Source: Alphaproteobacteria bacterium (GTDB lineage Bacteria; Pseudomonadota; Alphaproteobacteria; MPNO01). From it: a stretch of 64,000 nucleotides of DNA. Position numbers and translations under genes: made by a program. Below, piece by piece: positions 1-64,000 of this stretch; the first letter of the stretch is position 1, and each line of letters begins with the position of its first letter. Under the pieces are notes generated by a model that did not search any database, had not been told where the DNA came from, and saw only the letters and a program-made list of their open reading frames with translations. The stretch is from NCBI GenBank assembly GCA_964291675.2, contig OZ219865.1, forward strand, positions 160,001-224,000, given 5' to 3'.

Positions 1-5
1 GCGGG

Positions 6-1010
6 ATGGCGCCGGCCGAGCTCGCGGAGATCGAGGACCGCTGCATCCGCGACGCCGTGCGCAAGCAGGAGGCGGTGGGGATGAGCGCGGTCACCGACGG
101 GGAGTTCCGGCGCGAGGCCTGGCATTACGACTTTCTCTGCGGCCTCGACGGCATCGCGCAGTCGGCGCCGCACCAGGGCCCGACCTTCCGGGGCGGGCAG
201 GGCGTCGCCTCGCTGGAGGTCAGGGGCAGGGTCCGCAACCCGGGCGGGGTGATGCTCGACCATTTCCGCTTCCTGAAGGAGACTGCGGGCGTCACGCCAA
301 AGTTCTCCATCCCCTCGCCGAGCCTCGCCTATCACCGCAGCGGCCGCGCGCTGATCGACCGCGAGATCTATCCCGACCTCGACGGCTTCCGCGAAGACCT
401 CTACGCCGCCTATCGCGACGAGGTCAGGATGCTGTACGAGGCGGGCTGCCGCTATCTCCAGCTCGACGACACGACCTTCGCCATGCTGTGCGACCCCAGG
501 GTGCGCGGCCAGATGGCCGAGCGGGGCGACGATCCGGCGGCGCTGATCCGCATCTACGCAAGCGGCATCGCCGAGGCGATCCGCGACCGGCCGGACGACA
601 TGACGGTCACCGTCCACATGTGCCGGGGCAATTTCAAGAGCTCGTGGATCGCCGAGGGCGGCTACGAGCCGGTGGCCGACGACATGTTTGCCGGCGTCCC
701 CGTCGACGGGTTCTTCATGGAATGGGACACCGACCGGGCCGGCGGGTTCGAGCCGCTCCGCTTCGCGCCGCGCGAGGGCATGGTGGTGCTGGGGCTGGTC
801 AGCTCCAAGTTCCCCGAGCTCGAGGCGAAAGACGACCTCAAGCGCCGGGTCGACGAGGCGTCGCGCTTCCTGCCGCTCGAAAACCTCTGCCTCAGCCCGC
901 AATGCGGCTTCGCCAGCATGGCCGTCGGCAACGAGGTGAGCGAGCAGGCCCAGTGGGACAAGCTCGCCTTGGTGGCGGAAACCGCCGCGGAGATCTGGGG
1001 CAACGCCTGA
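6..1010 (+). CDS. Cobalamin-independent methionine synthase II family protein (MetE C-terminal-like); probably 5'-truncated by the window edge
   Basis: Motifs TDGEFRR, HMCRGN, FFMEWD and LSPQCGFAS (Zn ligands His/Cys/Cys); the usual N-terminal HVGS motif is not in the window. Confidence 0.88.
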   Translation: MAPAELAEIEDRCIRDAVRKQEAVGMSAVTDGEFRREAWHYDFLCGLDGIAQSAPHQGPTFRGGQGVASLEVRGRVRNPGGVMLDHFRFLKETAGVTPKFSIPSPSLAYHRSGRALIDREIYPDLDGFREDLYAAYRDEVRMLYEAGCRYLQLDDTTFAMLCDPRVRGQMAERGDDPAALIRIYASGIAEAIRDRPDDMTVTVHMCRGNFKSSWIAEGGYEPVADDMFAGVPVDGFFMEWDTDRAGGFEPLRFAPREGMVVLGLVSSKFPELEAKDDLKRRVDEASRFLPLENLCLSPQCGFASMAVGNEVSEQAQWDKLALVAETAAEIWGNA

Positions 1011-1022
1011 CGGGGGCGGCGG

Positions 1023-1112
1023 CCCTTCGATACGCCGCTTCGCGGCTACTCAGGGTGAGGGCGCTTTCCTATATCCTCATCCCGAGTAGGCGCGCCAGCG
1101 CCGTATCGAGGG
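1023..1112. repeat. Intergenic palindromic (REP/RIME-like) element
   Basis: Nested inverted repeats cccttcgatacg...cgtatcgaggg and ctactcagggtgagg...cctcatcccgagtag. Confidence 0.7.
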
Positions 1113-1143
1113 ACCGGCCGGGGTCGAGATCGTCGACTATCAT
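1108..1143 (+). pseudogene. higB: 3' remnant of HigB (RelE-type) toxin
   Basis: Translates EGPAGVEIVDYH, the typical HigB C-terminus, directly upstream of higA; no 5' part is present. Confidence 0.65.
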
Positions 1144-1157
1144 CGGAGGGGCCCGAG

Positions 1158-1445
1158 ATGACGCTGAAAAACCCTTCTCACCCGGGCGACGTGCTGGCGG
1201 AACTCTATCTCGGACCGCTCGGCATGAGTCCGATTGGTCTCGCGAAGCGCCTGAACGTGCCGCGGACGCGGATCGAGCGACTCGTCAAGGGCGAGACGTC
1301 CCTGTCGGTCGATACGGCGATGCGGCTCGCCAGGTTTTTCGGCAACACCCCGGAGTTCTGGATCAACCTACAGCGGGCCCATGACCTCGCCCGGGCCCGG
1401 GAAACCATCGACCTTTCGGACATCGTCCCCCTGGCCGTTGCCTGA
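1158..1445 (+). CDS. higA: HigA family addiction-module antitoxin (XRE HTH)
   Basis: PSHPGDVLAELYL...RLARFFGNTPEFWINLQ; GGAGG RBS upstream. Confidence 0.9.
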   Translation: MTLKNPSHPGDVLAELYLGPLGMSPIGLAKRLNVPRTRIERLVKGETSLSVDTAMRLARFFGNTPEFWINLQRAHDLARARETIDLSDIVPLAVA

Positions 1446-1526
1446 CGCGCTCGCGTCGCGACGGGGAAGTCCTCTCAGCCGATCTCTCCGGGCACCCCGT
1501 AGAGCCCGGCCCGGCGCCTGCGCGTC

Positions 1527-2708
1527 TCAGAACTGGCGCGAGGTTTCGAGCAGCACCTCCTCGCCCGATTCGGTGCGGCCGTGGCGGCTGTAGAAGTGCA
1601 GCGCCTTGAGCGCCGGCTCGTCGGACGAGACGAAGAAGACCGCATCCTCGGCCTCTCCTTCGTTGGCGTGCTCCACCCATTCGCCGCCGGGCACGCAGAA
1701 CGTGTCGAACGGCTCCCAGTCGAACCGCCTGCCGCCGACGATGGAGCGGCCGCGCCCCTCGAACACGGTGTAGATCAGGCTCGCATTCTGGCGCGAGGCC
1801 AGGGTGGCTTCGCCGGGCCGCAGCATCTGGGCGAAGAAGGTCATGGTGGCGTAGGGCGCCCTTCCGGTGGTGGGATCGACGTATTCGACCGCCACGCCGT
1901 CGTAACGGCTCCCCTCCAGGTCGCGCAGGTTCTCCAGCAGCGTGCGCGTCGCCTCCCAGCGATAGACATACATCGGCGAGGCGTTGCCGGTGCCGCGGTC
2001 GTGCGACACGCTGCGCGGCATCAGCCCGCCCTGGCCGTAGGTGCGCCGCGAATAGTCGGGATGGAAGCGGTCCTGCTGGGTCTCCTTGCGGATCCTGCGG
2101 CCGCGCTCGTCTTCCTCGTAATAGTCGCTCTCGAAATAGGTGGCGTTGAGCACGTTCACCAGCGGCATGTCGAGGACGCTGAGATTGACCGCCCCGCCGT
2201 CGCCCTCGTTGCCGTGGTTGTGCCAGGTGTCGTGCGGCGTCAGCACCAGATCGCCCGGGCCGAAGGTGATGGGCTCGCCCTCGACCCCGGTAAAGTTGGT
2301 GCGGCCGGTCAGCCCGAAGCGGATCGCGTTGGGCGAGTGGCGATGGGCCGGCGCGATCTCGTTGGGGTTGTTGATGCGATAGGCCGCGAACATGGTGGTC
2401 ACGGTCGCGATTAGCCCGCTCAGCGCCGGGTTGCACATGATCAGCGAGCGCCGCTCGCTCTCGTTCATGTCGATCAGCTCGCCGGCCTTCTCCAGGCAGG
2501 GCAGGATGTCGCGGTACTTCCAGATATGCGGCGCCGCCTTGTCGAAGCGGGCGAGATCGCGCACCGCCTCGTGCTCCCCGGCCTTGCCCACCGACCAGAA
2601 CTCGTACAGGTCGAGGGCCTGGGTGCGTTCGTGCAGCGCCGCCATCTCCTCTTGCCAGACGAATTCGTCGCTCCGGCGCTTCAGCTCGCCGCGCAGGGTG
2701 GTCGCCAT
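1527..2708 (-). CDS. Gentisate 1,2-dioxygenase-like bicupin ring-cleavage dioxygenase
   Basis: APAHRHSPNAIRF and GDLVLTPHDTWHNHGN cupin motifs; ATG at 2708 with AAGGAGG RBS. Confidence 0.8.
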   Translation of the reverse strand: MATTLRGELKRRSDEFVWQEEMAALHERTQALDLYEFWSVGKAGEHEAVRDLARFDKAAPHIWKYRDILPCLEKAGELIDMNESERRSLIMCNPALSGLIATVTTMFAAYRINNPNEIAPAHRHSPNAIRFGLTGRTNFTGVEGEPITFGPGDLVLTPHDTWHNHGNEGDGGAVNLSVLDMPLVNVLNATYFESDYYEEDERGRRIRKETQQDRFHPDYSRRTYGQGGLMPRSVSHDRGTGNASPMYVYRWEATRTLLENLRDLEGSRYDGVAVEYVDPTTGRAPYATMTFFAQMLRPGEATLASRQNASLIYTVFEGRGRSIVGGRRFDWEPFDTFCVPGGEWVEHANEGEAEDAVFFVSSDEPALKALHFYSRHGRTESGEEVLLETSRQF

Positions 2709-2722
2709 CGTCGGTTCCTCCT

Positions 2723-3664
2723 TCAGCCGATCGCGCCGCGAAGCCCGGCGAGCTCCGCCATCTGGCGCGCGTCGTCTGAGCCGGTCACGCGGACGCAGAG
2801 ATGGGTGCAGCCGGAAGCGACGAAGCCGGCGAGCCAGCCCGCCACCGCCGCCCTGTCGCCGGCGAAGGCGTATTGCTCGGCGCGGATGCGCTCGGCCGGC
2901 AGGTTGTAGTAGCGCGCGAGATAGGAATCGAGCTCCGCCTCGGCCGCTTTCGGGTCTTCGTCGATCGCCACCGTAACATAGGCGGCGCCCGCGACCTCCG
3001 CCGGGTCGCGGCCGGCTTCCACGGCATCTTCTTGCAACGCCCGCCAGCTCGCGCCCCATTCGGCGCCGCCGCCCGGCCCGGAAGGAAACCAGCCGTCGAA
3101 ATTGCGCGCGCAGCGCCGGAGCGCCGCCTTCACCCCGCCGCCGCCCCAGATCTCCGGCCCGCCCGGGGTGAAGGGCTCGGGCGCGAGCGTCGCGCGGTCC
3201 AGCTTCCACCGCCCGTCCCAGTCGACCGGCGCGCCCGACCACAGCGCGCGGCACAGGCGGAGCCCCTCCAGCATCCGCCCGATGCGCTTCTCGAAGGGGA
3301 CCCCCGCGGCCTCGAACTCGGCGCGGATCGCCGGGGTGTCGCGCGCCGTGCCGACGCCGAGCACGAAGCGGCCGCGCGAGATGCGGTCGAGCGTCGCGAG
3401 CTGGTGGGCGAGCAGGACCGGGTTTCTGAGCATCGGCAGCAGCACCGCCGTCCCGAGCGCGATCCGCTCGGTCCGCGCGGCGATGGCGGCGAGCAGGGTG
3501 ATCGGGTCGTGGCGCGGCTTGGCGATCAGCGAATCGCCGATCCACACCGAATCGAGCCCGGCCTCCTCGGCCACGTCGCCGAGCTCCAGGATGCGGTCGG
3601 TGTCGTGCACCCCCACCATCACGCGCTCGCGGGTGGGGAGGAGATAGCCGAGCTTCAGCGTCAT
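2723..3664 (-). CDS. LLM-class flavin-dependent oxidoreductase (copy A)
   Basis: GLDSVWIGDS, LAAIAARTERIALGTAV, LATLDRISRGRFVLGVG; start MTLKLG at 3664. Confidence 0.9.
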   Translation of the reverse strand: MTLKLGYLLPTRERVMVGVHDTDRILELGDVAEEAGLDSVWIGDSLIAKPRHDPITLLAAIAARTERIALGTAVLLPMLRNPVLLAHQLATLDRISRGRFVLGVGTARDTPAIRAEFEAAGVPFEKRIGRMLEGLRLCRALWSGAPVDWDGRWKLDRATLAPEPFTPGGPEIWGGGGVKAALRRCARNFDGWFPSGPGGGAEWGASWRALQEDAVEAGRDPAEVAGAAYVTVAIDEDPKAAEAELDSYLARYYNLPAERIRAEQYAFAGDRAAVAGWLAGFVASGCTHLCVRVTGSDDARQMAELAGLRGAIG

Positions 3665-3731
3665 GACGCGTCCTCGCCGGGAAGTGTGCAACTTGCCGCA
3701 ACGCGCCGGCGGCGGCAAACGGCGGTGACGC

Positions 3732-4676
3732 TCAGACGATCCGCTCGCGAAGCCCGGCGAGCTGTTCCATCCGGCGCGCGCCGTCGGCGCCGATGGCACG
3801 CACGCAGAGATGGCCGCAGCCGGCCTCGACGAAGCCGGCGAGCCAGCCCGCCACCGCCGCCCGGTCGCCGGCGAAGACGTATTCCTCGGTCCGGATGCGC
3901 CCGGCGGGGAGGTTGTAGTAGCGCGCGAGATAGGCTTCGAGCGCGGCTTCGGCCGCTCTCGGGTCGTCGTCGATCGCCACCGTGACATAGGCGGCGCCGA
4001 CGATCTCCGCCGGGTCGCGGCCGGCCTCCTCGGCCAGCGCGCGCAGCGTCCGCCAGTCCGCGCCCCAGTCGGCGCCGCCCTCGCCGCGGCCCGACGGGAA
4101 CCAGCCGTCGAAATGCGCGGCACAGCGCCTGAGCGCCGCCTTCACCCCGCCGCCGCCCCAGATCTTCGGCCCGCCGGGCGTGAAGGGCTCGGGCGCGAGC
4201 CTCGCCCGCTCCAGCCTCCAGCGCCCGTCCCAGTCCACCGGCGCGCCCGACCACAGCGCGCGGCACAGCCGCAGCCCCTCCAGCATGCGCCCGACGCGCC
4301 GCTCGAAGGGCACGCCCAGGGCCGCGAACTCGGCATGGATCGCCGGCACGTCGCGCGCCATGCCGACGCCGAAGACGAAGCGGCCGTGCGAGATGCGGTC
4401 GAGCGTCGCAAGCTGGTGGGCGAGCAGCACCGGGTTCCTGAGCATCGGCACCAGCACCGCCGTCCCCAGCGCGATCCGCGTCGTCCGCGCGGCGATGGCG
4501 GCGAGCAGGACGATCGGGTCGTGGCGCGGCTTGGCGATCACCGAATCGCCGACCCACACCGAATCGAGCCCGATGTCCTCGGCCAGACCGGCGAGTTCGA
4601 GGATGCGGTCGGTGTCGTGCAGCCCCGCCATCGCGCGCTCGCGGGTGGGCAGGAGATAGCCGAGCTTGAGGGTCAT
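3732..4676 (-). CDS. LLM-class flavin-dependent oxidoreductase (copy B, tandem paralog)
   Basis: Same motifs; closely similar to copy A along its whole length. Confidence 0.9.
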   Translation of the reverse strand: MTLKLGYLLPTRERAMAGLHDTDRILELAGLAEDIGLDSVWVGDSVIAKPRHDPIVLLAAIAARTTRIALGTAVLVPMLRNPVLLAHQLATLDRISHGRFVFGVGMARDVPAIHAEFAALGVPFERRVGRMLEGLRLCRALWSGAPVDWDGRWRLERARLAPEPFTPGGPKIWGGGGVKAALRRCAAHFDGWFPSGRGEGGADWGADWRTLRALAEEAGRDPAEIVGAAYVTVAIDDDPRAAEAALEAYLARYYNLPAGRIRTEEYVFAGDRAAVAGWLAGFVEAGCGHLCVRAIGADGARRMEQLAGLRERIV

Positions 4677-4762
4677 GGCGCGCCCGCCGCCTCGGCGTGT
4701 TCCCGAAAGGCGTCCCTGTTCGCCGTGGCCACCGCGGCGCCGAACCCGTCGACATGGGTCAT
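4673..4762 (-). pseudogene. Truncated DUF1428-family N-terminal fragment (29 aa)
   Basis: MTHVDGFGAAVATANRDAFREHAEAAGAP resembles the DUF1428 start (MTYVDGFVAAVPTANKEAY...); ATGA overlaps at both ends. Confidence 0.55.
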
Positions 4763-7148
4763 GCCCCGCTCCCTGCGGCGCGGCGATGCGCCGCTTCCTC
4801 CACCAGACGGTGAATCCGCGCCGGCGTCAGCGGCACCTCGCGCACCTCCACGCCGAGCGGGGCAAGCGCGTCGGCGACCGCGTTGGCGACCGCGGCGAGC
4901 GCGCCGATGGTGCCGCCCTCGCCGAGCCCGCGGAACCCGCCCAGCGTCTCCGGCGGCTCGGCTTCGAGATGGGTGACCGCCATCTCCGGCACGTCGCAGG
5001 AGCCCGGAACCACGTAGTCGGCGAGGGTGGCGGTCAGGAGCTGGCCGCCCGGATCGTAGACCATCTCCTCCATCAGCGCCGCGCCGATCCCCTGCGCGAT
5101 CCCGCCATGCGCCTGGCCGTCGGCGATCATCGGGTTGATCACCCGGCCGCAATCCTCCGCCGCGACGTAGCGCGTCACCGTGACGCCGAAGGTCTCGCGG
5201 TCGACCTCCACCGCGGCGATATGGGTGGCCGAGGTCGCCGTCGCGGTAAACGGGTCGTAGACCCCGGTCGCTTCGAGATTGCCGATCTCGTCGCGGATCG
5301 GCTTCGGCACCCTTCCCATGTCGGAATAGACCGCGCGGGCGAGCTCGGCCAGGCTCATCGACCGGTCGGTGCCGGCGACCCGGATTTCGCCGGCGATCTC
5401 GATGTCGACCTCGGCGGCTTCCAGCAGATGCGCGGCGCAGCGCACGATCTTCTCCCGCACGCCGCGCGCGGCGAGGATCGCGGCCCCGCCGCCGAGCACC
5501 GCGCCGCGGCTCGCATAGGTGCCCGTCATGTGGCCGAGCGCGGCGGAGTCGCCGATCCTGACCTCGATGTCGTCGAGACCGACGCCGAGCTCGTCGGCCA
5601 CCACCTGGCTCAGCGCGGTCTCAATCCCCTGGCCCTGCGAGGGGACGCCGAAGGTAGCGGTCACCGCGCCGGTCGCGTCGACCGCCACCGCGGCGCTCTC
5701 GGTGCCGGTGTTGACCGGCATGCCGGGCGCGGCGGAGATGCGCGAGCCGAGCCCGGTGAGCTCGGCGTAGGAGGCGATTCCGACGCCGACCAGCCTTCCC
5801 GCCGCCCTGGCTTCCGCCTGCGCCGCGCGCAAGGCCTGGTAGCCGATCTCGCGGCAGGCGGTCTCCAGGCAGTCGAGGAAGGCGGAGCGGTCCCAGACGA
5901 TGCCGGACGCGGTGCGGTAGGGGAACTCGTCCTCGGCGACCATGTTGCGGCGGCGGATCTCGACCGGGTCGAGGACGAGCGCGCGCGCCGCCATGTCCAT
6001 CATGCGCTCCATGACGAAGGTCGAGATCGGCCGCCCGACGCCGCGATAGGGGCCGCCCGCCGGCTTCGGCGTCGCCACCGCCCGGGCCCGCGCCCGGTAG
6101 TTGCCCACCCGGTAGGGCCCGGGCAGGAAGCTCACCACCTGGACCGGCTCGATGCAGGCGGTCCAGGGATAGACCGAGTAGGAGCCCGTGTCGCACAGCG
6201 CATCGCCTCCAGCGCGACGATCCTTCCGTCTCCGTCGATGCCCAGCGCGGTCTCCAGGATCTCGTCGAAGGCCTGGGTGGTGGCGCGCAGGTCCTCGCGG
6301 CGGTCGCCGAACCACTTGACCGGACGGCCGAGGCGAAGCGCGATCGCGGCGAGGCACACGTCCTCGGCGTAGACCGCGGTCTTGGCGCCGAACCCGCCGC
6401 CCACGTCCGGCGTCGACACCCGGATGCGGCTGCCCGGCAGCGACAGGATCTCGGCCAGCGCGTCGCGCAGGATGCCCGGCACCTGGGTGGTGGCGCACAG
6501 ATCGAGCACGCGGGTCCGCCGGTCGTAGCTGGCGACCGCGCCCCTTGGCTCCAGCGCCATCGGGGTCTTGCGATGCACCCGGAACCTTCCGCCCACGCGG
6601 ACCGCCGCGCCGGCCATCGCGCCGTCCACCTCGCCGCGCCCGAAGGAACGGGCGGCGATCACGTTGCCGCCCGCCTCCTCGTGGATCGCCGGCGCCGCCG
6701 GCTCGGCCCCGCGTTCCGGATCGCCAATGCCCTCCAGCGGGTCGATGTCGAGCGCGATGGCGTCGGCCGCGTCCTCGGCCAGGTAGCGGCTTTCGGCGAC
6801 CACCGCGGCGACCGGCTCGCCGGCGTAGCGCACGATGTCGGGGACCAGCGGGTAGAGCGGGGTGGGGTAGTAGTCCCGCATCCGCGAGGTCGCGCGGATC
6901 GGCCGCGCGATACCGGCGAGATCGTCCGCCGTAAGGACGGCGATCACACCTTGCATGGCCCGCGCCGCCGCCGCGTCGATCCCGTTCAGCCGGCCATGCG
7001 CCACGTCGGAGCGCCGGAAGGCGACATGGGCCAGCCCGTGGAGTCGGCGGTCGTCGACGAAGTCGCCAAGCCCGCGCAAGAGCCGCCGGTCCTCGCGCCG
7101 CGTGACGCGCGCGCCCACCAGGCGCGGGGTCGTGGCGGTCCCGCTCAC
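4759..7148 (-). pseudogene. Xanthine dehydrogenase/CoxL-family molybdopterin large subunit with a 1-nt frameshift near 6205
   Basis: N-half (RREDRRLLRG, DVGGGFGAK) and C-half (PYRGVGR, QGQGIET, GLGEGG) lie in different frames; junction reads CTG GAG GC GAT GCG CTG TGC GAC. Confidence 0.85.
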
Positions 7149-7250
7149 GGCGCGGTCCCGCCGGGGCACGCGGAAGCGCCACTCGATACGCCGTCACAAT
7201 CGGCGCGGGCCGACCATGACGGCGAGGAGGCGAGCGGGGCTCCGGCCGCG

Positions 7251-7440
7251 GCCATGCCGGACTTGTTCCGGGGGCCAGCCACGCCGATGGGGATGGCGGC
7301 GTGCGGGACTTGCTTCAACGGCCCTGCTTTCGTCATGGCCGGACTTGTTCCGGCCATCCATGCAGCCTCTCCGTCCGCGAGGCGGCGGGCAGGGAGAGGC
7401 GGCGGTGCCAGTGGGTGCCCGGAATACGTCCAGGCATGAC
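7251..7440. repeat. Cluster of alphaproteobacterial REP-like palindromes
   Basis: ccatgccggacttgttccgg (~7251), gtcatggccggacttgttccggccatcca (7332) and an inverted copy tgggtgcccggaatacgtccaggcatgac (~7412). Confidence 0.7.
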
Positions 7441-7498
7441 GGCTCTGGGGGAAAGGCCGGGGCCGGGGAAACGGCAGGCGATCTCGCAAGAGACGGCA

Positions 7499-8911
7499 CT
7501 AGCGCAGCAGCGCGCGGAAGCGCGACGAGGAGGGGATCTCGCCGGCGCCGGTATAGGCTTCGTGGTTGGCCGGGATATGGTCGGCGTCGTAGAGGTAGTT
7601 CACCATCAGCCCGGCCGACTGGGCGAGGCCCTTGGAGGAGGTGTCGGCGAGCCAGTTGACGCGCTCCATACGGGCGCCGTTCGACAGGTGGAAATGGGCG
7701 ACCGGGTCGAGCGCGCGGCCCGACTTGCGCTTCTCGCGCGCGAGGTAGCGCGCGCAGAGCCGGGCCAGGGGGGCGGCGAGGGCCTTGGCGAGCGCCGCTT
7801 CGGCGTGCCAGTCCGCACGCGCCAGCAGGGCAGCGAGGCGTTCGGCGTCGCTCCCGCCGTTGCCGTGCAAGGCGGCCAGCGCGCGCCGTTCGCCGCGGGT
7901 CAGCAGCTCGTCCGGCGCCTCGGCCAAATAGCGGTCCAGCCAGGCCCGGAAACCCGGGACCGGCGACAGCGTGGCGAAGGTCTCCAGCCGCTTCATCTCG
8001 GCGGCGAGCTGATCGACCACGCGCTTGATCAGGAAGCCGCCGAAGCCGATCCCGTCGAGCCCGCGCTGGCAGTTCGAGATCGAGTAGAAGATCGCCGTGT
8101 CGGCGTCGTCCGGCACGTCCCGCGCCCCGCGCGGCGCGAGCAGGGTCTGGATGTTGTCGGCGATGCCGGCGGTCAGCGCGACCTCGACGAAGATCAGCGG
8201 CTCGTCCGGCATGCGCGGGTGGAAATAGGCATAGCAGCGCCGGTCGACGCCGAGCCGGGACTTCATCTCTTCCCAGTCGGAGATCTCGTGCACCGCCTCG
8301 TATTCGATCAGCTTCTCGATGATCGCCGCCGGGGTGTCCCAGGTGATCTGGCGGAGCTCAAGGAAACCCACGTCGAACCAGCTCGCCAGCAACGATTTCA
8401 AATCCGCTTCGAGATCGGCGAACACCTCGTCCCCGGCCGCGAGCCCGAGCAGGGTGGCGCGCATTTCGACCAGGAACTTCACGCCGTCGGGCAGCGCGTT
8501 GAACTGGGTCAGCAGCCGGAGCCTCGGCGGCTCCAGCGCGGCGCGGAGCTGGCGCTCGCGGCGCTTGCGCCCGCCCCAGTCGTCGAGCTCGTCGAGCCCG
8601 ACCGCGGCGGCGGCGATGGCCTGGCGGTCGGTGTCGAACTCGGTGCCGAGGATGCGGAGGAAGCGCGCGCGCCCCTCCGCGGTGAGCGACATGTAGGCGC
8701 GGCCGAGCGCGGCGGCGCGGGCCCGCGCCGAGACCTCGCCGCCGCGGCCTTCGAGGCAGGCACGCATCTGCTGGCGCACCCGGTCGGCGTCGCGCCCGGC
8801 GAGATCGGGGCCGAGCGGCGCCGAATCGTCGGACGTGCCCCCGGTGATGTCCCGCCACTGGCCGAGGACCCGCTGGAAGGTCCGCTGCAGCAGGTTTTCG
8901 TTTCCGTTCAC
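7499..8911 (-). CDS. Malonyl-CoA decarboxylase
   Basis: YEAVHEI, RRCYAYFHP, IFYSISNCQRGLDGIGFG, FATLSPVPGF, DPVAHFHLSNGA; GTG start overlaps the amidase stop. Confidence 0.93.
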   Translation of the reverse strand: MNGNENLLQRTFQRVLGQWRDITGGTSDDSAPLGPDLAGRDADRVRQQMRACLEGRGGEVSARARAAALGRAYMSLTAEGRARFLRILGTEFDTDRQAIAAAAVGLDELDDWGGRKRRERQLRAALEPPRLRLLTQFNALPDGVKFLVEMRATLLGLAAGDEVFADLEADLKSLLASWFDVGFLELRQITWDTPAAIIEKLIEYEAVHEISDWEEMKSRLGVDRRCYAYFHPRMPDEPLIFVEVALTAGIADNIQTLLAPRGARDVPDDADTAIFYSISNCQRGLDGIGFGGFLIKRVVDQLAAEMKRLETFATLSPVPGFRAWLDRYLAEAPDELLTRGERRALAALHGNGGSDAERLAALLARADWHAEAALAKALAAPLARLCARYLAREKRKSGRALDPVAHFHLSNGARMERVNWLADTSSKGLAQSAGLMVNYLYDADHIPANHEAYTGAGEIPSSSRFRALLR

Positions 8912-10206
8912 CGCGCCATTCCCTCGTCGCGCAGCCGCGCTGCGGCGCGCAACAGATACCCGTCCCTGCCCGGCGCCGCCACAAGCTGGACGCCGAGCGG
9001 GAACGGCTCGCCCGGCACCGGGACCGAGAGCGCCGGGTAGCCGAGGAAGGAGAACGGCGCGGTGTAGCGCCCGAGCGTGCCGCGCACCGGCACCGTCTCG
9101 CCGTCGATCTCGATCTGCGACTGTCCGATCCGGGTCGGCGGGAACGGCGTCGTCGGGGTCGCCAATATGTCGATCTCGTCGAAAATCGCCCGCATGGTCT
9201 CGCCGTAGCGCCGGCGGAATTGCTGCGCCCGCGCCACCCAGACATGCGGAATCGCCGCCGCCGCGATCCAGCGCGCGCGGGTGAAGCGGTCGAACTCGCC
9301 GATCCGGTCCCCGATCTCCTCGAAATGGAGCGTCGCCGCCTCCGCCGAGGTGATCAGCAGCGACGCCGCGACCGCCCGGTCGCTGTCGGCGATCTCGACG
9401 CTCCGTTCCGCGTCCAGGCAGTGGGCGGCGCGGCGGACCGCGGCGAAGACCTCCGGCACCCCGCCGCTCGCGAAATGGCCGTCCGCGACGGCGATGCGGA
9501 GGCCGTCGAGCGGGGCGCCGAGCTGCGGCGCGAGCGGCTCGGTCCGTTCCGTGCCCGCCGCCGGGTCGCGCGAATCGGGCCCCTGGATCGCATCGAGCGC
9601 CGCGGCGGCGTCTTCCGGCGATTCCGCGAGCACGCCGACATGGTCGAAGCTCCAGGCTAGCGGGGCCGTGCCGGCGCGCGAGACCCGTCCGAAGGTGGGC
9701 TTGAAGCCCCAGACCCCGCAAAGCGCCGCCGGCACCCGCACCGAGCCGTTGGTGTCCGAGCCGAGCGCGAACGGCACCATGCCGGCCGCGACCGCGGCGG
9801 CCGAGCCGCCCGACGAGCCGCCGGCGATGAAACCGGGGTCGCGCGGGTTCCCGACCGCGCCGTAATGCGCGTTCTCGCCGGTAAAGCCGTAGGCGAACTC
9901 GTCCATGTGGGTGGTGCCCACGAGGATCGCCCCGGCCTCCTTCAGCCGGGCGACCGCCGTCGCGTCCTCCGCGGCCGGCGGAGCGTCGGCGCGGACCTTC
10001 GAGCCCGCGCGGGTCGGCCGCCCGGCGATGTCGAACAGCTCCTTGGCCGCGAACACGCGACCGGCGAGCGGGCCGTCCCGCCCCGGCCGGCGGGCGGCGG
10101 CGATCGCCTCCTCGCCGAGGATTTCGGCGAAGGCGTTGATCCGCGGATTCTCCCGCCCGATCCGTTCCAGCGCCCGGGCGACGGCGCTCTCGGCCGCGCC
10201 CGTCAA
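8908..10206 (-). CDS. AtzE-family amidohydrolase (amidase signature family)
   Basis: GGSSGGS, GSDTNGSVRVPA, MDEFAYGFTGENAHYG; TTG start overlaps the upstream stop. Confidence 0.85.
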   Translation of the reverse strand: MTGAAESAVARALERIGRENPRINAFAEILGEEAIAAARRPGRDGPLAGRVFAAKELFDIAGRPTRAGSKVRADAPPAAEDATAVARLKEAGAILVGTTHMDEFAYGFTGENAHYGAVGNPRDPGFIAGGSSGGSAAAVAAGMVPFALGSDTNGSVRVPAALCGVWGFKPTFGRVSRAGTAPLAWSFDHVGVLAESPEDAAAALDAIQGPDSRDPAAGTERTEPLAPQLGAPLDGLRIAVADGHFASGGVPEVFAAVRRAAHCLDAERSVEIADSDRAVAASLLITSAEAATLHFEEIGDRIGEFDRFTRARWIAAAAIPHVWVARAQQFRRRYGETMRAIFDEIDILATPTTPFPPTRIGQSQIEIDGETVPVRGTLGRYTAPFSFLGYPALSVPVPGEPFPLGVQLVAAPGRDGYLLRAAARLRDEGMAR

Positions 10207-10382
10207 GGCCGGTAGACCGCCGGCGGGTCGGGGGATTCGGGCGGCTCGAACCCGTCGATGCGCTCGTACAGCGCCATGAACTGGGCGAAGTTCGCGGCGA
10301 CGCCAGGGCGCAGCGCGGGGTCGATCGCGATCCCCAGCACCGCGGCCGCCCGGTCGACGAAGGCTTCGGCGTCCTTCTCCAT
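10203..10382 (-). CDS. AtzG/HpxX-like (DUF4089) small amidase partner
   Basis: 59 aa, AAAVLGIAIDPALRPGVAANF...PPAVYRP, immediately upstream of the AtzE-like gene. Confidence 0.75.
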   Translation of the reverse strand: MEKDAEAFVDRAAAVLGIAIDPALRPGVAANFAQFMALYERIDGFEPPESPDPPAVYRP

Positions 10383-10541
10383 GGCTTGCCTTTCCGGTGA
10401 TTGCAGGCAACCTACACGAGCCCCGTTCGGCATGACAACGCACCGCGACCTCCTGCGTCAGTTCCCCGCTCCGCCGAGCTCCGCACGACCCCGCCCGCGT
10501 TTCGGTATTGATTTGGTATGGATTCGGCGCCATTTAAGGTC

Positions 10542-10805
10542 ATGGAATTCGAGTTCGATCCGGAGAAGAGCGCGACGAATAAGGACAAGCACGGAATCGA
10601 CTTCGATGACGCGCAGCCCCTTTGGGACGATCCGTGGCTGCTCGAAGTGCCGGCGCGCACGGTGGACGAGCCCCGCTTCATCGTCATCGGAAGGATCGGG
10701 AGCCGGCACTGGTCGGCGATTTGCACCCGCCGCGGCGAACGCATTCGGATCATCTCGGTCCGCCGCGCCCGCAAGGAGGAGGTTGAGCGCTATGAAGGGA
10801 CATGA
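10542..10805 (+). CDS. brnT: BrnT family toxin
   Basis: MEFEFDPEKSATNKDKHGIDF...IRIISVRRAR. Confidence 0.9.
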   Translation: MEFEFDPEKSATNKDKHGIDFDDAQPLWDDPWLLEVPARTVDEPRFIVIGRIGSRHWSAICTRRGERIRIISVRRARKEEVERYEGT

Positions 10806-11016
10806 GTTGGACCGGGCCTTCGACGGCGGGGAAGACGTGAGCCGGCACGTCGACTGGTCGCGGGCGCGGCGGGTCAACCTTGAGGCCAGGCGCGTCAACG
10901 TGGATTTCCCGGCCTGGGTTGTCGCCGCCCTGGACCGGCAGGCCAGAATTCACGGCGTCCCGCGGCAATCGCTCATCAAGCTCTGGATCGCCGAACGGCT
11001 GAAGCAGATGGACTGA
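10792..11016 (+). CDS. brnA: BrnA/CopG-type antitoxin
   Basis: RRVNVDFPAWVVAALD...RQSLIKLWIAERL; overlaps the brnT end. Confidence 0.85.
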   Translation: MKGHELDRAFDGGEDVSRHVDWSRARRVNLEARRVNVDFPAWVVAALDRQARIHGVPRQSLIKLWIAERLKQMD

Positions 11017-11080
11017 CGGGCGGCACGATTGCCCGGTTCGGCGGTTTCTTGCAGACTCGCGCCGACCGTCGGAGGACGCC

Positions 11081-12421
11081 ATGCCGGTACCGCAATCGGT
11101 CGCGACCAGCCGACTGCCGCTCGATCCCGCACGCCGCGATGCCGTGGAGCGCGCCGCCGCCGCGCTGGATGCGCGCTGGATGCAGGATCTGCTGGTGCGG
11201 CTGGTCGAGACCCCGAGCCCGTTCGGCGAGGAGCGCGCGATCGCCGAGCTGCTGGCGGGCGAGATGGACGGGATCGGGCTGGAGGCGGAGGTGCAGGCGC
11301 TCGATGCGCGCTCGGCCAACGCGATCGGCCGCCGCCGCGGCGCGCAAGACGGGCCCGAGCTGCTCCTGTTCGCGCCGCTCGACAGCCCGTTCACCGGCCG
11401 GGCGGAGGACGAAACCCCCTGGGTCGGCGACACCCTGCCCGACCACATGGTCGCGCGCGCGATCATGGGCGACGGCATTGTGACCGGGCTCGGCGCCGAC
11501 AACCCGAAGGCCCATATTGTATCCATTATCGGCGCGATCAGGGCCGTTCTTGCGGCTGGAATCGAGCTGTCAGGCGAGATCGTGGCCGCGTTCGGCGCGG
11601 GCGGCGCGCCGGCCAATCCGCGCCCCGGCGACGACCGGCCCGTGGTCGGGCACGGGCGCGGCTGCCGGCACATGCTGGCGCACGGCCTCGACCCCGATTT
11701 CGCCGTCGTCGCCAAGCCGGGCTACGCGGTCGCCTGGGAGGAGGTCGGGCTCTGCTGGTTCCGCATCCGGGTGCGCGGCGTGCAGACCTATGTCGGGCGC
11801 AAGCACGTGCTGGCCTATCGCAACCCGATCGCCGATGCGGCGAAGATCGTCGCCGGGCTCGAAGCCTGGTTCGACGACTACGCGAGGCGCCACACCGACG
11901 GGCTGGTCGCGCCGCAGGGCGCGGTGGGCGCGATCCAGGGCGGCTGGACCTACAAGCCGTCGATGGTGCCGGCCGCCTGCGACCTCTATGTCGACATGCG
12001 GATCGGCCCGCGCACGACGCCCGGCGAGGCGAGGCGGGAGCTCGAAGCGGCGCTCGCCGGCATCGCCGCCCGGCATGACGGGCTGGAGGCCGAATGCGAG
12101 GCGATCCTCGCCATTCCCGGCGCGGGCACCGATCCGCGAAGCTGGATCATCCAGTCGGCGATCCGCGGCTACGAGGACACCGAGGCAGAGCCCCACGCGC
12201 CGTTCCTCGAGACCAGCGGCCAGACCGAGGCGGTGATATTGCGCGCCGCCGGGATACCCACCGCGCGGTTCGGCCTGCCCGCCGCGATGACCGCCGCCGC
12301 CGGCCGGCCGCGTCATTCGATGGGGCGGGTCGAGATCGCGGGAATGCTGCGCTATGCGCGCTGCCTGGTCTATGCCATCGTCGACACCTGCACGCGGTCG
12401 AGGGCGGAGGTCGGGCTGTGA
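11081..12421 (+). CDS. M20/ArgE-DapE family protein with degenerate metal-binding motifs
   Basis: M20 architecture (LVETPSPFGEE; dimerisation domain DLYVDMRIGP), but key ligands are substituted. Confidence 0.75.
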   Translation: MPVPQSVATSRLPLDPARRDAVERAAAALDARWMQDLLVRLVETPSPFGEERAIAELLAGEMDGIGLEAEVQALDARSANAIGRRRGAQDGPELLLFAPLDSPFTGRAEDETPWVGDTLPDHMVARAIMGDGIVTGLGADNPKAHIVSIIGAIRAVLAAGIELSGEIVAAFGAGGAPANPRPGDDRPVVGHGRGCRHMLAHGLDPDFAVVAKPGYAVAWEEVGLCWFRIRVRGVQTYVGRKHVLAYRNPIADAAKIVAGLEAWFDDYARRHTDGLVAPQGAVGAIQGGWTYKPSMVPAACDLYVDMRIGPRTTPGEARRELEAALAGIAARHDGLEAECEAILAIPGAGTDPRSWIIQSAIRGYEDTEAEPHAPFLETSGQTEAVILRAAGIPTARFGLPAAMTAAAGRPRHSMGRVEIAGMLRYARCLVYAIVDTCTRSRAEVGL

Positions 12422-13521
12422 GCGCCGCCATGGAGGGCAACGGGCGCTGGGTGCGCTACGCGGCGGCGGCCGAAGGGCTGCCGGAATACTGGCACCCGGC
12501 GATGCCGTCGTCGAAGCTCGGGAACCGGCCGAAGGCGTGGCGGCTGCTCGGGCGCGACCTCGTCCTGCTGCGCCACGCCGGCAGGGCCTACGCGCTTGAG
12601 GACCGCTGCCCGCACCGCCACATCCCGTTGTCCAGGGGGCGCTGCGAGTTCCCCGGCACGATCACCTGCGTCTATCACGGCTGGACCTTCGACCTGGCGG
12701 ACGGGCGGCTGGTCGCCGCGCTCACCGACGGGCCCGACTCGCCGGTGCGCGGCAAGGCCCGGGTGCGGCGCTACCCCGTCGAGGAGCGCTGCGGCATGGT
12801 GTGGGTGTGGATGGGGGAGGGGTCGCCGGTGCCGGTCGAGGACGACATCCCCGACGAGCTGTTGCGCCCGGACGCCCGAATCTACGCGCTCTACCGCCAG
12901 GCCCGGGGCGACTGGCGCCACGCCGCCGAGAACGGCTTCGACGAGGCGCATGGCAAGATGCTGCACCGCAGCTCCTGGTGGGTGGCGTTCCGCCGCATGG
13001 CGGGGTGGAACGAGACCGAGATCGTGCGCGGCGAGAACGACCGCTGGCTCAGCCGCTACCAGCATTCGGTGCACGAGGACGACGACTACCCCGGGCTCGG
13101 CCGCTGGCCGCGCTTCAATTTCTGGCAGCGCCGGCGCAAGACCGTGGCGCAGGGCTCGAACGAGCACGCGGTGTCGATCCGCCTGCCGGCCAATCTCCGG
13201 GTGCGCCAGCCCGGCCGGTCCAACTGGACCCACTACGAGTGGTACACGCCGATCGAGCGCGGCCGCTATCACTATCTCGTGTTCGCGGTGGCCTGGGCGA
13301 AGGGCTGGCGCCGGGCGCTCTGGTGGCTGCGCTACTGGAGCTACATCCTCTGGGTCCACCACTACGACTTCAACAACCAGGACCTGTCGGTGGTGCCGCA
13401 TATGGGCGACAGCCACCCCGCGGCGTCCTTCCGCCCCGACGTCTCGATCGAGGCCTGGCGCAGGATGGTGGAGGAGGAGGCGCGAACCCCGGTCGCGGGA
13501 GGCAGCGCGGCCGCCGAATAG
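12418..13521 (+). CDS. Rieske non-heme iron oxygenase alpha subunit (CarAa/OxoO-like)
   Basis: Rieske motif CPHR...CVYHGW; mononuclear Fe motif ENGFDEAHGKMLH; GTG at 12418 or ATG at 12430. Confidence 0.88.
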   Translation: MSAAMEGNGRWVRYAAAAEGLPEYWHPAMPSSKLGNRPKAWRLLGRDLVLLRHAGRAYALEDRCPHRHIPLSRGRCEFPGTITCVYHGWTFDLADGRLVAALTDGPDSPVRGKARVRRYPVEERCGMVWVWMGEGSPVPVEDDIPDELLRPDARIYALYRQARGDWRHAAENGFDEAHGKMLHRSSWWVAFRRMAGWNETEIVRGENDRWLSRYQHSVHEDDDYPGLGRWPRFNFWQRRRKTVAQGSNEHAVSIRLPANLRVRQPGRSNWTHYEWYTPIERGRYHYLVFAVAWAKGWRRALWWLRYWSYILWVHHYDFNNQDLSVVPHMGDSHPAASFRPDVSIEAWRRMVEEEARTPVAGGSAAAE

Positions 13522-13543
13522 GCGGACACCCGACCACCGGCGT

Positions 13544-13966
13544 TCACGTCCCGGTCCACGGGTCGATTGCCGCGACGCCCGTGGTTTCGAAGTCGGACAG
13601 GTTGCCGGTGACGACCGTCATCCCGTGCACCAGGGCGGTGGCGGCGATCAGCGCATCGCGCTCCGACCGTGGATCGGGCACGTGCAGCCGGGCGCATTGG
13701 AGGGCCACGGCGGCATCGACAGGCAGCGTGCGTTGCAGAAACTCGGGCAGGACGTGGCGGTCCATCCAGCGCCGCAGCCGCTCCCCCTGCGCCGTGTCGC
13801 GCCGTTCGACGCGCAAGATACCGATTTCGAGCTCCATCAGCGTCAGCGCGGAAATGTAGTAGCTCTCGGCATCCTGCCCGGATATCCACGCGGCGACGCG
13901 GGTATCCGCCTTTCCGTCGCCGAGCTTTCGCAACTCCGAGACGACGTTCGTGTCGAGCAGGAACAT
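13544..13966 (-). CDS. vapC: VapC PIN-domain toxin
   Basis: MFLLDTNVVSELRK...DALIAATALVHGMTVVTGN. Confidence 0.92.
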   Translation of the reverse strand: MFLLDTNVVSELRKLGDGKADTRVAAWISGQDAESYYISALTLMELEIGILRVERRDTAQGERLRRWMDRHVLPEFLQRTLPVDAAVALQCARLHVPDPRSERDALIAATALVHGMTVVTGNLSDFETTGVAAIDPWTGT

Positions 13967-14220
13967 CAGGAGAGATCGGCCCGGGGACTCTGGATGCGAA
14001 GGCGCGCCGGCTCGAAATCGATATCGGCCAGCCCCGCCATGGAGAGCGACTCGGCGAGGTTGCGGCTCTTTCCCGCCAGCCGCCGGTAGTCTTCGATGCT
14101 GAGCAGCACATGCGCGGGCCTGCCCCGGTCGGTGATGATCACCGGTCCCGATTTCGCCGCCCGCTTCGCCCGCGCGAGATCCTGGTTGAGTTCGCGGCTG
14201 GTGAACGTCGTGACGGTCAT
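13966..14220 (-). CDS. Phd/YefM family antitoxin
   Basis: TSRELNQDLARAKRAAKSGPVIITDRGRPAHVLLSIEDY. Confidence 0.9.
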   Translation of the reverse strand: MTVTTFTSRELNQDLARAKRAAKSGPVIITDRGRPAHVLLSIEDYRRLAGKSRNLAESLSMAGLADIDFEPARLRIQSPRADLS

Positions 14221-14239
14221 GGCAAGTCCGGGCGATTCA

Positions 14240-14257
14240 TGTAGTCACGATACTACA
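14240..14257. promoter_or_regulatory. Palindromic operator upstream of the phd-vapC operon
   Basis: TGTAGT-N6-ACTACA perfect inverted repeat about 20 bp upstream of the antitoxin start. Confidence 0.5.
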
Positions 14258-14386
14258 ATCAGGCGCGGCGCGGTAGGAAACCGGAGCACATGCACCGCCG
14301 CCGCGCCGACAACGGGTTTGACAATTGCGGCCCGACGGTGGAACTTGCCGGTTCACCAAAAATCGTTGACCAGACAGGGGGACGAA

Positions 14387-15559
14387 ATGAGGTTTCGAAT
14401 TGCGCTGATCGCGCCGGCGCTGGCGCTGGCGGCGACGCCGGCCCTGGTCCAGGGCGCGGAGATCAGGATCGGCTACATCAACACCTTCTCGGGCGGCGCC
14501 GCGGTCTACGGCAAGCACCAGAAGGACGGTCTCGAACTCGCCCTCGACCACCTCGGCTGGAAGATGGGCGGTCTCGACGTGAAGATGATCTACGGCGACG
14601 ACCAGCGGAAGCCCGACGTGGGCCGCCAGCAGGCCGACAAGCTGCTCAAGAAGGACAAGGTGCATGTCGTCGCCGGCATCACCTGGTCGAACGTGCTGGC
14701 CGCGGTTCAGAAGCGGGTGATCCGGGCGAAGAAGATCCTGATCTCGACCAATGCCGGCTGGTCGGCGATGGCCGGCAAGAACTGCAGCCCGTATTTCTTC
14801 ACCACCTCGTGGAACAACGACCAGACGCCCGAGGCGATGGGCGAGCTGATGAACCAGGAGAAGCTCGACAACGTGTTCCTGATCTCGGCCAACTACCAGG
14901 CCGGCAAGGACATGCTGACCGGGTTCGAGCGGACCTACAAGGGCAAGGTCGCCAAGCGCATCCTCTACCGCCTCGGCCAGCGCGACTACCAGGCCGAGAT
15001 CTCGCAGATCCGCGCCGCCAAGCCGGCGGCGCTGTTCGGCTTCGTGCCCGGGCCCATGGGGATCGCCTTCGTCAAGCAGTACCGGGCGGCCGGGCTGCAC
15101 GAGAAGATCCCGTTCTACTCGGTGTTCACGGTCGATTACCTCACGCTCGGCGGCCACGGCAAGGCGGCGATCGGCACCTATCACACGTCATACTGGAACA
15201 ACAATTCCGACGATCCGGTGAACAAGCGGTTCATCGCCGACTTCAAGAAGAAATACGGCTATCACCCGTCGATGTTCTCCGCCCAGGCCTATGACATGCC
15301 GATGCTGGTCGACAGCGGTGTCAGGGGCGCCAAGGGGAATCCCGACGACGTGCGGGCCATGGTCGCCGAAATGGAGAAGGCGGACTTCCCGTCGACGCGC
15401 GGGAAATTCGCCTACAACACCAACCATATTCCGATCCAGAACTTCTACCGGCGCGAGGTTCGCGCGGATGCCGACGGCAATCCGGTGATCGTGACCACCG
15501 GCGTGGTCAAGGAGAACCACAAGGATTCCTACTACAAGCAGTGCAAGTTCAAGTGGTAG
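14387..15559 (+). CDS. ABC transporter substrate-binding protein (Liv/type I periplasmic-binding family)
   Basis: Signal peptide MRFRIALIAPALALAA; GDDQRKPDVG, NYQAGKD, AQAYD. Confidence 0.9.
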   Translation: MRFRIALIAPALALAATPALVQGAEIRIGYINTFSGGAAVYGKHQKDGLELALDHLGWKMGGLDVKMIYGDDQRKPDVGRQQADKLLKKDKVHVVAGITWSNVLAAVQKRVIRAKKILISTNAGWSAMAGKNCSPYFFTTSWNNDQTPEAMGELMNQEKLDNVFLISANYQAGKDMLTGFERTYKGKVAKRILYRLGQRDYQAEISQIRAAKPAALFGFVPGPMGIAFVKQYRAAGLHEKIPFYSVFTVDYLTLGGHGKAAIGTYHTSYWNNNSDDPVNKRFIADFKKKYGYHPSMFSAQAYDMPMLVDSGVRGAKGNPDDVRAMVAEMEKADFPSTRGKFAYNTNHIPIQNFYRREVRADADGNPVIVTTGVVKENHKDSYYKQCKFKW

Positions 15560-15570
15560 GCACCGGGATC

Positions 15571-15595
15571 GCGGGCGGGGCCTGACCCCGCCCGT
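15571..15595 (+). terminator. Stem-loop after the substrate-binding gene (attenuator or mRNA stabiliser)
   Basis: gcgggcgggg-cctga-ccccgcccgt hairpin without a strong U-tract. Confidence 0.5.
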
Positions 15596-15646
15596 TCCCC
15601 CGCGCACTCGGACACGCTCTCCTATCCGGCCGATCCAGCTTTTCGC

Positions 15647-16570
15647 ATGACTTGGCTCCTGCTCATCGAGCAGACGTTGAACGGCGCTCAGTTCGGCGTC
15701 TTCCTGTTCCTGGTATCCGCCGGGCTGACGCTGGTGCTCGGCATCATGAACGTCGTCAACCTGGCGCACGGCTCGCTGTTCATGCTGGGCGCCTACTACG
15801 CGGCGACCTTTTTCGGCCTGACCGGCAGCTTCCTGCTGGCGCTGGTCATCATGGTGCCGCTGGCGCTGATCAGCGGCATCGTCATCGAGGTGGTGGCGCT
15901 CCGGACCATGTACGACCGCGACCACATGGACCAGGTGCTGGCGACCTTCGGGCTGATCCTGTTCTTCAACGAGTCGGTCCGCCTGGTGTGGGGGCCCGAG
16001 AGCCAGCCGATGCCGGTGCCGGGCTTCCTCGACGGCAGCGTCGAAATCTTGCCGGAGACGCCCTATCCGGTGTTCCGGATCGTGATAATCCTGGTCGGGC
16101 TGGCGATCGGCGCCGCGCTCTACTTCCTGATCTCCCGGACCAAGATGGGCATGCTGATCCGCGCCGGCGCGAGCAACCGGGCGATGGTGGGCGCGCTCGG
16201 CGTCAATATCCGCCTGCTCTACACGCTCGTCTTCGGCCTCGGCGCGATCCTCGCCGGGATCGCCGGAATGATGGCCGGGCCGATCCAGTCGGTCGAGCCC
16301 GGCATGGGCGAGGACATGCTGATCCTCGCCTTCGTGGTGATCGTGATCGGCGGCATCGGCTCGATCCGGGGCGCCGTCATCGCCTCGGTGCTGATCGGCA
16401 TCGTCGAGGTGGTGGGGCGCTCCATCCTGCCGTTTGCGATGTCCAACTTCATGGGCGAGGACGCCGCCCAGACCGCGGGCCCCGCGGTCGCCTCGATGCT
16501 GATCTACGTGCTGATGGCCGCCGTGCTGTTCTTCAAGCCGGCCGGGCTGTTCCCGGCGCAATCGGGATGA
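15647..16570 (+). CDS. Branched-chain amino acid-type ABC permease (LivH-like)
   Basis: GLTLVLGIMNVVNLAHGSLFMLGAY; VIVIGGIGS. Confidence 0.92.
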   Translation: MTWLLLIEQTLNGAQFGVFLFLVSAGLTLVLGIMNVVNLAHGSLFMLGAYYAATFFGLTGSFLLALVIMVPLALISGIVIEVVALRTMYDRDHMDQVLATFGLILFFNESVRLVWGPESQPMPVPGFLDGSVEILPETPYPVFRIVIILVGLAIGAALYFLISRTKMGMLIRAGASNRAMVGALGVNIRLLYTLVFGLGAILAGIAGMMAGPIQSVEPGMGEDMLILAFVVIVIGGIGSIRGAVIASVLIGIVEVVGRSILPFAMSNFMGEDAAQTAGPAVASMLIYVLMAAVLFFKPAGLFPAQSG

Positions 16571-16574
16571 GCCG

Positions 16575-17543
16575 ATGATCGACCGCATCAAGCTCGCCTT
16601 CCTGATCGCCGGCATCGTCGTCTGCGCCCTGGTGCCGCCCGTCGCCGGCGCGACCGGGGACGATTTCTATGTCTCGCTGTTCGCCCGCATCATGATCTTT
16701 GCCATCGCAGCGGTGAGCCTCGACCTGATCCTCGGCTTCGGCGGGATGATCAGCTTCGGCCACGCCGCCTATCTCGGGCTCGGCGCCTACGCGGTCGGCA
16801 TCTTCTCGTATTACGGCATCAATAACGGCTTCCTCCAGTTCTTCGTCGCCATCGTGGGCTCCGCCCTGGTCGCGCTGGTCATCGGGGCGATCTGCCTGAG
16901 GACGCGCGGGATCTATTTCATCATGATCACGCTCGCGCTTACCCAGATGCTGTACTTCCTCGGCATCAGCCTGGAGGAGTATGGCGGCGACGACGGGCTG
17001 AACACCGACCGCAGCGAGTTCTTCGCCTGGTTCGACCTCTACGAGGAGGTCAATCTCTACTACCTGATCCTCGGCTTCCTGATCCTCTGCGTGTTCGTCA
17101 TGCACCGGGTGATCAACTCGCGCTTCGGCATGGTGGTGCGCGGCTGCCACGCCAACGAGGACCGGATGCAGGCGATCGGCTTCCCGACCTTCCGCTACAA
17201 GCTCGCCGCCTTCGTGATCTCGGGCACGATGTGCGGCATCGCCGGCGCCCTGCTCGCCAACCTCACCGAGTTCGTGACGCCCGAGTTCATGCACTGGTTC
17301 CGCTCGGGCGAGATCATGATCATGGTGCTGGTGGGCGGCATGGGCTCGCTGTTCGGCCCCGCCTTCGGGGCGGCGGCCTATCTCCTGTTCGAGGAATGGG
17401 TGCCCGATCTGATGGAGGCCGTGGCCACCGGCACCGGCCAGAACTGGCACTTCATCTTCGGCCCGCTGCTGGTGATCCTGGTGCTGTTCGCCAAGCAGGG
17501 GCTGTGGGGGCTGATCCCCGACCGCAGCCGGCGCGATGGCTGA
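16575..17543 (+). CDS. Branched-chain amino acid-type ABC permease (LivM-like)
   Basis: SLDLILGFGGMISFGHAAY; RTRGIYFIMITLA. Confidence 0.92.
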   Translation: MIDRIKLAFLIAGIVVCALVPPVAGATGDDFYVSLFARIMIFAIAAVSLDLILGFGGMISFGHAAYLGLGAYAVGIFSYYGINNGFLQFFVAIVGSALVALVIGAICLRTRGIYFIMITLALTQMLYFLGISLEEYGGDDGLNTDRSEFFAWFDLYEEVNLYYLILGFLILCVFVMHRVINSRFGMVVRGCHANEDRMQAIGFPTFRYKLAAFVISGTMCGIAGALLANLTEFVTPEFMHWFRSGEIMIMVLVGGMGSLFGPAFGAAAYLLFEEWVPDLMEAVATGTGQNWHFIFGPLLVILVLFAKQGLWGLIPDRSRRDG

Positions 17544-18289
17544 TCCCATCCTCAGGGTCGAGGGGCTCAACAAGAGCTTCGGCGGCGTCGTCGCCACGCA
17601 CAATCTCGACTTCGAGGTCGAGCCGGGCGAGATCCACGCGGTGATCGGCCCCAACGGCGCCGGCAAGACGACCCTCGTCGCCCAGCTCTCCGGCATGCTC
17701 AAGCCGGATAGCGGGCGTATCGTGTTCGACGGCAACGACGTGACCGAGCTGTCGGCGCCGGCGCGCTCGCATGCCGGGCTCGCCCGGTCGTTCCAGATCA
17801 CCAGCGTGTTCCGCAGCTTCACCGCGCTGCAGAACGTGGCGCTGTCGATCCAGGCGCATTCCGGGCACAGCTTCCGCATGTGGAAGCCGGCCGCCACCGA
17901 TGCGGCGCTCAACGACCCGGCGCGGGACATCCTGGAACAGGTCGGGCTCGGCGCGCGCGCCGACATCCTCGCCGCCAACCTCGCCCATGGCGAGCAGCGC
18001 CAGCTCGAGATCGCCATGGCGCTCGCCACCCGCCCCAAGCTGCTGCTGCTCGACGAGCCGACGGCCGGCATGGGGCCGGAGGACACCCAGCGCATCACCG
18101 AATTCCTCGCCGGGCTCAAGGGCACCTATTCGATGCTGCTGATCGAGCACGACATGGATACCGTGTTCGCCCTCGCCGACCGCATCACCGTGCTGGTCTA
18201 CGGCCGGGCGATCGCCACCGGCACGCCGCAGGCGATCCGCGCCAATGACGAGGTCAGGGCCGCCTATCTCGGCGAGGAGGAGGCGGAAA

Positions 18290-18297
<8 letters not shown>
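17536..18297 (+). CDS. ABC ATP-binding protein (LivG-like)
   Basis: GPNGAGKTT, LLLLDEPTAG, IEHDM. Confidence 0.93.
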
Positions 18298-18991
<694 letters not shown>

Positions 18992-18995
18992 GCCC

Positions 18996-19490
18996 TCAGG
19001 CCGCGCGGCAGTTCGGGCAGAGCCCGCTGATCTCCACCGTATGGTCGCGGCAGACGAAGCCCTCGGCCGCCGCGCCGCGCTCGATCGCGCGCTCGATGTC
19101 GGGGTCGTTGAGCTCGGCCGCCGTGCCGCAGGCGGTGCACAGCAGGAACTGCCCGGCACCCCGATGGCCGGGGCGGGAGCAGCCGACGAAGGCGTTCAGC
19201 GACGACAGCCGGTGCACCAGCCCCTGGGTGAGCAGGAACTCCAGCGCGCGATAGACCGTGGGCGGGGCGGGAGAATGCCCCTCGCCGGAAAGCACTTCCA
19301 GAATGGCGTAGGCGCCGAGCGGACGGTGGCCCTGCCAGATGATTTCCAGCACCCGCCGGCGCACCGGCGTGAGCCGCACCCCGCGCTCGCTGCACACCGC
19401 GATCGCATCCTCCAGCGCGGTCGCCACGCAATCGCCGTGGTCGTGCTGGTCGGGAAGGAACCCGCCATTCCGCTCGTGCAGGCTGTTCAT
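18996..19490 (-). CDS. zur: Fur-family regulator, Zur-like
   Basis: HDHGDC N-terminus, RLTPVRRRVLE, PPTVYRALEFL, two CxxC pairs; divergent from a zinc uptake operon. Confidence 0.85.
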   Translation of the reverse strand: MNSLHERNGGFLPDQHDHGDCVATALEDAIAVCSERGVRLTPVRRRVLEIIWQGHRPLGAYAILEVLSGEGHSPAPPTVYRALEFLLTQGLVHRLSSLNAFVGCSRPGHRGAGQFLLCTACGTAAELNDPDIERAIERGAAAEGFVCRDHTVEISGLCPNCRAA

Positions 19491-19625
19491 GACACTCGGT
19501 CTCCGGTGTCGACCGGTCCGGCGGCGCGCCCGGGCGGCTAGCCTACACCACCGCGCTGCCCCGGGCGAGCCGGCTGGCGCTCCGATGCGTCCGCCCGCCC
19601 GGGTTGCGGTTGCCGACTGGTTCGT

Positions 19626-19662
19626 ATTGTTATAATATATCTGTAAGGTTATCATATTGCTA
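19626..19662. promoter_or_regulatory. Tandem Zur-box-like sites
   Basis: attGTTATAaTATATCtgt and aagGTTATCaTATTGCta resemble the proteobacterial Zur consensus TGTTATA-N-TATAACA; AT-rich patch in GC-rich DNA. Confidence 0.7.
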
Positions 19663-19730
19663 TTCGACACGCTGGCGCTGCTGCGCACGGGCAGGCCCGC
19701 AACGGGAAATTTGGCTTGGAGGAGAGTGCA

Positions 19731-21266
19731 ATGCGCAACAGCATCCGGATCGCCCGCCTTGCCGCGGTCGCGCTGCCAGCCCTGTTGATCGCCACCCAGA
19801 GCGGCGCGCAATCGCCGCCGAGCGCCGAGGCGCTGGCGACAGAGATCGAGACTCTCAAGCGGGACTACGAAGCGCGCCTCGATGCCCTCGAGTCGCAGCT
19901 CTCGGCACTCAAGGCGCGGTCCGAGAGCGCCGAAGCAAGGCCCGCCGCGCCCGCCGCGTCCGCCAAGCCGCCGCCCGACCGCGCGTTCAACCCGGCGATC
20001 GGCGTCGTCTTCGACGGCCGGTATGCGAGCTTCTCGGCCGAGGAGTCGGCGATTCCGGGGTATCCGACCGGCCACGAGTCGGAGCGCGCTCCGGAAGGCC
20101 TCTCGCTCGGCCACAGCGAGGTGACGCTTTCCGGCAATATCGACGACAAGTTTCGCGGCGGCCTCACGCTCGGTCTCGGCGCCCACCCGGGCGAGCCGAC
20201 GGAGGTCGAGCTCGAGGAGGCCTATGTCCAGACCCTGCCGGGCGCCGGGCTGCTGGAAGGCATGCGGGTCAAGGCGGGACGGGCGCTCTGGACCTTCGGC
20301 TATCTCAACGAGCAGCACGCCCATGGCGACGATTTCGCGGACCGGCCGCTGCCCTACCGGGCGTTTCTCGACAACGCGTTCAACGATGACGGCGTCGAGG
20401 TCTCCCTTGTCCTGCCCGCCGAGGTCTACGCCGAATTCGGCGGCGGCCTGTTCCGCGGCGACGACAGGCCGCTATTCGGCGGCTCGGACAACGGACTCAG
20501 GGCGCGGTCGCTCTACGCGCGGGTCGGCTGGGATATGGGGCGCGACGCGGCGGTGCGCGTCGGCGCGTATCTGCTCGACGGCAAGTCGCGGAACCGGGCC
20601 GGTGGAGGTCACGGCCATGCCCACGAAGACGAGGACGCGCACGAGGACGAACACGCCCACGAGGACGAGGACGCCCACGAGGACGAGCACGCCCACGAGG
20701 ACGAGCACGGGGACGAGGACGAGCACGCCCACGAGGACGCGCACGAGGACGAGGACGAGCACGCGCATGAAGACGAGCACGCGGACGAGGACGAACACGC
20801 CCACCATGACCATGCCGAGTTCTTCACCGATGGCATGTTCACCGGCACTTCGCGGCTCTACGGCATCGACGTCCGCTTCACGCTGGCCCCGACCGGCAAC
20901 GCGCGGGAGAGCGAGGTGATCCTCCAGGGCGAGTATTTCTGGCGCCGGGAAGACGGAACCTATGCGTTGGAGGACGAGAGCGAAGACTTCGACTCCATCG
21001 CGCAAGGCTGGTACGTCCAGGGGGTCTACAAGCCCGCGCCGAGCTGGCGGATCGGCGCCCGCTATGCCAGGCTGTCCCCGCCCGGCGGCTCCGATCTCGA
21101 CCACGATTCCCAAGCCTTCGGTGCGATGGTCGACTGGACCAACAGCGAGTTCGGACGGATCCGGCTGCAATACAATCACGAAGATCTCAACGGCCGGGAG
21201 CAGGACAACCAGATCATCCTGCAATACGTGATGAGCCTCGGCGCCCACGCCGCGCATAGTTTCTGA
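19731..21266 (+). CDS. Zinc-regulated outer-membrane beta-barrel/porin-like protein with a His/Glu-rich loop
   Basis: Signal peptide, coiled coil, FNPAIGVVFDG, LEEAY, FGYLNEQHAH, C-terminal SLGAHAAHSF. Confidence 0.72.
   Translation: MRNSIRIARLAAVALPALLIATQSGAQSPPSAEALATEIETLKRDYEARLDALESQLSALKARSESAEARPAAPAASAKPPPDRAFNPAIGVVFDGRYASFSAEESAIPGYPTGHESERAPEGLSLGHSEVTLSGNIDDKFRGGLTLGLGAHPGEPTEVELEEAYVQTLPGAGLLEGMRVKAGRALWTFGYLNEQHAHGDDFADRPLPYRAFLDNAFNDDGVEVSLVLPAEVYAEFGGGLFRGDDRPLFGGSDNGLRARSLYARVGWDMGRDAAVRVGAYLLDGKSRNRAGGGHGHAHEDEDAHEDEHAHEDEDAHEDEHAHEDEHGDEDEHAHEDAHEDEDEHAHEDEHADEDEHAHHDHAEFFTDGMFTGTSRLYGIDVRFTLAPTGNARESEVILQGEYFWRREDGTYALEDESEDFDSIAQGWYVQGVYKPAPSWRIGARYARLSPPGGSDLDHDSQAFGAMVDWTNSEFGRIRLQYNHEDLNGREQDNQIILQYVMSLGAHAAHSF
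20610..20816 (+). repeat. Coding tandem repeat, ~18-nt units encoding HEDE(D/H)A
   Basis: About 11 imperfect units of cacgaggacgag(g/c)acgcc. Confidence 0.9.
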
Positions 21267-21269
21267 GCC

Positions 21270-22193
21270 ATGGCCGCGATACCGAAGCGGCTGGCGCCGG
21301 TCCTGGTCGCCGGCCTCGCGGCGCTCGCACCCTCCGGGGCGGCGGCCGATGTCCGGGTGTTCGCCTGCGAGCCGGAATGGGCGGCGCTGGCAGGCGAGAT
21401 CGGCGGCGACAGCGTGACGGTCTACTCGGCAACCCACGGACGCCAGGATGCCCATTTCATCCGCGCGCGGCCCAGCCTGATCGCGCAGGTGCGACGCGCC
21501 GACATCGTGTTCTGCTCTGGCGCGGAGCTCGAAATCGGCTGGCTTCCGGTACTGATGGAGCGCGGCGCCCGGCTCGGGGTGCAGCCCGGGCAGCCCGGAC
21601 ATCTCATGGCGGCCGACCACGTCGAAGTCATGGAACGGCCCGAGAGGATCGATCGCAGCCTCGGCGACATCCATCCGAGCGGCAACCCGCATGTCCACCT
21701 CGACCCGGGCAATATCGCTCGCCTCGCGGTCGAGCTGGCCGGACGGCTGGTGCGCGTCGATCCGGCCAACGAGGCAGCGTATCGGTCCCGGCTGGCGGAT
21801 TTCCAGGCGCGATGGGGCGCGGCGGCGAAGCGCTGGCGCGCACGCGCCGAAGGGCTTCGCGGCATGAAGGTCGTCGTCCACCATGCCGCATGGGTCTATC
21901 TGATCCGCTGGACCGGTCTGGATCGGGTCGCCAGGCTGGAGCGGATCTCCGGGGTCCCGCCGACGGCATCCCATTTGGGGAGTCTCGTCAAGAGGGTGCG
22001 GACGACCGGTGCCGCCGCCATTCTGCTCGCGCCGCACGATCCGGGCGACGCGGCGGACTGGTTGTCGCAACGGACCGGCGTGCCCGTCGTCGAGCTTCCC
22101 TTCACCGTCGGCGGTCAGGACGAGGCACGCGATCTCTTCGCCCTGTTCGACGTGACGCTCGCGCTGCTGGAGCAAGCCCGCGATCGATCCTGA
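21270..22193 (+). CDS. Zinc/metal ABC substrate-binding protein (ZnuA/TroA family)
   Basis: QDAHFIRARPS, GDIHPSGNPHVHLDP, VVHH. Confidence 0.85.
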   Translation: MAAIPKRLAPVLVAGLAALAPSGAAADVRVFACEPEWAALAGEIGGDSVTVYSATHGRQDAHFIRARPSLIAQVRRADIVFCSGAELEIGWLPVLMERGARLGVQPGQPGHLMAADHVEVMERPERIDRSLGDIHPSGNPHVHLDPGNIARLAVELAGRLVRVDPANEAAYRSRLADFQARWGAAAKRWRARAEGLRGMKVVVHHAAWVYLIRWTGLDRVARLERISGVPPTASHLGSLVKRVRTTGAAAILLAPHDPGDAADWLSQRTGVPVVELPFTVGGQDEARDLFALFDVTLALLEQARDRS

Positions 22194-22944
22194 CCTGCTC
22201 CTGATCGTCGCCCCGGCCTTCGTGGTCGGGCTGGTCGTCTCGGCGGTTCACGCCCCGCTCGGGATCGAGGTGCTGCGGCGGGGCATCGTGTTCATCGACC
22301 TGGCGACGGCGCAGATCATCGGCCTGGCGATCGTCCTGCTCGGCCTGTTCTTCCACGAACCGTCCTGGCTGCTGCGCCAATCCGCGGCGTTCGGCACCGG
22401 GATCGGCGTCGCCCTGTTCTTCCGCTGGATCGAGCGCAAGACCCCGGAGGAGCAGGAGGCGGTGATCGGCAGCTCCTTCATTCTCGCCGCCTCGGTGGCC
22501 CTGCTGGCGCTGGCCGACGACCCGCATGGCGGCGAGGCCCTGCGGCATTTGCTGTCGGGCCAGATCCTGTTCGTCTCCTGGGGCGACATCGCCGTCTTCC
22601 TGCCGGTATACGCCCTGGTCGCGCTGGTTTGGGCCGCGGTTCCGCGGGCGCGAAGCGGCGCCGGCTTCTTCGTGCTGTTCGCGCTGGCGATCACCGCGTC
22701 GGTCCAGCTCGTCGGCGTCTACGTGGTGTTCGCGAGCCTCATCCTGCCCGCTCTCGCGGCGCGCTCGGGCGGCGGGTGGGACCTCAGGCGGGCATTCGCC
22801 AGCGGCGCCGCCGCGGTGGTGGCGGGGGTGCTGATCTCGACCGCGGCCGACCTGCCCGCGGGACCGTTCCTCGTCGCCTGCTTCGCCGTCTCGGCGGTGG
22901 CGACGCGGCTGCTGTTGCGCCCCGGCCCTAGCGGCGGCGGGTGA
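22183..22944 (+). CDS. Metal ABC transporter permease (ZnuB/ABC-3 family); start uncertain (ATC at 22183 or GTG at 22222)
   Basis: HAPLGIEVLRRGIVFIDLA, LLSGQILFV, VQLVGVYVVFASLILPA. Confidence 0.82.
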   Translation: MDPDLLLIVAPAFVVGLVVSAVHAPLGIEVLRRGIVFIDLATAQIIGLAIVLLGLFFHEPSWLLRQSAAFGTGIGVALFFRWIERKTPEEQEAVIGSSFILAASVALLALADDPHGGEALRHLLSGQILFVSWGDIAVFLPVYALVALVWAAVPRARSGAGFFVLFALAITASVQLVGVYVVFASLILPALAARSGGGWDLRRAFASGAAAVVAGVLISTAADLPAGPFLVACFAVSAVATRLLLRPGPSGGG

Positions 22945-23590
22945 GGATGGTCGAGCCGTCGCGCGCCTTGCGCGAGATCTGCAGCAGCCCGCCCTTCTCG
23001 TCATACCAGAAGTCGCGCGTGGCCTTGCCCGTCACCCGGTAGCGCAGCGCCGGGATCGTCCGGCCGCCGAGCTTGAGCGCCGTCTTCTCCGGCGGGCTGA
23101 CGGCGATCGCGTCGACCGCGCCGGTGACCGTGTTGATCACCGATTTCTCGGCCAGCACGTCGACGTTCCAGAACTCCGAGGTCTTGAGCTTCCGGTCCAC
23201 GATGCGCGATCCGGCGGTGCCCGCGATCGCCAGCCCGTCCGTGCGCGCGCTCACGTTGAGGCGGGATTTTTCGCCGTTGTTGTCCGTTGTGGCGGTGTAG
23301 CTCTGCACCATCCCGCCCCGCCACACCGAACGCGCGCTGCGCTCGAAGCGGTGAACCGTGACGAAGAACTTCTTCACCTTGATCTCGACCCTGGTGTCGA
23401 CCACCAGCCGCTCGCCCTCGCGCGCGAAGGTGAGCACCTGGCGGCCGATCTCGTCGCCGTCCCGGGTGATGGTGAATTCGAGCCGCTTGCCGGGCGGAAC
23501 CCAGGGCTCCGCCAAGGCCGGGAAGATCGGGAGAGTCGCCGCCAGCGTGGCGGCGAGGAGAATGGCCGTACCCGCGATCTTCATGGTCAT
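22928..23590 (-). CDS. Secreted protein, DUF6134-like
   Basis: Signal peptide; LEFTITRDGDEIGRQ...DFWYDEKGGL. Confidence 0.65.
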   Translation of the reverse strand: MTMKIAGTAILLAATLAATLPIFPALAEPWVPPGKRLEFTITRDGDEIGRQVLTFAREGERLVVDTRVEIKVKKFFVTVHRFERSARSVWRGGMVQSYTATTDNNGEKSRLNVSARTDGLAIAGTAGSRIVDRKLKTSEFWNVDVLAEKSVINTVTGAVDAIAVSPPEKTALKLGGRTIPALRYRVTGKATRDFWYDEKGGLLQISRKARDGSTILTRRR

Positions 23591-24726
23591 GTCCTGAAAT
23601 GCTTGGAGAGTTGCAGCCGCTGGCCCTGATAGGCCGAGCCGATGCCGCGGCCGTAGATCCGGTCCGAAATGTCGGTCAGCCGGAGATAGCGCAGCCCGCC
23701 GATCACCTGCTCGTGCTCGAGCAGGAAGGGCACGTCGTGGCTGCGCACTTCGAGCACCGCGCGGCTGCCCGCGCCGCCGGCCCCGTCCCAGCCGAACCCG
23801 GGGTCGAAGAAGCCGGCGTAGTGGACGCGGAACTCGCCGACCTCGGTGTCGTAGGCGATCATCTCGGCGGCATGATCGGGCGGCACGGCGATCGCCTCGC
23901 GGGTCGCGAGGATGTAGAAGTCATCCGGGTTCAGGATGATCCCGCGCCCGGGGCAGGCATGGATGGGCTCCCAGAAATCGTTCGCGTCGTAGCCGCCGAC
24001 AAGGTCGAAATCGACGATCCCGGTATGCTGCTTGGCGCGGAAGCCGATCAGCGAGCCGCTGCCGTCCCCTTCGAGGTCGAGGCGGAGCGGCAGCCCGCCG
24101 TCGCGGCGCCCGGAACCCTCCATCTCGGGATCGACGAGTCCGACATCCTGCTGCAATTGCCGCAGCCTCGTGGCCGGGATGACGGGCGTGCCGCGGTGCA
24201 GGCGGAGCTGGTTCAGCCGGCTTCCCTTGCGGACCAGGATGGAGAATGTGCGCGGCGAGACTTCGGCGTAGAGGCGGCCGTGATAGCCGCGCGCGACGGC
24301 ATCGAAGCGGCTCGACCGGTCGGTGATCAGCCGGGTGAAGACGTCGAGCCGGCCGGTCGAGCTGCGCGGATTGGCGAAGGCCGCGATCGGGCTGTCGAGC
24401 GCCAGGTGTTCGAGCAGGGGGACGATATAGACGCAGCCGCGCTCCAGCACCGCGCCGCCCTCCAGGTCGATCTCGTGCATCCCCAACGCCTCGACCTTCT
24501 CATCCACCGTGGCCTCCGGCCCCGGCAGGAAGCTCGCCTGCACCCGGTAGGCCACCGGGCCGAGGCGCAGATCGAGGCTGGCCGGCTGGATCATGTCCCG
24601 GGCGAACTCGCTGGTCGCGGCGATCGTCCGGTCGCGGATCAGCGCCGCGATGGTCTGCGCGGGGAAAATACCGGTGCCCGACGGCGAGGACGGGCCGCCG
24701 GACGGGAACAGCGAGTCGGAAGTCAC
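23587..24726 (-). CDS. dcd: 2'-deoxycytidine 5'-triphosphate deaminase (long alphaproteobacterial type)
   Basis: [41 protein letters not shown]; start uncertain. Confidence 0.9.
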
Positions 24727-24781
24727 CGGCGGGCGGCCTCGGAATGGAGTGCGCGACGGCGCCGCGACAGGCGCGTCGGGA

Positions 24782-24811
24782 AAGGGTAGCGATTCCGCGC
24801 CGGCGATCAAC
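24782..24811 (-). promoter_or_regulatory. Putative sigma70 promoter of dcd
   Basis: Minus strand TTGATC-N16-TACCCT with a preceding GC, resembling the alphaproteobacterial TTG...GCTANNNT pattern. Confidence 0.4.
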
Positions 24812-24899
24812 GGCGCCGGCCGCCGCCGGGCATTGCCGTTTGATCTCGGTTGCGAAGGCGGCTAGATTCGCAATGGCTGCGCGTATCGACGGGGTACCG

Positions 24900-25091
24900 A
24901 TGAGATTTTTCGGCCGGCGCGCGCTCGGGAACCTTCTCCGCTGCTCGTTCTGCGGCAAGAGCGAGCATGACGTCCGCAAGCTGATCGCCGGCGGGGGTAA
25001 CACGGTGCTCATCTGCGACGAGTGCGTCGAAATCTGCGTGGACATCATCCGCGACTCCAACGGGACCGAGCAGCCCCGTCATCCCGGGTAG
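24900..25091 (+). CDS. Stand-alone ClpX C4-type zinc-finger protein
   Basis: [17 protein letters not shown]...[13 protein letters not shown] followed by a stop; no AAA+ domain. Confidence 0.8.
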
Positions 25092-25246
25092 TCCCGAAAG
25101 GCCCCTGTGAGGCGCCGACGCGAGCCGCGCCGCCGAGGAAGGGTAGCGATTCCACCCCAGCGATCGATGATGTCGGCATCCGCCGTCATTTCGACCGACC
25201 CCGGACTCGTTCGGGGGAAACGGAGAAATCTCCCTGACTCCCTACA

Positions 25247-25267
25247 TCATGCCCGGACTTGATCCGG
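25247..25267. repeat. Truncated REP-like palindrome at the island boundary
   Basis: tcatgcccggacttgatccgg, same family as the 7332 copy but lacking its right arm. Confidence 0.5.
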
Positions 25268-25472
25268 AGACACAAAGAACCCCAGACTGGTAACGACGCG
25301 CTCCGACGCGTAACGACCGATTTTCTACTAACTTGTTGTCGTACATCGTGTTTTTTGCCCTGCATCAGCCTCCCGCCCCTTGCATTTCGACACTCAAGTC
25401 CCTAGATTCGACGCTGACTTGACGTCCAGAACTCACGATTTGATGACTGGTTTTCGGGTCGGGGGAAACGGG

Positions 25473-26657
25473 ATGCCGAAGCGAAGCACCCTCAGACTGA
25501 CCAAGCGGATTGTGGAGCGGCTGAAGACCGAGGGCAAGGACGCGATCTTCTGGGACCGCGACCTGGCCGGCTTCGGTGTGCGGGTCCACACCACCGGGCG
25601 CAAGCTCTACATCGTCCAGTCGCGCGGGCCGGCCGGCCTGAAACGGGTCACCCTCGGCCGGGTCGGCACCGAGACGGTCGACGTGCGCCGGCGCGAGGCC
25701 GCAGCCGTCATCGACCGCATCAAGCGGGGCGAGGATCCGATCCCTTCGGAACCGCCGCCTGAACCCACCGTTGCCGATCTGGCCGAGCGCTGCCTTGAGA
25801 AGTTCGTAGCCGTGCGGTGCAAGCCGAGCACGGCCAGGAACTACCGGCTGGCCATCCAGCACCACATCCTCCCCGCCCTGGGAGAGAAGGCCCTGAAGGA
25901 TGTCGGGCCGGAGGACGTGACGGCGCTGCACCACGCGCTGCGGGACAGGCCCGCGGCGGCCAATCAGGCGACGTGGGTGCTTTCCAGGATGTTTGCGCTC
26001 GCCGAGAACTGGGGGATGGTGCCGCCCGGCCGCAAGCCGACCCGCCATGTCCGCCAATACCGCGCGACATCCCGCGAGCGGTTCCTGACACCCGAGGAGT
26101 ACCGGCTTCTCGGCGCGACGCTGACCAGGCTGGAAACCGAGGGCTCGATGATGCCCTCCGCTGTCGCGGCGATCCGCCTGCTGATGCTGACCGGCTGCCG
26201 GTCGGACGAGATCCTCACCCTGAAATGGGACGACATCGACCGTACGGCGCGGGTGCTGCGGTTGCGCGATTCGAAGACGGGTCCCCGCATGGTGCCGCTG
26301 ACCGGGCCGGTGCTGAAGGTGCTCGACGGCATCGAGCGGGAAGACGGCGTTCCCTGGGTCCTCCGGGGCGCCAAGCGGGGTTCCCGGCTGGCCTGCCTCT
26401 CTCACCACTGGCGGTGGATCAAGCGGGAGACCGGGCTCCGCGACGTGCGGGTCCACGACCTCAGACATTCCTACGCCTCCCGCGCGCTCGCCCTGGGCGA
26501 GGGCCTGCCGGCGATCGGCCGGCTGCTCGGCCATGTCCGGGTCTCCACCACCGCCAAGTACGCTCACCTGGTGCGCAACGCGGAGAAGACAGCCGCCGCC
26601 CGCACCGGCGACAGCATCGGCGCCCAGATCGTTCCGGGCCGCGCCGAGGCGGCGTAA
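25473..26657 (+). CDS. Tyrosine recombinase/integrase with arm-binding domain (copy 1)
   Basis: WDRDLAGFGVRV; TGCRSDE, DSKTG, HDLRHSYAS, LLGH...TTAKYAH. Confidence 0.93.
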   Translation: MPKRSTLRLTKRIVERLKTEGKDAIFWDRDLAGFGVRVHTTGRKLYIVQSRGPAGLKRVTLGRVGTETVDVRRREAAAVIDRIKRGEDPIPSEPPPEPTVADLAERCLEKFVAVRCKPSTARNYRLAIQHHILPALGEKALKDVGPEDVTALHHALRDRPAAANQATWVLSRMFALAENWGMVPPGRKPTRHVRQYRATSRERFLTPEEYRLLGATLTRLETEGSMMPSAVAAIRLLMLTGCRSDEILTLKWDDIDRTARVLRLRDSKTGPRMVPLTGPVLKVLDGIEREDGVPWVLRGAKRGSRLACLSHHWRWIKRETGLRDVRVHDLRHSYASRALALGEGLPAIGRLLGHVRVSTTAKYAHLVRNAEKTAAARTGDSIGAQIVPGRAEAA

Positions 26658-26669
26658 GGAGACCGCGCG

Positions 26670-27848
26670 ATGGCAGTGCACAAGAGGAGCCTCACCAACC
26701 GCGCTGTAGCGGCGCTCAAAGTCGAGCGCGACACGGTCTACTGGGACCGCGACCTCCCCGGCTTCGGGGTCCGGGTCTATCCCGGCGGCGGCAAGGTCTT
26801 CATCGCCCAGGCGCGGGAGCCCGACAAGACAACCAAGCGGGTGACGGTCGGACGGCACGACGTGCTCAATGCCGACCAGGCCCGCCAGCGGGCGGCGTTC
26901 ATCATCACGCGCATCAGGGCGGGCGAGGATCCGGTGCCCCTGCCGCTCGCGGCCAGGCTCAACGGCGGTCCGACCGTGGCCGACCTCGCCGAGCGCTATC
27001 TCGAAGAGCATGCCGCGGTGCGGATCAAGCCGAGGACACGGCTGCGCGTCCGCGGCATGCTCCGCAATCACATCCTGCCGGCTCTCGGCAGGCTGCCGCT
27101 CGAGGCGGTGGAGCCGAGCCATGTCGTCGAGCTGCACCAGACGCTGTCCGACCGGCCGATCACCGCGAACAAGTGCGTCAAGGTCCTGTCGCACATGTAC
27201 CGGCTTGGCGCGGGATGGGGCCTGGTGCCGGAGGGCTTCAATCCCTGCAGGTCGGTCGAGAAATACCCCGAGCGGTCCCGCGAGCGTTTCCTCACCGATG
27301 CCGAGTTCGCCCGGCTGGGGCGGGTGCTGGACGAGGCGGTCGACAGCGGCGGCGCTCCGCTGAAGGCCGTGACGGCGATCCGCCTGCTGATACTGACCGG
27401 CTGCCGCAAGAGCGAGATCCTGACCCTGCGCTGGTCCGACGTCGATCTCGACACCGGCGAGCTCCATCTCGGCGAAGCCAAGACCGGTCCCCGTGCGGTC
27501 CAGCTGGCGCCGACGGCGGTGGCGCTATTGGAAGCGCTGCCGCGACGGAAGGACAGCCCCTGGGTGTTCCCCGGCAACGACCGCAACGGGCGCTACAGCG
27601 GCGGCGGTCTCGACCATGCCTGGCGGACCGTGCGGGCTGCGGCCGGGCTGCAAGACGTCAGGCTTCACGACCTCAGACACAGCTTTGCGTCCCGTGCGCT
27701 GGCGCTCGGCGAGACCCTGCCGGTGATCGGCAAGCTGCTCGGCCACAGCGACATCGAGACGACGGCGCGCTACGCCCATCTGGCGCAGGATTCGATCCAA
27801 GAGACGGCGGAGCGGATCGCCGAGAGCATTGCAGCCGACATACTGTAG
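26670..27848 (+). CDS. Tyrosine recombinase/integrase with arm-binding domain (copy 2)
   Basis: WDRDLPGFGVRV; TGCRKSE, EAKTG, HDLRHSFAS, LLGH...TTARYAH. Confidence 0.93.
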   Translation: MAVHKRSLTNRAVAALKVERDTVYWDRDLPGFGVRVYPGGGKVFIAQAREPDKTTKRVTVGRHDVLNADQARQRAAFIITRIRAGEDPVPLPLAARLNGGPTVADLAERYLEEHAAVRIKPRTRLRVRGMLRNHILPALGRLPLEAVEPSHVVELHQTLSDRPITANKCVKVLSHMYRLGAGWGLVPEGFNPCRSVEKYPERSRERFLTDAEFARLGRVLDEAVDSGGAPLKAVTAIRLLILTGCRKSEILTLRWSDVDLDTGELHLGEAKTGPRAVQLAPTAVALLEALPRRKDSPWVFPGNDRNGRYSGGGLDHAWRTVRAAAGLQDVRLHDLRHSFASRALALGETLPVIGKLLGHSDIETTARYAHLAQDSIQETAERIAESIAADIL

Positions 27849-27872
27849 GGACTCTGCTTGGGTTCCCGCAGC

Positions 27873-27917
27873 GACCCTGTGCGGCTGCACGACTTACGCC
27901 ACTCTTGTGCGGCATAG
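27873..27917 (+). pseudogene. Integrase box-II relic
   Basis: Translates DPVRLHDLRHSCAA*. Confidence 0.5.
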
Positions 27918-28405
27918 CCTCCTAACACACTGTTATCATTGATATAATTTTTCTGATACAAAATCCGTAACCGAATAGTCACCGGATTCGATCATATCCT
28001 AGGCGACGCATGAGTAAACGTTTCGACGGGCCGTCCTGATCGGCTGAAATGCGCCGTTTTCGCGCGCCGGACGCAGTGGCGGGCGGTGGGCTCCACGGCC
28101 GGATGGAACGTTTACGCGCGTGGCGCATCCCGCGCCTGCTGAGCCCCACCTATCCGGAATCGCCCATCCCACAGCAACAGCCTTGGCCGCCACGTCGGTA
28201 CATGGTCCAGCCGCCTTTGACAGTGGAGCGAGGTTCCAAGGCCGCGCCATGGCGGTGCGCGTCATAGTTGATCCACACGGTTCAAAGTCCAAAAAGTATT
28301 GCTTTTCACCTGAGAGCAGTTATGTTATTGGTTTTCGTGACCAGTTATCGTTTTGCACGAAATGGCGGCGAGTTCGCACCGCTACGGGAGCGTAACAATT
28401 TAGTC

Positions 28406-29956
28406 ATGAACACCCCCGCTCAGAACTGTTTTTCGGGTCCTGTTACCGTCTTTCAGGAACGGCGTATTCCCGTGCCAGCGACACCAGCGGGATACGCTGC
28501 GCTGGTCGGGGCATACAATCTGCGAGTGCCGCTTCCCCGGAACCTCAGCGCCATTGGTGAACGGCACAGGTTCATCGAGCAAGACGGCTGGCGCATCTAT
28601 TCACCGCGCTACACGCCGGACGCAAGCCTGGAAGGTCATCTCACCTTCGCTCTCAAATATGAAGGGCTGGACCTGGCCGTCCTCAAGAGGCTGTTTGTCG
28701 CGACCGGCCCGTCCCCTTTGGCCGACCTGGTCAAGGCCCAGCCAACAGGCGCCTACGCCCGGCGCATCTGGTTCCTCTATGAGTGGCTGACCGGAGCGCA
28801 GCTCGATCTCCCGAACGCCAGCAGGGGGGTCTACCCGCTAGTCGTCGATCCGAACCAGCAATATGCCGTCCCCGCGGAAACGTCCCCGCGGCACCGGGTC
28901 AAGAACAATCTGCCCGGCACGCCGGCTTTTTGTCCTTTGGTGTTCCGCACCGAAGCACTGGAGGGTTTCATCGCCACAGACCTGCAAGCACGCGCGCAGC
29001 AGGCCATTGCCGCCGTGCCGCGTGATCTGCTCGCGCGCACGGCTGCCTTTCTGCTTCTCAAGGACTCGAAGTCGAGCTTCGCCATTGAGGGCGAGCATCC
29101 TCCGCAGGACCGCATCCAGCGTTGGGCCCGCGCCATTGGCCAGGCCGGGCAGCAATCGATTGATCATGACGAACTCCTGCGTTTGCAACGCATCGTGATC
29201 GGAGACGACCGTTTCGTTCATCTCGGTCTCCGGGCCGAAGGCGGCTTTGTCGGTCAACACGACCGCGAATCGCGTATGCCGATCCCCGACCACATCAGCG
29301 CCCGATCGGATGATCTGCCGCAGCTGGTGGAAGGATTGGTCGCTTTCGACCGAGAATCCGCCCAACAGCTCGATCCGGTAGTTGCTGCATCGGTTCTGGC
29401 CTTCGGATTTGTCTACATCCATCCCTTTGACGACGGGAACGGCCGGCTGCACCGTTACCTGATTCACCACGTCCTGGCCCAGCGCGGTTTCAACCCGCCG
29501 GGACTCGCATTTCCGGTATCGGCGGCGATTCTGGACCGGATCGACGACTACCGTGCTGCGCTCGAAGATTACTCGCAACGCTTGCTGCCGTTCGTGCGGT
29601 GGGAACCGACGGAACACGGCAATGTTCGGGTGTTGAACGATACCGGCGACTATTACCGGTATTTCGATGCCACGCCGCAAACCGAGTTCCTGTTCAGCAG
29701 CGTGCAGCGGACTATCGAACTGGACTTGCCACAAGAAGCAGAATTTCTGAGGCGGTACGACGCGTTTCGGAACGACCTCAACCTGATCGTCGATATGCCA
29801 GATCGCCTGTCGGATCTACTCTTCCGATTCCTGCACCAAAATGCCGGTACGCTTTCTCGCCGCCGGCGGGAAAGGGAATTCGCTGCGCTGACAGACGACG
29901 AGGTCGCGCATATCGAAGCCATTTACCGGGAAGCATTCGCCGGCGACCAATGTTGA
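28406..29956 (+). CDS. Fic family protein
   Basis: HPFDDGNGRLHR Fic motif; SKSSFAIEGE inhibitory-helix-like motif. Confidence 0.92.
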   Translation: MNTPAQNCFSGPVTVFQERRIPVPATPAGYAALVGAYNLRVPLPRNLSAIGERHRFIEQDGWRIYSPRYTPDASLEGHLTFALKYEGLDLAVLKRLFVATGPSPLADLVKAQPTGAYARRIWFLYEWLTGAQLDLPNASRGVYPLVVDPNQQYAVPAETSPRHRVKNNLPGTPAFCPLVFRTEALEGFIATDLQARAQQAIAAVPRDLLARTAAFLLLKDSKSSFAIEGEHPPQDRIQRWARAIGQAGQQSIDHDELLRLQRIVIGDDRFVHLGLRAEGGFVGQHDRESRMPIPDHISARSDDLPQLVEGLVAFDRESAQQLDPVVAASVLAFGFVYIHPFDDGNGRLHRYLIHHVLAQRGFNPPGLAFPVSAAILDRIDDYRAALEDYSQRLLPFVRWEPTEHGNVRVLNDTGDYYRYFDATPQTEFLFSSVQRTIELDLPQEAEFLRRYDAFRNDLNLIVDMPDRLSDLLFRFLHQNAGTLSRRRREREFAALTDDEVAHIEAIYREAFAGDQC

Positions 29957-29998
29957 ACGCGAACAGAATCCAAATAACACCGGGATCGCCGTCAGGCG

Positions 29999-30619
29999 TT
30001 GCCTTCGTTCAATCCCTACCAAGCGCCCCGGAGTCTGCACGCCGTGTTAGATCATATCGTAGCAATCATTAACGATCTCGACGCAACCGATTGGATCGCA
30101 ATTGCCTCGATGCTGACGGCGGTCCTTGCCACGAGTGAAGCCTTCCGAAGCCGCCGCATCTCGTCCCGAATGTACGATATCGCCGTTCGTGAAAAACTCC
30201 GAACCGAAACACCTCTCGACGTCTATCTGGCGGACTCGCGCATCCTCCACGTCCCCAGGGAACAGCGCCGAGTCTATGTGTTCGAACTCTTGATCACGAA
30301 CAAGTCGGCGGCGCCCAATTCCATCAAGCAGTTATCGCTCTCCCTTGACTACGACCAACAGAATCGACCTGCATCGAATCTTGCGATTCAGCACGACCCA
30401 AAAGCTCTCGATACCTCTCCTACCGGCCAAGTGGGCAACGCTCTATCCGTACCCAGACTTATCGCTCCCGGCGAGGCCATCTCGGGAACCGCTCTCTTTC
30501 CCGTCGCCGATGTCATTTTGGAGCATGGGCCAGTCGAAATGTACACGGTACAGCTATTCGATGCTCACGACAGGGCTGCCGAATGCCAGGCAATCCTTCT
30601 GAAGGAAACCGAGTTGTGA
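29999..30619 (+). CDS. Hypothetical protein with an N-terminal hydrophobic helix
   Basis: Lower-GC ORF; DWIAIASMLTAVLA segment; stop overlaps the next start; start uncertain. Confidence 0.6.
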   Translation: MPSFNPYQAPRSLHAVLDHIVAIINDLDATDWIAIASMLTAVLATSEAFRSRRISSRMYDIAVREKLRTETPLDVYLADSRILHVPREQRRVYVFELLITNKSAAPNSIKQLSLSLDYDQQNRPASNLAIQHDPKALDTSPTGQVGNALSVPRLIAPGEAISGTALFPVADVILEHGPVEMYTVQLFDAHDRAAECQAILLKETEL

Positions 30620-31275
30620 AACCAAAGCGCAATATCGTCAAGATCCCCCTCCGAGACGCCACCGAGGCCGATCCGGTTCCGATCGTCGCCGACGGAGCCA
30701 TGGCCACGGCTCTTTGGGGCGAGGGCCGCATGATCCCGGTCTTGATAATCGACACGTCGACCCGGCCAGACGTCGAGAACTTCATCACCTCGCAGTATTG
30801 GGCGGAAATCGTCGGAGATACCGAATCCAGCTGGTCTTTCAAGAAACGCCCGAGAAGCCTTCCACGGCCGATCTTGCTACTGAACTTCATCAAACCAAGC
30901 CAGTGTCTCTTGATGATCGAGTTCGACCTTCCCCGCCAAGGCGTGCTGGTCGATCAAATCCTCTGGTCTCACGGCGTCTACTTGCAGCCGGGCCGGCCAG
31001 GCGACCGGCTGGCTACCACTCTCAAGAACCCGAGGATCACCGTCGAGGTGCCACCCAACGAGATATTCCGTGGAGAGTTCGAGAATGTTTACAAGAAAGC
31101 CGTATTTCGCCACTTGCGTAGCGAGGGGATGTCTCGCGCCCATGCGAAGCAGGCGGTCAACGCTTACCTCCGAATACAACGAGATGTCTTTCATCAGCGT
31201 GTTCCCTTCCGCCGCCCAAGCGACGACGCCGTGTCGGAGTTTCCAGATGAGACCACCGACTCCCGTTCGTCATAG
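30616..31275 (+). CDS. Hypothetical protein
   Basis: GTGA overlap with the upstream ORF; globular-protein-like composition. Confidence 0.62.
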   Translation: MKPKRNIVKIPLRDATEADPVPIVADGAMATALWGEGRMIPVLIIDTSTRPDVENFITSQYWAEIVGDTESSWSFKKRPRSLPRPILLLNFIKPSQCLLMIEFDLPRQGVLVDQILWSHGVYLQPGRPGDRLATTLKNPRITVEVPPNEIFRGEFENVYKKAVFRHLRSEGMSRAHAKQAVNAYLRIQRDVFHQRVPFRRPSDDAVSEFPDETTDSRSS

Positions 31276-31504
31276 AGATTAACCACGGCGCCGGGCTGCC
31301 GCGCCACCAATGCGACCGAAATCGCCTGATTCGCCTCCATCTTGTTGTGTTCCGGGAGTCTCTGACTTTCGACGTTCCGCGCTACCCGAAGGATGGTCCT
31401 GGAAGCGACAGCGACGATGAGGTCACCTCCATGGTGCCCACTCCCGATCGCACAGCCTCAAACGATCACTCTAGTTCGGGTAGGCGGCCCACGGCGGAGG
31501 GTTA

Positions 31505-31602
31505 CGTCAAGCTGCCCGCCGTGGCAGCCTGAGCGTCCCGGCCCAACCCGCCGGTTACCGGGACCGACGCCAGGCTCTTACGCCCAGTGACAAGACACAA
31601 TC
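31505..31602 (+). mobile_element. Degenerate right end of an IS256-family element
   Basis: VKLPAVAA* and the downstream sequence align with 33625-33722 of the intact IS256. Confidence 0.75.
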
Positions 31603-31693
31603 CACGCTCAGCGTGTAAGGGCAACGACACCCGATTCGCTATCATCACGACAGGCTGCGGCGGTACCGGTCGGAGCCGAGCGCCATTACGGCA

Positions 31694-31857
31694 TCTGTGG
31701 ATATGATGGACAAGCCGCTGCGCGCCTTGCCCACATTCCCACAGGCGCCACAGCAGCAACAGGAAGATCGATCCAAGGGGATTCTGGCGGCCTGAACTTC
31801 AACCGGAATACACCTTAGCTCGGCCGTCAGGCTGTCCGAAAAGGCGAGGCCACCTCA
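31694..31857 (+). mobile_element. Probable IS3-family right-end relic
   Basis: Tail VDMMDKPLRALPTFPQAPQQQQ...LAA* followed by ctgtccgaaaaggcgaggccacctca ending in CA. Confidence 0.45.
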
Positions 31858-32272
31858 GCAGATAGAGAGCCGGAGAGCGCTGTTTGGGCCTCAATTGACC
31901 TCTGCCAACTGGTCCACGTTTTATGATTCGGAGCTTGATCCGATGATGGGCCATGCCTTGCCCGATGCTATGTTTGGGTGGCGCGGCTCAGACAGGGGGA
32001 CACCGTAGCAGGCCCTCATTTTGTCGATTTCAGTCAGATAACGCGCCGCGATATCGTTCGGCCCGCCATCGGTCGTCATCGCAAGCAGCCTGCGCCTCAA
32101 CTCGGCGCAAGGTACCGACACTATGTTGTATGACCCCCTCCAGCTATCAGAGGGCACTTGCTTGGTTACCACGCGCTTGATCGTGATCTGTGAAGTGAAG
32201 TCTTGACCGTCTTCGAACTCAAATTGAATCAACAGCATGAGACCGTCCGCGTCGGGATTCTCAGCAACTGCC

Positions 32273-33722
32273 GGTCGTGTCCCCAGACGTGGTGTAGGAG
32301 CTCTGGCCTTGGTTTGTAGCTGTGGGTAAGCAGCGCGCCGCCGCGACCGCCGCGAGTCTGGCGGCGGCGGGCTGCTTATCCACAGCGGAGGCCATCGCGG
32401 TTCCGGTTTAGGGTTGGGTCGTGCAACGCCAACCCGAACCTGAGGAGGAACCGCGATGACCGACGACATGATGGCCCTGCGCGGGCTTTTGGAGAAGAGT
32501 TCCGACGCCGATCTGCTGCGCGAGATGATCGGCTTCTCGGCCGAGCGTCTGATGGCGCTGGAGGTGGAAGGGCTGACCGGCGCCGCCCATGGCGAGCGCA
32601 CGCCGGAGCGGATCACGCAGCGCAACGGCTACCGCGAGCGGGCCTGGGAGACCCGCGCCGGCACGGTGGCGCTGAGGATCCCGAAGCTCAGGACGGGGAG
32701 CTACTTCCCCGGCTTCCTGGAACCGCGCCGGATGGCCGAGAAGGCACTCACGGCGGTGATCCAGGAGGCCTACATCCAGGGCGTGTCGACGCGCTCGGTC
32801 GACGACCTGGTGCAGGCGATGGGGATGTCGGGCATCTCCAAGAGCCAGGTGTCCAGGCTGTGCGCCGAGATCGACGACAAGATCGAGAGCTTCCTCGACC
32901 GGCCGCTGGAGGGCGAGTGGCCCTATCTGTGGCTGGATGCGACCTATATCAAGATGCGCGAGATCGGGCGCATCGTCCCGGTCGCGGTGACCGTCGCGGT
33001 GGCGGTCAACGACCAGGGCCGGCGCGAGGTGCTCGGCATGGCGATCGGCCACTCCGAGGCCGAGACCTTCTGGACCGCCTTCCTGCGCGCGCTGACCGGC
33101 CGCGGGCTCAAGGGCGTCAAGCTGGTGATCTCCGACGACCACAAGGGGTTGAAGGCCGCCGCGACCCGCATCCTCGGCGCCACCTGGCAGCGCTGCCGCA
33201 TCCACTTCATGCGCAACCTGCTGGCCCATGCCGGCCGTCAGGGAAGGCGCGTCGTGTCTGCCTTCGTCGCCACCGCCTTCGCCCAGGACGACGCCCAGGC
33301 CGCGAGCGCCCAGTGGCGCCTGGTCGCCGACCAGCTCAGGCCCAAGGCGCCCAAGCTCGCCACCCTCATGGACGACGCCGAGCACGACGTCCTCGCCTAC
33401 ATGACCTTCCCCAGGGAGCACCGAACCAAGCTCCACTCGACCAACCCCATCGAGCGGGTCCATGCCGAGATCAAGCGCCGAACCAACGTCGTCGGCATCT
33501 TCCCCAACGAAGACGCCGTCACCCGCCTGGTCGGCGCCATCCTGCTCGAGCAGAACGACGAGTGGGCCGTCGCAAGGAGATACATGACACTGGAATCCAT
33601 CGCTCAGACCAGCGACAATCTCACCGTCAAGCCGCCCGCCGTGGCAGCCTGACCCTACCGGCCCAACACGCCGGATACCGCGATCGGCGCCGGGCTCTTA
33701 CACCACGTGGCGGGACACGATC
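32273..33722 (+). mobile_element. IS256-family insertion sequence (1450 bp)
   Basis: 24-bp TIRs matching 20/24 (ggtcgtgtccccagacgtggtgta vs gatcgtgtcccgccacgtggtgta); 8-bp TSD caactgcc at 32265-32272 and 33723-33730. Confidence 0.95.
32456..33652 (+). CDS. IS256 family transposase
   Basis: [48 protein letters not shown]. Confidence 0.97.
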
Positions 33723-36700
33723 CAACTGCCTGTGCAAGGACCGAAAGGCCCGGCGGAGGTGGCACGCTCGCCAATGTACGATAAACACGTAGTCGCAGTT
33801 CGGAGTACTGATCCATCAAACTCGCTAGGCGTCTGCTCATGTCCGATGCGCCGCCTCTATCCGCTCGATCCAACACACCTCCCGCTATCAGGTCTACAAG
33901 ACGCGACGCAGCGGACATGGTTCCTCGGCCGCACACGGAATCACGCCATTCCCGGCTTGAATATAGCTGAGGCTCATTTTCTGCGAGCTGAAAGAGCGCG
34001 TCTTCTGCATCGTCTCCGGGCGCATATTGTAACGCGCCTACCACTTCTTCCAACACAGCCATTGTCCAGTGTGGTTGGGGTAGGTCTTTTAGGATGTCGA
34101 TAATCTCCGAAGGGCCATTTGTGAACGGAAGAGCCATCAGCAAATCCTGTAGCTCACGCCCCTGCATGAGAATCCAAGGTTGTTCTTCACCGGCTTCTAA
34201 CAACTCCGCAATGCCTTGCTTTACCAGTTCTACATCGATTAGCTCCCCAGAGAGGATGAGGTTGGTCAGGAGTGGCCCACGGCTCCGCCAGTCAACCATG
34301 TCGAGCAGGGCGTCAAATAAGTCTCTTCTCACGCCGTGTGGAAGGCCAGCAGCAACAGTGCCGAGGGCGACTGCACGATTCTTTGCGTCGTCCGTAGCCT
34401 TTTCAGCAATCAGCTTCTCCACGGCCGAGAAGATGGCATCGGCTTCCGCAGATGACACGTTTGGCTCTTTTTCTCTCGCTTCTCGCTTCTCGCCGATTCG
34501 AGAAAAATCCCTCGACCGTATCCACCACATGTCGTCGCGAGGTTCGTTTGTCTCTCGCCATTGACCTGCGAGTACCAATGCAGCTAGTTCGCCAAAGTCT
34601 TCATCAAACAGATAACTTTTCATCAACTCCGTTGTCTCAGGACAACGAATTGCAAGAAAGGCATTTTGGTACCAATTGATCCAAGACATTCGTGCTTCGT
34701 TTGTGGCGATACCCTCGCGGTAGCCCTCTGCGTGCGCTTGCTCCCTGAATGCTCGCCAGCGTCGCAATTCCTCGTTCAGCAGCCGCTCCAAGACTCCAAG
34801 CAGTCGCGGTGATGGCGCATGACCTGCTAGCGATGCCACCGAGGCGAGCTGCTCACGTGTTGAATCAGGCGAAGCTAGCAGCGCCTGCCCCCAGTCCTCT
34901 ACATACTTCGCAATTGTGTCGTGGGCTTCGACATTGAACGGCCGACCTCCCCTGTGAACTCCATCCCCTTGACGACGAATTAAATTCGTGAACTCACGTA
35001 TCTGGTGATTGCTCGCGTCCTTGGATCGCAAGCGGATTGCAGTAAGTAGATGCGTCGTCTTTGCGGATCCGATACGGCCCCTTATGACACTGTGGCGCTT
35101 AGCGGCCTCCTCATCATGCCTTCCATCGCGATCTTGCACCCGTTCTTCCAACTCCAACATCCGGTCAATCAACCGGCCCACCGCTTGAGGCCCGAGCAAC
35201 GACGCCGCGACATCGGCACGGTAATCGCGACGGCCCTCGGAGAGTGCAATGTCCAGAATGGCCTCATCCTCCACTGCAAACTCGGCTTCGGCCATAAGCT
35301 CGGCCGCCTGACCTGGAAGTTCGAGGCCCGCGCGCACGCGTGCAAGGATGCCTTCTGCCACGGCGCGCGGGAAGCGCTCACTCGCACCGTGAATGAGCTT
35401 TGCGACACCGTCGTTTCTTTCCGTGATTTCAGCTTCCGTAATCGCTATCGCTAGTTCAGCCTCTGTGTCGTCACCTTCCGGGCCATTGAGCAACGCGGAG
35501 ATTCGATCATAGGGCGGGAATCCCCGCGCCCGGCTCCGCTCACGTGCGGCCGCGAGCCTCTCTGCGACGCTACTTTTGGTTACGCGGTCGAATAGGTTCC
35601 TCTTTACCAATTGATCAAACACTTCGTTTTCAGCATCATGCAGCACGTCTATGATGTGTCGATCGGCCCGTCGGAACGCGAGCGCCTCGGCTACCGCTAC
35701 CCTCACTTCGGCTGCAGGATCAGTCTTGGCTACCGCCGCCGCGAGATCCAGTCCGTCCAGTCCACTGTCAAAAACTATTTCGGCAAGAATGCCTTCTCGA
35801 AGTTTTGCTGGGAGTGCTCGAATTCTGTCAGCCCCTTCGATACCTAATATTGAGGGTCGAAAGCGTCTGCTAGAACGTAGGGAGGCAATCTGGACTTGAT
35901 CGTCTACGTTCGTCATCAGTGGCCAGACGTACTCAAGGAAATCCTCGTGACCCGAAGTGAGCATGAATCTGACGGCATGATCGACCGTTCCGCGGGTATG
36001 CCAGCAATCAACAAAGCCCAGAACGTTCGATTTCACGCGCTGCCACACTGCGTCAGTGGATCGGTAGATCATTTCCGCGGAGAGGATAGGGTCCAGTTCA
36101 AGGGCAACAAGAATGGCTTCGCCGCAGGCCGCTTGCTCCGCCTCGTCTCCGCGCGCCAGTCGTTCACATGCAAATAGAATGGGTTCTTCCCACGCTCGCT
36201 GATCAAGAACGTCTGCCTTCAACTCACCGAGTGAGCGCTCATCGCTGACGCTCTGGCGCATTAGATTTTCCACGAAGTGAGAGGCATACCATTCCTGTAT
36301 TTGCTGGTGTTGGAACGAATAACCATGTGGTTTGTCGATTCTAATCAGAACATGGTGATCGACAAATATCTCAAGCACCTCACGGGGCTCGGGTCTGGCC
36401 GAAATCTGACCTTCCACAACGAAGACCTCACTGCTGTCCGAAATGGCGCTGCGTGCGGTGACCTCGACAATGGTTGTGTTCGCCGCGCGGGTCGCAGTAG
36501 CTCCTAAGTCTGCCAGGTACCGTTCGTGTAAGCCGTGCGTGACCTGTCTCAGCGCCTCAGCTTTCGGGTAGTCCCCTTCGTGAACCGCAACGAAATGTCG
36601 CAGAACCTCTTCTTTCGTCGACGGGATTGGTTTGCCTTCGGGAAGAGAGAGTAGCGCACTTAAGTACAAGGGGATCGTCACAAGTTCGCGCACGCCGGGC

Positions 36701-37796
36701 GTGCGCCACGCTTCATCTAGCAAGCGCTCGCCCGAGTCGCCACGCAACGCCCGAGCGATTTCAATCTGCTCTGTCTCGTTGAGCGATGGGAGAGATACCC
36801 GTTTGCCATCGATCGGAACATCAAGTGCTTGCTTGCGAGTCGCTATTAGCAGGTTGAGATCGGGCAGCTCCATTTTCAGCCGCCTAAGCTCGGCTGCCGC
36901 ACGTTGGCGTGAGTCGGCGTCCAGTTCGTTCCAGCCGTCTAGCAGCAGGAACACACCGGGGTTGGCTGCAATGCGTCGGAATTCGTTTTCTGCAACGCCT
37001 CGGAAGCTAGCTCGCTCCAAGATTGATTCGATCAGCGACAAGTCGCTCGTCGACCACTCGCCAAGAGGAACTACGATTGGCGATCCATACCCGTTCTCCA
37101 AGACTGCTTCAGCCAATTGAAACACCGCGGTCGTCTTGCCCATCCCGGGTTCGGCGACGACGACTAGATCGTCAAGGGTTGCAAGCGCCGCTGCCAGTCC
37201 TGATGTGCTGACTCGTTCATCAAGGCCATCCACTCGAAACGTCCTAGAGATTGCATTGGCCGACCAGGTGTCCGCGCGGCGAAAGGCTTCTAGATTTTTG
37301 ACGGCGACAACTCGCAGGACTTCATACATCTCGTCATCCCCAGGCTTGGGGATTGCACCCTCTTTCATCGGATCGAAATACGTGACACGGCGCCATGACC
37401 AAGCACTTGCGTTCCGCTTCCATTCGTGAAGTAACTCAACGGTGAACATCGGGTCTTGGCTATCCACAAGCCTGGCGTGTGTCTCACACAACCAAACTCC
37501 GTTACGTGCGGACTTTCGATCTTCTGGCGACATATCGGAATCGTATCGGGGGCCGCCAGGAGCCGCGGCGCATATGTGAGCAGCGACCCCAATATCGTTT
37601 ACGCCGTCGCCTTCTGAATTTGAACCGACGGTAGGCCGACGACACCAGGGGCAAGAACAGTGCCAGCCAGCTTGCTTTCCGATCTGGCGTCTTGTCGGCT
37701 CTGTAAAATTATCTCGCCTAGAAGTGCTCATTCGGTATCCACTTGCTCGCACAGCACACTGTCAACTGCTCCCCAACGGGCCTTATCGGCGCCGTC

Positions 37797-37960
37797 TCGA
37801 GCTGCCGCCTAATGGATTGCCGGCGAAGCCCCGCGAGCTGATAGCGCAACTTCTCGATGAGGAGGTGGCGGTTGCGTAGGTCGGCCTCTCGGGGGGAGAA
37901 TTCGGCCTGCGCTGAGCGCACCATGCCTTGAAGCGCGGAAACATATTCGGGCAGCGCGAC
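37797..37960 (-). mobile_element. Fragment of IS66 TnpC N-terminus
   Basis: RNRHLLIEKLRYQLAGLRRQ leucine-zipper-like segment typical of IS66 transposases. Confidence 0.45.
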
Positions 37961-38068
37961 CATGGCGGTATAGTAGCAGACCAAACCGCCTGTTATTATA
38001 CTCAACCTATTGTATATAAATGTTTTTCATCCTACCGCAAGCGGTCGCCAGGCGTGCCTCGACGCCCG

Positions 38069-38137
38069 ATCGCGGTAGGGACGGCCGTTGCCAGCCGCAC
38101 GGATCCGTACGTGTCCGACTAAGGCATACGGCTCCTA
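38069..38137 (-). ncRNA. Group II intron domain V-VI remnant (3' end only)
   Basis: Minus strand GGAGCCGTATGCCTTAGTCGGACACGTACGGATCC (DV with AGC triad) then ...GGCAACGGCCGTCCCTACCGCGAT ending in AT. Confidence 0.75.
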
Positions 38138-38546
38138 CTGCCTGTGTGTGACGAGGGAGCGTTGCTCCGGCCACGGGTGGGTCACCTTTCAGTCTCTTGC
38201 AACTCCGGGATTGCATTGTCCAAGTTCATTTTGAAGAGCCTACACGACCTTCTTGCCTCATACGCGATCCCGCATCCAGACCGGTAGCCGTGCGTCCGTC
38301 AGCCCCGCGGCTGTCCTCGGTTTTCCCAGTGCCATCCCGGTGGCTCCCAGAGTGCCCGTAATCGCATAGCAATCAGCTGAATTCCACAACCAGGCAGTTC
38401 GAGTCGTCGCCAGTCGCGCCCGGCCGGCGTTTCGGCGTCATGACCCGGCATCTCCAATGAGGCCTCCTTCAGCGTCTTCTTGACCTCGATTGTGGGCGAC
38501 GTCGACGCCGAATCGAAACCGCCTCTCCGGTCGCCTGAGCGGCATG

Positions 38547-38750
38547 CTAACGCGCAATCCCTCTGCGATATCGGGACACCTCGGCACCGGGCTCGAAGTC
38601 CCCTTCGATCCAGCTGACGAACTTCTCGGCGTGGCGCGGACAGGCGCCCTTGCTCGCAGGCGCCAGGTTCGATGTCCCCGACTCTGCCAGGTAATCCTCA
38701 AGGGCTTCCCGGACGTGGCTCACGCAGCGGGATACCGGCTTGGCTACCAT
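38547..38750 (-). CDS. Small hypothetical protein
   Basis: MVAKPVSRCVSHVREALEDYL...FVSWIEGDFEPG; protein-like composition. Confidence 0.35.
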   Translation of the reverse strand: MVAKPVSRCVSHVREALEDYLAESGTSNLAPASKGACPRHAEKFVSWIEGDFEPGAEVSRYRRGIAR

Positions 38751-38982
38751 CGTACCCTGCCTTGGTTGACGGGACGACAGAATAGCACGACCTGCCGTGA
38801 TCCATTGCTGCGCTGACCACGTGGCAGCGGGCGTGGCGGCGCGTGGAGACGGTCGATCGGCCTCGCGGTCAGGTTTCCCGTAAGCGTTCGGCCTGACCGG
38901 CCTTGTGGCGGGTCTGTGCGAAGCCGCAGTTTCCGATGCGATGGTCCAAAGGTCGATGGTGCCCGGAATACCGCTCCGGGGT

Positions 38983-39114
38983 CTGCCGCTCGCCTTCGGC
39001 CGGTTCCTCGGGCATAACCGCCATCGCACCACGGCGGGCTACGCCTGCCTTGCCGATGCGCACCTGGTCGAAGCGGCGGAGAAGTTCGGAGCATTCATCG
39101 CCGCCGCGATGACG
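38983..39114 (+). pseudogene. Tyrosine integrase C-terminal relic
   Basis: LPLAFGRFLGHNRHRTTAGYACLADAHLVEAAEKFG parallels LPAIGRLLGH...TTAKYAHL of the intact integrases. Confidence 0.65.
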
Positions 39115-39192
39115 AGTCAGCGCCCACGACCGATAACCCATCGACAACAGCACCGCAGCGCTCCTGGTCACGGAGCACGTCGAAAGCGCGCA

Positions 39193-39834
39193 TCAATCGG
39201 GCGCGGCCGTCTCGCCCGTGTAGAAGGCCGCCGTGCGCTGCGCCGCTGCGCGCGCAACGTCACGGTCCGTTCCCGCTGCCTCGGCCGCCCGGCCCCACGC
39301 CGCGCTGCTTCCGACGAGGAGCGCCCTTCCGTCACGGGTCGTGTGGAACGTTGCAGCGTCCAGCTTGGGTTCGTTCGGCCGCGCAAGATGCAGTTCCATC
39401 CCCAGCAGGCCCATCTCCCAACCGACGCCGACGGCACCGGGTCCGAACGTGTGCCAGTGGTCGGACATCAGCGCGGTATGCGTAATCGCAAGGCGCGAGC
39501 GGCCGGCACCATCGCTGCACAGACGCGCCTCCACCCAGCTCACGTCACCGCCGATCTCCCACGTCAGCCCGAGATGCGAGGGAGGCTCGCAGTGCATGAT
39601 CGTGCCGCCTGCGTTTCCCTCCAGCTGGTAGCGACCACCGGGTTCCAGGCGCCCGCTGACCGGCAGGAACCAGCGCGGGATTCGTTCCGCGCTCGTCACG
39701 GCGTCCCAGAGGTCCTCTGCCGTCGTCGCGTAGCTGCGGGCGAGGGTGACCGCGCGCGCGGCCTGTCCGTCACGCTCAAGGGACGACACTTCGCGCTCCA
39801 CGGCGTCGAGGAGGCATTCGACATCCAGGTCCAT
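39193..39834 (-). CDS. SRPBCC/AHSA1 (START-like) domain protein
   Basis: EDLWDAVTSAERIPRWFLPVSG...YQLEGNAGGTI...GPGAVGVGWE. Confidence 0.85.
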   Translation of the reverse strand: MDLDVECLLDAVEREVSSLERDGQAARAVTLARSYATTAEDLWDAVTSAERIPRWFLPVSGRLEPGGRYQLEGNAGGTIMHCEPPSHLGLTWEIGGDVSWVEARLCSDGAGRSRLAITHTALMSDHWHTFGPGAVGVGWEMGLLGMELHLARPNEPKLDAATFHTTRDGRALLVGSSAAWGRAAEAAGTDRDVARAAAQRTAAFYTGETAAPD

Positions 39835-40056
39835 GGCTTCTCCGTTTCGTCGAGCAGGGCGATTATCCATGTACATGCCACTGCGTACTGCAAATCGAGC
39901 CGCGTGGACGATGGCCTGGACCGCCCACGAGGTCGCAGACCGTCCGACAACCGCAAGTCGAGGCCCACCCAGTGGCGACAAGCCTCCTCGAAGCACGGCT
40001 CGGCGAAGTGGCGCGGCTGGACACGGTCGAGTTCATCCGGGCGCCGTTCCCGCCCG

Positions 40057-40345
40057 GTGTCCACCATCGGTTAATGGACACTATCGGAGGAGGCTTTGCA
40101 GTGGCGCGGCGGACACGCCGTTTCTGGTCGAAGGATGAGAAGCGCCGGATTGTGGCGCAGAATTTCGCGCCGGGCGTTTCGGTGTCCCAGGTCGGGCGCC
40201 GCTACGACGTCAACGCCAACCTGATCTTCAAGTAGCGCCGCGATCCGCGCTATCGGTCGGCGGAGGACGGCGAGGACGCGCCATCCTTCCGGCCGGTGGA
40301 GATGGTGGCGGAGCCGCCATCGGATAAGCATCCGGCCTGATCCGC
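40057..40345 (+). mobile_element. IS66 tnpA (HTH) pseudogene with terminal remnants
   Basis: RRFWSKDEKRRIVAQNFAPGVSVSQVGRRYDVNANLIFK*RRD (in-frame TAG); tgtccaccat...tggacact palindrome; ataagcatccggcctga at ~40324 resembles gtaagcgttcggcctga at 38880. Confidence 0.65.
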
Positions 40346-40705
40346 TGGCCGAGCTCATGGCGAGGCACACTGCAAGCGCCACCGAAGATGCTCCCAACAA
40401 CCGCGTCGAATCCTGTCCCACCCTGAACAGCCAAGGCTTTCCCGGCCGGTTCCTTTTCTTCCGATTCTCGCAAATTTGCGCGGGAAGCCAGTTCGTTTAG
40501 ATTGATAAAATATATTCTGAGCAGTTAACAAATCGGCAACAGTGATACGTCGTGGCGTTCGCGCCGCCGCGATCCCGGTCGCCCGCCGTCGACGACCGCC
40601 GCCATCGGTCCTGCCGCCTGCGGGGACGAGCTCACGCCCCAACTGTCGGATTTTCGTTTGCCTTTGACACTGCCGAGCGAATTGCAAGGGGAGAAGTACC
40701 TGGAC

Positions 40706-41428
40706 ATGGAAACGAGGGGACGGAAGAACGCGGCCGGGGATTGGTTGCAATCGGAGATTCTGGACCGCGGCGTTTCGGCCGCGATGATCGTCATGGCCTT
40801 CGCGGGGTTTGCCGTGGGGTTCGCGGTCAGGAGCCTTCCGATCTTCGATTTCGAGACGGGAGCGTTCTGGACTGTGGTGGTTGCGGTCGCGCTTTTTCTG
40901 TCGTTCGGCATGCTCCTGGTGCGGCTCCGGCGCATCGATGCGACCTGGATCCCTGGATTGCGGGCCGAGCGCCGGGTGGGGGACGTCATCGAGCATGCCC
41001 TCGCGCGGCCGGGCTGCGCGTTCGCGCATGACGTCAAGGAAGCCCTCGGCGGTTCGGGCAATGTCGATCACGTCGTGATGACCCCGGTGGGGGTTTGGGT
41101 GGTGGAAACCAAATCGAACTGGCTCGACAAGCGACACTTTCCCCCGGCGCTGCGTCAGGTCGCCGGGAATGTGAGCCGCGTCCGCCGCCATCTCGACACG
41201 TCTCTTCCGGTTCGCGGTGCGCTGATCATCGCCGACCGCTGGGATCGTTCGCTGGAGTCGCGGCACGACTGGAACGGAGAGCCGGTGACGGCGTTCGGTC
41301 TCAAGACGTTCTGGCACCTGCTGCGCGCGGAGGGCGCGCAAGTCGGAGACGGCGGGTCCGCACAGGCTACGGCGAGGGTCGAAAAAGCCGTATGGGACCT
41401 CGGTTCCACCCGCCATCTGGGGTCATGA
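40706..41428 (+). CDS. NERD (nuclease-related domain) membrane protein
   Basis: Two hydrophobic helices, then GLRAERRVG...HDV...GNVDHVVMTPVGVWVVETK. Confidence 0.8.
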   Translation: METRGRKNAAGDWLQSEILDRGVSAAMIVMAFAGFAVGFAVRSLPIFDFETGAFWTVVVAVALFLSFGMLLVRLRRIDATWIPGLRAERRVGDVIEHALARPGCAFAHDVKEALGGSGNVDHVVMTPVGVWVVETKSNWLDKRHFPPALRQVAGNVSRVRRHLDTSLPVRGALIIADRWDRSLESRHDWNGEPVTAFGLKTFWHLLRAEGAQVGDGGSAQATARVEKAVWDLGSTRHLGS

Positions 41429-42366
41429 ACCGGTGGCGGTGGCGGATTCGTCGACGGATGCGGCGGACGAGGCGGTTCGCGAGGATCCTGATCCTGGCCG
41501 CGATCGCGGCGGGCGCGGCTGCCGCGCTGCCGACTTTCGACCGGAGCGGCATCGGGGCCTCGTCGGGGCGGTTCATCGAGGCTGTTGAACAAGAGGTCGG
41601 TCCAGCCGCGGACCGCGTTGCGGAATGGCTGGAACGACGGGCGCGCGCGACCGGCGACCGCATCGCCGCGCTCACCGGCGAATTCGGCGACACGGCCGAA
41701 ACCGAACGGGAACACCGTGTTCGCGTCTACCGCGGCCCCCCGAACCGGTCGCGCCCGGCGTTGTCGGGCCCGGCGCGGGCTATCGACGGCGACACGCTCG
41801 ACGTGGCGAACGTGCGGGTTCGACTCCACGGCATCGACGCGCCGGAGAGCGCCCAGCGCTGCCGGACCTCCGGTCGGTACTGGCTTTGCGGGCGGGAGGC
41901 AACGCGGGCCCTGGCGGCCCGGATCGGCGGCCGACCGGTGGCATGCGCGGAGCGCGACCGGGACGGTTACGGGCGGGTCGTGGCGGTCTGCGCCGTCGAC
42001 GGGCTGGACCTCAACGAATGGATGACGGCCGAGGGCTGGGCCTTCGCCTACCGGCGCTACTCCGGCGACTATGTCGCCGCGGAGTCGCGTGCGCGCGCGG
42101 CGCGGCGGGGCATCTGGCGCGGCGAGGTCGTGGAGCCTTGGGAATGGCGCCGCGGCAAGCGTCTTCCGGGTTCCGCGCCAGCCGCGCGGCGGGACGGTGG
42201 GCGATGCCGGATCAAGGGGAACATCGGCAGGGACGGAAGGCGCATCTACCATGTGCCGGGCGGGCAATATTACGGCCGGACGCGGATCGACACGTCGCGG
42301 GGCGAGCGCTGGTTCTGCTCGGAGCGCGAAGCGCGGGCGGCGGGATGGCGGCGGTCGAACCGGTGA
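41425..42366 (+). CDS. Thermonuclease (SNase) family protein with a C-terminal Cys-containing domain
   Basis: AIDGDTL, RLHGIDAPE, DRDGYGR, CRIKGNI...ERWFCSEREARAAGWR. Confidence 0.88.
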   Translation: MNRWRWRIRRRMRRTRRFARILILAAIAAGAAAALPTFDRSGIGASSGRFIEAVEQEVGPAADRVAEWLERRARATGDRIAALTGEFGDTAETEREHRVRVYRGPPNRSRPALSGPARAIDGDTLDVANVRVRLHGIDAPESAQRCRTSGRYWLCGREATRALAARIGGRPVACAERDRDGYGRVVAVCAVDGLDLNEWMTAEGWAFAYRRYSGDYVAAESRARAARRGIWRGEVVEPWEWRRGKRLPGSAPAARRDGGRCRIKGNIGRDGRRIYHVPGGQYYGRTRIDTSRGERWFCSEREARAAGWRRSNR

Positions 42367-42800
42367 GGACGTCCGTCGACGGATGGCCCGATCCCCATTG
42401 GCTCCTATCCAGAGACGCGGATATCGTATGAGCGGTTTCGTCGCGATTCCCGATATCGCGACCAGTTTCCTGCCCGCTGCGCGGGTCTCCACTTGCCCGC
42501 CTTCCACGGACAAGGGTGACTTCCCTGCCAAACCGGGCGTCTCCATGCTTCACCTGCCGCCCTCCGATAGGGGGGCTGCTCCGGGTAGCAGGCCTCGGCC
42601 TTAAACCTCGCGCAGGGTTCGCCCACTCGAGTTGGCCGTGCAACCCGGCTCGCGATGACCCGCCTCGCGATGAGGCCGGCGCCGCCGATCGGCCGTCGAC
42701 GCCGATCCCCTCCACGCGTTGCGATGGCGGGCGCAGGCGCTCGCCCGCATGCGGGATCTCACGGTCCCCGCATTCGACCCTTGCCACCCGGGCGATGCAG

Positions 42801-43229
42801 TCAGTTGCCGGGGTCCAGCTTCGCGAGGACCAACCGCAAGACCTCGACAATCGTACTTTGTTCATCGACTGCGAAGGCCCTGAACACCGTGATCAGCTCA
42901 CCCTCACAGGCGTCCTCGCTCCCTTCACTCAAAACCCGCCGTTCCGATCCCGGATGCGGCGAGCTCCGCGCGATCCGATCGTCCGCCCCCTGCCGTGTGC
43001 CTTTCGGGTGCTGCCCGTTGGCGCCGTTCCGTCTCAGCCATTCCTCGATCAGACCGAACTTCCCGAGCAGGCGAAGGTTCGTCGCTGAAGGCATCGCCAC
43101 GCCTCGTTCCCATTTCCCGATCGTTTTCTCCGAGACGCCCAATTTGCTTCCGAGACTCTCCAGCGTATCCGCGCCGGCCGTTCGCCTGCGTCGAATTTCC
43201 TCGCCGAGTGCGCGATCGACCTTGCCCAT
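42801..43229 (-). CDS. XRE-family helix-turn-helix regulator
   Basis: IRRRR...TLESLGSKLGVSEKTIGKWERGVAMPS. Confidence 0.7.
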   Translation of the reverse strand: MGKVDRALGEEIRRRRTAGADTLESLGSKLGVSEKTIGKWERGVAMPSATNLRLLGKFGLIEEWLRRNGANGQHPKGTRQGADDRIARSSPHPGSERRVLSEGSEDACEGELITVFRAFAVDEQSTIVEVLRLVLAKLDPGN

Positions 43230-43567
43230 CGGTATTTTCTCCTTTCGAGACAAGCGATCTCGCAAGCTGGCAGCCGGTCCGGTCCTCGCGACCGGCACTC
43301 TCGGACGCCCGATCTGCGTACACAGAGCGAGCTGCGGCGCTCGCCGCCGGGAGAGCCGGTAATTCATGCGCTGTTGGTCTCTATCCCGCTGAAATTGCGC
43401 GACTATTTCGCAAAAGTAACCGACTGGTTACCTTCCCGGCCGAAACGTTACTTTTGGGTGGTGGACGGTCGCGGCGTCCTCCACAAATCTTCCCCGAGGT
43501 CGCTTCGCTTCGCGAACCGCCGCCGCTTCGGCGCAGCGGCGGCGTACACACAAGGGGGAAGAATTCA

Positions 43568-44125
43568 GTGGCCTGCGATCCCGACCCGAACACCGTCCCG
43601 CCTCCGGGAGGACCGTCCCGGAAGCGCCCCGTCGCGGGCTATCTCCGCTCCGCGACCGAGCTCGAAGGAGAGACCCTCCGCGAGCAGCTCGAAGCCATCG
43701 TCCGGTACGCGCGCGCCCATGGCATGCAGCTCATTCGGGTCTATTGCGACGAGTGCGGGAGCGGCCTGCGGATCGACGGCCGCTCCGGCCTCGGGCAGAT
43801 GCTTCGCGATATCGAGAGTGGGGACGGCGACTTCGACGCCATTCTGTTGTCCGATCCCAGCCGCTGGGGCCGCTTCCATATCGCGGACGAAAGCGCCTGC
43901 CTTGAATACGCCTGCCGCGCGACAGGCATCGCGGTCCACTATTGCGCCGAGGGATCGGGCGACGACGGAACGCCGTTTTCGGGCATCGCAAAATCTCTGA
44001 AACGCCGCATGGCCGAAGAGCACGGGCGTGAAACGCTTGCCCGCGGGCACCACGCCGCCCAGACCGGGGACGGAGATGCCGCGGCGCCCGCGGGCGGAAC
44101 GGCACCGAAGGCGAAGATCCGGTGA
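43568..44125 (+). CDS. Resolvase-domain-only protein lacking the catalytic serine
   Basis: YLRSAT (canonical YxRxST), YCDECGSG, DPSRWGRF; paralog of the downstream recombinase N-domain. Confidence 0.75.
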   Translation: MACDPDPNTVPPPGGPSRKRPVAGYLRSATELEGETLREQLEAIVRYARAHGMQLIRVYCDECGSGLRIDGRSGLGQMLRDIESGDGDFDAILLSDPSRWGRFHIADESACLEYACRATGIAVHYCAEGSGDDGTPFSGIAKSLKRRMAEEHGRETLARGHHAAQTGDGDAAAPAGGTAPKAKIR

Positions 44126-45699
44126 CCGGCGACCCCGATCCCAAGGGCGACTCGAATCCCGAACCGGCGAGGCCCCTTCGCCGCGCCGTCGCCTACCTCC
44201 GGATGTCTACCGAGCTCCAGGAATATTCGACTGAGAACCAGCTCGCGGCCATCGAGAAATACGCCGCCGAGAACGAGATGGAGCTCGTTGCCACCTATTC
44301 GGACGAGGCGAGAAGCGGCCTGCGATACGAGAACCGGCCCGGCATGCAGCAAATGCTGGCGGATGCGCAAAGCGCGGATGCCGGTTTCGATACGATCCTC
44401 GTTTACGACATAAGCCGATGGGGCCGGTTTCAGGATCAGGACGAGGGCGCCGCCCTCGAATTCGCCTGTAGAAAGGCCAGGGTTCAGGTCCACTACTGCA
44501 TGGATCAATTCGTCAACGACGGCAGCCCGATGTCGACGGTGATGAAGAGCCTCGGGCGATATGCGGCCGCCGATTACAGCAGCAAACTCTCGGCAAAGGT
44601 GTTCGCCGGCCAGTGCCGGCTCACCGAGCGCGGCTACCGCCAGGGCGGCATGGCGGGCTACGGGCTGCGCCGGATGCGCATAGACCAGAAAGGAGAGCCG
44701 CAGGGCATTCTCGACTGGGGCCAGCGCAAGAGCCTGCAGACCGACCGGGTGATCCTCGTGCCCGGACCGGAAGAGGAAGTCGAGACCGTCCGGTGGATGT
44801 ACCGCGAGTTCATCGACGGAGGCAGGCTGGAAGGCGAGATCGCCGCGGCTCTCAACGAGAAGGGGATCGCGACGGATCTCGGCCGGCCCTGGACGCGCGG
44901 CACCGTCCACCAGGTTCTGACCAACGAGAAATACATCGGCAACAACGTCTTCAACCGGCATTCCTACAAGCTGAAGAAGACGCACAAGGACAACCCGCCC
45001 GAGGAATGGGTCCGGTTGGACGGCGCCTTCGAAGCGATCGTGGATCCGCGACTGTTCTTCACCGCCGAGGGCATGATCCGTCAGCGCAACCGCCGGTTCT
45101 CCGACGACGAGATGATCGACCGGCTGGAAAAGCTCCTGAAGAAAAAGGGCTTCCTCTCCGGTTTCATCATCGACGAGGCCGACGACATGCCGTCGAGCGG
45201 CTGTTACGCCTCGCGCTTCGGCAGCCTGACGCGCGCCTATTCGCTGGTCGGCTTCACCCCCGACCGGGACTGCCGCTACATCGAGATCAACCGGACGCTC
45301 CGCCAAATTCACGCGCGGGAGGTCGCCAGGGCGATCGCCGAAATCGAAAAGCTCGGCGGCGCCGTTTCCCAAGACGCGGCGACGGACCTCCTGACCGTGA
45401 ACGATGAGTTCACCGCTTCCATCGTCATCGCCCGCTGCCGGCACACCAAGGCCGGTTCCCGGCGCTGGAAGGTCCGCCTCGACACCGGGCTCGCCCCCGA
45501 CCTGACGGTCGCCCTCCGGATGGACGACGCCAATCAAGCCATCCTCGACTACTACCTCCTGCCGCTTTCCATTCTCGACACGAACCGCCTCGGGCTCGCC
45601 GAAGAAAACGGCCTGATGCTGGACGCCTTCCAGTTCGACACCCTGGACCGTTTCTTCGCCATGGCAGAGCGGGCCCAGATTTCGGAGATCTCACAATGA
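44122..45699 (+). CDS. Large serine recombinase
   Basis: YLRMSTELQEYS, DISRWGRF, GGMAGYGLRR, recombinase domain WTRGTVHQVLTNEKYIG. Confidence 0.93.
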   Translation: MTGDPDPKGDSNPEPARPLRRAVAYLRMSTELQEYSTENQLAAIEKYAAENEMELVATYSDEARSGLRYENRPGMQQMLADAQSADAGFDTILVYDISRWGRFQDQDEGAALEFACRKARVQVHYCMDQFVNDGSPMSTVMKSLGRYAAADYSSKLSAKVFAGQCRLTERGYRQGGMAGYGLRRMRIDQKGEPQGILDWGQRKSLQTDRVILVPGPEEEVETVRWMYREFIDGGRLEGEIAAALNEKGIATDLGRPWTRGTVHQVLTNEKYIGNNVFNRHSYKLKKTHKDNPPEEWVRLDGAFEAIVDPRLFFTAEGMIRQRNRRFSDDEMIDRLEKLLKKKGFLSGFIIDEADDMPSSGCYASRFGSLTRAYSLVGFTPDRDCRYIEINRTLRQIHAREVARAIAEIEKLGGAVSQDAATDLLTVNDEFTASIVIARCRHTKAGSRRWKVRLDTGLAPDLTVALRMDDANQAILDYYLLPLSILDTNRLGLAEENGLMLDAFQFDTLDRFFAMAERAQISEISQ

Positions 45700-46586
45700 C
45701 CGACACCATTACGATCGAGAGGATCCCGATCGAGCGCATCGTCGTACTCAATCCCCGGGTCCGGGACGCGAAGAAATTCGCCGAGATCGTCGACAGCATC
45801 GGGAAGGTCGGCCTCAAGCAGCCCATCAAGGTGAGCCGCACTCGGGGCGCCGACGGCGAAGTCGCCTACAACCTGGTCTGCGGACAGGGCCGCATGGAGG
45901 CTTTTCAGGCGCTCGAACAGACGGAGATTCCGGCCATCGTTACCGACCTGTCCGAACAGGACAGCCTGGTCTCGGGCCTTGTCGAGAATGTCGCCCGGAG
46001 CAAGCCTCTTCCGGGCGACCTGTTCCGGGCGATCGGCGATCTTGTCGGACGCGGCTACTCCGACGCGAAGATCGGCGCCAAGATCGGCTATTCGGCTACC
46101 CATGTCGGGAGAATCCGCCGCCTCCTGAAAGCCGGCGAGGAACGGCTGCTGATTGCGGTGGAAACCGGAAAGATGCCGCTGCATGTCGCCGTCGCCATCG
46201 CGAAGGCAGAAGACGGCGGGGCGCAGGAGGTCCTCGACAAAGCATATAAGGGCGGCGAATTGACACTTAGCCAAATGCCGCGCGCAAAGAGTGCGATCGA
46301 GCACCGCGAACGATACGGCAAAGCGCTAAAGCGTGACACTACCGGCGATCGGAAACCGGCCTCGAAGGCGTACGATGCGCTCACCCGGAGACTGAAGGAG
46401 GCGGTCAAGAACCACGGTGCGCTGATCGAGAGCGCCGATACCGCCTCGGAACATCTGAAGATTCTCATGCAGGGCCTTCGCACGCTTCTGTCCGAACACC
46501 ATTTCCGGACCCTCCTGCGTGCCGAGCAGGTGCAGACGATGCCGGCTCCTCTGGCGCGCCTCGTCGAAGCCCGGGAGGAGACCTGA
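45696..46586 (+). CDS. ParB/RepB/Spo0J-like protein 1
   Basis: IVDSIGKVGLKQPIKV, YNLVCGQGRMEAF, GLVENVAR, HTH. Confidence 0.85.
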   Translation: MTDTITIERIPIERIVVLNPRVRDAKKFAEIVDSIGKVGLKQPIKVSRTRGADGEVAYNLVCGQGRMEAFQALEQTEIPAIVTDLSEQDSLVSGLVENVARSKPLPGDLFRAIGDLVGRGYSDAKIGAKIGYSATHVGRIRRLLKAGEERLLIAVETGKMPLHVAVAIAKAEDGGAQEVLDKAYKGGELTLSQMPRAKSAIEHRERYGKALKRDTTGDRKPASKAYDALTRRLKEAVKNHGALIESADTASEHLKILMQGLRTLLSEHHFRTLLRAEQVQTMPAPLARLVEAREET

Positions 46587-46587
46587 C

Positions 46588-47484
46588 ATGGCCGGCAAGG
46601 TGACTATCGGGTTCGAGCCGGAGAGCGTGACGATTCCCATAACCGACATTCTGCCGCTGAGGCTGGTCGACGATACCGCCCGCAAGCGCCACAAATTTCG
46701 TCAGATCGCCGCGTCCATCCGCGAAATCGGCATCGTGCAACCGCCCATCGTGGCACGCCGGTCCGACGGAAAGCACAAATACCTGCTTCTCGACGGCCAT
46801 CTCAGAATGGAGATTCTGAAGGACCTCGGTATCGACGAAATCGCCTGTCTGGTCTCTCTCGACGACGAGGCTGTCACTTTCAATCGCCAGGTGAACCGCC
46901 TCTCGCCGCTCCAGGAGCACAAGATGATTCTGAAGGTCATCGAGCGCGGCGTTCCCGAGGAGCGCATCGCGCAGGCGCTGAACGTCAATGTCGCGACCAT
47001 CCGCGCCAAACGGGACCTTCTCAATGGCATCTGTCCCGAGGTTGCTGCACTCCTCAAGGACAAGCACTGCCCCATCAACTCTTTCCAGGCGCTCAAGAAG
47101 GTGGAGCCCCTGCGGCAGTACGAGATCGCGAAGACGATGGTCGCGGTCAACGACTACTCGGTTGCCTACGCGAGGGCTCTCGTCTCGGCGAGCTTGCCGG
47201 ACCAACTGGTGAACCCCGGCAAGGCCAGGAAGCACAGAAAGGTCTCTCCGGAGGAAATCGATCAGATCGAACGGGAGCTGGCCAACCTCCAGGGTGACGT
47301 CGAACGGATCGAAGAGACCTTCGCAGCCGACCATCTGAATCTGGTGCTGGCCACGTCGTATGTCCGTTCGTTGCTCCGCAACGCCCAGATAACGGAATAC
47401 ATGGAGACGTATCACCGGAACCTTCTCGAGGAATTCCGGACGATCTGCGAGGCGACGGCGCCGATGGCGGAAGCCGCCGAATAG
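46588..47484 (+). CDS. ParB-like protein 2 with RepB C-terminal domain
   Basis: IAASIREIGIVQPPIV, YLLLDGHLR, NRLSPLQEHKMI, LLNGICPEV. Confidence 0.85.
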   Translation: MAGKVTIGFEPESVTIPITDILPLRLVDDTARKRHKFRQIAASIREIGIVQPPIVARRSDGKHKYLLLDGHLRMEILKDLGIDEIACLVSLDDEAVTFNRQVNRLSPLQEHKMILKVIERGVPEERIAQALNVNVATIRAKRDLLNGICPEVAALLKDKHCPINSFQALKKVEPLRQYEIAKTMVAVNDYSVAYARALVSASLPDQLVNPGKARKHRKVSPEEIDQIERELANLQGDVERIEETFAADHLNLVLATSYVRSLLRNAQITEYMETYHRNLLEEFRTICEATAPMAEAAE

Positions 47485-48135
47485 CACGGGTTCGGCGCCG
47501 GGCGCCGAACCGACGGTCGATCCGCCACGGCGGGGCAGGGCGATGGATCGGCCAGAATGGGGACCCGGACCCGACAAGCGCGGGGACCGCGGGAGACGCC
47601 GCACTGTGGGGCGGATCGAGCGCGGCGGTGGGGATGGCGGCGAACCCGTTCGGAGCCCACCAGGCCGGCCGTCATAGGGCCGGCCGAGAGGGCGGTCGAT
47701 CCGCGGCCGCCCTCGCCCCCGGAATCGAACACGGTCGGGAATGTCGTCCTGGCGCTGCCCGAGAGTTCGGACTGCCGCCGAAGGCAGGCAACTGGCAGCC
47801 GTTCGCCATCACCGTCCCTCCATCGGCATCTCGAAGCGGGTAGCCACGGCCGCATGGCCCAGCCCCGACTCGGCCGCCGGCACGCTTCCGGTACACCGCG
47901 CTTCCGTGCGCGACCCGCGACCTCCGACGACACGCGATGGCCCGGCCGCCGTTTGCCCCCAATATCCGACGGCCCCCTGCCCGAAGTCTCGCCCGGTCGC
48001 TTTCCACACACGCAACCGGCTTCGTCCCCCTGCCGCAGCATGAAGGAGAGAGGAGCGGGCCGGCGTCGGGGCGCGGTGAATCGGGCTCGGAGGATGTCCG
48101 GGCCGCGCCGCCTCCCCGCCATTCGGAGCATGCCC

Positions 48136-49161
48136 ATGACTTTGCCCGAGACCATCTCCGCCGACTACACGCTGCGCCCGAGCGAGCTCGCCGAGGTTCT
48201 CGCCACCCTGGTCGAGGCCCGCCAGCCGACCATGCTGTGGGGCGGGCCCGGAACCGGCAAGAGCCAGGTCTCCAACCAGACGGCCGACCGCCTCGCATAC
48301 ACCTATCTCGACATCCGCGGCCCGCTCCTCGATCCCGTGGACCTGCGCGGTATCCCCTGGCGCGACGAGTTCGGCCGCACCCGCTGGGCGCCGCCCGCCT
48401 TCCTTCCCCCGACCGACAGCACCGAGCAATACCTCATCAACCTGGAGGAGCTTCCTTCTTCCGTGCCCATGGTGCAGGTCGCCCTGTTCCAGCTCTGCCT
48501 GGAACGCCGGATCGGCGAGTACGAACTGCCTCCGGGCGCAGCGATCATCGCCTGCGGCAACCGCGAGCAGGACCGCTCGATCGTGCACCGCATGCCCGCC
48601 CCGCTCGCCAATCGCTTCGTCCATCTGGAGATCCGGGTCGACGCGAGGGACTGGCTTGCCTGGGGAGCCGCGAACGGGATCGCGCCGGAAGTGCTGTTCT
48701 TCATCGAGCTGGAACCGGACCTGCTTCACGGCTTCAATCCCCAGTCGAAGGAGCACGCCTTCCCGAGCCCCCGGAGCTGGGAGTTCGCTTCCAACATCGT
48801 CAAGAACCGCAACGGCCTCGATGCCGGTGTCGAAAGGGCGCTGTTCCGGGGCACGGTGGGCGAGGCCGCGGCGGTCGAGTTCACCTCGTTCCTGAAGGTG
48901 TGGCGCGAGCTGCCCCACCCGAGGGCCGTCCTCGACGATCCCGGCAACGCCGACATTCCGGAGAACGCCAGCACCCTGATGGCGCTCTGCGGCTCCCTCT
49001 ACCGGATGGCCTCCGACGTCAATCTGGACGCCATTGTCACCTACGCGACACGGCTTCGACGCGAAGTCGGCGAGTCGCTCGTCGGCGCCTGCGTGCGCCG
49101 CGAGCCCGCGCTCCAGCGCTCGCCCGCCTTCATCCGCTGGGCGGCGGCAAAGACGCAGTGA
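48136..49161 (+). CDS. MoxR/dynein-related AAA+ ATPase
   Basis: WGGPGTGKS, DLRGIP, INLEEL, ACGNR, LANRFVHL, PSPRSWE. Confidence 0.88.
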   Translation: MTLPETISADYTLRPSELAEVLATLVEARQPTMLWGGPGTGKSQVSNQTADRLAYTYLDIRGPLLDPVDLRGIPWRDEFGRTRWAPPAFLPPTDSTEQYLINLEELPSSVPMVQVALFQLCLERRIGEYELPPGAAIIACGNREQDRSIVHRMPAPLANRFVHLEIRVDARDWLAWGAANGIAPEVLFFIELEPDLLHGFNPQSKEHAFPSPRSWEFASNIVKNRNGLDAGVERALFRGTVGEAAAVEFTSFLKVWRELPHPRAVLDDPGNADIPENASTLMALCGSLYRMASDVNLDAIVTYATRLRREVGESLVGACVRREPALQRSPAFIRWAAAKTQ

Positions 49162-49225
49162 CGGAGGACGCCGCCGCCCTTGGCGTCCCCCCGCGAACGC
49201 TCCGCCAACCCGAGAGGAGGAACCG

Positions 49226-50125
49226 ATGGACCTCAACCGCGACGCAATGCTGGTCGGGCTGCACATCGCCGCCTGGTCCGGCCGGCTCTACGACCGCCAG
49301 GCGAGCGACCATGTCGCCGTCGCCCACGAAGCCTCGACCGCCGCCGGGCGCTACAACAAGCGCCTGCTGCCCAAGGCCGCCTTCGCCGCCCTCACCGCGA
49401 CCATGAGCGAGGCGAGGGCCAAGCACTATGCCAACTCGCTTCCCTGGGACGACAAGGGCGCGCGGCTGCTCACCGTGGCCAACTACGAGCACTACACGGA
49501 GCTCATGGACGGGTTCCGGGAGCGCGTGGTGCGCCAGCGCGCCCGCTTCATCGAGGATTACGACGACTACATCGACCAGGCCCGGCTCGACCTCGGCAAG
49601 CTCTTCCGCATCGAGGACTATCCCTCCAAGGAAGACCTCCAGGGCAAGTTCGCCATCCGCTACCGCATCACCCCGGTGCCGGACGCGGACCATTTCATCG
49701 CCCAGCTCGCCTCCGACGACACCGAGCGGGTGAAGCGCGACATCGAGAGCCACATCGAGGAGCAGCTCCACGGTGCGGTGGGCGACCTCTACCGCCGCTT
49801 CGGCGAGGCGATCGAACGGGTCTCGGAGCGGCTGCGGGAGGACGACGAGGGCAAGCCGCTGGTGTTCCGCGACACGATGATCTCGAACATCCGCGACCTA
49901 GTGGACGTGGTGCCGCGTCTCAACATATTCGGCGACGAGACCCTGGCGCAGCTCTGCGCGCAGGTGAAGGAGAAGATCGCGAGCGTCGAGCCGAACGCGC
50001 TTAGGCCATCGAAGACCTTCGACCCGGCGGCCCGGGCCCAGGTCAAGCGCGACGCCGACGCGCTCGCGGAGAAGTTCGCGGGGTATTTCGGGGCGCGGAC
50101 CGAGCCGGTGCGGGAGGCCGCCTGA
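49226..50125 (+). CDS. Conserved mobile-element protein (DUF3150-like)
   Basis: GLHIAAWSGR...AGRYNKRLLPK...SLPW...DYPS; GAGGAGG RBS. Confidence 0.6.
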   Translation: MDLNRDAMLVGLHIAAWSGRLYDRQASDHVAVAHEASTAAGRYNKRLLPKAAFAALTATMSEARAKHYANSLPWDDKGARLLTVANYEHYTELMDGFRERVVRQRARFIEDYDDYIDQARLDLGKLFRIEDYPSKEDLQGKFAIRYRITPVPDADHFIAQLASDDTERVKRDIESHIEEQLHGAVGDLYRRFGEAIERVSERLREDDEGKPLVFRDTMISNIRDLVDVVPRLNIFGDETLAQLCAQVKEKIASVEPNALRPSKTFDPAARAQVKRDADALAEKFAGYFGARTEPVREAA

Positions 50126-51537
50126 TGGCCGCCCGCGTGCTCGGCGAGTCCGCGCTCCGCGTCAGCGACTGCGTGACGGAGCTTCTGCGCAAGCAGCCCT
50201 TCTTCGGCAGCCTGGTGCTGAGGCTCCCGCTGCGCCCCGATCCCACCCGCAAGACGCTGGCGACGGACGGGAACGAGATCCGCTATTCGCCGCAGTGGGT
50301 GGCGGAGACGGAGGCGCACCTGATCGAGACCGCGATGGCGCGGGTGGTGATGGCGTGCGCCTTGAAACACCACACCCGCCGAGGCGAGCGCGATCCCGAG
50401 CGCTGGCAGATGGCCTCGCAGCTCGTCACCCATGCGCTCATCCGCGACGCCGGGTTCACGCTGCCGCCCGACGCCGAAGCCTGGGACGACCTCAGCGTCG
50501 AGCAGGCCTACGACCGCCTGCCGACGCCCGAGAACGACGATTCCGGCGACGATGGCGACGCCCCGTCCGGTGCTGACGATGCGGGTGCCTCCGCCGCCGC
50601 GGCCCAATCCTCACCAGACGGCGATAACGATGGCGCCGGCGACCCGTCCGATTCTGGCAATGGCGAGGAACCCCGGGACGAGCACGGGGACGATGACGAC
50701 CCGGACGAAGGGAACGGGGACGGCCAGAACGAGGCCAGCCAGGACCAGGGCGAGGATGCCGGATCCGATGCGCCGCCGAGCCACGATCCGTCCGGCACCG
50801 GCGAGGTCATGGACGCGAACGCGCGCGCGGGCGACGACGGCGATTCCGGCGAGGTCCCGCTGGACGTGGCCGCCGAGGAGCAGGCCTGGGACGAGGCCAT
50901 GCACCAGGCCCTCAACATCGCCCGCGCCGAAGGCAAGGTGCCGGGTCGGGTCGAGGAAACGGTGAAGGGCGCCCATGCCAGCACGCTCGACTGGCAGACG
51001 CTGCTGCGCCGCTACATGACCGACACGGCGAAGAGCGACTATTCCTGGAGCGTGCCCAACCGGCGCTTCATCGACTCCGGCCTCTACCTGCCGTCCATCC
51101 GTTCCGAGAGCATCGCGATAATCGCCTTCATCATCGACGTCTCGAGGTCGCTCCCGACCCCGACCCTCGCCGAGTTCTGGGGGGTGCTGCGCCAGGTCGC
51201 GACGGAAATCAGGCCCGAGCGCGTCATCGTCCTCCAGGTCGACACGATCCTGCAGGACGTGGCCGAATACGCCGCCGACGAGCTTCCCGAGGAGATCGTC
51301 GTCAAGGGCCGGGGCGGCACCGACTACCGCCCGGGCTTCGCATGGCTCGACGAGCAGGGCATCCGGCCCGGGGTGTGCCTGTATTTCACGGACATGGAGT
51401 GCTCCGACTACCCGGAGACCGAACCGACCTTCCCGGTGTTGTTCTGCGATTACGGCGACAAGGCAAGCCCCTGGCGGCACCCCGCGCCCTGGGGCGAGCG
51501 CATCGACATCGCCCCGGTCCGGGGAGCCCGGCCATGA
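50125..51537 (+). CDS. DUF2201/vWA-like domain protein
   Basis: PFFGSL, LATDG, acidic linker, DWQTLLRRY, PNRRF, IDVSRS (MIDAS), GRGGTDYRP. Confidence 0.82.
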   Translation: MAARVLGESALRVSDCVTELLRKQPFFGSLVLRLPLRPDPTRKTLATDGNEIRYSPQWVAETEAHLIETAMARVVMACALKHHTRRGERDPERWQMASQLVTHALIRDAGFTLPPDAEAWDDLSVEQAYDRLPTPENDDSGDDGDAPSGADDAGASAAAAQSSPDGDNDGAGDPSDSGNGEEPRDEHGDDDDPDEGNGDGQNEASQDQGEDAGSDAPPSHDPSGTGEVMDANARAGDDGDSGEVPLDVAAEEQAWDEAMHQALNIARAEGKVPGRVEETVKGAHASTLDWQTLLRRYMTDTAKSDYSWSVPNRRFIDSGLYLPSIRSESIAIIAFIIDVSRSLPTPTLAEFWGVLRQVATEIRPERVIVLQVDTILQDVAEYAADELPEEIVVKGRGGTDYRPGFAWLDEQGIRPGVCLYFTDMECSDYPETEPTFPVLFCDYGDKASPWRHPAPWGERIDIAPVRGARP

Positions 51538-52266
51538 CGCGCGATCCACGGCGCCCCGGCGGAGGCGCTCCGGCGGGCGCTCGAAGCCCTCGCCCAACTG
51601 TCTTTCTGGATCTCGTGGACCGCCGACCCCGATCCCGGCCTTCGCCCCCGCCCGCATGTCAGCGTTCGCAACATGCGCGACACGGCGACGGAACTCCGCA
51701 AGGCCGCGCGCCTGCTCGACGAAGCCGCCGAACGAGCCGATGAGGAGGCGCGGCGCGACCGCGATTCACCGGCCCCGCCGCCCCTCCGCCGTTAGCGGCG
51801 CCCTCATCCGCTTCGGCGAGCGCATGTTCGCCGGCGACGGGGCGGTGGCGTTCGGCAGGCCGCCGTATACGCCGGTCATGGTGAGCGGGATCGTCGCCTG
51901 GTGGCGCGCGGTCGCGGACCGGCTCGACGCGGCGATCCCGGTCCATGCCGGGCGGGCGGACGCGCTGGCCGCGCTCAAGCCTCACGATCGCGCGATGCGG
52001 GACACCGTCGAGGTCGAGCCTTGCCCGGGCGGCTATCGGCTTGTCCAACGGCCCCGTCCCGTAAGCCTGGTGTTATTTCAGCCCTGATCCCGTTGGTCCC
52101 GGACACGGCCCCGCACCGCCCTCCCGCCGCGGCATCCCGGCCCTGCCCGCAACGCCGCCGGGAGGCGGAGCGTGGGGCGGGGCCCGGGGCGGCGCGGACG
52201 GAGTTCCGGGAGGCGTTTCCCGAGCCCGCTTCCGTGCATTTCCACACACCACCGAGGGAGGTTCGC

Positions 52267-54705
52267 ATGAACTTCATCGCCCCCAGGGCCGAGCCGATCA
52301 TCCGGGAGATCCCGCTCTCCATGCTCGCGCTCGCGCCCGAGAACGTCCGCAAGACCCCGCCCGATCCGCAGGCCGACGCCGCGCTCAAGGCCTCGATCGC
52401 CGCTTTCGACCTGCTGGAGAACCTGGTCGTCCGCCCGGATCCCGGATCGGGGGAGCCTGCCCCGGCCCCCGAGCCGGAGGGACAGGCTATCGAACGCTAC
52501 GCCGTGATCGCCGGCGGGCGCCGCCTCAAGGCCATGCAGGAACTGGTCGAGGACGGCGTGTTCGATGCCGCCCATCCCGTGCCCTGCCAGGTCCGGTCCG
52601 GCGACGCCGCGACCGGCGAGATTTCGCTCGCCGAGAACGTGGTGCGCATCGCCATGCACCCCGCCGACCAGGTGACGGCCTTCGCCGAGCTGGTCGCGGC
52701 CGGCCAGTCGGTCGCCGCCATCGCGGCGCGCTTCGGCGCGTCGGAACGGATCGTCGAGCAGCGGCTCCGCCTTGGCAACGCCGCGCCCGAGCTGCTGGAC
52801 GCCTACCGCGGGGGCGATATCGACCTGGAGACGCTCAAGGCCTTCGCGGTGACCGCCGACCATGCCCGCCAGATGGCGGTGTGGGAGCAGGTCTCCGGCC
52901 AGGGCTACCGGCCCGCGGCCGCGCAGGTGAAGCGCATGCTGACCGAGGAGCGGGTGCCGGCGAACGTCGCCATCGCCCGCTTCGTGGGCGTCGACGCCTA
53001 CGAGGCCGCGGGCGGCGCGGTCATGCGCGACCTGTTCGCCGACGAGCACGAGCACGGCGTCTGGTTCGAGGACCCGGCGCTGCTGGAGACGCTGGCGATG
53101 GACAAGCTCCGGGCCGCCGCCGACGAGCTCGCGACCCGCTGGAAATGGGCGATCCCGATGATCGAGGCAGGGTGGGACGACACCGCCTCCTACGGCCGCA
53201 TCGAGCCGCAGCCCGGCGTTCCCACCGACGAGGAGAAGGCCGAGATCGAGAAGCTTGAGGCCCGCTACGACGAGCTCCGCGGCCTCGACGACGACGCGTG
53301 GACCGAGGCCCTGGTCGAGGAAGCCGAACGCATCGAGGCCCGGCTCGACGAGATCGGGGGCGCCGTCGAGGCCCGCGCCATGTGGCGGCGCGAGGATTTC
53401 GCGATGGCGGGGTGCATCGCCACCGTCAACGGCAACGGCTCCCTCCATGTCATCGCCGGGCTGGTCAAGCCGGAAGACATGCCGAAGCCGGCGCAGTCCG
53501 ACGACGCGGCAACGCAGACCGCCAGCGGCCTCGAACCGGACGCCGCGGCCCATGGCACGCAGGCCGCCGGCCCGGTCGTCTCCCAGCCCATGGCGGGGCC
53601 GAGGAACCGCGAGGCCGAGGCGCGCAAGGAGGCGGGCGTTGGGATCGGTCTCGCCGACGACCTGCGTTCGATCCGCACCGCGCTCATCAAGGCCCATCTC
53701 GCCGGTAACTTCGAGGCCGCCTTCGACCTCGCGCTGTTCCAGATGGTCCGTGCGGTGTTCACGCCGGGCTACCACGACCACGCCCTCGACATCGCGTTCA
53801 ACGAGACCCCGGACCGCCCCAACACCCGCAAAAACGACGCGGACTTCGCGGCCTGGTCGCCGGGCGAGGCGATGCTGGCGGACCGCTCGCGCCTGTCCTT
53901 CGACTGGCTGGAGATCGAGGACGACGGCGAGTCCTTCGCGGCCTTGAGGGCACTGCCCCAGGCGGACAAGGAGGCGCTGTTCGCGGCCAGCGTCGCGCGC
54001 ACGGTGATGGGCCAGCTCGCCTTCGAGCCCCAGGCGCGGCCCGAGCTCGAAGCTACCGTCGCCCGGCTCGACATCGACTTCGCGGCCCATGTCCGCCCGA
54101 CCGCCGACATGCTGTGGTCGCGCATCGCCAAGGCCCGGGTCCTCGACATCGCCCGCACGGTGTTCGGGCTCGCTTGGGCGTCGGCGCGGTCCAAGTACAA
54201 GAAGCCGGCCCTGGCCGAAGCCATGGAGGCCGCCTTCACTGCCGACGAGCCGCCGGTCGGCGTGAGCGCTTCGATGCACGCCGCCGCACTCGCCTGGGTC
54301 CCGCCCGGGTTCACGGCGTTCGACACCGGCCAAGCGGTCGGCGACGCCGGGGACGCGGCGACCGCGGCCGCCCAATCCGACGCGGGCCCCGCAGACGACG
54401 CGGAAGCGGCTGCCGCGGCGCCTGCCGACGGCAACGGCCATGTCGTCCCGCCGGAGCCTGAACCGGCGACCGCGGAACGCGGTGACGGCGCTCCCACCGG
54501 AGACGCCGGGCGCCAGATCGGCGGCACGAACGGCGAGGCCGAACCCGATTGCGGCACGGACGAGCCCGGGAACGGACACGCCGACGCCGCGCCGGCAACG
54601 GACGAGGCCGGACATGCCGGTCCGATCCCTCCGGTTCCGGCCAACGGGCGCGACGCCAGCCCGGACCCGATGGAGATCCCCGAGTTCCTCCGCCGCGTCC
54701 AGTAG
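52267..54705 (+). CDS. ParB/RepB/Spo0J family protein (long plasmid/ICE type)
   Basis: LAPENVRKT, LKASIAAFDLLENLVV, VIAGGRRL, SLAENVVRIAMHPADQ, YEAAGG...DLF. Confidence 0.88.
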   Translation: MNFIAPRAEPIIREIPLSMLALAPENVRKTPPDPQADAALKASIAAFDLLENLVVRPDPGSGEPAPAPEPEGQAIERYAVIAGGRRLKAMQELVEDGVFDAAHPVPCQVRSGDAATGEISLAENVVRIAMHPADQVTAFAELVAAGQSVAAIAARFGASERIVEQRLRLGNAAPELLDAYRGGDIDLETLKAFAVTADHARQMAVWEQVSGQGYRPAAAQVKRMLTEERVPANVAIARFVGVDAYEAAGGAVMRDLFADEHEHGVWFEDPALLETLAMDKLRAAADELATRWKWAIPMIEAGWDDTASYGRIEPQPGVPTDEEKAEIEKLEARYDELRGLDDDAWTEALVEEAERIEARLDEIGGAVEARAMWRREDFAMAGCIATVNGNGSLHVIAGLVKPEDMPKPAQSDDAATQTASGLEPDAAAHGTQAAGPVVSQPMAGPRNREAEARKEAGVGIGLADDLRSIRTALIKAHLAGNFEAAFDLALFQMVRAVFTPGYHDHALDIAFNETPDRPNTRKNDADFAAWSPGEAMLADRSRLSFDWLEIEDDGESFAALRALPQADKEALFAASVARTVMGQLAFEPQARPELEATVARLDIDFAAHVRPTADMLWSRIAKARVLDIARTVFGLAWASARSKYKKPALAEAMEAAFTADEPPVGVSASMHAAALAWVPPGFTAFDTGQAVGDAGDAATAAAQSDAGPADDAEAAAAAPADGNGHVVPPEPEPATAERGDGAPTGDAGRQIGGTNGEAEPDCGTDEPGNGHADAAPATDEAGHAGPIPPVPANGRDASPDPMEIPEFLRRVQ

Positions 54706-54818
54706 GAAGCCGCAAGCCCGACCGGAACGCCCCGCCGGCAACTCGACGCCCCCGGCTCGCAGGCCGGGGCAGGCTGGCGGGGCGTTTCCGTTTCCGCACC
54801 CCGCATGGAGGTCCGCCC

Positions 54819-56576
54819 ATGAACCGCGCGATCCGCGCCCGTATCCACGAGAACGCCGTCAAGCGCGTCACCCGCATCTACGCCGCAACCCTCGCCGACA
54901 TCTTCGCCGAGACCCTCCAGAACAGCCGCCGCGCCGGCGCCACGCGGGTGCGCGTTTCGGTTGCCGCGCCCGCCGCCCCGCCTGGCGACACCGCCACCGC
55001 GGCCGGCGAGACGCCGCTTACCGTCACCGTTTCCGACGACGGCGCCGGCATCGCCGACCCCGCCGTCCTGCTGAGCTTCGGCGAGAACGGCTGGGACGAC
55101 GCGACGGTCCGGCGCGAGGACGCCGCCGGGTTCGGCTTCGCCAGCCTGGCGCGCCGCGACTGCGCCGTGTCCTCCCGGCCGCGTTCGCCGAACGGGGAGT
55201 TCCTGTCTGGCTGGCGCGTCGCGCTCGCGCCGGAGCATTTCCTCGGAGAGGCGGACGCCGAGGTGCAGGCCGACGAATCCGCCCCGTATCCGTACGGGAC
55301 GGCGATTTCGTTCGTGGCCACGGAGTCCGCCGCCGCGATCCGCAACGCGGCCGAGACCGCCGCCCGGCACTACCCGCTGCCGGTGACGTTCGAGGACGGC
55401 ACCGGGGACGATGCCGCCGTCCACGCGCTGCCGCGCCGCGCCTTCCTCGACGGCGCCGTCCATGCCGAACCGTGGCGGGGTCTGGTGTTCGGCGTCTTTC
55501 GCAACCGCCGCGGCGGCTACAACGACCCCCACCTCAACTTCCACGGCCTTACGCTCACGGTCGGCCTGCCCACCGTCGAGACCGTCCACGGCGCGCCCTG
55601 GACCGTCCTCGCCGACGTCGACGACTGCCCCGACCTCGAGCTGGTCCTGCCGGCCCGCAAGGAAGCGGTCGAGAACGATTTTCTCAAGGAGATGAGGGAG
55701 GCCGCCCGGCTCTCGATCTACCGCGCCATGGCCGCCGATCCGAACCCGCGTCCCGCCTTCGAGGACTGGACGCGGGCGCGCGGGGCCGGCATCGAGATCG
55801 CGCCGCCTCCCGCCATGCTGCGCCCCTGGCGGCCGGCAACGGCGGACGTCGACGACTGGCGCGACCCGCCGAAGCTCGCCCCCGCGGGCGCGGACGCCCT
55901 CGTCATGGACTGCGACACCGAGCCGCCGGAAGACCAGGCGCTGTGGCGTGCCGCCGAGCGGGCCGGGATCGCATCCCGCCTGTTCGGGACCGACCGCAGG
56001 CTCGAAGGCTATGGCTGGTACGACGCCCTCGACCGCGTGACCGGCGTCGCCATAGAAGTCACGCTGGACGGCAAGCGGTACGCGCTCGACGACACCCCGC
56101 TGCCGGAGCGGACCGGACCCACCGCCGCGCTGCTCCCGCCCCGTCCCGAGGCGGTCGGCATCGCGCTCGCGGTCCGCACGCCGGACGGGCAGTCCCGCAC
56201 CCTGGACCTGCCGGCCGACGTCGCGTTCGCGGGCGAGGCGTGGTGCGGGTTCGAAGACGCGGTGCCGCTGCTGGCCGTGGACAGCGCTCTCCAGCCGCAC
56301 GAGCTGGCCGTTCTGCTCAGGGCCGGGTTCTTCTCGCCCTCGGACGATATGGAGGCGGACAGCTGGGAGACCCAGAGGGACCGCTTCGACGAGGACGCGC
56401 TGCACCTGGCGACCCGGCTGCTGCTCGGCGACGACGAGGCCTGCCGGCTATCCATCGCCGAGACCGTCCGGCGCGAGCTGATGTGGCTCGTGCCCGGGGA
56501 CCGTGGCGTCGACATCCGCATCCGCCGGCCCGACGTGACGGTGACGCTCGCCGCCGCCGGGGAGACCGCGCCGTGA
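54819..56576 (+). CDS. GHKL/HATPase-domain ATP-binding protein
   Basis: ETLQNSRRAGA, VSDDGAGI, DAAGFGFASL. Confidence 0.8.
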   Translation: MNRAIRARIHENAVKRVTRIYAATLADIFAETLQNSRRAGATRVRVSVAAPAAPPGDTATAAGETPLTVTVSDDGAGIADPAVLLSFGENGWDDATVRREDAAGFGFASLARRDCAVSSRPRSPNGEFLSGWRVALAPEHFLGEADAEVQADESAPYPYGTAISFVATESAAAIRNAAETAARHYPLPVTFEDGTGDDAAVHALPRRAFLDGAVHAEPWRGLVFGVFRNRRGGYNDPHLNFHGLTLTVGLPTVETVHGAPWTVLADVDDCPDLELVLPARKEAVENDFLKEMREAARLSIYRAMAADPNPRPAFEDWTRARGAGIEIAPPPAMLRPWRPATADVDDWRDPPKLAPAGADALVMDCDTEPPEDQALWRAAERAGIASRLFGTDRRLEGYGWYDALDRVTGVAIEVTLDGKRYALDDTPLPERTGPTAALLPPRPEAVGIALAVRTPDGQSRTLDLPADVAFAGEAWCGFEDAVPLLAVDSALQPHELAVLLRAGFFSPSDDMEADSWETQRDRFDEDALHLATRLLLGDDEACRLSIAETVRRELMWLVPGDRGVDIRIRRPDVTVTLAAAGETAP

Positions 56577-57049
56577 AGCGGCGGTTCACGGTGCAGTGCG
56601 GCTACAACGCGGCCTACGCCAACACCGTCACCGTCGAGGCCCACACGCTCGAGGAAGCGCTGGAGAAAGCCGTCGCGGCGGCCAACGAGGACGCCGAGGG
56701 GTGGCGACCGACCGATCATTGCTCGGACACCTTCGTCGACGCGGTGTGCGAGGGCGTCGGCGATCCCTGGGGCGACAGCTCGCTCCCCATTCCCGGCCGG
56801 TTCTCCGAGCACGGCGAGCCGCCCGTGGTCACGCTCACCGACCCGGTTCCGCCCGGCGCCGTCGAGGTCTCGGGCGGGAAGGCGCTGGTGCGCATCGTCG
56901 GCGCGGCCGGCGCGGTCGCGTCCGAGCTCGGCGACCCGCCCCATCCTCCGGCGAACAAGCCGCTGGTGACGGTATCGGTCGATCCGGACGGGAGGCCCGA
57001 CGTCCGGGTCGAGGGCGGCGCCGCAAGGGTGCGCATCCTCGACGCCTGA
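56573..57049 (+). CDS. Hypothetical protein
   Basis: GTGA-coupled to the GHKL gene; VTVEAHTLEEALEKA motif. Confidence 0.6.
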   Translation: MKRRFTVQCGYNAAYANTVTVEAHTLEEALEKAVAAANEDAEGWRPTDHCSDTFVDAVCEGVGDPWGDSSLPIPGRFSEHGEPPVVTLTDPVPPGAVEVSGGKALVRIVGAAGAVASELGDPPHPPANKPLVTVSVDPDGRPDVRVEGGAARVRILDA

Positions 57050-57194
57050 CCGGTTCCGCCGCGCCGCCGGTCCGTCTCTCCCCAATCCCCGCGCGCGCCG
57101 CCCGGAGAGGAGGCCGGCCGCCGCCCGGACGAGGAGACCGGCGGCGCGGGAGCGTCCCGGCTCCTCCCCGTCCCAACCTGCCGAGGAGGCCTCC

Positions 57195-57965
57195 ATGCCC
57201 GACGACGCACCGGGCCTCGACGACATGCCGCTCTTCGACATGATCCCGCCTCCCGCCCAAGGCGCGATCGCCGGTCCGAGGCAGGCCCCGGTCCGGGAGG
57301 CGGCCCGGCATCGCCGGCTCCGGGCCCGCTTCCTGCGCGGCGGCAGGGAGGCGGTCGACGAGAGCGAGCTGCTGGAGCTGCTGCTGTCCGGCCGCCCCGG
57401 CACGACCGACCCCGGCGAACTCGCCGCCGCCCTGCTGAAGACGTTCGGCACCGCGCCCCGCGTCCTCGCCGCCCGGCCCGACCGTCTGCGCGCCGTACCC
57501 GGCCTTTCCGAGGACGCCGTCGCCGCAATCAAGGCCGCCGAGGCGCTCGGCATCCGCATGGCGCGGGAGGACGTGCCCGACACCGTGCGTCCCTCCTTCG
57601 CCAACTACGACAAGGTCGTCGAGTACTGCCGCACGCTGGCAGGCCACCGCGAGGTCGAGGAGTTCCATCTGCTCTATCTCGACCGCAAGAACCGGCTCAT
57701 CGTCGAAGAGCTGCACCAGCACGGCTCGATCAGCCACACCCCGGTCTATCCCCGCGAGATCTGCGTGCGCTGCCTGGAGCTCCGGGCGAGCGCCCTCATC
57801 GCGATCCACAATCACCCGTCATCGGACCCGCAGCCGTCGAAGGCGGATATCGACATGACGCAGCGCATCAAGGAGGCCCTCGGGACGATCGGCGTCACGC
57901 TGCACGACCACATCGTCGTGACCCCGTCCGGCTCGGTGAGCTTCCGGCAGCGCGGGCTGCTCTGA
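57195..57965 (+). CDS. radC: RadC-like JAB/MPN domain protein
   Basis: HRRLRARF, YPREI, HNHPSSDPQPSKAD, LHDHIVV. Confidence 0.92.
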   Translation: MPDDAPGLDDMPLFDMIPPPAQGAIAGPRQAPVREAARHRRLRARFLRGGREAVDESELLELLLSGRPGTTDPGELAAALLKTFGTAPRVLAARPDRLRAVPGLSEDAVAAIKAAEALGIRMAREDVPDTVRPSFANYDKVVEYCRTLAGHREVEEFHLLYLDRKNRLIVEELHQHGSISHTPVYPREICVRCLELRASALIAIHNHPSSDPQPSKADIDMTQRIKEALGTIGVTLHDHIVVTPSGSVSFRQRGLL

Positions 57966-57978
57966 CGGGCGCCGGCCC

Positions 57979-58248
57979 CTAACGGCCGTCTTCTCCGTCC
58001 GGGCCGCCGTCCCGCCGCGACGCACCCCAGGGGTCGGGCGTGCCGTGCCCGGGCCTCGGCGGCCTCGAGAAGCACCGCATCCCGCAGAGCTCGAGATGGG
58101 ACACCACGGCATTCGCGACAGGCCGGAGCCGGTCGTGGTCGCCGGGCCGGCGCTTCTTCGGCCACAAGCGCGCCGCTTCGCGCAGCGCCATCTCGATCGT
58201 GAACTCGAGGTCGCCCCGCGAGACCGGGCGGTTGTAATCGTCGTTCAT
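57979..58248 (-). CDS. Small hypothetical protein divergent from SRAP
   Basis: MNDDYNRPVSRGDLEFTIEMAL...AVVSHLELCGMRCF. Confidence 0.55.
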   Translation of the reverse strand: MNDDYNRPVSRGDLEFTIEMALREAARLWPKKRRPGDHDRLRPVANAVVSHLELCGMRCFSRPPRPGHGTPDPWGASRRDGGPDGEDGR

Positions 58249-58267
58249 GCCGCGGACCCTGCCACAA

Positions 58268-58282
58268 GAACATTTCAAGAAC
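58268..58282. promoter_or_regulatory. Alphaproteobacterial LexA (SOS) box
   Basis: GAAC-atttcaa-GAAC direct repeat between the divergent hypothetical and SRAP genes. Confidence 0.75.
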
Positions 58283-58322
58283 AACATGACAGTCCGATGC
58301 CGCTGCGTGTAGTGTCCCGGTC

Positions 58323-59018
58323 ATGTGCGGCCGCTTCACCAACCGGCTCTCATGGAGAGAGCTGCACGAGCTGATGGACCTGGCCGGGACGCCGCTCAAC
58401 CTGCGGCCCCGCTACAACGTCGCGCCGGGCCAGGACATCGCGGTCGTCCGCGCCGAGGCAGGCGCCGGCCGCGGCCTCGCCATGCTCCGCTGGGGGCTGA
58501 TCCCGGCCTGGGCGAAGGATCCCACCATCGCCTGGAAGCTCATCAACGCGCGCTCGGAGACGGCGGCGCAGAAGCCGTCCTTCCGCGCGGCCTTCCGCCA
58601 CCGGCGCTGCCTGATCCCGGCCGACGGGTTCTACGAGTGGGAGCGTCGCGGAGGAGTCCGCCAGCCCTGGCTGTTCGGTCTCCAGGACGGCGCGCCCTTC
58701 GCCTTCGCCGGGCTGTGGGAGCAATGGCGGATCCCGGAGGGCGCGGCGCTCACCGGATCGCTCACCGAGCGCAGTCCGGGCGATTCCATCGAGACCTGCA
58801 CCATCCTCACCACCGCCGCCAACGACACGGTGGCGGCGGTGCATGGCCGCATGCCGGTGATCCTGCCGCCGGAGGCCTACGGCCCCTGGCTGGCTGGCGA
58901 TGACGTGCCGCTCGGGCCGTATCCGGCAGACGCGATGACCGCCCATCCGGTGAGCACGCTGGTCAACCGGGCGGCCAACGAAGACCCGCGCTGCGTCGAG
59001 CCGATCGCGCTGACCTGA
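58323..59018 (+). CDS. SOS response-associated peptidase (SRAP/YedK/HMCES family)
   Basis: MCGRF, RYNVAPGQ, WGLIPAW, INARSET, ADGFYEW, HGRMPVIL. Confidence 0.95.
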   Translation: MCGRFTNRLSWRELHELMDLAGTPLNLRPRYNVAPGQDIAVVRAEAGAGRGLAMLRWGLIPAWAKDPTIAWKLINARSETAAQKPSFRAAFRHRRCLIPADGFYEWERRGGVRQPWLFGLQDGAPFAFAGLWEQWRIPEGAALTGSLTERSPGDSIETCTILTTAANDTVAAVHGRMPVILPPEAYGPWLAGDDVPLGPYPADAMTAHPVSTLVNRAANEDPRCVEPIALT

Positions 59019-59254
59019 GCCCCGGCCGCCCGGCGGCCTGAGCCACCCCCAACCCGACAACCCCGTTCCGGAGCGGTCCCGCCGTTCCGTTCGCGCCGCC
59101 GCGCCCTTCGCCGCCCGGAGTCCGGCCAGCCGGCCGGGGGCGGTCCGGCGGGGCGGGGCGGTGGGAGGGCCGGGCGATCGGCCGCCATTGCCCCGGCAAC
59201 GACGCCCCGGCCGGAGCGATCGCTTTCGCATCTTCCACGAACAGGAGCCTGGCC

Positions 59255-59671
59255 ATGCCCGATCCCGAACCCGGCACCGCATTCGGTCCCGTGATCGACG
59301 CCTACACCCGCGCCCAGGCGATCGAGGATGGCATCCTCGTCGATGTCTCCGACTCCGCTCGGCAGGCTGGTTTCAAGATCCCCGTCGCGGTCACGCGCTC
59401 GGTCTGGGAACGGCTGGTCGCCCTGCCCGAGGGCTACCTGGGCTTCCAGGACGAGAGCGGGCGCCTCTGGGACGTCCTCTGGATGGCGCACTACTACGCG
59501 GTCCGCGCCTCGAACAGCGACCGCGTGAGGATGTGCGTGCTGGTGCGCGACATCCGCAGGGACCTGCGCGACAGCAACCGGCCGCCCCGCAGGCACTTCC
59601 CGATCGTGGCGATCGGCGCCGGCGACAGCGGTGAGGCTGTCATCACCATTATGTGGCCCGAAGACGACTGA
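59255..59671 (+). CDS. DUF6573-like protein
   Basis: YTRAQAIEDGILVDVS...QDESGRLWDVLW...ITIMWPED. Confidence 0.7.
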   Translation: MPDPEPGTAFGPVIDAYTRAQAIEDGILVDVSDSARQAGFKIPVAVTRSVWERLVALPEGYLGFQDESGRLWDVLWMAHYYAVRASNSDRVRMCVLVRDIRRDLRDSNRPPRRHFPIVAIGAGDSGEAVITIMWPEDD

Positions 59672-59698
59672 GCGCGGTCAGCCCTCTCCACCCACCGC

Positions 59699-60313
59699 AC
59701 CATCGACGAGCTCTCCGGCGCCGCGAAGGAGAACGCCCGCATCTGGTATCGCCAGACCGGCCTGCACGACGAATGGTACGACTTCGTCTACGAGGACTTC
59801 GAGACGATCTGCCGGATGCTCGGCGTGACGCTCGCCACGATCCCCGTGCGCCTCTACGGCGGCGGAACCCGCGACAAGCCGCAGATCCATTTCAGCGGGT
59901 TCCACAGCCAAGGCGATGGCGCGAGCTTCTCCGGCCGCTACAGCTACGCCCGGGGCGCCGCCAGGGCCATCCGCGCCCACGCGCCCAAGGACACCGAACT
60001 GCACCGCATCGCGGACGACTTGCAGACCGTCCAGAGGCACAATTTCCACCAGCTTCACGCCTATATCCGCCAGAGCGGGCGCTATTGCCATGAGTACACC
60101 ATGGCGATCGAGGTCGAGCGCGACAGCCCGACCTGGCAGCCGCCGACGGACGGCGCCGAGGACGCCGTGATCGAGGCGCTGCGCGACCTGGCGCGCTGGC
60201 TCTACCGCCAGCTCCGTTCGGAGTACGAGCACCAGACGTCCGACGAAACCGTCGACGAGAACCTCGCCATCAACGAACTGACGTTCACGGCTGACGGAAC
60301 GCGATTCGGTTGA
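59699..60313 (+). CDS. Plasmid/ICE protein of the 'antitoxin of toxin-antitoxin stability system' family; native start apparently missing
   Basis: IDELSGAAKENARIWY...WYDFVYEDF...FSGFHSQGDGASF...DLARWLYRQLRSEYE...FTADG; first ATG only at 59816. Confidence 0.65.
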   Translation, partial: TIDELSGAAKENARIWYRQTGLHDEWYDFVYEDFETICRMLGVTLATIPVRLYGGGTRDKPQIHFSGFHSQGDGASFSGRYSYARGAARAIRAHAPKDTELHRIADDLQTVQRHNFHQLHAYIRQSGRYCHEYTMAIEVERDSPTWQPPTDGAEDAVIEALRDLARWLYRQLRSEYEHQTSDETVDENLAINELTFTADGTRFG

Positions 60314-60507
60314 TCCGGCCCGCCTGAACCCGCCGCCGATTTCCTGAACCCGTCCGCGCGGACACGCACGCGTCCCGCTCCGCCGCGTCGCCCGACACCT
60401 CCGAAAGGTCGGAGGGCCGGTTTCGGGCGGTCCGGCGGGCGGGGCGGGAGTCACATTCCCCGTCAAGCCAACGCCGGTCCGATGCCCTTCAGCACGGAGA
60501 CCGGCCC

Positions 60508-63500
60508 ATGCTCGACGCCCGCTCGGCGCCGGACGCCCATGCGCGTCCGCCCCTCCCCGCGCTCGCCACCGACCCGGCCGCATCGCCGGCCCGTCCGTCG
60601 CCGGGCGATGCCCTGTTCGCCGCGGCCCGGGCCCTGCTCCCCGTGCTGGAGGCCGGCCGGGCTCTCGATGCCGCGACCCTCCGGGACGCCATGACGGAGG
60701 CCTTCGGCGCATCCGACGCCGGGGGCGGCTGGGTCTGGAAGGACGCCTACGAGGCCGCCGAGGCGGCGTGCGTGCTGTTCCTCCAGCGCTACGGGCGGGG
60801 CATGCGCCGCACCTGCGGCGGCGGTTCGGGCGAGCCGCGCCGCATGCTGGCGATGCTGGAGGCGATCGCGGCGCTGGAGCCCTCGCACACCAGGCGCTCG
60901 GAGGAGCAGGTCCGGCTCCAGCAGTTCTCGACCCCGCTGCCGCTCGCCTATGCCGCATTGCAGGCCGCCGCGATCCGGCCGGATGACGTCGTGCTGGAGC
61001 CCAGCGCCGGCACCGGGATGCTGGCGGTGATGGCGGAGTGTGCGCTCGGCGACCGGGCGGCGGGCGCGCTCCATCTCAACGAGTATGCGCAGACCCGCGC
61101 CCGGCTGCTGACTCACCTGTTCCCGCAGGCCGTGGTGACCGCCTTCAACGCCGAGTCCATTGCCGACCGGCTGCGCGACGTGCGTCCGACCGTCGTGCTG
61201 ATGAACCCGCCCTTCTCGGCGACGCCCGGCGTCGACCGCAGCCGGCACGACGCCGACCTGCGCCATGTCCGCTCGGCTGCCTCGATGCTGCCGCCGGGCG
61301 GCCGGCTTGTGACGATCACCTCGGCCCATTGCGTGCTGGGCGACGCCGTCGGGCGCCTCGACCCGCCGGCCCGCTGCGTCTTCACCATGGCCATCGACGG
61401 CCGCGCCTACGCACGGCGCGGCACCGGGTTCGACACCCGCCTCACCGTGCTGGAGCGCGGCGACGGACCCTCTGTCGAGCTGGACGGGACCGCCCGCGCC
61501 GCGAACGCCGCCGAACTGCTCGAAGCCGTCATCGCGCAGTTGCCGAAGCGGCAGCCCATCGCGCCCGCGCCGGTCCCGGCCGGCCCCGCCCGCGACCTGT
61601 TCGGCAAGCCGGTCGCGCCCACGCCTGCAACGCGCCGGGGTCCGAAGTCCGTTTCAACCCCGGAGTCCCGCCAGTCCCATGACTGGGGGACGATTACTGA
61701 GCTCACGGTCGAGACCGGCCCGGTCGAACCCGCCGCCGATGCCGAGCCCCCTGCCGGCAACACCGACTCTTACGTCCCGTGGAGGCCCAGCGTCGTGCGG
61801 GTGCAGGGCGCGGTCGAGCATCCGACGCCGCTGGTCCAATCCGCCGCGATGGCGGCCGTGCCGCATCCCGAGCCGGCCTACCGCCCGTTTCTGCCCGAGC
61901 GTGTCGTCACTGAGGGCCTGCTGTCCGACGCCCAGCTCGAGAGCGTGGTCTTGGCTGGGGAGGCCCATTCACGGCATCTCGCGGCCGAGTACCGCATCGG
62001 CTCGCAGTGGGAGACCGTCCACCGCTGCCGGGAGGACGGCGACGATGACGGGGAAGAGATCGACACGTCCCTCGTCACCGCCGAGGGCGAGACCCTGTCC
62101 GAGCCGGTGCGTTTCCGCCGGGGCTGGATGCTGGGCGACGGCACCGGCTGCGGCAAGGGGCGCGAGGTCGCCGCCATCATCCTCGACAACCGGCTGCGCG
62201 GCAGGAAGAAGGCGCTCTGGCTGTCGCAGTCCGACAAGCTGGTAGAGGACGCGCGCCGCGACTGGACCGCGCTGGGCGGGCTGGAGAGCGACATCATCCC
62301 GCTCGGCAACTTCCGGCAGGGCATGGAGATCCCGCTCGACGAAGGGATTCTCTTCGCGACCTACGCCACGCTGCGCTCGCCGTCTCGCCAGGGCAAGCCT
62401 TCCCGGCTGGAGCAGATCGTCGAATGGCTGGCGGGCTCGCTCGACGAGGAGGACCGCCACAGCTTCGACGGCGCAATCGTGTTCGATGAGTCCCACGCGA
62501 TGGCGAATGCCGCCGGCTCGAAGAGCGAACGCGGCGAGACCAGGCCGTCGCAGCAGGGCCGCGCCGGGCTGCGGTTGCAGAACGCGCTGCCGGAAGCGCG
62601 GATCGCCTACGTCTCGGCCACCGGCGCCACCACGGTTCCGGGACTGGCCTATGCGGGCAGGCTCGGATTGTGGGCCGCCGGCGAGACGCCGTTCGAGAAG
62701 CGCACCGAGTTCGTCTCCGCCATGGAGGCCGGCGGGGTCGCCGCGATGGAGGTGGTCGCCCGCGATCTGAAGGCCCTCGGCCTCTACCAGGCCCGCGCGC
62801 TCTCATATGACGGGGTCGAGGTTGAAATCCTGGAGCACAAGCTGACGCCCGAGCAGCGCCGCATCTACGACGCCTATGCCGGCGCCTTCAAGGTGATCCA
62901 CGCCAACATCGAGGAAGCGCTCAAGGCGACCGGCATCGTCCAGGGCGACGACACGCTCAACAAGAACGCCAAGGCCGCGGCGCTGAGCGCCTTCGAGGGG
63001 ACCAAGCAGCGCTTCTTCGGACATCTTCTGACCGGCATGAAGTGCCCCTCGACCATCCGCGCGATCGATGCCGACCTCGACGGCGGGCGGTCGGCCGTGG
63101 TGCAGCTGGTCTCGACCGGCGAGGCGCTGATGGAGCGGCGCATCGCCGACGTTCCCGCGTCCGAGTGGGACGATCTCAACATCGACCTCACCCCGCGGGA
63201 CGCCATCCTGTCCTACCTGATGCACGCTTTCCCGGTGCAGTTGCAGGAGCCCTTCACCGACGACGGCGGCAACCTGATGAGCCGCGTCGCGAAGGACCCG
63301 GACGGCAATCCCGTCATCTGCAAGGAAGCCGAGGACCGGCGCGACGCGCTGATCGAGAAGCTGGCGGCATTGCCGCCGGTGCCGACGGCGCTGGACCAGA
63401 TCGTGCAGCGGTACGGCCACGAGGCGGTCGCCGAGGTGACCGGGCGGTCCCGGCGCGTGCTCCGGATTACGGACGCCAGGGGCGAACGCCTCGCGCTACG

Positions 63501-64000
63501 CAGCCGGCCGGCCTCCGCCAACCTCGCCGAGACCGCAGCGTTCATGGACGGCGAGAAGCGCATCCTGGTGTTTTCCATGGCCGGCGGCACCGGGCGCAGC
63601 TACCACGCCGACCTCGCCCGCGAGAACCAGCAACGCCGCGTTCACTACCTTCTCGAACCCGGCTGGCGCGCCGACCAGGCGATCCAGGGCCTCGGACGCA
63701 GCCACCGCTCCTACGAAGCCTCCGCGCCGCTGTTCCGGCCCGTCACCACCGACGTCAAGGGCGAACGCCGCTTCATCGCCACCATTGCACGGCGTCTGGA
63801 TAGTCTGGGCGCCATCACTAGGGGCCAGCGCGACAGCCAAACCGCGATGGGCGGCAGCGACGCGGCGCTGTTCCGCGAAAGCGACAACCTGGAAAGCGTC
63901 TACGCCCGGGCCGCTCTTCGCCAGTTCTACGGCGCGCTGTGGCGGGGCAGCATCGAGGGCTGGAGCCTGGATCGCTTCGAGAAGGCCACCGGACTCAAGC
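60508..64000 (+). CDS. Strawberry-notch-like methyltransferase/SF2 helicase; runs off the window
   Basis: QQFSTPL, VLEPSAGTG, MNPPF, LGDGTGCGKGR, VFDESH, SATGA, GGTGRSYHAD; absent from the ORF track because no stop lies in the window. Confidence 0.9.
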   Translation, partial: MLDARSAPDAHARPPLPALATDPAASPARPSPGDALFAAARALLPVLEAGRALDAATLRDAMTEAFGASDAGGGWVWKDAYEAAEAACVLFLQRYGRGMRRTCGGGSGEPRRMLAMLEAIAALEPSHTRRSEEQVRLQQFSTPLPLAYAALQAAAIRPDDVVLEPSAGTGMLAVMAECALGDRAAGALHLNEYAQTRARLLTHLFPQAVVTAFNAESIADRLRDVRPTVVLMNPPFSATPGVDRSRHDADLRHVRSAASMLPPGGRLVTITSAHCVLGDAVGRLDPPARCVFTMAIDGRAYARRGTGFDTRLTVLERGDGPSVELDGTARAANAAELLEAVIAQLPKRQPIAPAPVPAGPARDLFGKPVAPTPATRRGPKSVSTPESRQSHDWGTITELTVETGPVEPAADAEPPAGNTDSYVPWRPSVVRVQGAVEHPTPLVQSAAMAAVPHPEPAYRPFLPERVVTEGLLSDAQLESVVLAGEAHSRHLAAEYRIGSQWETVHRCREDGDDDGEEIDTSLVTAEGETLSEPVRFRRGWMLGDGTGCGKGREVAAIILDNRLRGRKKALWLSQSDKLVEDARRDWTALGGLESDIIPLGNFRQGMEIPLDEGILFATYATLRSPSRQGKPSRLEQIVEWLAGSLDEEDRHSFDGAIVFDESHAMANAAGSKSERGETRPSQQGRAGLRLQNALPEARIAYVSATGATTVPGLAYAGRLGLWAAGETPFEKRTEFVSAMEAGGVAAMEVVARDLKALGLYQARALSYDGVEVEILEHKLTPEQRRIYDAYAGAFKVIHANIEEALKATGIVQGDDTLNKNAKAAALSAFEGTKQRFFGHLLTGMKCPSTIRAIDADLDGGRSAVVQLVSTGEALMERRIADVPASEWDDLNIDLTPRDAILSYLMHAFPVQLQEPFTDDGGNLMSRVAKDPDGNPVICKEAEDRRDALIEKLAALPPVPTALDQIVQRYGHEAVAEVTGRSRRVLRITDARGERLALRSRPASANLAETAAFMDGEKRILVFSMAGGTGRSYHADLARENQQRRVHYLLEPGWRADQAIQGLGRSHRSYEASAPLFRPVTTDVKGERRFIATIARRLDSLGAITRGQRDSQTAMGGSDAALFRESDNLESVYARAALRQFYGALWRGSIEGWSLDRFEKATGLK

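Follow-up and report, generated by a model that had tools for sequence, protein, structure and literature searches.

The window analysed here, a 64,000-nt stretch of an Alphaproteobacteria bacterium genome (GCA_964291675.2, OZ219865.1:160001-224000), carries on its minus strand two pieces of one gene (37731→33723 and 32272→31921) with an IS256-family element in between. The ORFs called across this region are 33655..37752 (-, 1365 aa), 31921..32625 (-), and 32456..33652 (+, 398 aa). Scripted excision of 1458 nt, corresponding to the element and one copy of its target-site duplication, yields a 4374-nt frame whose only stop is the terminal one and which comprises 1457 codons from the GTG at 37752, or 1450 from the ATG at 37731, the start shared by the aligned homologues. 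The 1450-aa frame proposed in a first-pass annotation was confirmed from this ATG, and the restored junction aligns without gaps to 17/17 intact homologues. Because both pieces match complementary parts of a single 1450-aa family (E = 0), chance is ruled out as an issue. The upstream piece (33723..37731, -; HNH, NACHT, and solenoid) contributes 1336 native codons from ATG 37731 and ends in the right-hand copy of the 8-bp target-site duplication. The break falls after codon 1336 of 1450, 114 codons upstream of the stop (estimated at about 115 beforehand), and the truncated product ends with 22 IS-encoded codons and a stop (33655..33722, -), giving a current product of 1358 aa on record as P0003. 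The downstream piece (31921..32272, -) comprises the remaining 114 codons with the stop codon and encodes the NCAB2 domain and a conserved C-terminal tail, all of which the insertion has replaced by 22 unrelated residues. The gene also has a lower GC content than its surroundings, as noted at first pass (56.1% vs. 67.9% across the window and 66-69% on either side), and the 27.5-38.5 kb region with the IS left out has 58.2%.

The interrupting element (32273..33722, +) is 1450 bp long, is bounded by imperfect terminal inverted repeats of ~27 nt (85% complementary), and encodes a 398-aa transposase (32456..33652, +) that matches Pfam Transposase_mut (1.4e-119) and the NCBIfam model 'IS256 family transposase' (2.5e-100). 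IS256-family elements are typically ~1.3-1.5 kb long, with a Mutator-type DDE transposase, terminal inverted repeats, and an 8-bp target duplication, and all these hallmarks are present here. The same 8-mer occurs at 32265..32272 (left copy) and 33723..33730 (right copy); the IS256 assignment and the perfect duplication described earlier both hold. The nearest plasmid-borne relatives of the element are ISMtsp13-like elements of Alphaproteobacteria (77-80% identical). Eight full-length copies with 0-4 mismatches are found in the two contigs of the genome, six of them surrounded by perfect 8-bp duplications, and the copy in the split gene is identical to two others. The restored protein has six private deviations at columns conserved in >=97% of sequences, compared with a median of 4 and a maximum of 15 in 106 full-length homologues. 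Given this identity and the absence of further decay in the gene, the insertion is recent, in agreement with the initial reading, and it is probably due to an active IS256-family element.

The N-terminal part of the protein is a Cap5-like HNH nuclease domain (37381..37710, -). The motifs CSCPWC, AAHI, GGPR, and NGVWLCETH are found in the translation at residues 32-92 (numbered from GTG 37752), and C32, C37, H59, N84, C89, and H92 are invariant or >=90% conserved among 20 sequences and align to PDB chains 9om4 and 8ysq. The catalytic His, structural Asn, metal-binding His, and Cys zinc cluster of a Cap5-type HNH domain are all in place. The N-terminal HNH domain recognised at first pass is further backed by PADLOC matches to PDC-M68A (2.7e-24) and CBASS SAVED-HNH (3.8e-14) and by PDB matches to 9om4 ('HNH endonuclease', 1.3e-7), 8ysq (1.1e-3), and the SAVED-domain chains 7rwm and 7rwk. 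The chains 7rwk, 7rwm, and 8ysq ('SAVED domain-containing protein') are presumably Cap5, the HNH-SAVED effector of CBASS. With Cap5 and 9om4, the protein shares the HNH subtype (Cys cluster, AHI...N...H). In contrast to Cap5, it lacks a SAVED domain, the match is limited to the ~110-residue HNH part, and activation would, by analogy, proceed via NACHT oligomerisation rather than a cyclic nucleotide. A CBASS Cap5 effector was rejected as an identity, as there is no SAVED domain, the SAVED-HNH models match only over their profile positions ~3-112 (the HNH part), and the remainder of the protein is NACHT and solenoid.

A NACHT-type P-loop NTPase core follows (36763..37164, -), with both nucleotide-binding motifs present in the translation. 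In Walker A (GMGKTT, 37129-37146, -), the two glycines and the lysine are invariant in 81 sequences. Walker B (LLLDGWNE, 36925-36948, -) deviates from the NACHT signature D[GAS]hDE given by Kibby et al. (10.1101/2022.07.19.500537): DGWNE retains the small residue and the latter of the two acidic ones, with Asn in place of the former. In all 81 aligned sequences, D, W, N, and E of this motif are invariant, and G is nearly so. The Pfam NACHT profile (PF05729) scores 26.0 bits against a gathering cut-off of 26.7 (E 9.3e-6); it matches 15/20 family members at E <= 0.01, and precomputed PF05729 assignments exist for seven of the best 120 homologues, one of which is the product of this locus. In the AlphaFold2 model (pLDDT 86.5), the NOD module with its NBD, helical, and winged-helix domains is folded as in animal NLRs, with NLRC4 (4kxf, 2.6e-10), NOD2 (5irn/5irm), NLRP9, and NLRP3 as top Foldseek PDB matches and Avs4 (1.8e-7) and Avs3 (8.7e-7) ranking lower. 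The STAND/NACHT ATPase initially read from the two motifs is thus NACHT-like by profile as well as by predicted fold.

The long helical C-terminal region described at first pass appears in the AlphaFold2 models (pLDDT 86.5 and 88.3) as an all-alpha, HEAT-like solenoid of ~830 residues up to the break (33723..36201, -), which presumably acts as the sensor. Its Foldseek matches are the HEAT proteins CAND1, CRM1, transportin, and condensin, and Pfam HEAT_2 is detected in 6/20 members. The part severed by the insertion contains NCAB2 (PF22726, "NACHT C-terminal alpha/beta 2"; 31948-32184, -; 1.8e-28, 99.2 bits vs. a cut-off of 27). Rather than being absent from homologues, the distal 114 residues form a conserved domain: NCAB2 is found in 19 of the 20 aligned members, the sole exception being the truncated window protein, and thus in 19/19 intact homologues. 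Among the best 120 database homologues, 114 carry PF22726, and these are ~1445-1480 aa long. The C-terminal tail (...EPRHP...SGK.WP) is nearly invariant, and NCAB2, with a mean pairwise identity of 68%, is conserved to a similar degree as the rest of the protein (NTPase 75%, sensor 61-63%), indicating that this domain is under selection. The sensor itself is unusually conserved and lacks the diversity that an arms race should produce, which counts against the immune-receptor reading.

Relatives of the protein occur patchily in at least 164 species genomes of Proteobacteria, Nitrospirota, and Acidobacteriota, the proteins of Nitrospira and of Alphaproteobacteria being 50-57% identical, and a search of 60 related genomes, 11 of them from the same genus, yielded no orthologue. 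The neighbours at 80 homologous loci include tyrosine integrases (n = 9), serine recombinases (n = 9), AbiEii (n = 6), an AbiEi-like protein (n = 6), HipA (n = 4), and, at 20 loci, a second STAND protein with a weak Cap4-nuclease match. Many ordinary genes, such as those for ChaC, LysR, and PAS kinases (n = 5 each), are neighbours too. In at least three further lineages, the family has independently been struck by other insertion sequences, which belong to different IS families and lie at different sites. In the window, the locus is a 58% GC stretch within 68% GC DNA with IS debris on its flanks, and two ORFs (29999-31275) separate the split gene from a Fic-domain protein that matches the PADLOC defence candidate PDC-S24 (3.3e-205) and SoFic (3.5e-17). 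The context of the gene is therefore a mobile/defence island.

The matches of the HNH domain, the NACHT module, and the solenoid support the effector-STAND-sensor reading of the first-pass annotation, as they give the protein the tripartite layout of an N-terminal effector, a central NACHT module, and a C-terminal sensor. The intact gene probably encodes an NLR-type immune receptor of the bacterial NACHT kind, a one-gene system with an N-terminal HNH DNase effector, and was most likely knocked out by recent transposition of an IS256-family element. Bacterial NACHT (bNACHT) proteins protect against phage, HNH is among their DNase effectors, and Kibby et al. defined the NCAB domain and described 'hybrid' sensors composed of repeats plus a small domain (10.1101/2022.07.19.500537). 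An architecture class with an HNH effector and a repeat sensor followed by a small C-terminal domain is hence already catalogued for bacterial NACHT proteins, so the possibility of an uncharacterised protein raised initially holds only in part: in the literature searched, we found no experiment on an HNH-NACHT-HEAT-NCAB2 family, and NCAB2 and PF22726 are nowhere mentioned. The protein resembles bNACHT proteins in its layout and its HNH and NCAB domains, and the fold of its model matches animal NLRs. It differs in its Walker B motif and from the tested bNACHT proteins, for which the legend of Figure S3 names the domains LRR, HEAT, REase, TIR, TM, NNH1, and NCH1, with HNH and NCAB absent from that legend (10.1101/2022.07.19.500537). 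As the family is a widespread branch of a known anti-phage family, the finding is not very surprising, and anti-phage activity of this branch is predicted by analogy.

Checks against PADLOC and predicted structures succeeded for the HNH part and the NLR fold but not for the whole protein, as PADLOC-DB v2.0.0 gave no full-length model match; of 14 hits at E <= 1, 13 fall on the HNH part and one is weak (mad8, 0.014). No Avs model is among these 14 hits, and membership in Avs/AVAST by model was accordingly rejected. Avs proteins (Avs3/Avs4, PDB 8dgc and 8dgf; Avs7-24) are likewise one-polypeptide receptors with a nuclease, a STAND module, and a helical sensor, in which binding of a phage protein leads to oligomerisation and activates the N-terminal nuclease (10.64898/2026.01.04.697583), although in the present case Foldseek also places animal NACHT NLRs above the Avs structures. 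The family may be among the 589 STAND clades reported in the same study.

How the intact protein may work is suggested by analogy with NACHT and Avs proteins already characterised in bacteria: its HEAT-like solenoid and NCAB2 tail would keep an ADP-bound, auto-inhibited monomer at rest. Binding of a phage protein, as described for STAND sensors (10.64898/2026.01.04.697583), or of a host factor altered by phage would free the NACHT module, allowing nucleotide exchange and subsequent oligomerisation. The HNH domains gathered in this way may then degrade DNA and abort the infection.

Before the disruption is interpreted, it should be considered whether it could stem from an IS copy misplaced into an intact gene during assembly, given that eight near-identical copies exist in the genome and that, among the listed contigs of run X1, neither junction is spanned by one with >=31 nt on each side. 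A mis-join would not produce an 8-bp target duplication exactly at the IS ends, a pattern shown by 6/8 copies, the genome was assembled in only two contigs, and an X1 contig (32070-32298, depth 15, no differences) extends 26 nt into the IS, making such an artefact practically negligible. The truncated allele is most likely non-functional. It is quite unlikely that the 1358-aa protein is still active, with NCAB2 being dispensable or regulatory, or that it is complemented by a separate C-terminal piece. The HNH and NACHT domains and ~830 solenoid residues are untouched, a 234-aa ORF (31921-32625, -) begins inside the IS and enters the NCAB2 piece in frame, and a 197-nt contig from an RNA library matches 34949-35137 exactly, weakly hinting at transcription. 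However, this library may contain DNA, sequence of 68% GC often harbours long antisense ORFs, of which the ORF list of the window has many, and both the presence of NCAB2 in all intact members and in nearly all of the best homologues and the selection on it and its tail argue against a dispensable domain. The family could instead serve conflict or suicide with a non-phage target (for example plasmids or further mobile elements, or cell death under stress in which a conserved host factor is guarded), which would agree with the high conservation of the sensor across phyla and with the report that bNACHT25 relies on DnaJ, a host chaperone, for sensing (PMC12169576). In the known cases, sensors that guard host factors nevertheless still act against phage, and neighbours such as Abi, TA, and STAND genes, integrases, and the Fic protein resembling a phage-defence candidate make a non-phage role very unlikely.

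With a perfect 8-bp duplication and an otherwise intact frame, excision would recreate precisely the original gene, and the element could be a reversible off-switch, with rare precise excision between the repeats conferring phase-variable immunity by a costly or auto-toxic nuclease. IS256 is known to insert into and excise from the ica operon of Staphylococcus epidermidis, and Hennig and Ziebuhr reportedly described its precise, transposase-independent excision in J Bacteriol in 2008. As in the ica case, an element of the IS256 family interrupts a gene between 8-bp repeats and precise excision is conceivable, but the present element is only a family member and no excision was observed. The IS strikes in three further lineages fit a cost of carriage, yet their different sites and IS families look more like the usual loss of a gene than like a dedicated switch. 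A search for the IS-free alleles expected under the switching proposed at first pass revealed empty-site contigs crossing the insertion point in runs X1 and X4, which belong to ~11-13% divergent relatives (~87-89% identical), but no IS-free contig of the same strain among the assembled contigs; one X1 contig skips exactly 1458 nt but comes from a relative, as it differs at 34/307 positions. Since only assembled contigs, from which rare variants are dropped, were covered, this comparison is weak in both directions, and with IS-free alleles only in these relatives, reversible switching is possible, though unlikely. A similarly doubtful scenario makes the HNH-NACHT-HEAT-NCAB2 lineage a class of guard-type bacterial NLR, whose uniformly conserved solenoid and nearly invariant tail would watch a conserved host component instead of a variable phage protein. 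The cost or auto-toxicity of the receptor would make it IS-prone (four independent hits), with the precisely excisable IS256 copy as an on/off switch of immunity at the population level.

Under the favoured reading of an NLR-type receptor inactivated by transposition, the locus is a clean example that does not overturn current views. If an intact member were shown to defend against phage, a widespread family would join the experimentally grounded bacterial NLRs, with an HNH DNase as its output. The natural truncation offers a ready test of the role of NCAB2, a so far unstudied C-terminal domain, as the allele lacking it could be either dead or constitutively active. Finally, the recurrent IS insertions in this family illustrate the rapid loss of costly immune genes.

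The gene in question, which the first-pass annotation had described as encoding an HNH-NACHT candidate anti-phage protein cleanly split by an IS256 element, runs on the minus strand from 37731 to 31921. A long ORF (33655..37752, minus strand, 1365 codons) carries all the motifs quoted there: the Cys-rich signature of the HNH domain including AAHI, GGPR, and NGVWLCETH, the P-loop GMGKTT, and LLLDGWNE, the last two at verified coordinates. A further minus-strand ORF in the ORF listing terminates at 31921. Between them lies an insertion sequence of 1450 bp (32273-33722), bounded by imperfect inverted repeats about 27 nt long and carrying a transposase ORF (32456..33652, plus strand, 398 codons) of the Mutator/IS256 type (Pfam, 1.4e-119; NCBIfam IS256 family, 2.5e-100). 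The same 8-mer borders the element on either side (32265-32272 and 33723-33730), in agreement with a clean split and a perfect target site duplication. Scripted excision of the element and one 8-mer copy gives a 4374-nt frame with a terminal stop only, corresponding to 1457 codons from the GTG at 37752 or, as had been proposed, 1450 from the ATG at 37731, the position where homologues start in the alignment. The junction of this restored protein aligns without gaps to 17 intact homologues, with conserved residues on either side. The break falls after codon 1336 of 1450, and the truncated product on record comprises 1358 aa, the last 22 of which are encoded by the IS. The expected drop in GC content was also found (56.1% for the gene vs. 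67.9% for the window; 58.2% for 27.5-38.5 kb without the IS).

The IS256-family element is active and its insertion is recent. The genome contains eight full-length copies with 0-4 mismatches, in addition to one 87% copy and fragments; the in-gene copy is identical to two others, and perfect 8-bp duplications flank six of the eight. The remainder of the gene is free of decay: at columns with at least 97% conservation, the restored protein has six private deviations, compared to a median of four (maximum 15) across 106 full-length homologues. The recency part of the proposed inactivation thus holds. A 234-codon minus-strand ORF (31921-32625) has a TTG start within the IS, antisense to the transposase, and continues in frame into the downstream piece (NCAB2, 7.2e-28). 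It is probably a chance product of GC-rich DNA, but could also allow separate expression of the tail.

Both N-terminal modules proposed from the motifs were recovered by profile and structure searches. The HNH domain (residues 15-124, numbered from the GTG at 37752) matches nuclease effectors of defence systems, including PADLOC PDC-M68A (2.7e-24) and CBASS SAVED-HNH effectors (3.8e-14), the PDB entry 9om4 (“HNH endonuclease”, 1.3e-7), and, more weakly, 8ysq, 7rwm, and 7rwk, labelled “SAVED domain-containing protein” by the PDB, the chains of which we take to be Cap5. Its catalytic residues are intact, and the receptor family shows little or no variation at the Cys cluster, His59, Asn84, and His92. 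The PADLOC check suggested earlier was thus positive for the HNH part, but v2 contains no full-length model for the receptor, and NCBIfam gave no meaningful match. The Pfam NACHT profile covers residues 197-330 with an E-value of 9.3e-6 and 26.0 bits, slightly under the 26.7 cut-off, and among 20 family members it is found in 15 at E <= 0.01. Residues 8-1207, modelled with AlphaFold2 (81-sequence alignment, pLDDT 86.5, pTM 0.61), adopt an NLR-like fold, with NLRC4 (2.6e-10), NOD2, NLRP9, and NLRP3 as the best PDB matches, whereas the bacterial Avs4 and Avs3 rank below these. The P-loop is intact, and all 81 aligned sequences share the D, W, N, and E of the DGWNE at Walker B, with the G nearly invariant.

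The C-terminal part, previously noted as a long helical region, was modelled from the sequence of an intact homologue with 66% identity (locus L014; last 961 residues, pLDDT 88.3) and consists of an all-alpha solenoid followed by a small terminal alpha/beta domain. Foldseek matched this model to generic HEAT/ARM solenoids only (CAND1, CRM1, transportin, condensin; TM-scores 0.2-0.28). The small domain corresponds to NCAB2 (Pfam PF22726, “NACHT C-terminal alpha/beta 2”), detected at 1.8e-28 in the downstream piece. An ESM Atlas search with this piece gave noise-level scores only (0.82). Of 20 aligned members, 19 have NCAB2 and only the truncated protein itself lacks it; the domain is also present in 114 of the top 120 homologues from the database, so homologues do keep the distal segment. 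Since NCAB2 maps to the downstream piece, the IS cuts off this domain along with the C-terminal tail, which is nearly invariant. The order HNH, NLR-like NACHT, and solenoid with NCAB2 is directly apparent and agrees with an effector-STAND-sensor architecture.

As NCAB2 is under selection, the truncated allele has most likely lost its function. A constitutively active form would probably not be tolerated. The insertion might act as an on/off switch, and IS-free alleles were sought in four public sequencing runs, all compared as assembled contigs. A 307-nt contig (depth 2) from the probable source run X1 joins 32266 to 33725 and skips exactly 1458 nt, with differences at 34 of 307 positions, and a 2439-nt contig (depth 12) from run X4 crosses the site uninterrupted with about 13% differences. 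Both contigs represent uninterrupted alleles from divergent relatives, and none among the assembled contigs is assignable to the same strain; they confirm that the empty site exists in nature, but not that the element has excised here. IS256 is reported to excise precisely (Hennig and Ziebuhr 2008), which makes a switch possible but leaves it unsupported here. Other elements have interrupted homologues in independent events: an IS3-family element in L075 (9463-10793), an IS110 + rve element in L065 (6582-9351), and an IS3-family element in the copy on the megaplasmid pBB1 of Cupriavidus necator N-1 (L094, 4704-6304), where NCAB2 lies in the downstream ORF. Seven more of 80 loci are in two ORF pieces with no large insertion, which could reflect frameshifts, stop codons, or assembly errors.

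Bacterial NACHT (bNACHT) proteins have been shown to defend against phage, and the study that showed this lists HNH among the bNACHT DNase effectors and defines the NCAB domain (Kibby et al., 10.1101/2022.07.19.500537). The protein described here fits this class. Its DGWNE agrees only partly with the NACHT signature D[GAS]hDE given there. The figure legend of the tested bNACHTs names LRR, HEAT, REase, TIR, TM, NNH1, and NCH1, and neither HNH nor NCAB (10.1101/2022.07.19.500537). Our literature search found no paper on the HNH-NACHT-NCAB2 family and no occurrence of “NCAB2” or “PF22726”, although the supplementary tables of 10.1101/2022.07.19.500537 and of a 2026 STAND survey (10.64898/2026.01.04.697583) may list the clade. 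We regard the gene as a genuine member of the known bNACHT kind that an IS has split cleanly; its lineage is widespread but experimentally untouched. On the model of bNACHT and Avs proteins, the NACHT module would be held closed by the solenoid and NCAB2 until a trigger, either a phage protein or a host factor that has been perturbed, opens it. Oligomerisation dependent on nucleotide would then juxtapose the HNH domains, which may cut DNA and abort the infection.

Relatives of the receptor are numerous. A word-based search returned 1337 proteins at E <= 0.001 among 8000 scored candidates (best non-self match: 76% identity, 1460 aa), and 164 of 247 candidate stretches from one-genome-per-species contigs encode relatives. 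The best 80 of these, from which all neighbourhood counts derive, come from Alpha-, Beta-, Gamma-, and Deltaproteobacteria, Nitrospira, and Acidobacteria. The genome itself has one copy, and no orthologue was found in 60 related genomes (11 in the same genus), where the search turned up no more than a STAND of 25% identity and an isolated match to HNH. The protein is evenly conserved over its length (mean pairwise identities of 72% for HNH, 75% for the NTPase, 61-63% for the solenoid, and 68% for the NCAB2 region), and a sensor conserved this evenly and highly is more in line with a conserved ligand, which may be a host factor.

No neighbour gene is common to all of the best 80 loci. Recurrent neighbours include tyrosine integrases (n = 9), serine recombinases (n = 9), AbiEii (n = 6), AbiEi-like proteins (n = 6), and HipA (n = 4), but also ordinary genes such as ChaC, LysR, and PAS kinases (n = 5 each). 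In 20 of the 80 loci (L026 at 3034-7002, L029, L030, L032, L035, L036, L041, L043-L045, L047-L051, L059, L074, L080, L083, and L092), a second STAND ATPase of ~1320 aa adjoins the gene, mostly upstream, co-directional, and abutting. It has sub-threshold matches to AAA_16 and nSTAND5 and a weak one to the Cap4 nuclease, and the layout recalls paired NLRs. This partner is absent from the window and, given the lack of a universal neighbour, we rejected a multi-gene system for this copy.

A gene encoding a Fic/DOC-domain protein (28268-29956, plus strand, 562 aa) lies convergent with the receptor gene in the same low-GC stretch, separated by two ORFs (29999-31275), and matches the whole profile of the PADLOC defence candidate PDC-S24 (3.3e-205) and SoFic (3.5e-17). 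Mobile-element debris occurs on both flanks (31505-31602, 31695-31858, and about 38003-38425), including an 83%-identical remnant of an IS256-type right end, a repeat that recurs at two other genome sites with 84-86% identity, and weaker upstream repeats (74-77%); in run X1, depth climbs and contigs fray at 31857. Taken together, distribution and context mark the locus as a defence islet that moves horizontally, and we infer an anti-phage function for the receptor. The small ORF at 37718-38005, which at first sight resembled the N-terminus of an IS66-type transposase, was dropped as such: no Pfam profile matches it, and the sequence at 37753-38000 occurs only once in the genome.

In the RNA run X3, almost all coverage of the stretch falls over the IS. 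One 197-nt contig (depth 2.9) of this metatranscriptome exactly matches the truncated gene at 34949-35137, which hints at transcription weakly at best and does not demonstrate it. A consensus promoter scan found no sites upstream of the gene and four sites vs. 2.1 expected, all internal. An AT-rich stretch with a perfect TATAAT (about 37990-38045, minus strand), located ~260-310 nt before the start codon amid GC-rich DNA, was not reported by the two-hexamer scan. Farther out, a 423-aa ORF (41095-42366, plus strand) encodes a staphylococcal-nuclease domain (3.2e-14) and weakly matches PADLOC C3a212 “SNc+LTD” (1.9e-6). The 4.81-Mb genome consists of two contigs, and the longest contig recorded for the truncated product measures 1,151,546 bp; as the window lies on the smaller contig, the islet may be located on a secondary replicon.

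Follow-up and report, generated by a model that had tools for sequence, protein, structure and literature searches.

A putative recombination and maintenance cassette with a nucleophile-less resolvase paralog, two ParB-like proteins and a conserved structured element at the edge of an alphaproteobacterial conjugative backbone

The presence of a resolvase domain without its nucleophile in one operon with a large serine recombinase and two ParB-like proteins raises the question of what such a gene set does and to which mobile element it belongs. Large serine recombinases are prized tools of genome engineering, and their control is an active question. In the window, i.e., the whole 64,000-nt stretch of alphaproteobacterial DNA that was analyzed, the initial annotation had reported four co-directional genes at 43568-47484 with GTGA and ATGA overlaps followed by a 1-nt gap, and a divergent XRE regulator upstream; direct reading of the sequence found the genes and all three junctions as reported, and the regulator is likewise present. 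The features of the locus are as follows.

42801-43367, minus strand: XRE-family HTH regulator, divergent from the operon (Pfam HTH_3, E 2.7e-07)
43411-43456, XRE/dRes intergenic region: probable operator, consisting of the palindrome GTAACC-N4-GGTTAC (43416-43431) and an extra GTTAC repeat (43447-43456)
43568-44125, plus strand: dRes, resolvase catalytic domain alone (based on Pfam)
44122-45699, plus strand: LSR, large serine recombinase of 525 aa
45696-46586, plus strand: ParB1, ParB N-terminal domain and HTH, box GxGRxEA
46588-47484 (from ATG), plus strand: ParB2, ParB N-terminal domain, HTH and full RepB-C, box GHxRxx[V/I]
47489-47511, plus strand: GC-rich perfect hairpin immediately 3' of the ParB2 stop (self inverted-repeat match)
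47557-47715, plus strand: structured RNA-like element of ~130-160 nt, directly after the ParB2 gene
47564-47585: helix P1 of the element
47588-47624: helix P2, around P3 (47599-47614)
47627-47661: helix P4, around P4b (47637-47649)
47663-47685: hairpin P5
about 47688-47714: terminal 11-bp hairpin of the element

The dRes gene starts with GTG and has a Shine-Dalgarno-like run, AAGGGGGAAG, 8 nt upstream. The proposed coupling of the four genes holds for the overlaps at this locus, but that of dRes to LSR is limited to one sub-group, and the two genes are separated by a gap of 150-290 nt in other loci. XRE homologs lie upstream of dRes in the related loci L003-L008, L011 and L017, and the 3' end of the XRE gene is the limit of synteny with related loci. 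The intergenic palindrome is kept in L003, L004, L005 and L011, partly kept in L007 and L008, and missing in loci without the XRE gene. Integron-like cassette capture at this palindrome was considered and rejected, as the palindrome tracks the presence of the XRE gene like an operator. The hairpin at 47489-47511 showed no conservation across the other loci.

The dRes protein of 185 aa has the Resolvase domain PF00239 as its sole Pfam match (E 1.9e-17, profile positions 1-133 of 145), and since no second Pfam or NCBIfam domain was detected, no DNA-binding domain was found. It is 44% identical to residues 1-159 of LSR (E 3e-42) and shares with it the M..DPDP start and the SRWGRF motif, but reads YLRSAT where LSR has YLRMST. 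The earlier view of dRes as a paralog of the LSR catalytic domain that carries Ala in place of the nucleophile Ser and lacks a DNA-binding domain is thus borne out. YLRSAT was present in 106 of the 120 database homologs listed, and among the 111 full-length homologs (>=160 aa), Arg27 is retained in 110 and Ala29 also in 110, the single exception being Pro. A survey of homologs had been proposed to distinguish conservation of the exchange from random decay; with Ala in 110/111 sequences and a dN/dS of 0.44, random decay was not what was found. Judging by this pattern, dRes is a conserved and selected paralog, for which a regulatory role appears plausible.

Two other interpretations of dRes have to be weighed. 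It might be the slowly decaying leftover of a partial tandem duplication, with no function of its own, and its confinement to one clade, its disruption in the clade member L006, where LSR, ParB1 and ParB2 are intact, and its poorly conserved, Ala/Gly/Pro-rich C-terminal tail with a homolog length varying from 165 to 206 aa point in that direction, as does its dN/dS, which is the highest among the four genes (14 orthologs; LSR, 0.25; ParB1, 0.36; ParB2, 0.30). This ratio is, however, well below 1, the 183 homologs found at an E value of <=0.001 have open frames down to an identity of about 50%, the YLRSA pentad is kept in 110/111 of them (>=160 aa) next to the near-invariant blocks YCDECGSG and DPSRWGRF, and conservation extends to the start codon and the ribosome-binding region, which makes a mere leftover very unlikely. 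It is highly improbable that dRes is still catalytic and uses the Ser one residue earlier (R-S-A) as nucleophile, forming with LSR a two-subunit recombinase like CcrA/CcrB. Ser28 is indeed present in 111/111 homologs and the YLR and SRWGR motifs still have their arginines, but dRes lacks a DNA-binding domain, the alignment with its own partner LSR places Ala at the canonical nucleophile position, and we know of no serine recombinase with a shifted nucleophile.

As a conserved, nucleophile-less paralog, dRes can be compared with the accessory subunits of resolvase that occupy res sites II/III in Tn3/gamma-delta and with catalytically inactive S10A mutants of resolvase, which join complexes without cleaving DNA. 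The likeness lies in a serine-recombinase catalytic domain that does not cleave, as is proposed for dRes; the difference is that in Tn3/gamma-delta one and the same DNA-binding polypeptide provides both accessory subunits and active enzyme, whereas dRes is a separate, natural nucleophile-less product without a DNA-binding domain. A complex prediction for dRes (residues 1-165) and LSR (residues 1-175) returned a score of 0.00, which speaks neither for nor against binding. The role of a classical directionality factor, which had also been suggested, is unlikely for dRes, given that the target of such factors, the zinc-ribbon with coiled-coil domain of large serine recombinases, was not detected in LSR: no Pfam match at an E value of <=0.01 was found beyond residue 322, and PDB profile matches end at residue 321.

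The LSR itself combines PF00239 (E 6e-22) with the Recombinase domain PF07508 (E 1.2e-22), and its nucleophile S29 within YLRMST is present in 17/17 aligned orthologs. A PDB profile search matched the TP901-1 integrase, TnpX and SPbeta YokA, and NCBIfam gave a weak CcrB match; the N-terminal resolvase domain with nucleophile Ser and the subsequent "recombinase" domain are indeed common to LSR, the TP901-1 and SPbeta integrases, TnpX of Tn4451 and CcrA/CcrB of SCCmec. In contrast to these known enzymes, LSR has no detectable zinc-ribbon/coiled-coil domain, its atypical C-terminal ~200 aa are without matches in Pfam and PDB profiles, and its gene forms a fixed operon with two ParB-type genes. 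The AlphaFold2 model, calculated from 17 sequences, has a mean pLDDT of 56, with values of <50 in the C-terminal third.

The two ParB-like proteins are divergent paralogs with 28% identity, both of which align to the N-terminal domain and HTH of Spo0J/Noc/KorB in a PDB profile search. ParB1 matches ParB_N (E 1.5e-11) and weakly RepB in Pfam, and ParB2 matches RepB (E 1.7e-43) and weakly ParB_N. GxxRxxA is the nucleotide-binding box of ParB CTP-switch clamps. ParB1 has the box G-Q/E-G-R-x-E-A in 57/57 homologs, and in the ParB2 box G-H-x-R-x-x-V/I, Gly and Arg are present in 69/69 homologs and V/I replaces the box Ala. The reported lack of a ParA agrees with our search for the AAA_31 type (PF13614), which found none on contig C1 and three matches in the genome, all on C2. 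ParB1 would resemble the ParB/Noc/KorB clamps in its GxxRxxA-type box, judged from the amino acid sequence, while the constant pairing of two paralogs, the V/I in the ParB2 box and the absence of an AAA_31 ParA from the contig set the present proteins apart. ParB-family genes near one end of a conjugative element are also a feature of ICEs of the PFGI-1/ICEclc type (parB) and of SXT (srpMRC), but here no score comes close to the family cut-offs (ParB2 has a weak, below-cut-off NCBIfam match of 4.2e-05 to ICE_PFGI_1_parB), an ATPase partner is missing and the ParB genes are coupled to a serine recombinase. Accessory roles, as suggested previously, are plausible for both proteins. A reading of the locus as an anti-phage defense system was rejected for want of PADLOC support: dRes, LSR and ParB1 had no matches among the defense models, and the sole match of ParB2 was to the ParB-like N terminus of a methyltransferase model (2e-07).

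Of all parts of the cassette, the structured element after ParB2 is the most unusual, and it is missing from the initial annotation. It is far more conserved than the cassette genes, with an identity of 82-98% in 17 loci, compared with 65-90% for ParB2 DNA, and of 98% versus 72%, for example, in L002 and L016. In the proposed helices, 96.4% of the cells pair, compared with 33-46% for slid partners; double-change cells number 185, compared with 45.1 in shuffles, none of which (0/500) reached 185, and 16/30 pairs covary. The invariance of P4/P4b is an artefact of sequence gathering, because the sequences were collected with a 22-mer that lies within these helices. Rfam 15 gave no match at an E value of <=1 over 12 kb, and on 261 nt only nhaA-II (25.7 bits; threshold, 70.4) and Pyrobac-1 (15 bits; threshold, 40) were returned, neither of which reaches its gathering threshold. 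At least 138 metagenomic and viral loci contain the element, in most cases with a ParB2 homolog immediately before it; among the 73 full copies for which 400 nt or more of upstream sequence was available, the ParB2 C terminus lies directly upstream in 59 and not in 14. No copy was detected behind the more distant trios L019, L025, L026 and L170, and no conserved gene was found downstream of the element, the largest family occurring in 8 of 86 loci. The candidates L152 and L159 (phage portal/capsid context) were discarded as chance 22-mer matches inside a coding region, and a recurrent site-specific deletion from ParB1 to the element (L003, L093) was rejected because the junctions differ. L003 is interrupted by another element with a tyrosine-recombinase-like gene.

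It is unlikely that the element acts as double-stranded DNA, i.e., as the LSR recombination site or a ParB loading site, rather than as RNA. Such a role would fit its position next to the genes for three DNA-binding proteins, its sharp 5' edge without a conserved promoter and the 24 A-C cells at pair 107-138, and palindromic protein sites can mimic covariation. The helices are nested, however, with P2 around P3 and P4 around P4b, the 210 G-U versus 49 A-C cells over all pairs reveal a bias for the plus strand, and terminator-like hairpins are located at the element end. Moreover, the element is near-invariant where the host ParBs are only 38-52% identical, while protein sites usually co-vary with their proteins. 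Element-encoded RNAs adjoining recombinase or transposase genes are exemplified by the IS110 bridge RNA and the omega RNA of IscB/TnpB. These systems likewise have a conserved structured non-coding element at one end of the cassette, with which the present element may be compared, but their enzymes belong to families other than that of the serine recombinase.

Among 20 genome loci, LSR is followed by ParB1 in 19 and additionally by ParB2 in 18, and the gene order recurs in 13 further loci; together with the 183 dRes homologs, this goes beyond coincidence. dRes is present in 13/20 loci, with LSRs that are 74-90% identical to that of the window, and is broken in one; the LSRs of four loci without dRes are 54-64% identical. 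Because the recombinase-ParB-ParB trio is widespread without dRes, the latter is, on this distribution, a lineage-specific addition outside the ancestral system, and the older, widespread core is the trio, which is found on many plasmids and chromosomes among unrelated neighbors. Plasmid hosts of the cassette include Agrobacterium, Mesorhizobium, Sphingobium, Burkholderia and Roseomonas. In the Agathobacter phage locus L171, two adjacent recombinase genes were observed in the absence of a ParB pair.

In the present genome, a 92-kb insertion contains a conserved F-type conjugative backbone whose left edge is marked by the cassette. SSB, Toprim, the TrwC relaxase, TraG_N, TraN, TraU, TrbI, TraC and TraE are encoded 17-53 kb downstream of the cassette, and the TrwC relaxase, the F-type Tra genes and the 92-kb insertion relative to the genomes G001, G008 and G010, in which dcd is joined directly to DNA located 92 kb away in this genome, identify an integrative conjugative element. 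Homology with related loci extends from the XRE gene rightwards into the AAA/DUF2201 backbone. Our preferred, though still tentative, interpretation is that the cassette serves the recombination and maintenance of an F-type integrative conjugative element, at whose left edge it lies, and is organized as a self-regulated operon with XRE and its operator, dRes-LSR-ParB1-ParB2 and a 3' structured RNA. No meaningful direct or inverted repeats suggestive of att sites were found when the left flank of the cassette was compared with the DNA presumed to end the conjugative backbone on the right, no repeats were found at the junctions of the 92-kb insertion, and tRNA genes are absent from the window and 18 related loci. 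A right-flank search in relatives matched a repeated adhesin family.

The 92-kb insertion carries three genes for tyrosine recombinases, two of which lie at its left junction, and its PF00589 matches are confined to C1:186-188 kb and 266 kb, positions that the conjugative backbone does not include. Since tyrosine recombinases are thus available to the insertion and the cassette lies 18 kb inside it, LSR need not be the integrase. A possible, if somewhat doubtful, alternative is that the regulator-LSR-ParB-ParB(-RNA) unit does not serve the surrounding ICE as its integrase module but is autonomous and hitch-hikes on ICEs, plasmids and chromosomes, either as a self-mobilizing serine-recombinase element or as a stabilization, multimer-resolution or silencing module. 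L013 and L015 have only a 3.9-kb unit in common (74% identity), comprising a small XRE gene, LSR, ParB1, ParB2 and the element, with unrelated flanks; 74 plasmid records carry an LSR homolog, 41 of them typed as non-mobilizable, and the trio was found on a 7.5-kb faecal contig with a GC content of 39%. On three plasmids it lies between toxin-antitoxin genes, Tn7-like genes or IS3, and such unrelated plasmid surroundings are easier to reconcile with a self-contained cassette than with a dedicated ICE integrase. On the other hand, terminal repeats or target duplications were not identified, the edges of the unit are promoter/operator and terminator-like hairpins, so that ordinary recombination of a functional module would give the same picture, and in the clade of the window, the cassette always runs on rightwards into the same conjugative backbone.

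Returning to a recombination and maintenance cassette of the conjugative element, we infer its functions from the observed gene content, conservation, synteny, element context and RNA-like covariation. LSR might integrate and excise the conjugative backbone, or resolve or fuse replicons where the cassette resides on plasmids. ParB1 and ParB2 would be ParA-less, Noc/KorB-like nucleotide-switch clamps that organize or silence the element DNA rather than serve classical partition. dRes may have arisen by tandem duplication of the 5' end of LSR, keeping the fold and the arginines and losing the nucleophile, and would most likely join LSR oligomers via the catalytic-domain/E-helix interface, thereby damping or gating strand cleavage. 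Transcription of the conserved element would accompany or directly follow that of the operon, and the element could be an RNA partner or regulator of the cassette. A bolder and quite improbable extension is a ribonucleoprotein DNA-rearrangement system, in which the near-invariant RNA of ~135 nt is obligatory for the recombinase or the ParBs as scaffold, guide or switch, and dRes was recruited as a regulatory subunit in one alphaproteobacterial lineage. If true, this would be the first case of a serine-recombinase or ParB system that depends on an RNA, and dRes the first pseudo-recombinase subunit found in nature.

A search of openly accessible full-text literature found no account of an operon that joins a recombinase to two ParBs, of a naturally occurring dead resolvase paralog or of this RNA. 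A natural, conserved catalytic-domain subunit without nucleophile would be a new mode of control for large serine recombinases. The constant pairing of LSR with two ParA-less ParBs points to a use of ParB clamps beyond chromosome and plasmid segregation, and the element, which occurs in metagenomes from soil to ocean and is absent from Rfam, is a candidate for a new RNA class tied to mobile DNA. As the cassette is common on plasmids, its function bears on how such replicons are maintained or moved.

Four plus-strand genes run in the same direction between positions 43568 and 47484 according to the ORF listing and a direct reading of the sequence, which gave their junctions as a GTGA overlap, an ATGA overlap, and a 1-nt gap, in this order. 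The initial annotation had described them as one coupled operon with an XRE regulator divergently upstream and no ParA, and for the window it was correct on each of these points, the last with respect to ParA of the AAA_31 type, none of which was found on the 1.15-Mb contig C1 (OZ219865.1).

Genes of the operon and its regulator:
42801-43367, divergent, upstream of dRes: XRE regulator gene, HTH_3 in Pfam
43568-44125, plus strand: dRes, resolvase-like paralog without the active Ser; GTG start with the ribosome-binding-like run AAGGGGGAAG on its 5' side; only a resolvase catalytic domain in Pfam
44122-45699, plus strand: LSR, large serine recombinase with resolvase and recombinase domains in Pfam
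45696-46586, plus strand: ParB1, ParB_N in Pfam and a weak RepB match
46588-47484, plus strand: ParB2, full RepB-C domain in Pfam and a weak ParB_N match

Compared with solved structures, LSR resembles TP901-1 and TnpX in its catalytic domain and SPbeta in its recombinase domain, with matches only through residue 321. No zinc ribbon or coiled coil was detected by Pfam or by the search against solved structures, and the structure model of LSR is of low confidence. ParB1 and ParB2, which are 28% identical to each other, align with the N-terminal and HTH domains of Spo0J, Noc, and KorB; the motif G-x-G-R-x-E-A is kept in 57/57 ParB1 homologs, and the ParB2 homologs retain Gly and Arg (69/69), with Val or Ile where Ala is expected. 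No defence model of PADLOC fits the cassette proteins.

The first gene shares 44% identity with residues 1 to 159 of LSR, including the unusual M..DPDP start, and has YLRSAT in the position of the nucleophile motif YLRMST of LSR. A database search yielded 183 homologs of dRes (E≤0.001), and among the 120 that were listed, 106 have YLRSAT, one has YLRSPT, and 13, several of them far shorter than dRes, lack such a motif in their first 90 residues. In homologs of at least 160 aa (n=111), the Ser preceding the Ala is present in 111/111, Ala and Arg are each present in 110/111, and the blocks YCDECGSG and DPSRWGRF hardly vary, while the C-terminal tail does. Over 14 orthologs, pairwise dN/dS was highest for dRes (0.44), followed by ParB1 (0.36), ParB2 (0.30), and LSR (0.25, or 0.28 when only its catalytic domain is considered). 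Motif conservation and dN/dS together indicate that dRes is a protein under purifying, somewhat relaxed selection in which the replacement of the nucleophile is fixed. The Ser-to-Ala paralog without a DNA-binding domain that had been noted in the sequence is hence no product of random decay, and it is very improbable that dRes is functionless. The protein is presumably catalytically dead; since the adjacent Ser is invariant, there is a small chance that the nucleophile has shifted to this neighbouring residue.

A scan for LSR in one genome per species resulted in 20 loci, onto which the window proteins were mapped. LSR is followed by ParB1 in 19/20 and also by ParB2 in 18/20, and dRes is located directly upstream of LSR in 13/20 (L001-L005, L007-L011, L014, L016, and L017), whose LSRs are 74-90% identical to that of the window. 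A frameshift and a deletion of ~207 nt have broken dRes in L006, beside intact LSR, ParB1, and ParB2 genes; it is absent from L012, L013, L015, and L019, where LSR identity to the window is 54-64%. The plasmid collection contains LSR homologs in 74 records, every one of <60% identity, and the dRes query matched only the N-termini of full-length genes there, with a query coverage of ≥80% in 0/66 records. This distribution across genome loci and plasmid records shows that the trio of LSR, ParB1, and ParB2 is older and that dRes was added to it in one clade. Six loci (L001, L002, L009, L010, L014, and L016) have no XRE gene; a conserved 207-aa Cys/His-rich gene takes its place upstream of dRes (L009:5290-5913, same position in the other five), and dRes and LSR are 150-290 nt apart. 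Translational coupling of dRes and LSR is specific to the sub-group of the window, to which the proposed coupled operon has to be restricted. The XRE gene of this sub-group is divergent, and the intergenic palindrome GTAACC-N4-GGTTAC is kept in L003, L004, L005, and L011 and partly in L007 and L008.

The trio itself is widespread. It is found between unrelated genes, i.e., toxin-antitoxin pairs, Tn7-like genes, and IS3, on plasmids of Marinibacterium, Agrobacterium, and Methylibium, and a faecal contig with 39% GC has it as well. L013 and L015 have only a 3.9-kb unit in common, in which a small XRE gene, here co-directional and accompanied by palindromes of the type TTGTA-N4-TACAA, is joined by LSR, ParB1, ParB2, and a non-coding element. 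Cassette DNA of L013 matches that of L018 at 99% identity over 3.3 kb, and its match to L012 has 90% identity over 6.2 kb; the respective MAGs are labelled Alphaproteobacteria, Nitrospinaceae, and Verrucomicrobiales, so that this likeness reflects either recent transfer or a binning error.

The conserved structured element, located at 47557-47715 just 3' of ParB2, had escaped the initial annotation. It is 82-98% identical in 17 loci, compared with 65-90% for the adjacent ParB2 gene and, in L002 and L016, 98% versus 72%; it is also present in 10 plasmid records, among them plasmids of Sphingobium, Paracoccus, and Marinibacterium. An exact 22-mer of the element used as a query retrieved at least 120 metagenome and 20 viral-contig stretches, and 138 of the 140 stretches collected proved to contain the element in a profile search, the remaining two being chance matches inside a phage gene. 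The element is linked to ParB2, whose C terminus lies upstream, at a median distance of 50 nt, in 59 of the 73 full-length copies that are preceded by ≥400 nt of DNA, even though the identity of these ParB2 proteins to that of the window is as low as 38-52%. The other 14/73 are orphan copies; those of one subtype (L147, L153, L157, L166, and L098) are followed by a convergent gene of ~615 aa with a pectate-lyase/tailspike-like domain (PF12708). No conserved gene was found downstream of the element, the largest family occurring in 8/86 loci. It is single copy in the genome to which the window belongs. Behind the trios of L019, L025, L026, and L170, which are more distant, it was not detected, and no family of Rfam 15 reached the threshold.

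RNAalifold predicted 30 base pairs in nested helices from 128 distinct element sequences, with compensatory changes in 16/30. Pairing is possible in 96.4% of the cells, versus 33-46% when the partners are slid by 1-3 columns, and 185 cells show double changes, compared with 45.1 ± 5.4 in shuffles, in which the observed value was reached in 0/500. The plus strand is favoured because G-U cells exceed A-C cells by 210 to 49, and indels of 1 to 3 nt argue against a coding function. Since the sequences were collected with a 22-mer that falls within helices P4 and P4b, the invariance of these two helices is due to ascertainment, and the covariation evidence is that of P1, P2, P3, and P5.

The cassette is located in the context of an integrative conjugative element (ICE). 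In three relatives of the same genus, dcd is joined directly to DNA that is 92 kb distant in the genome of the window, which indicates that the stretch from window position ~24.8 kb (24818; C1:184818) to C1:276.8 kb (276828), directly downstream of dcd, is an insertion. A tandem pair of tyrosine recombinase genes (window ~25300-27900, plus strand) is present at its left junction and a further one at C1:266 kb; the insertion also includes a segment of low GC and a transposase of the IS256 type. The next 40 kb beyond the downstream end of the window hold genes for SSB, for a Toprim and an HTH_17 protein, for a relaxase-helicase (TrwC), and for the F-type proteins TraG, TraN, TraU, TrbI, TraC, and TraE.

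Further features of the insertion:
26082-26570 and 27288-27788, plus strand: tyrosine recombinase matches (PF00589), left junction
48130-51537: a cassette of three genes, for an AAA ATPase, a hypothetical protein, and a protein with DUF2201 (metallopeptidase plus VWA-like)

At 24859-25054, a small ORF encodes a C4 zinc finger of the ClpX type; similar DNA (77-84% identity) is present elsewhere in the genome (contig C2, position 3381736) and in relatives, and the ORF may be a recurrent mobile-element gene. An IS66-type transposase fragment (39972-40235) lies left of the cassette, and NERD-domain and staphylococcal-nuclease-like genes (40658-42366) just left of it. The core-genome part of the window harbors a BrnT toxin gene (10518-10805) and a PIN-domain gene (13544-13966).

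Homology of the window with 13 related loci starts at the XRE gene and, in L002, L006, and L016, extends to the right as far as the AAA/DUF2201 backbone; this block is absent from L007 and L008, where homology resumes right of it at ~51805. The cassette thus marks where the conserved conjugative backbone begins on its left side, the expected place for an integrase module. The 92-kb insertion, however, looks composite (tyrosine recombinases, low-GC cargo, LSR cassette, F-type conjugation module, and adhesin region), and no att sites were definable at the candidate junctions. That the cassette is an autonomous hitch-hiking module rather than the ICE integrase is a less probable but plausible alternative.

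Functionally, LSR may move or resolve the DNA that carries it, with the ParB pair serving as putative ParA-independent clamps or silencers on this DNA. dRes could enter LSR oligomers via its retained catalytic-domain/E-helix surface and thereby modulate cleavage, and the element would act as an RNA. This combination of mover or resolver, clamps, modulator, and RNA element is the most probable single reading, though a tentative one. The initial annotation is thus confirmed in what it observed, and its interpretation (a dominant-negative or directionality subunit, with ParB clamps controlling integration or excision) is partly supported. The cassette represents an unstudied variant of serine-recombinase modules, whose interest is heightened by the newly noticed conserved RNA-like element.
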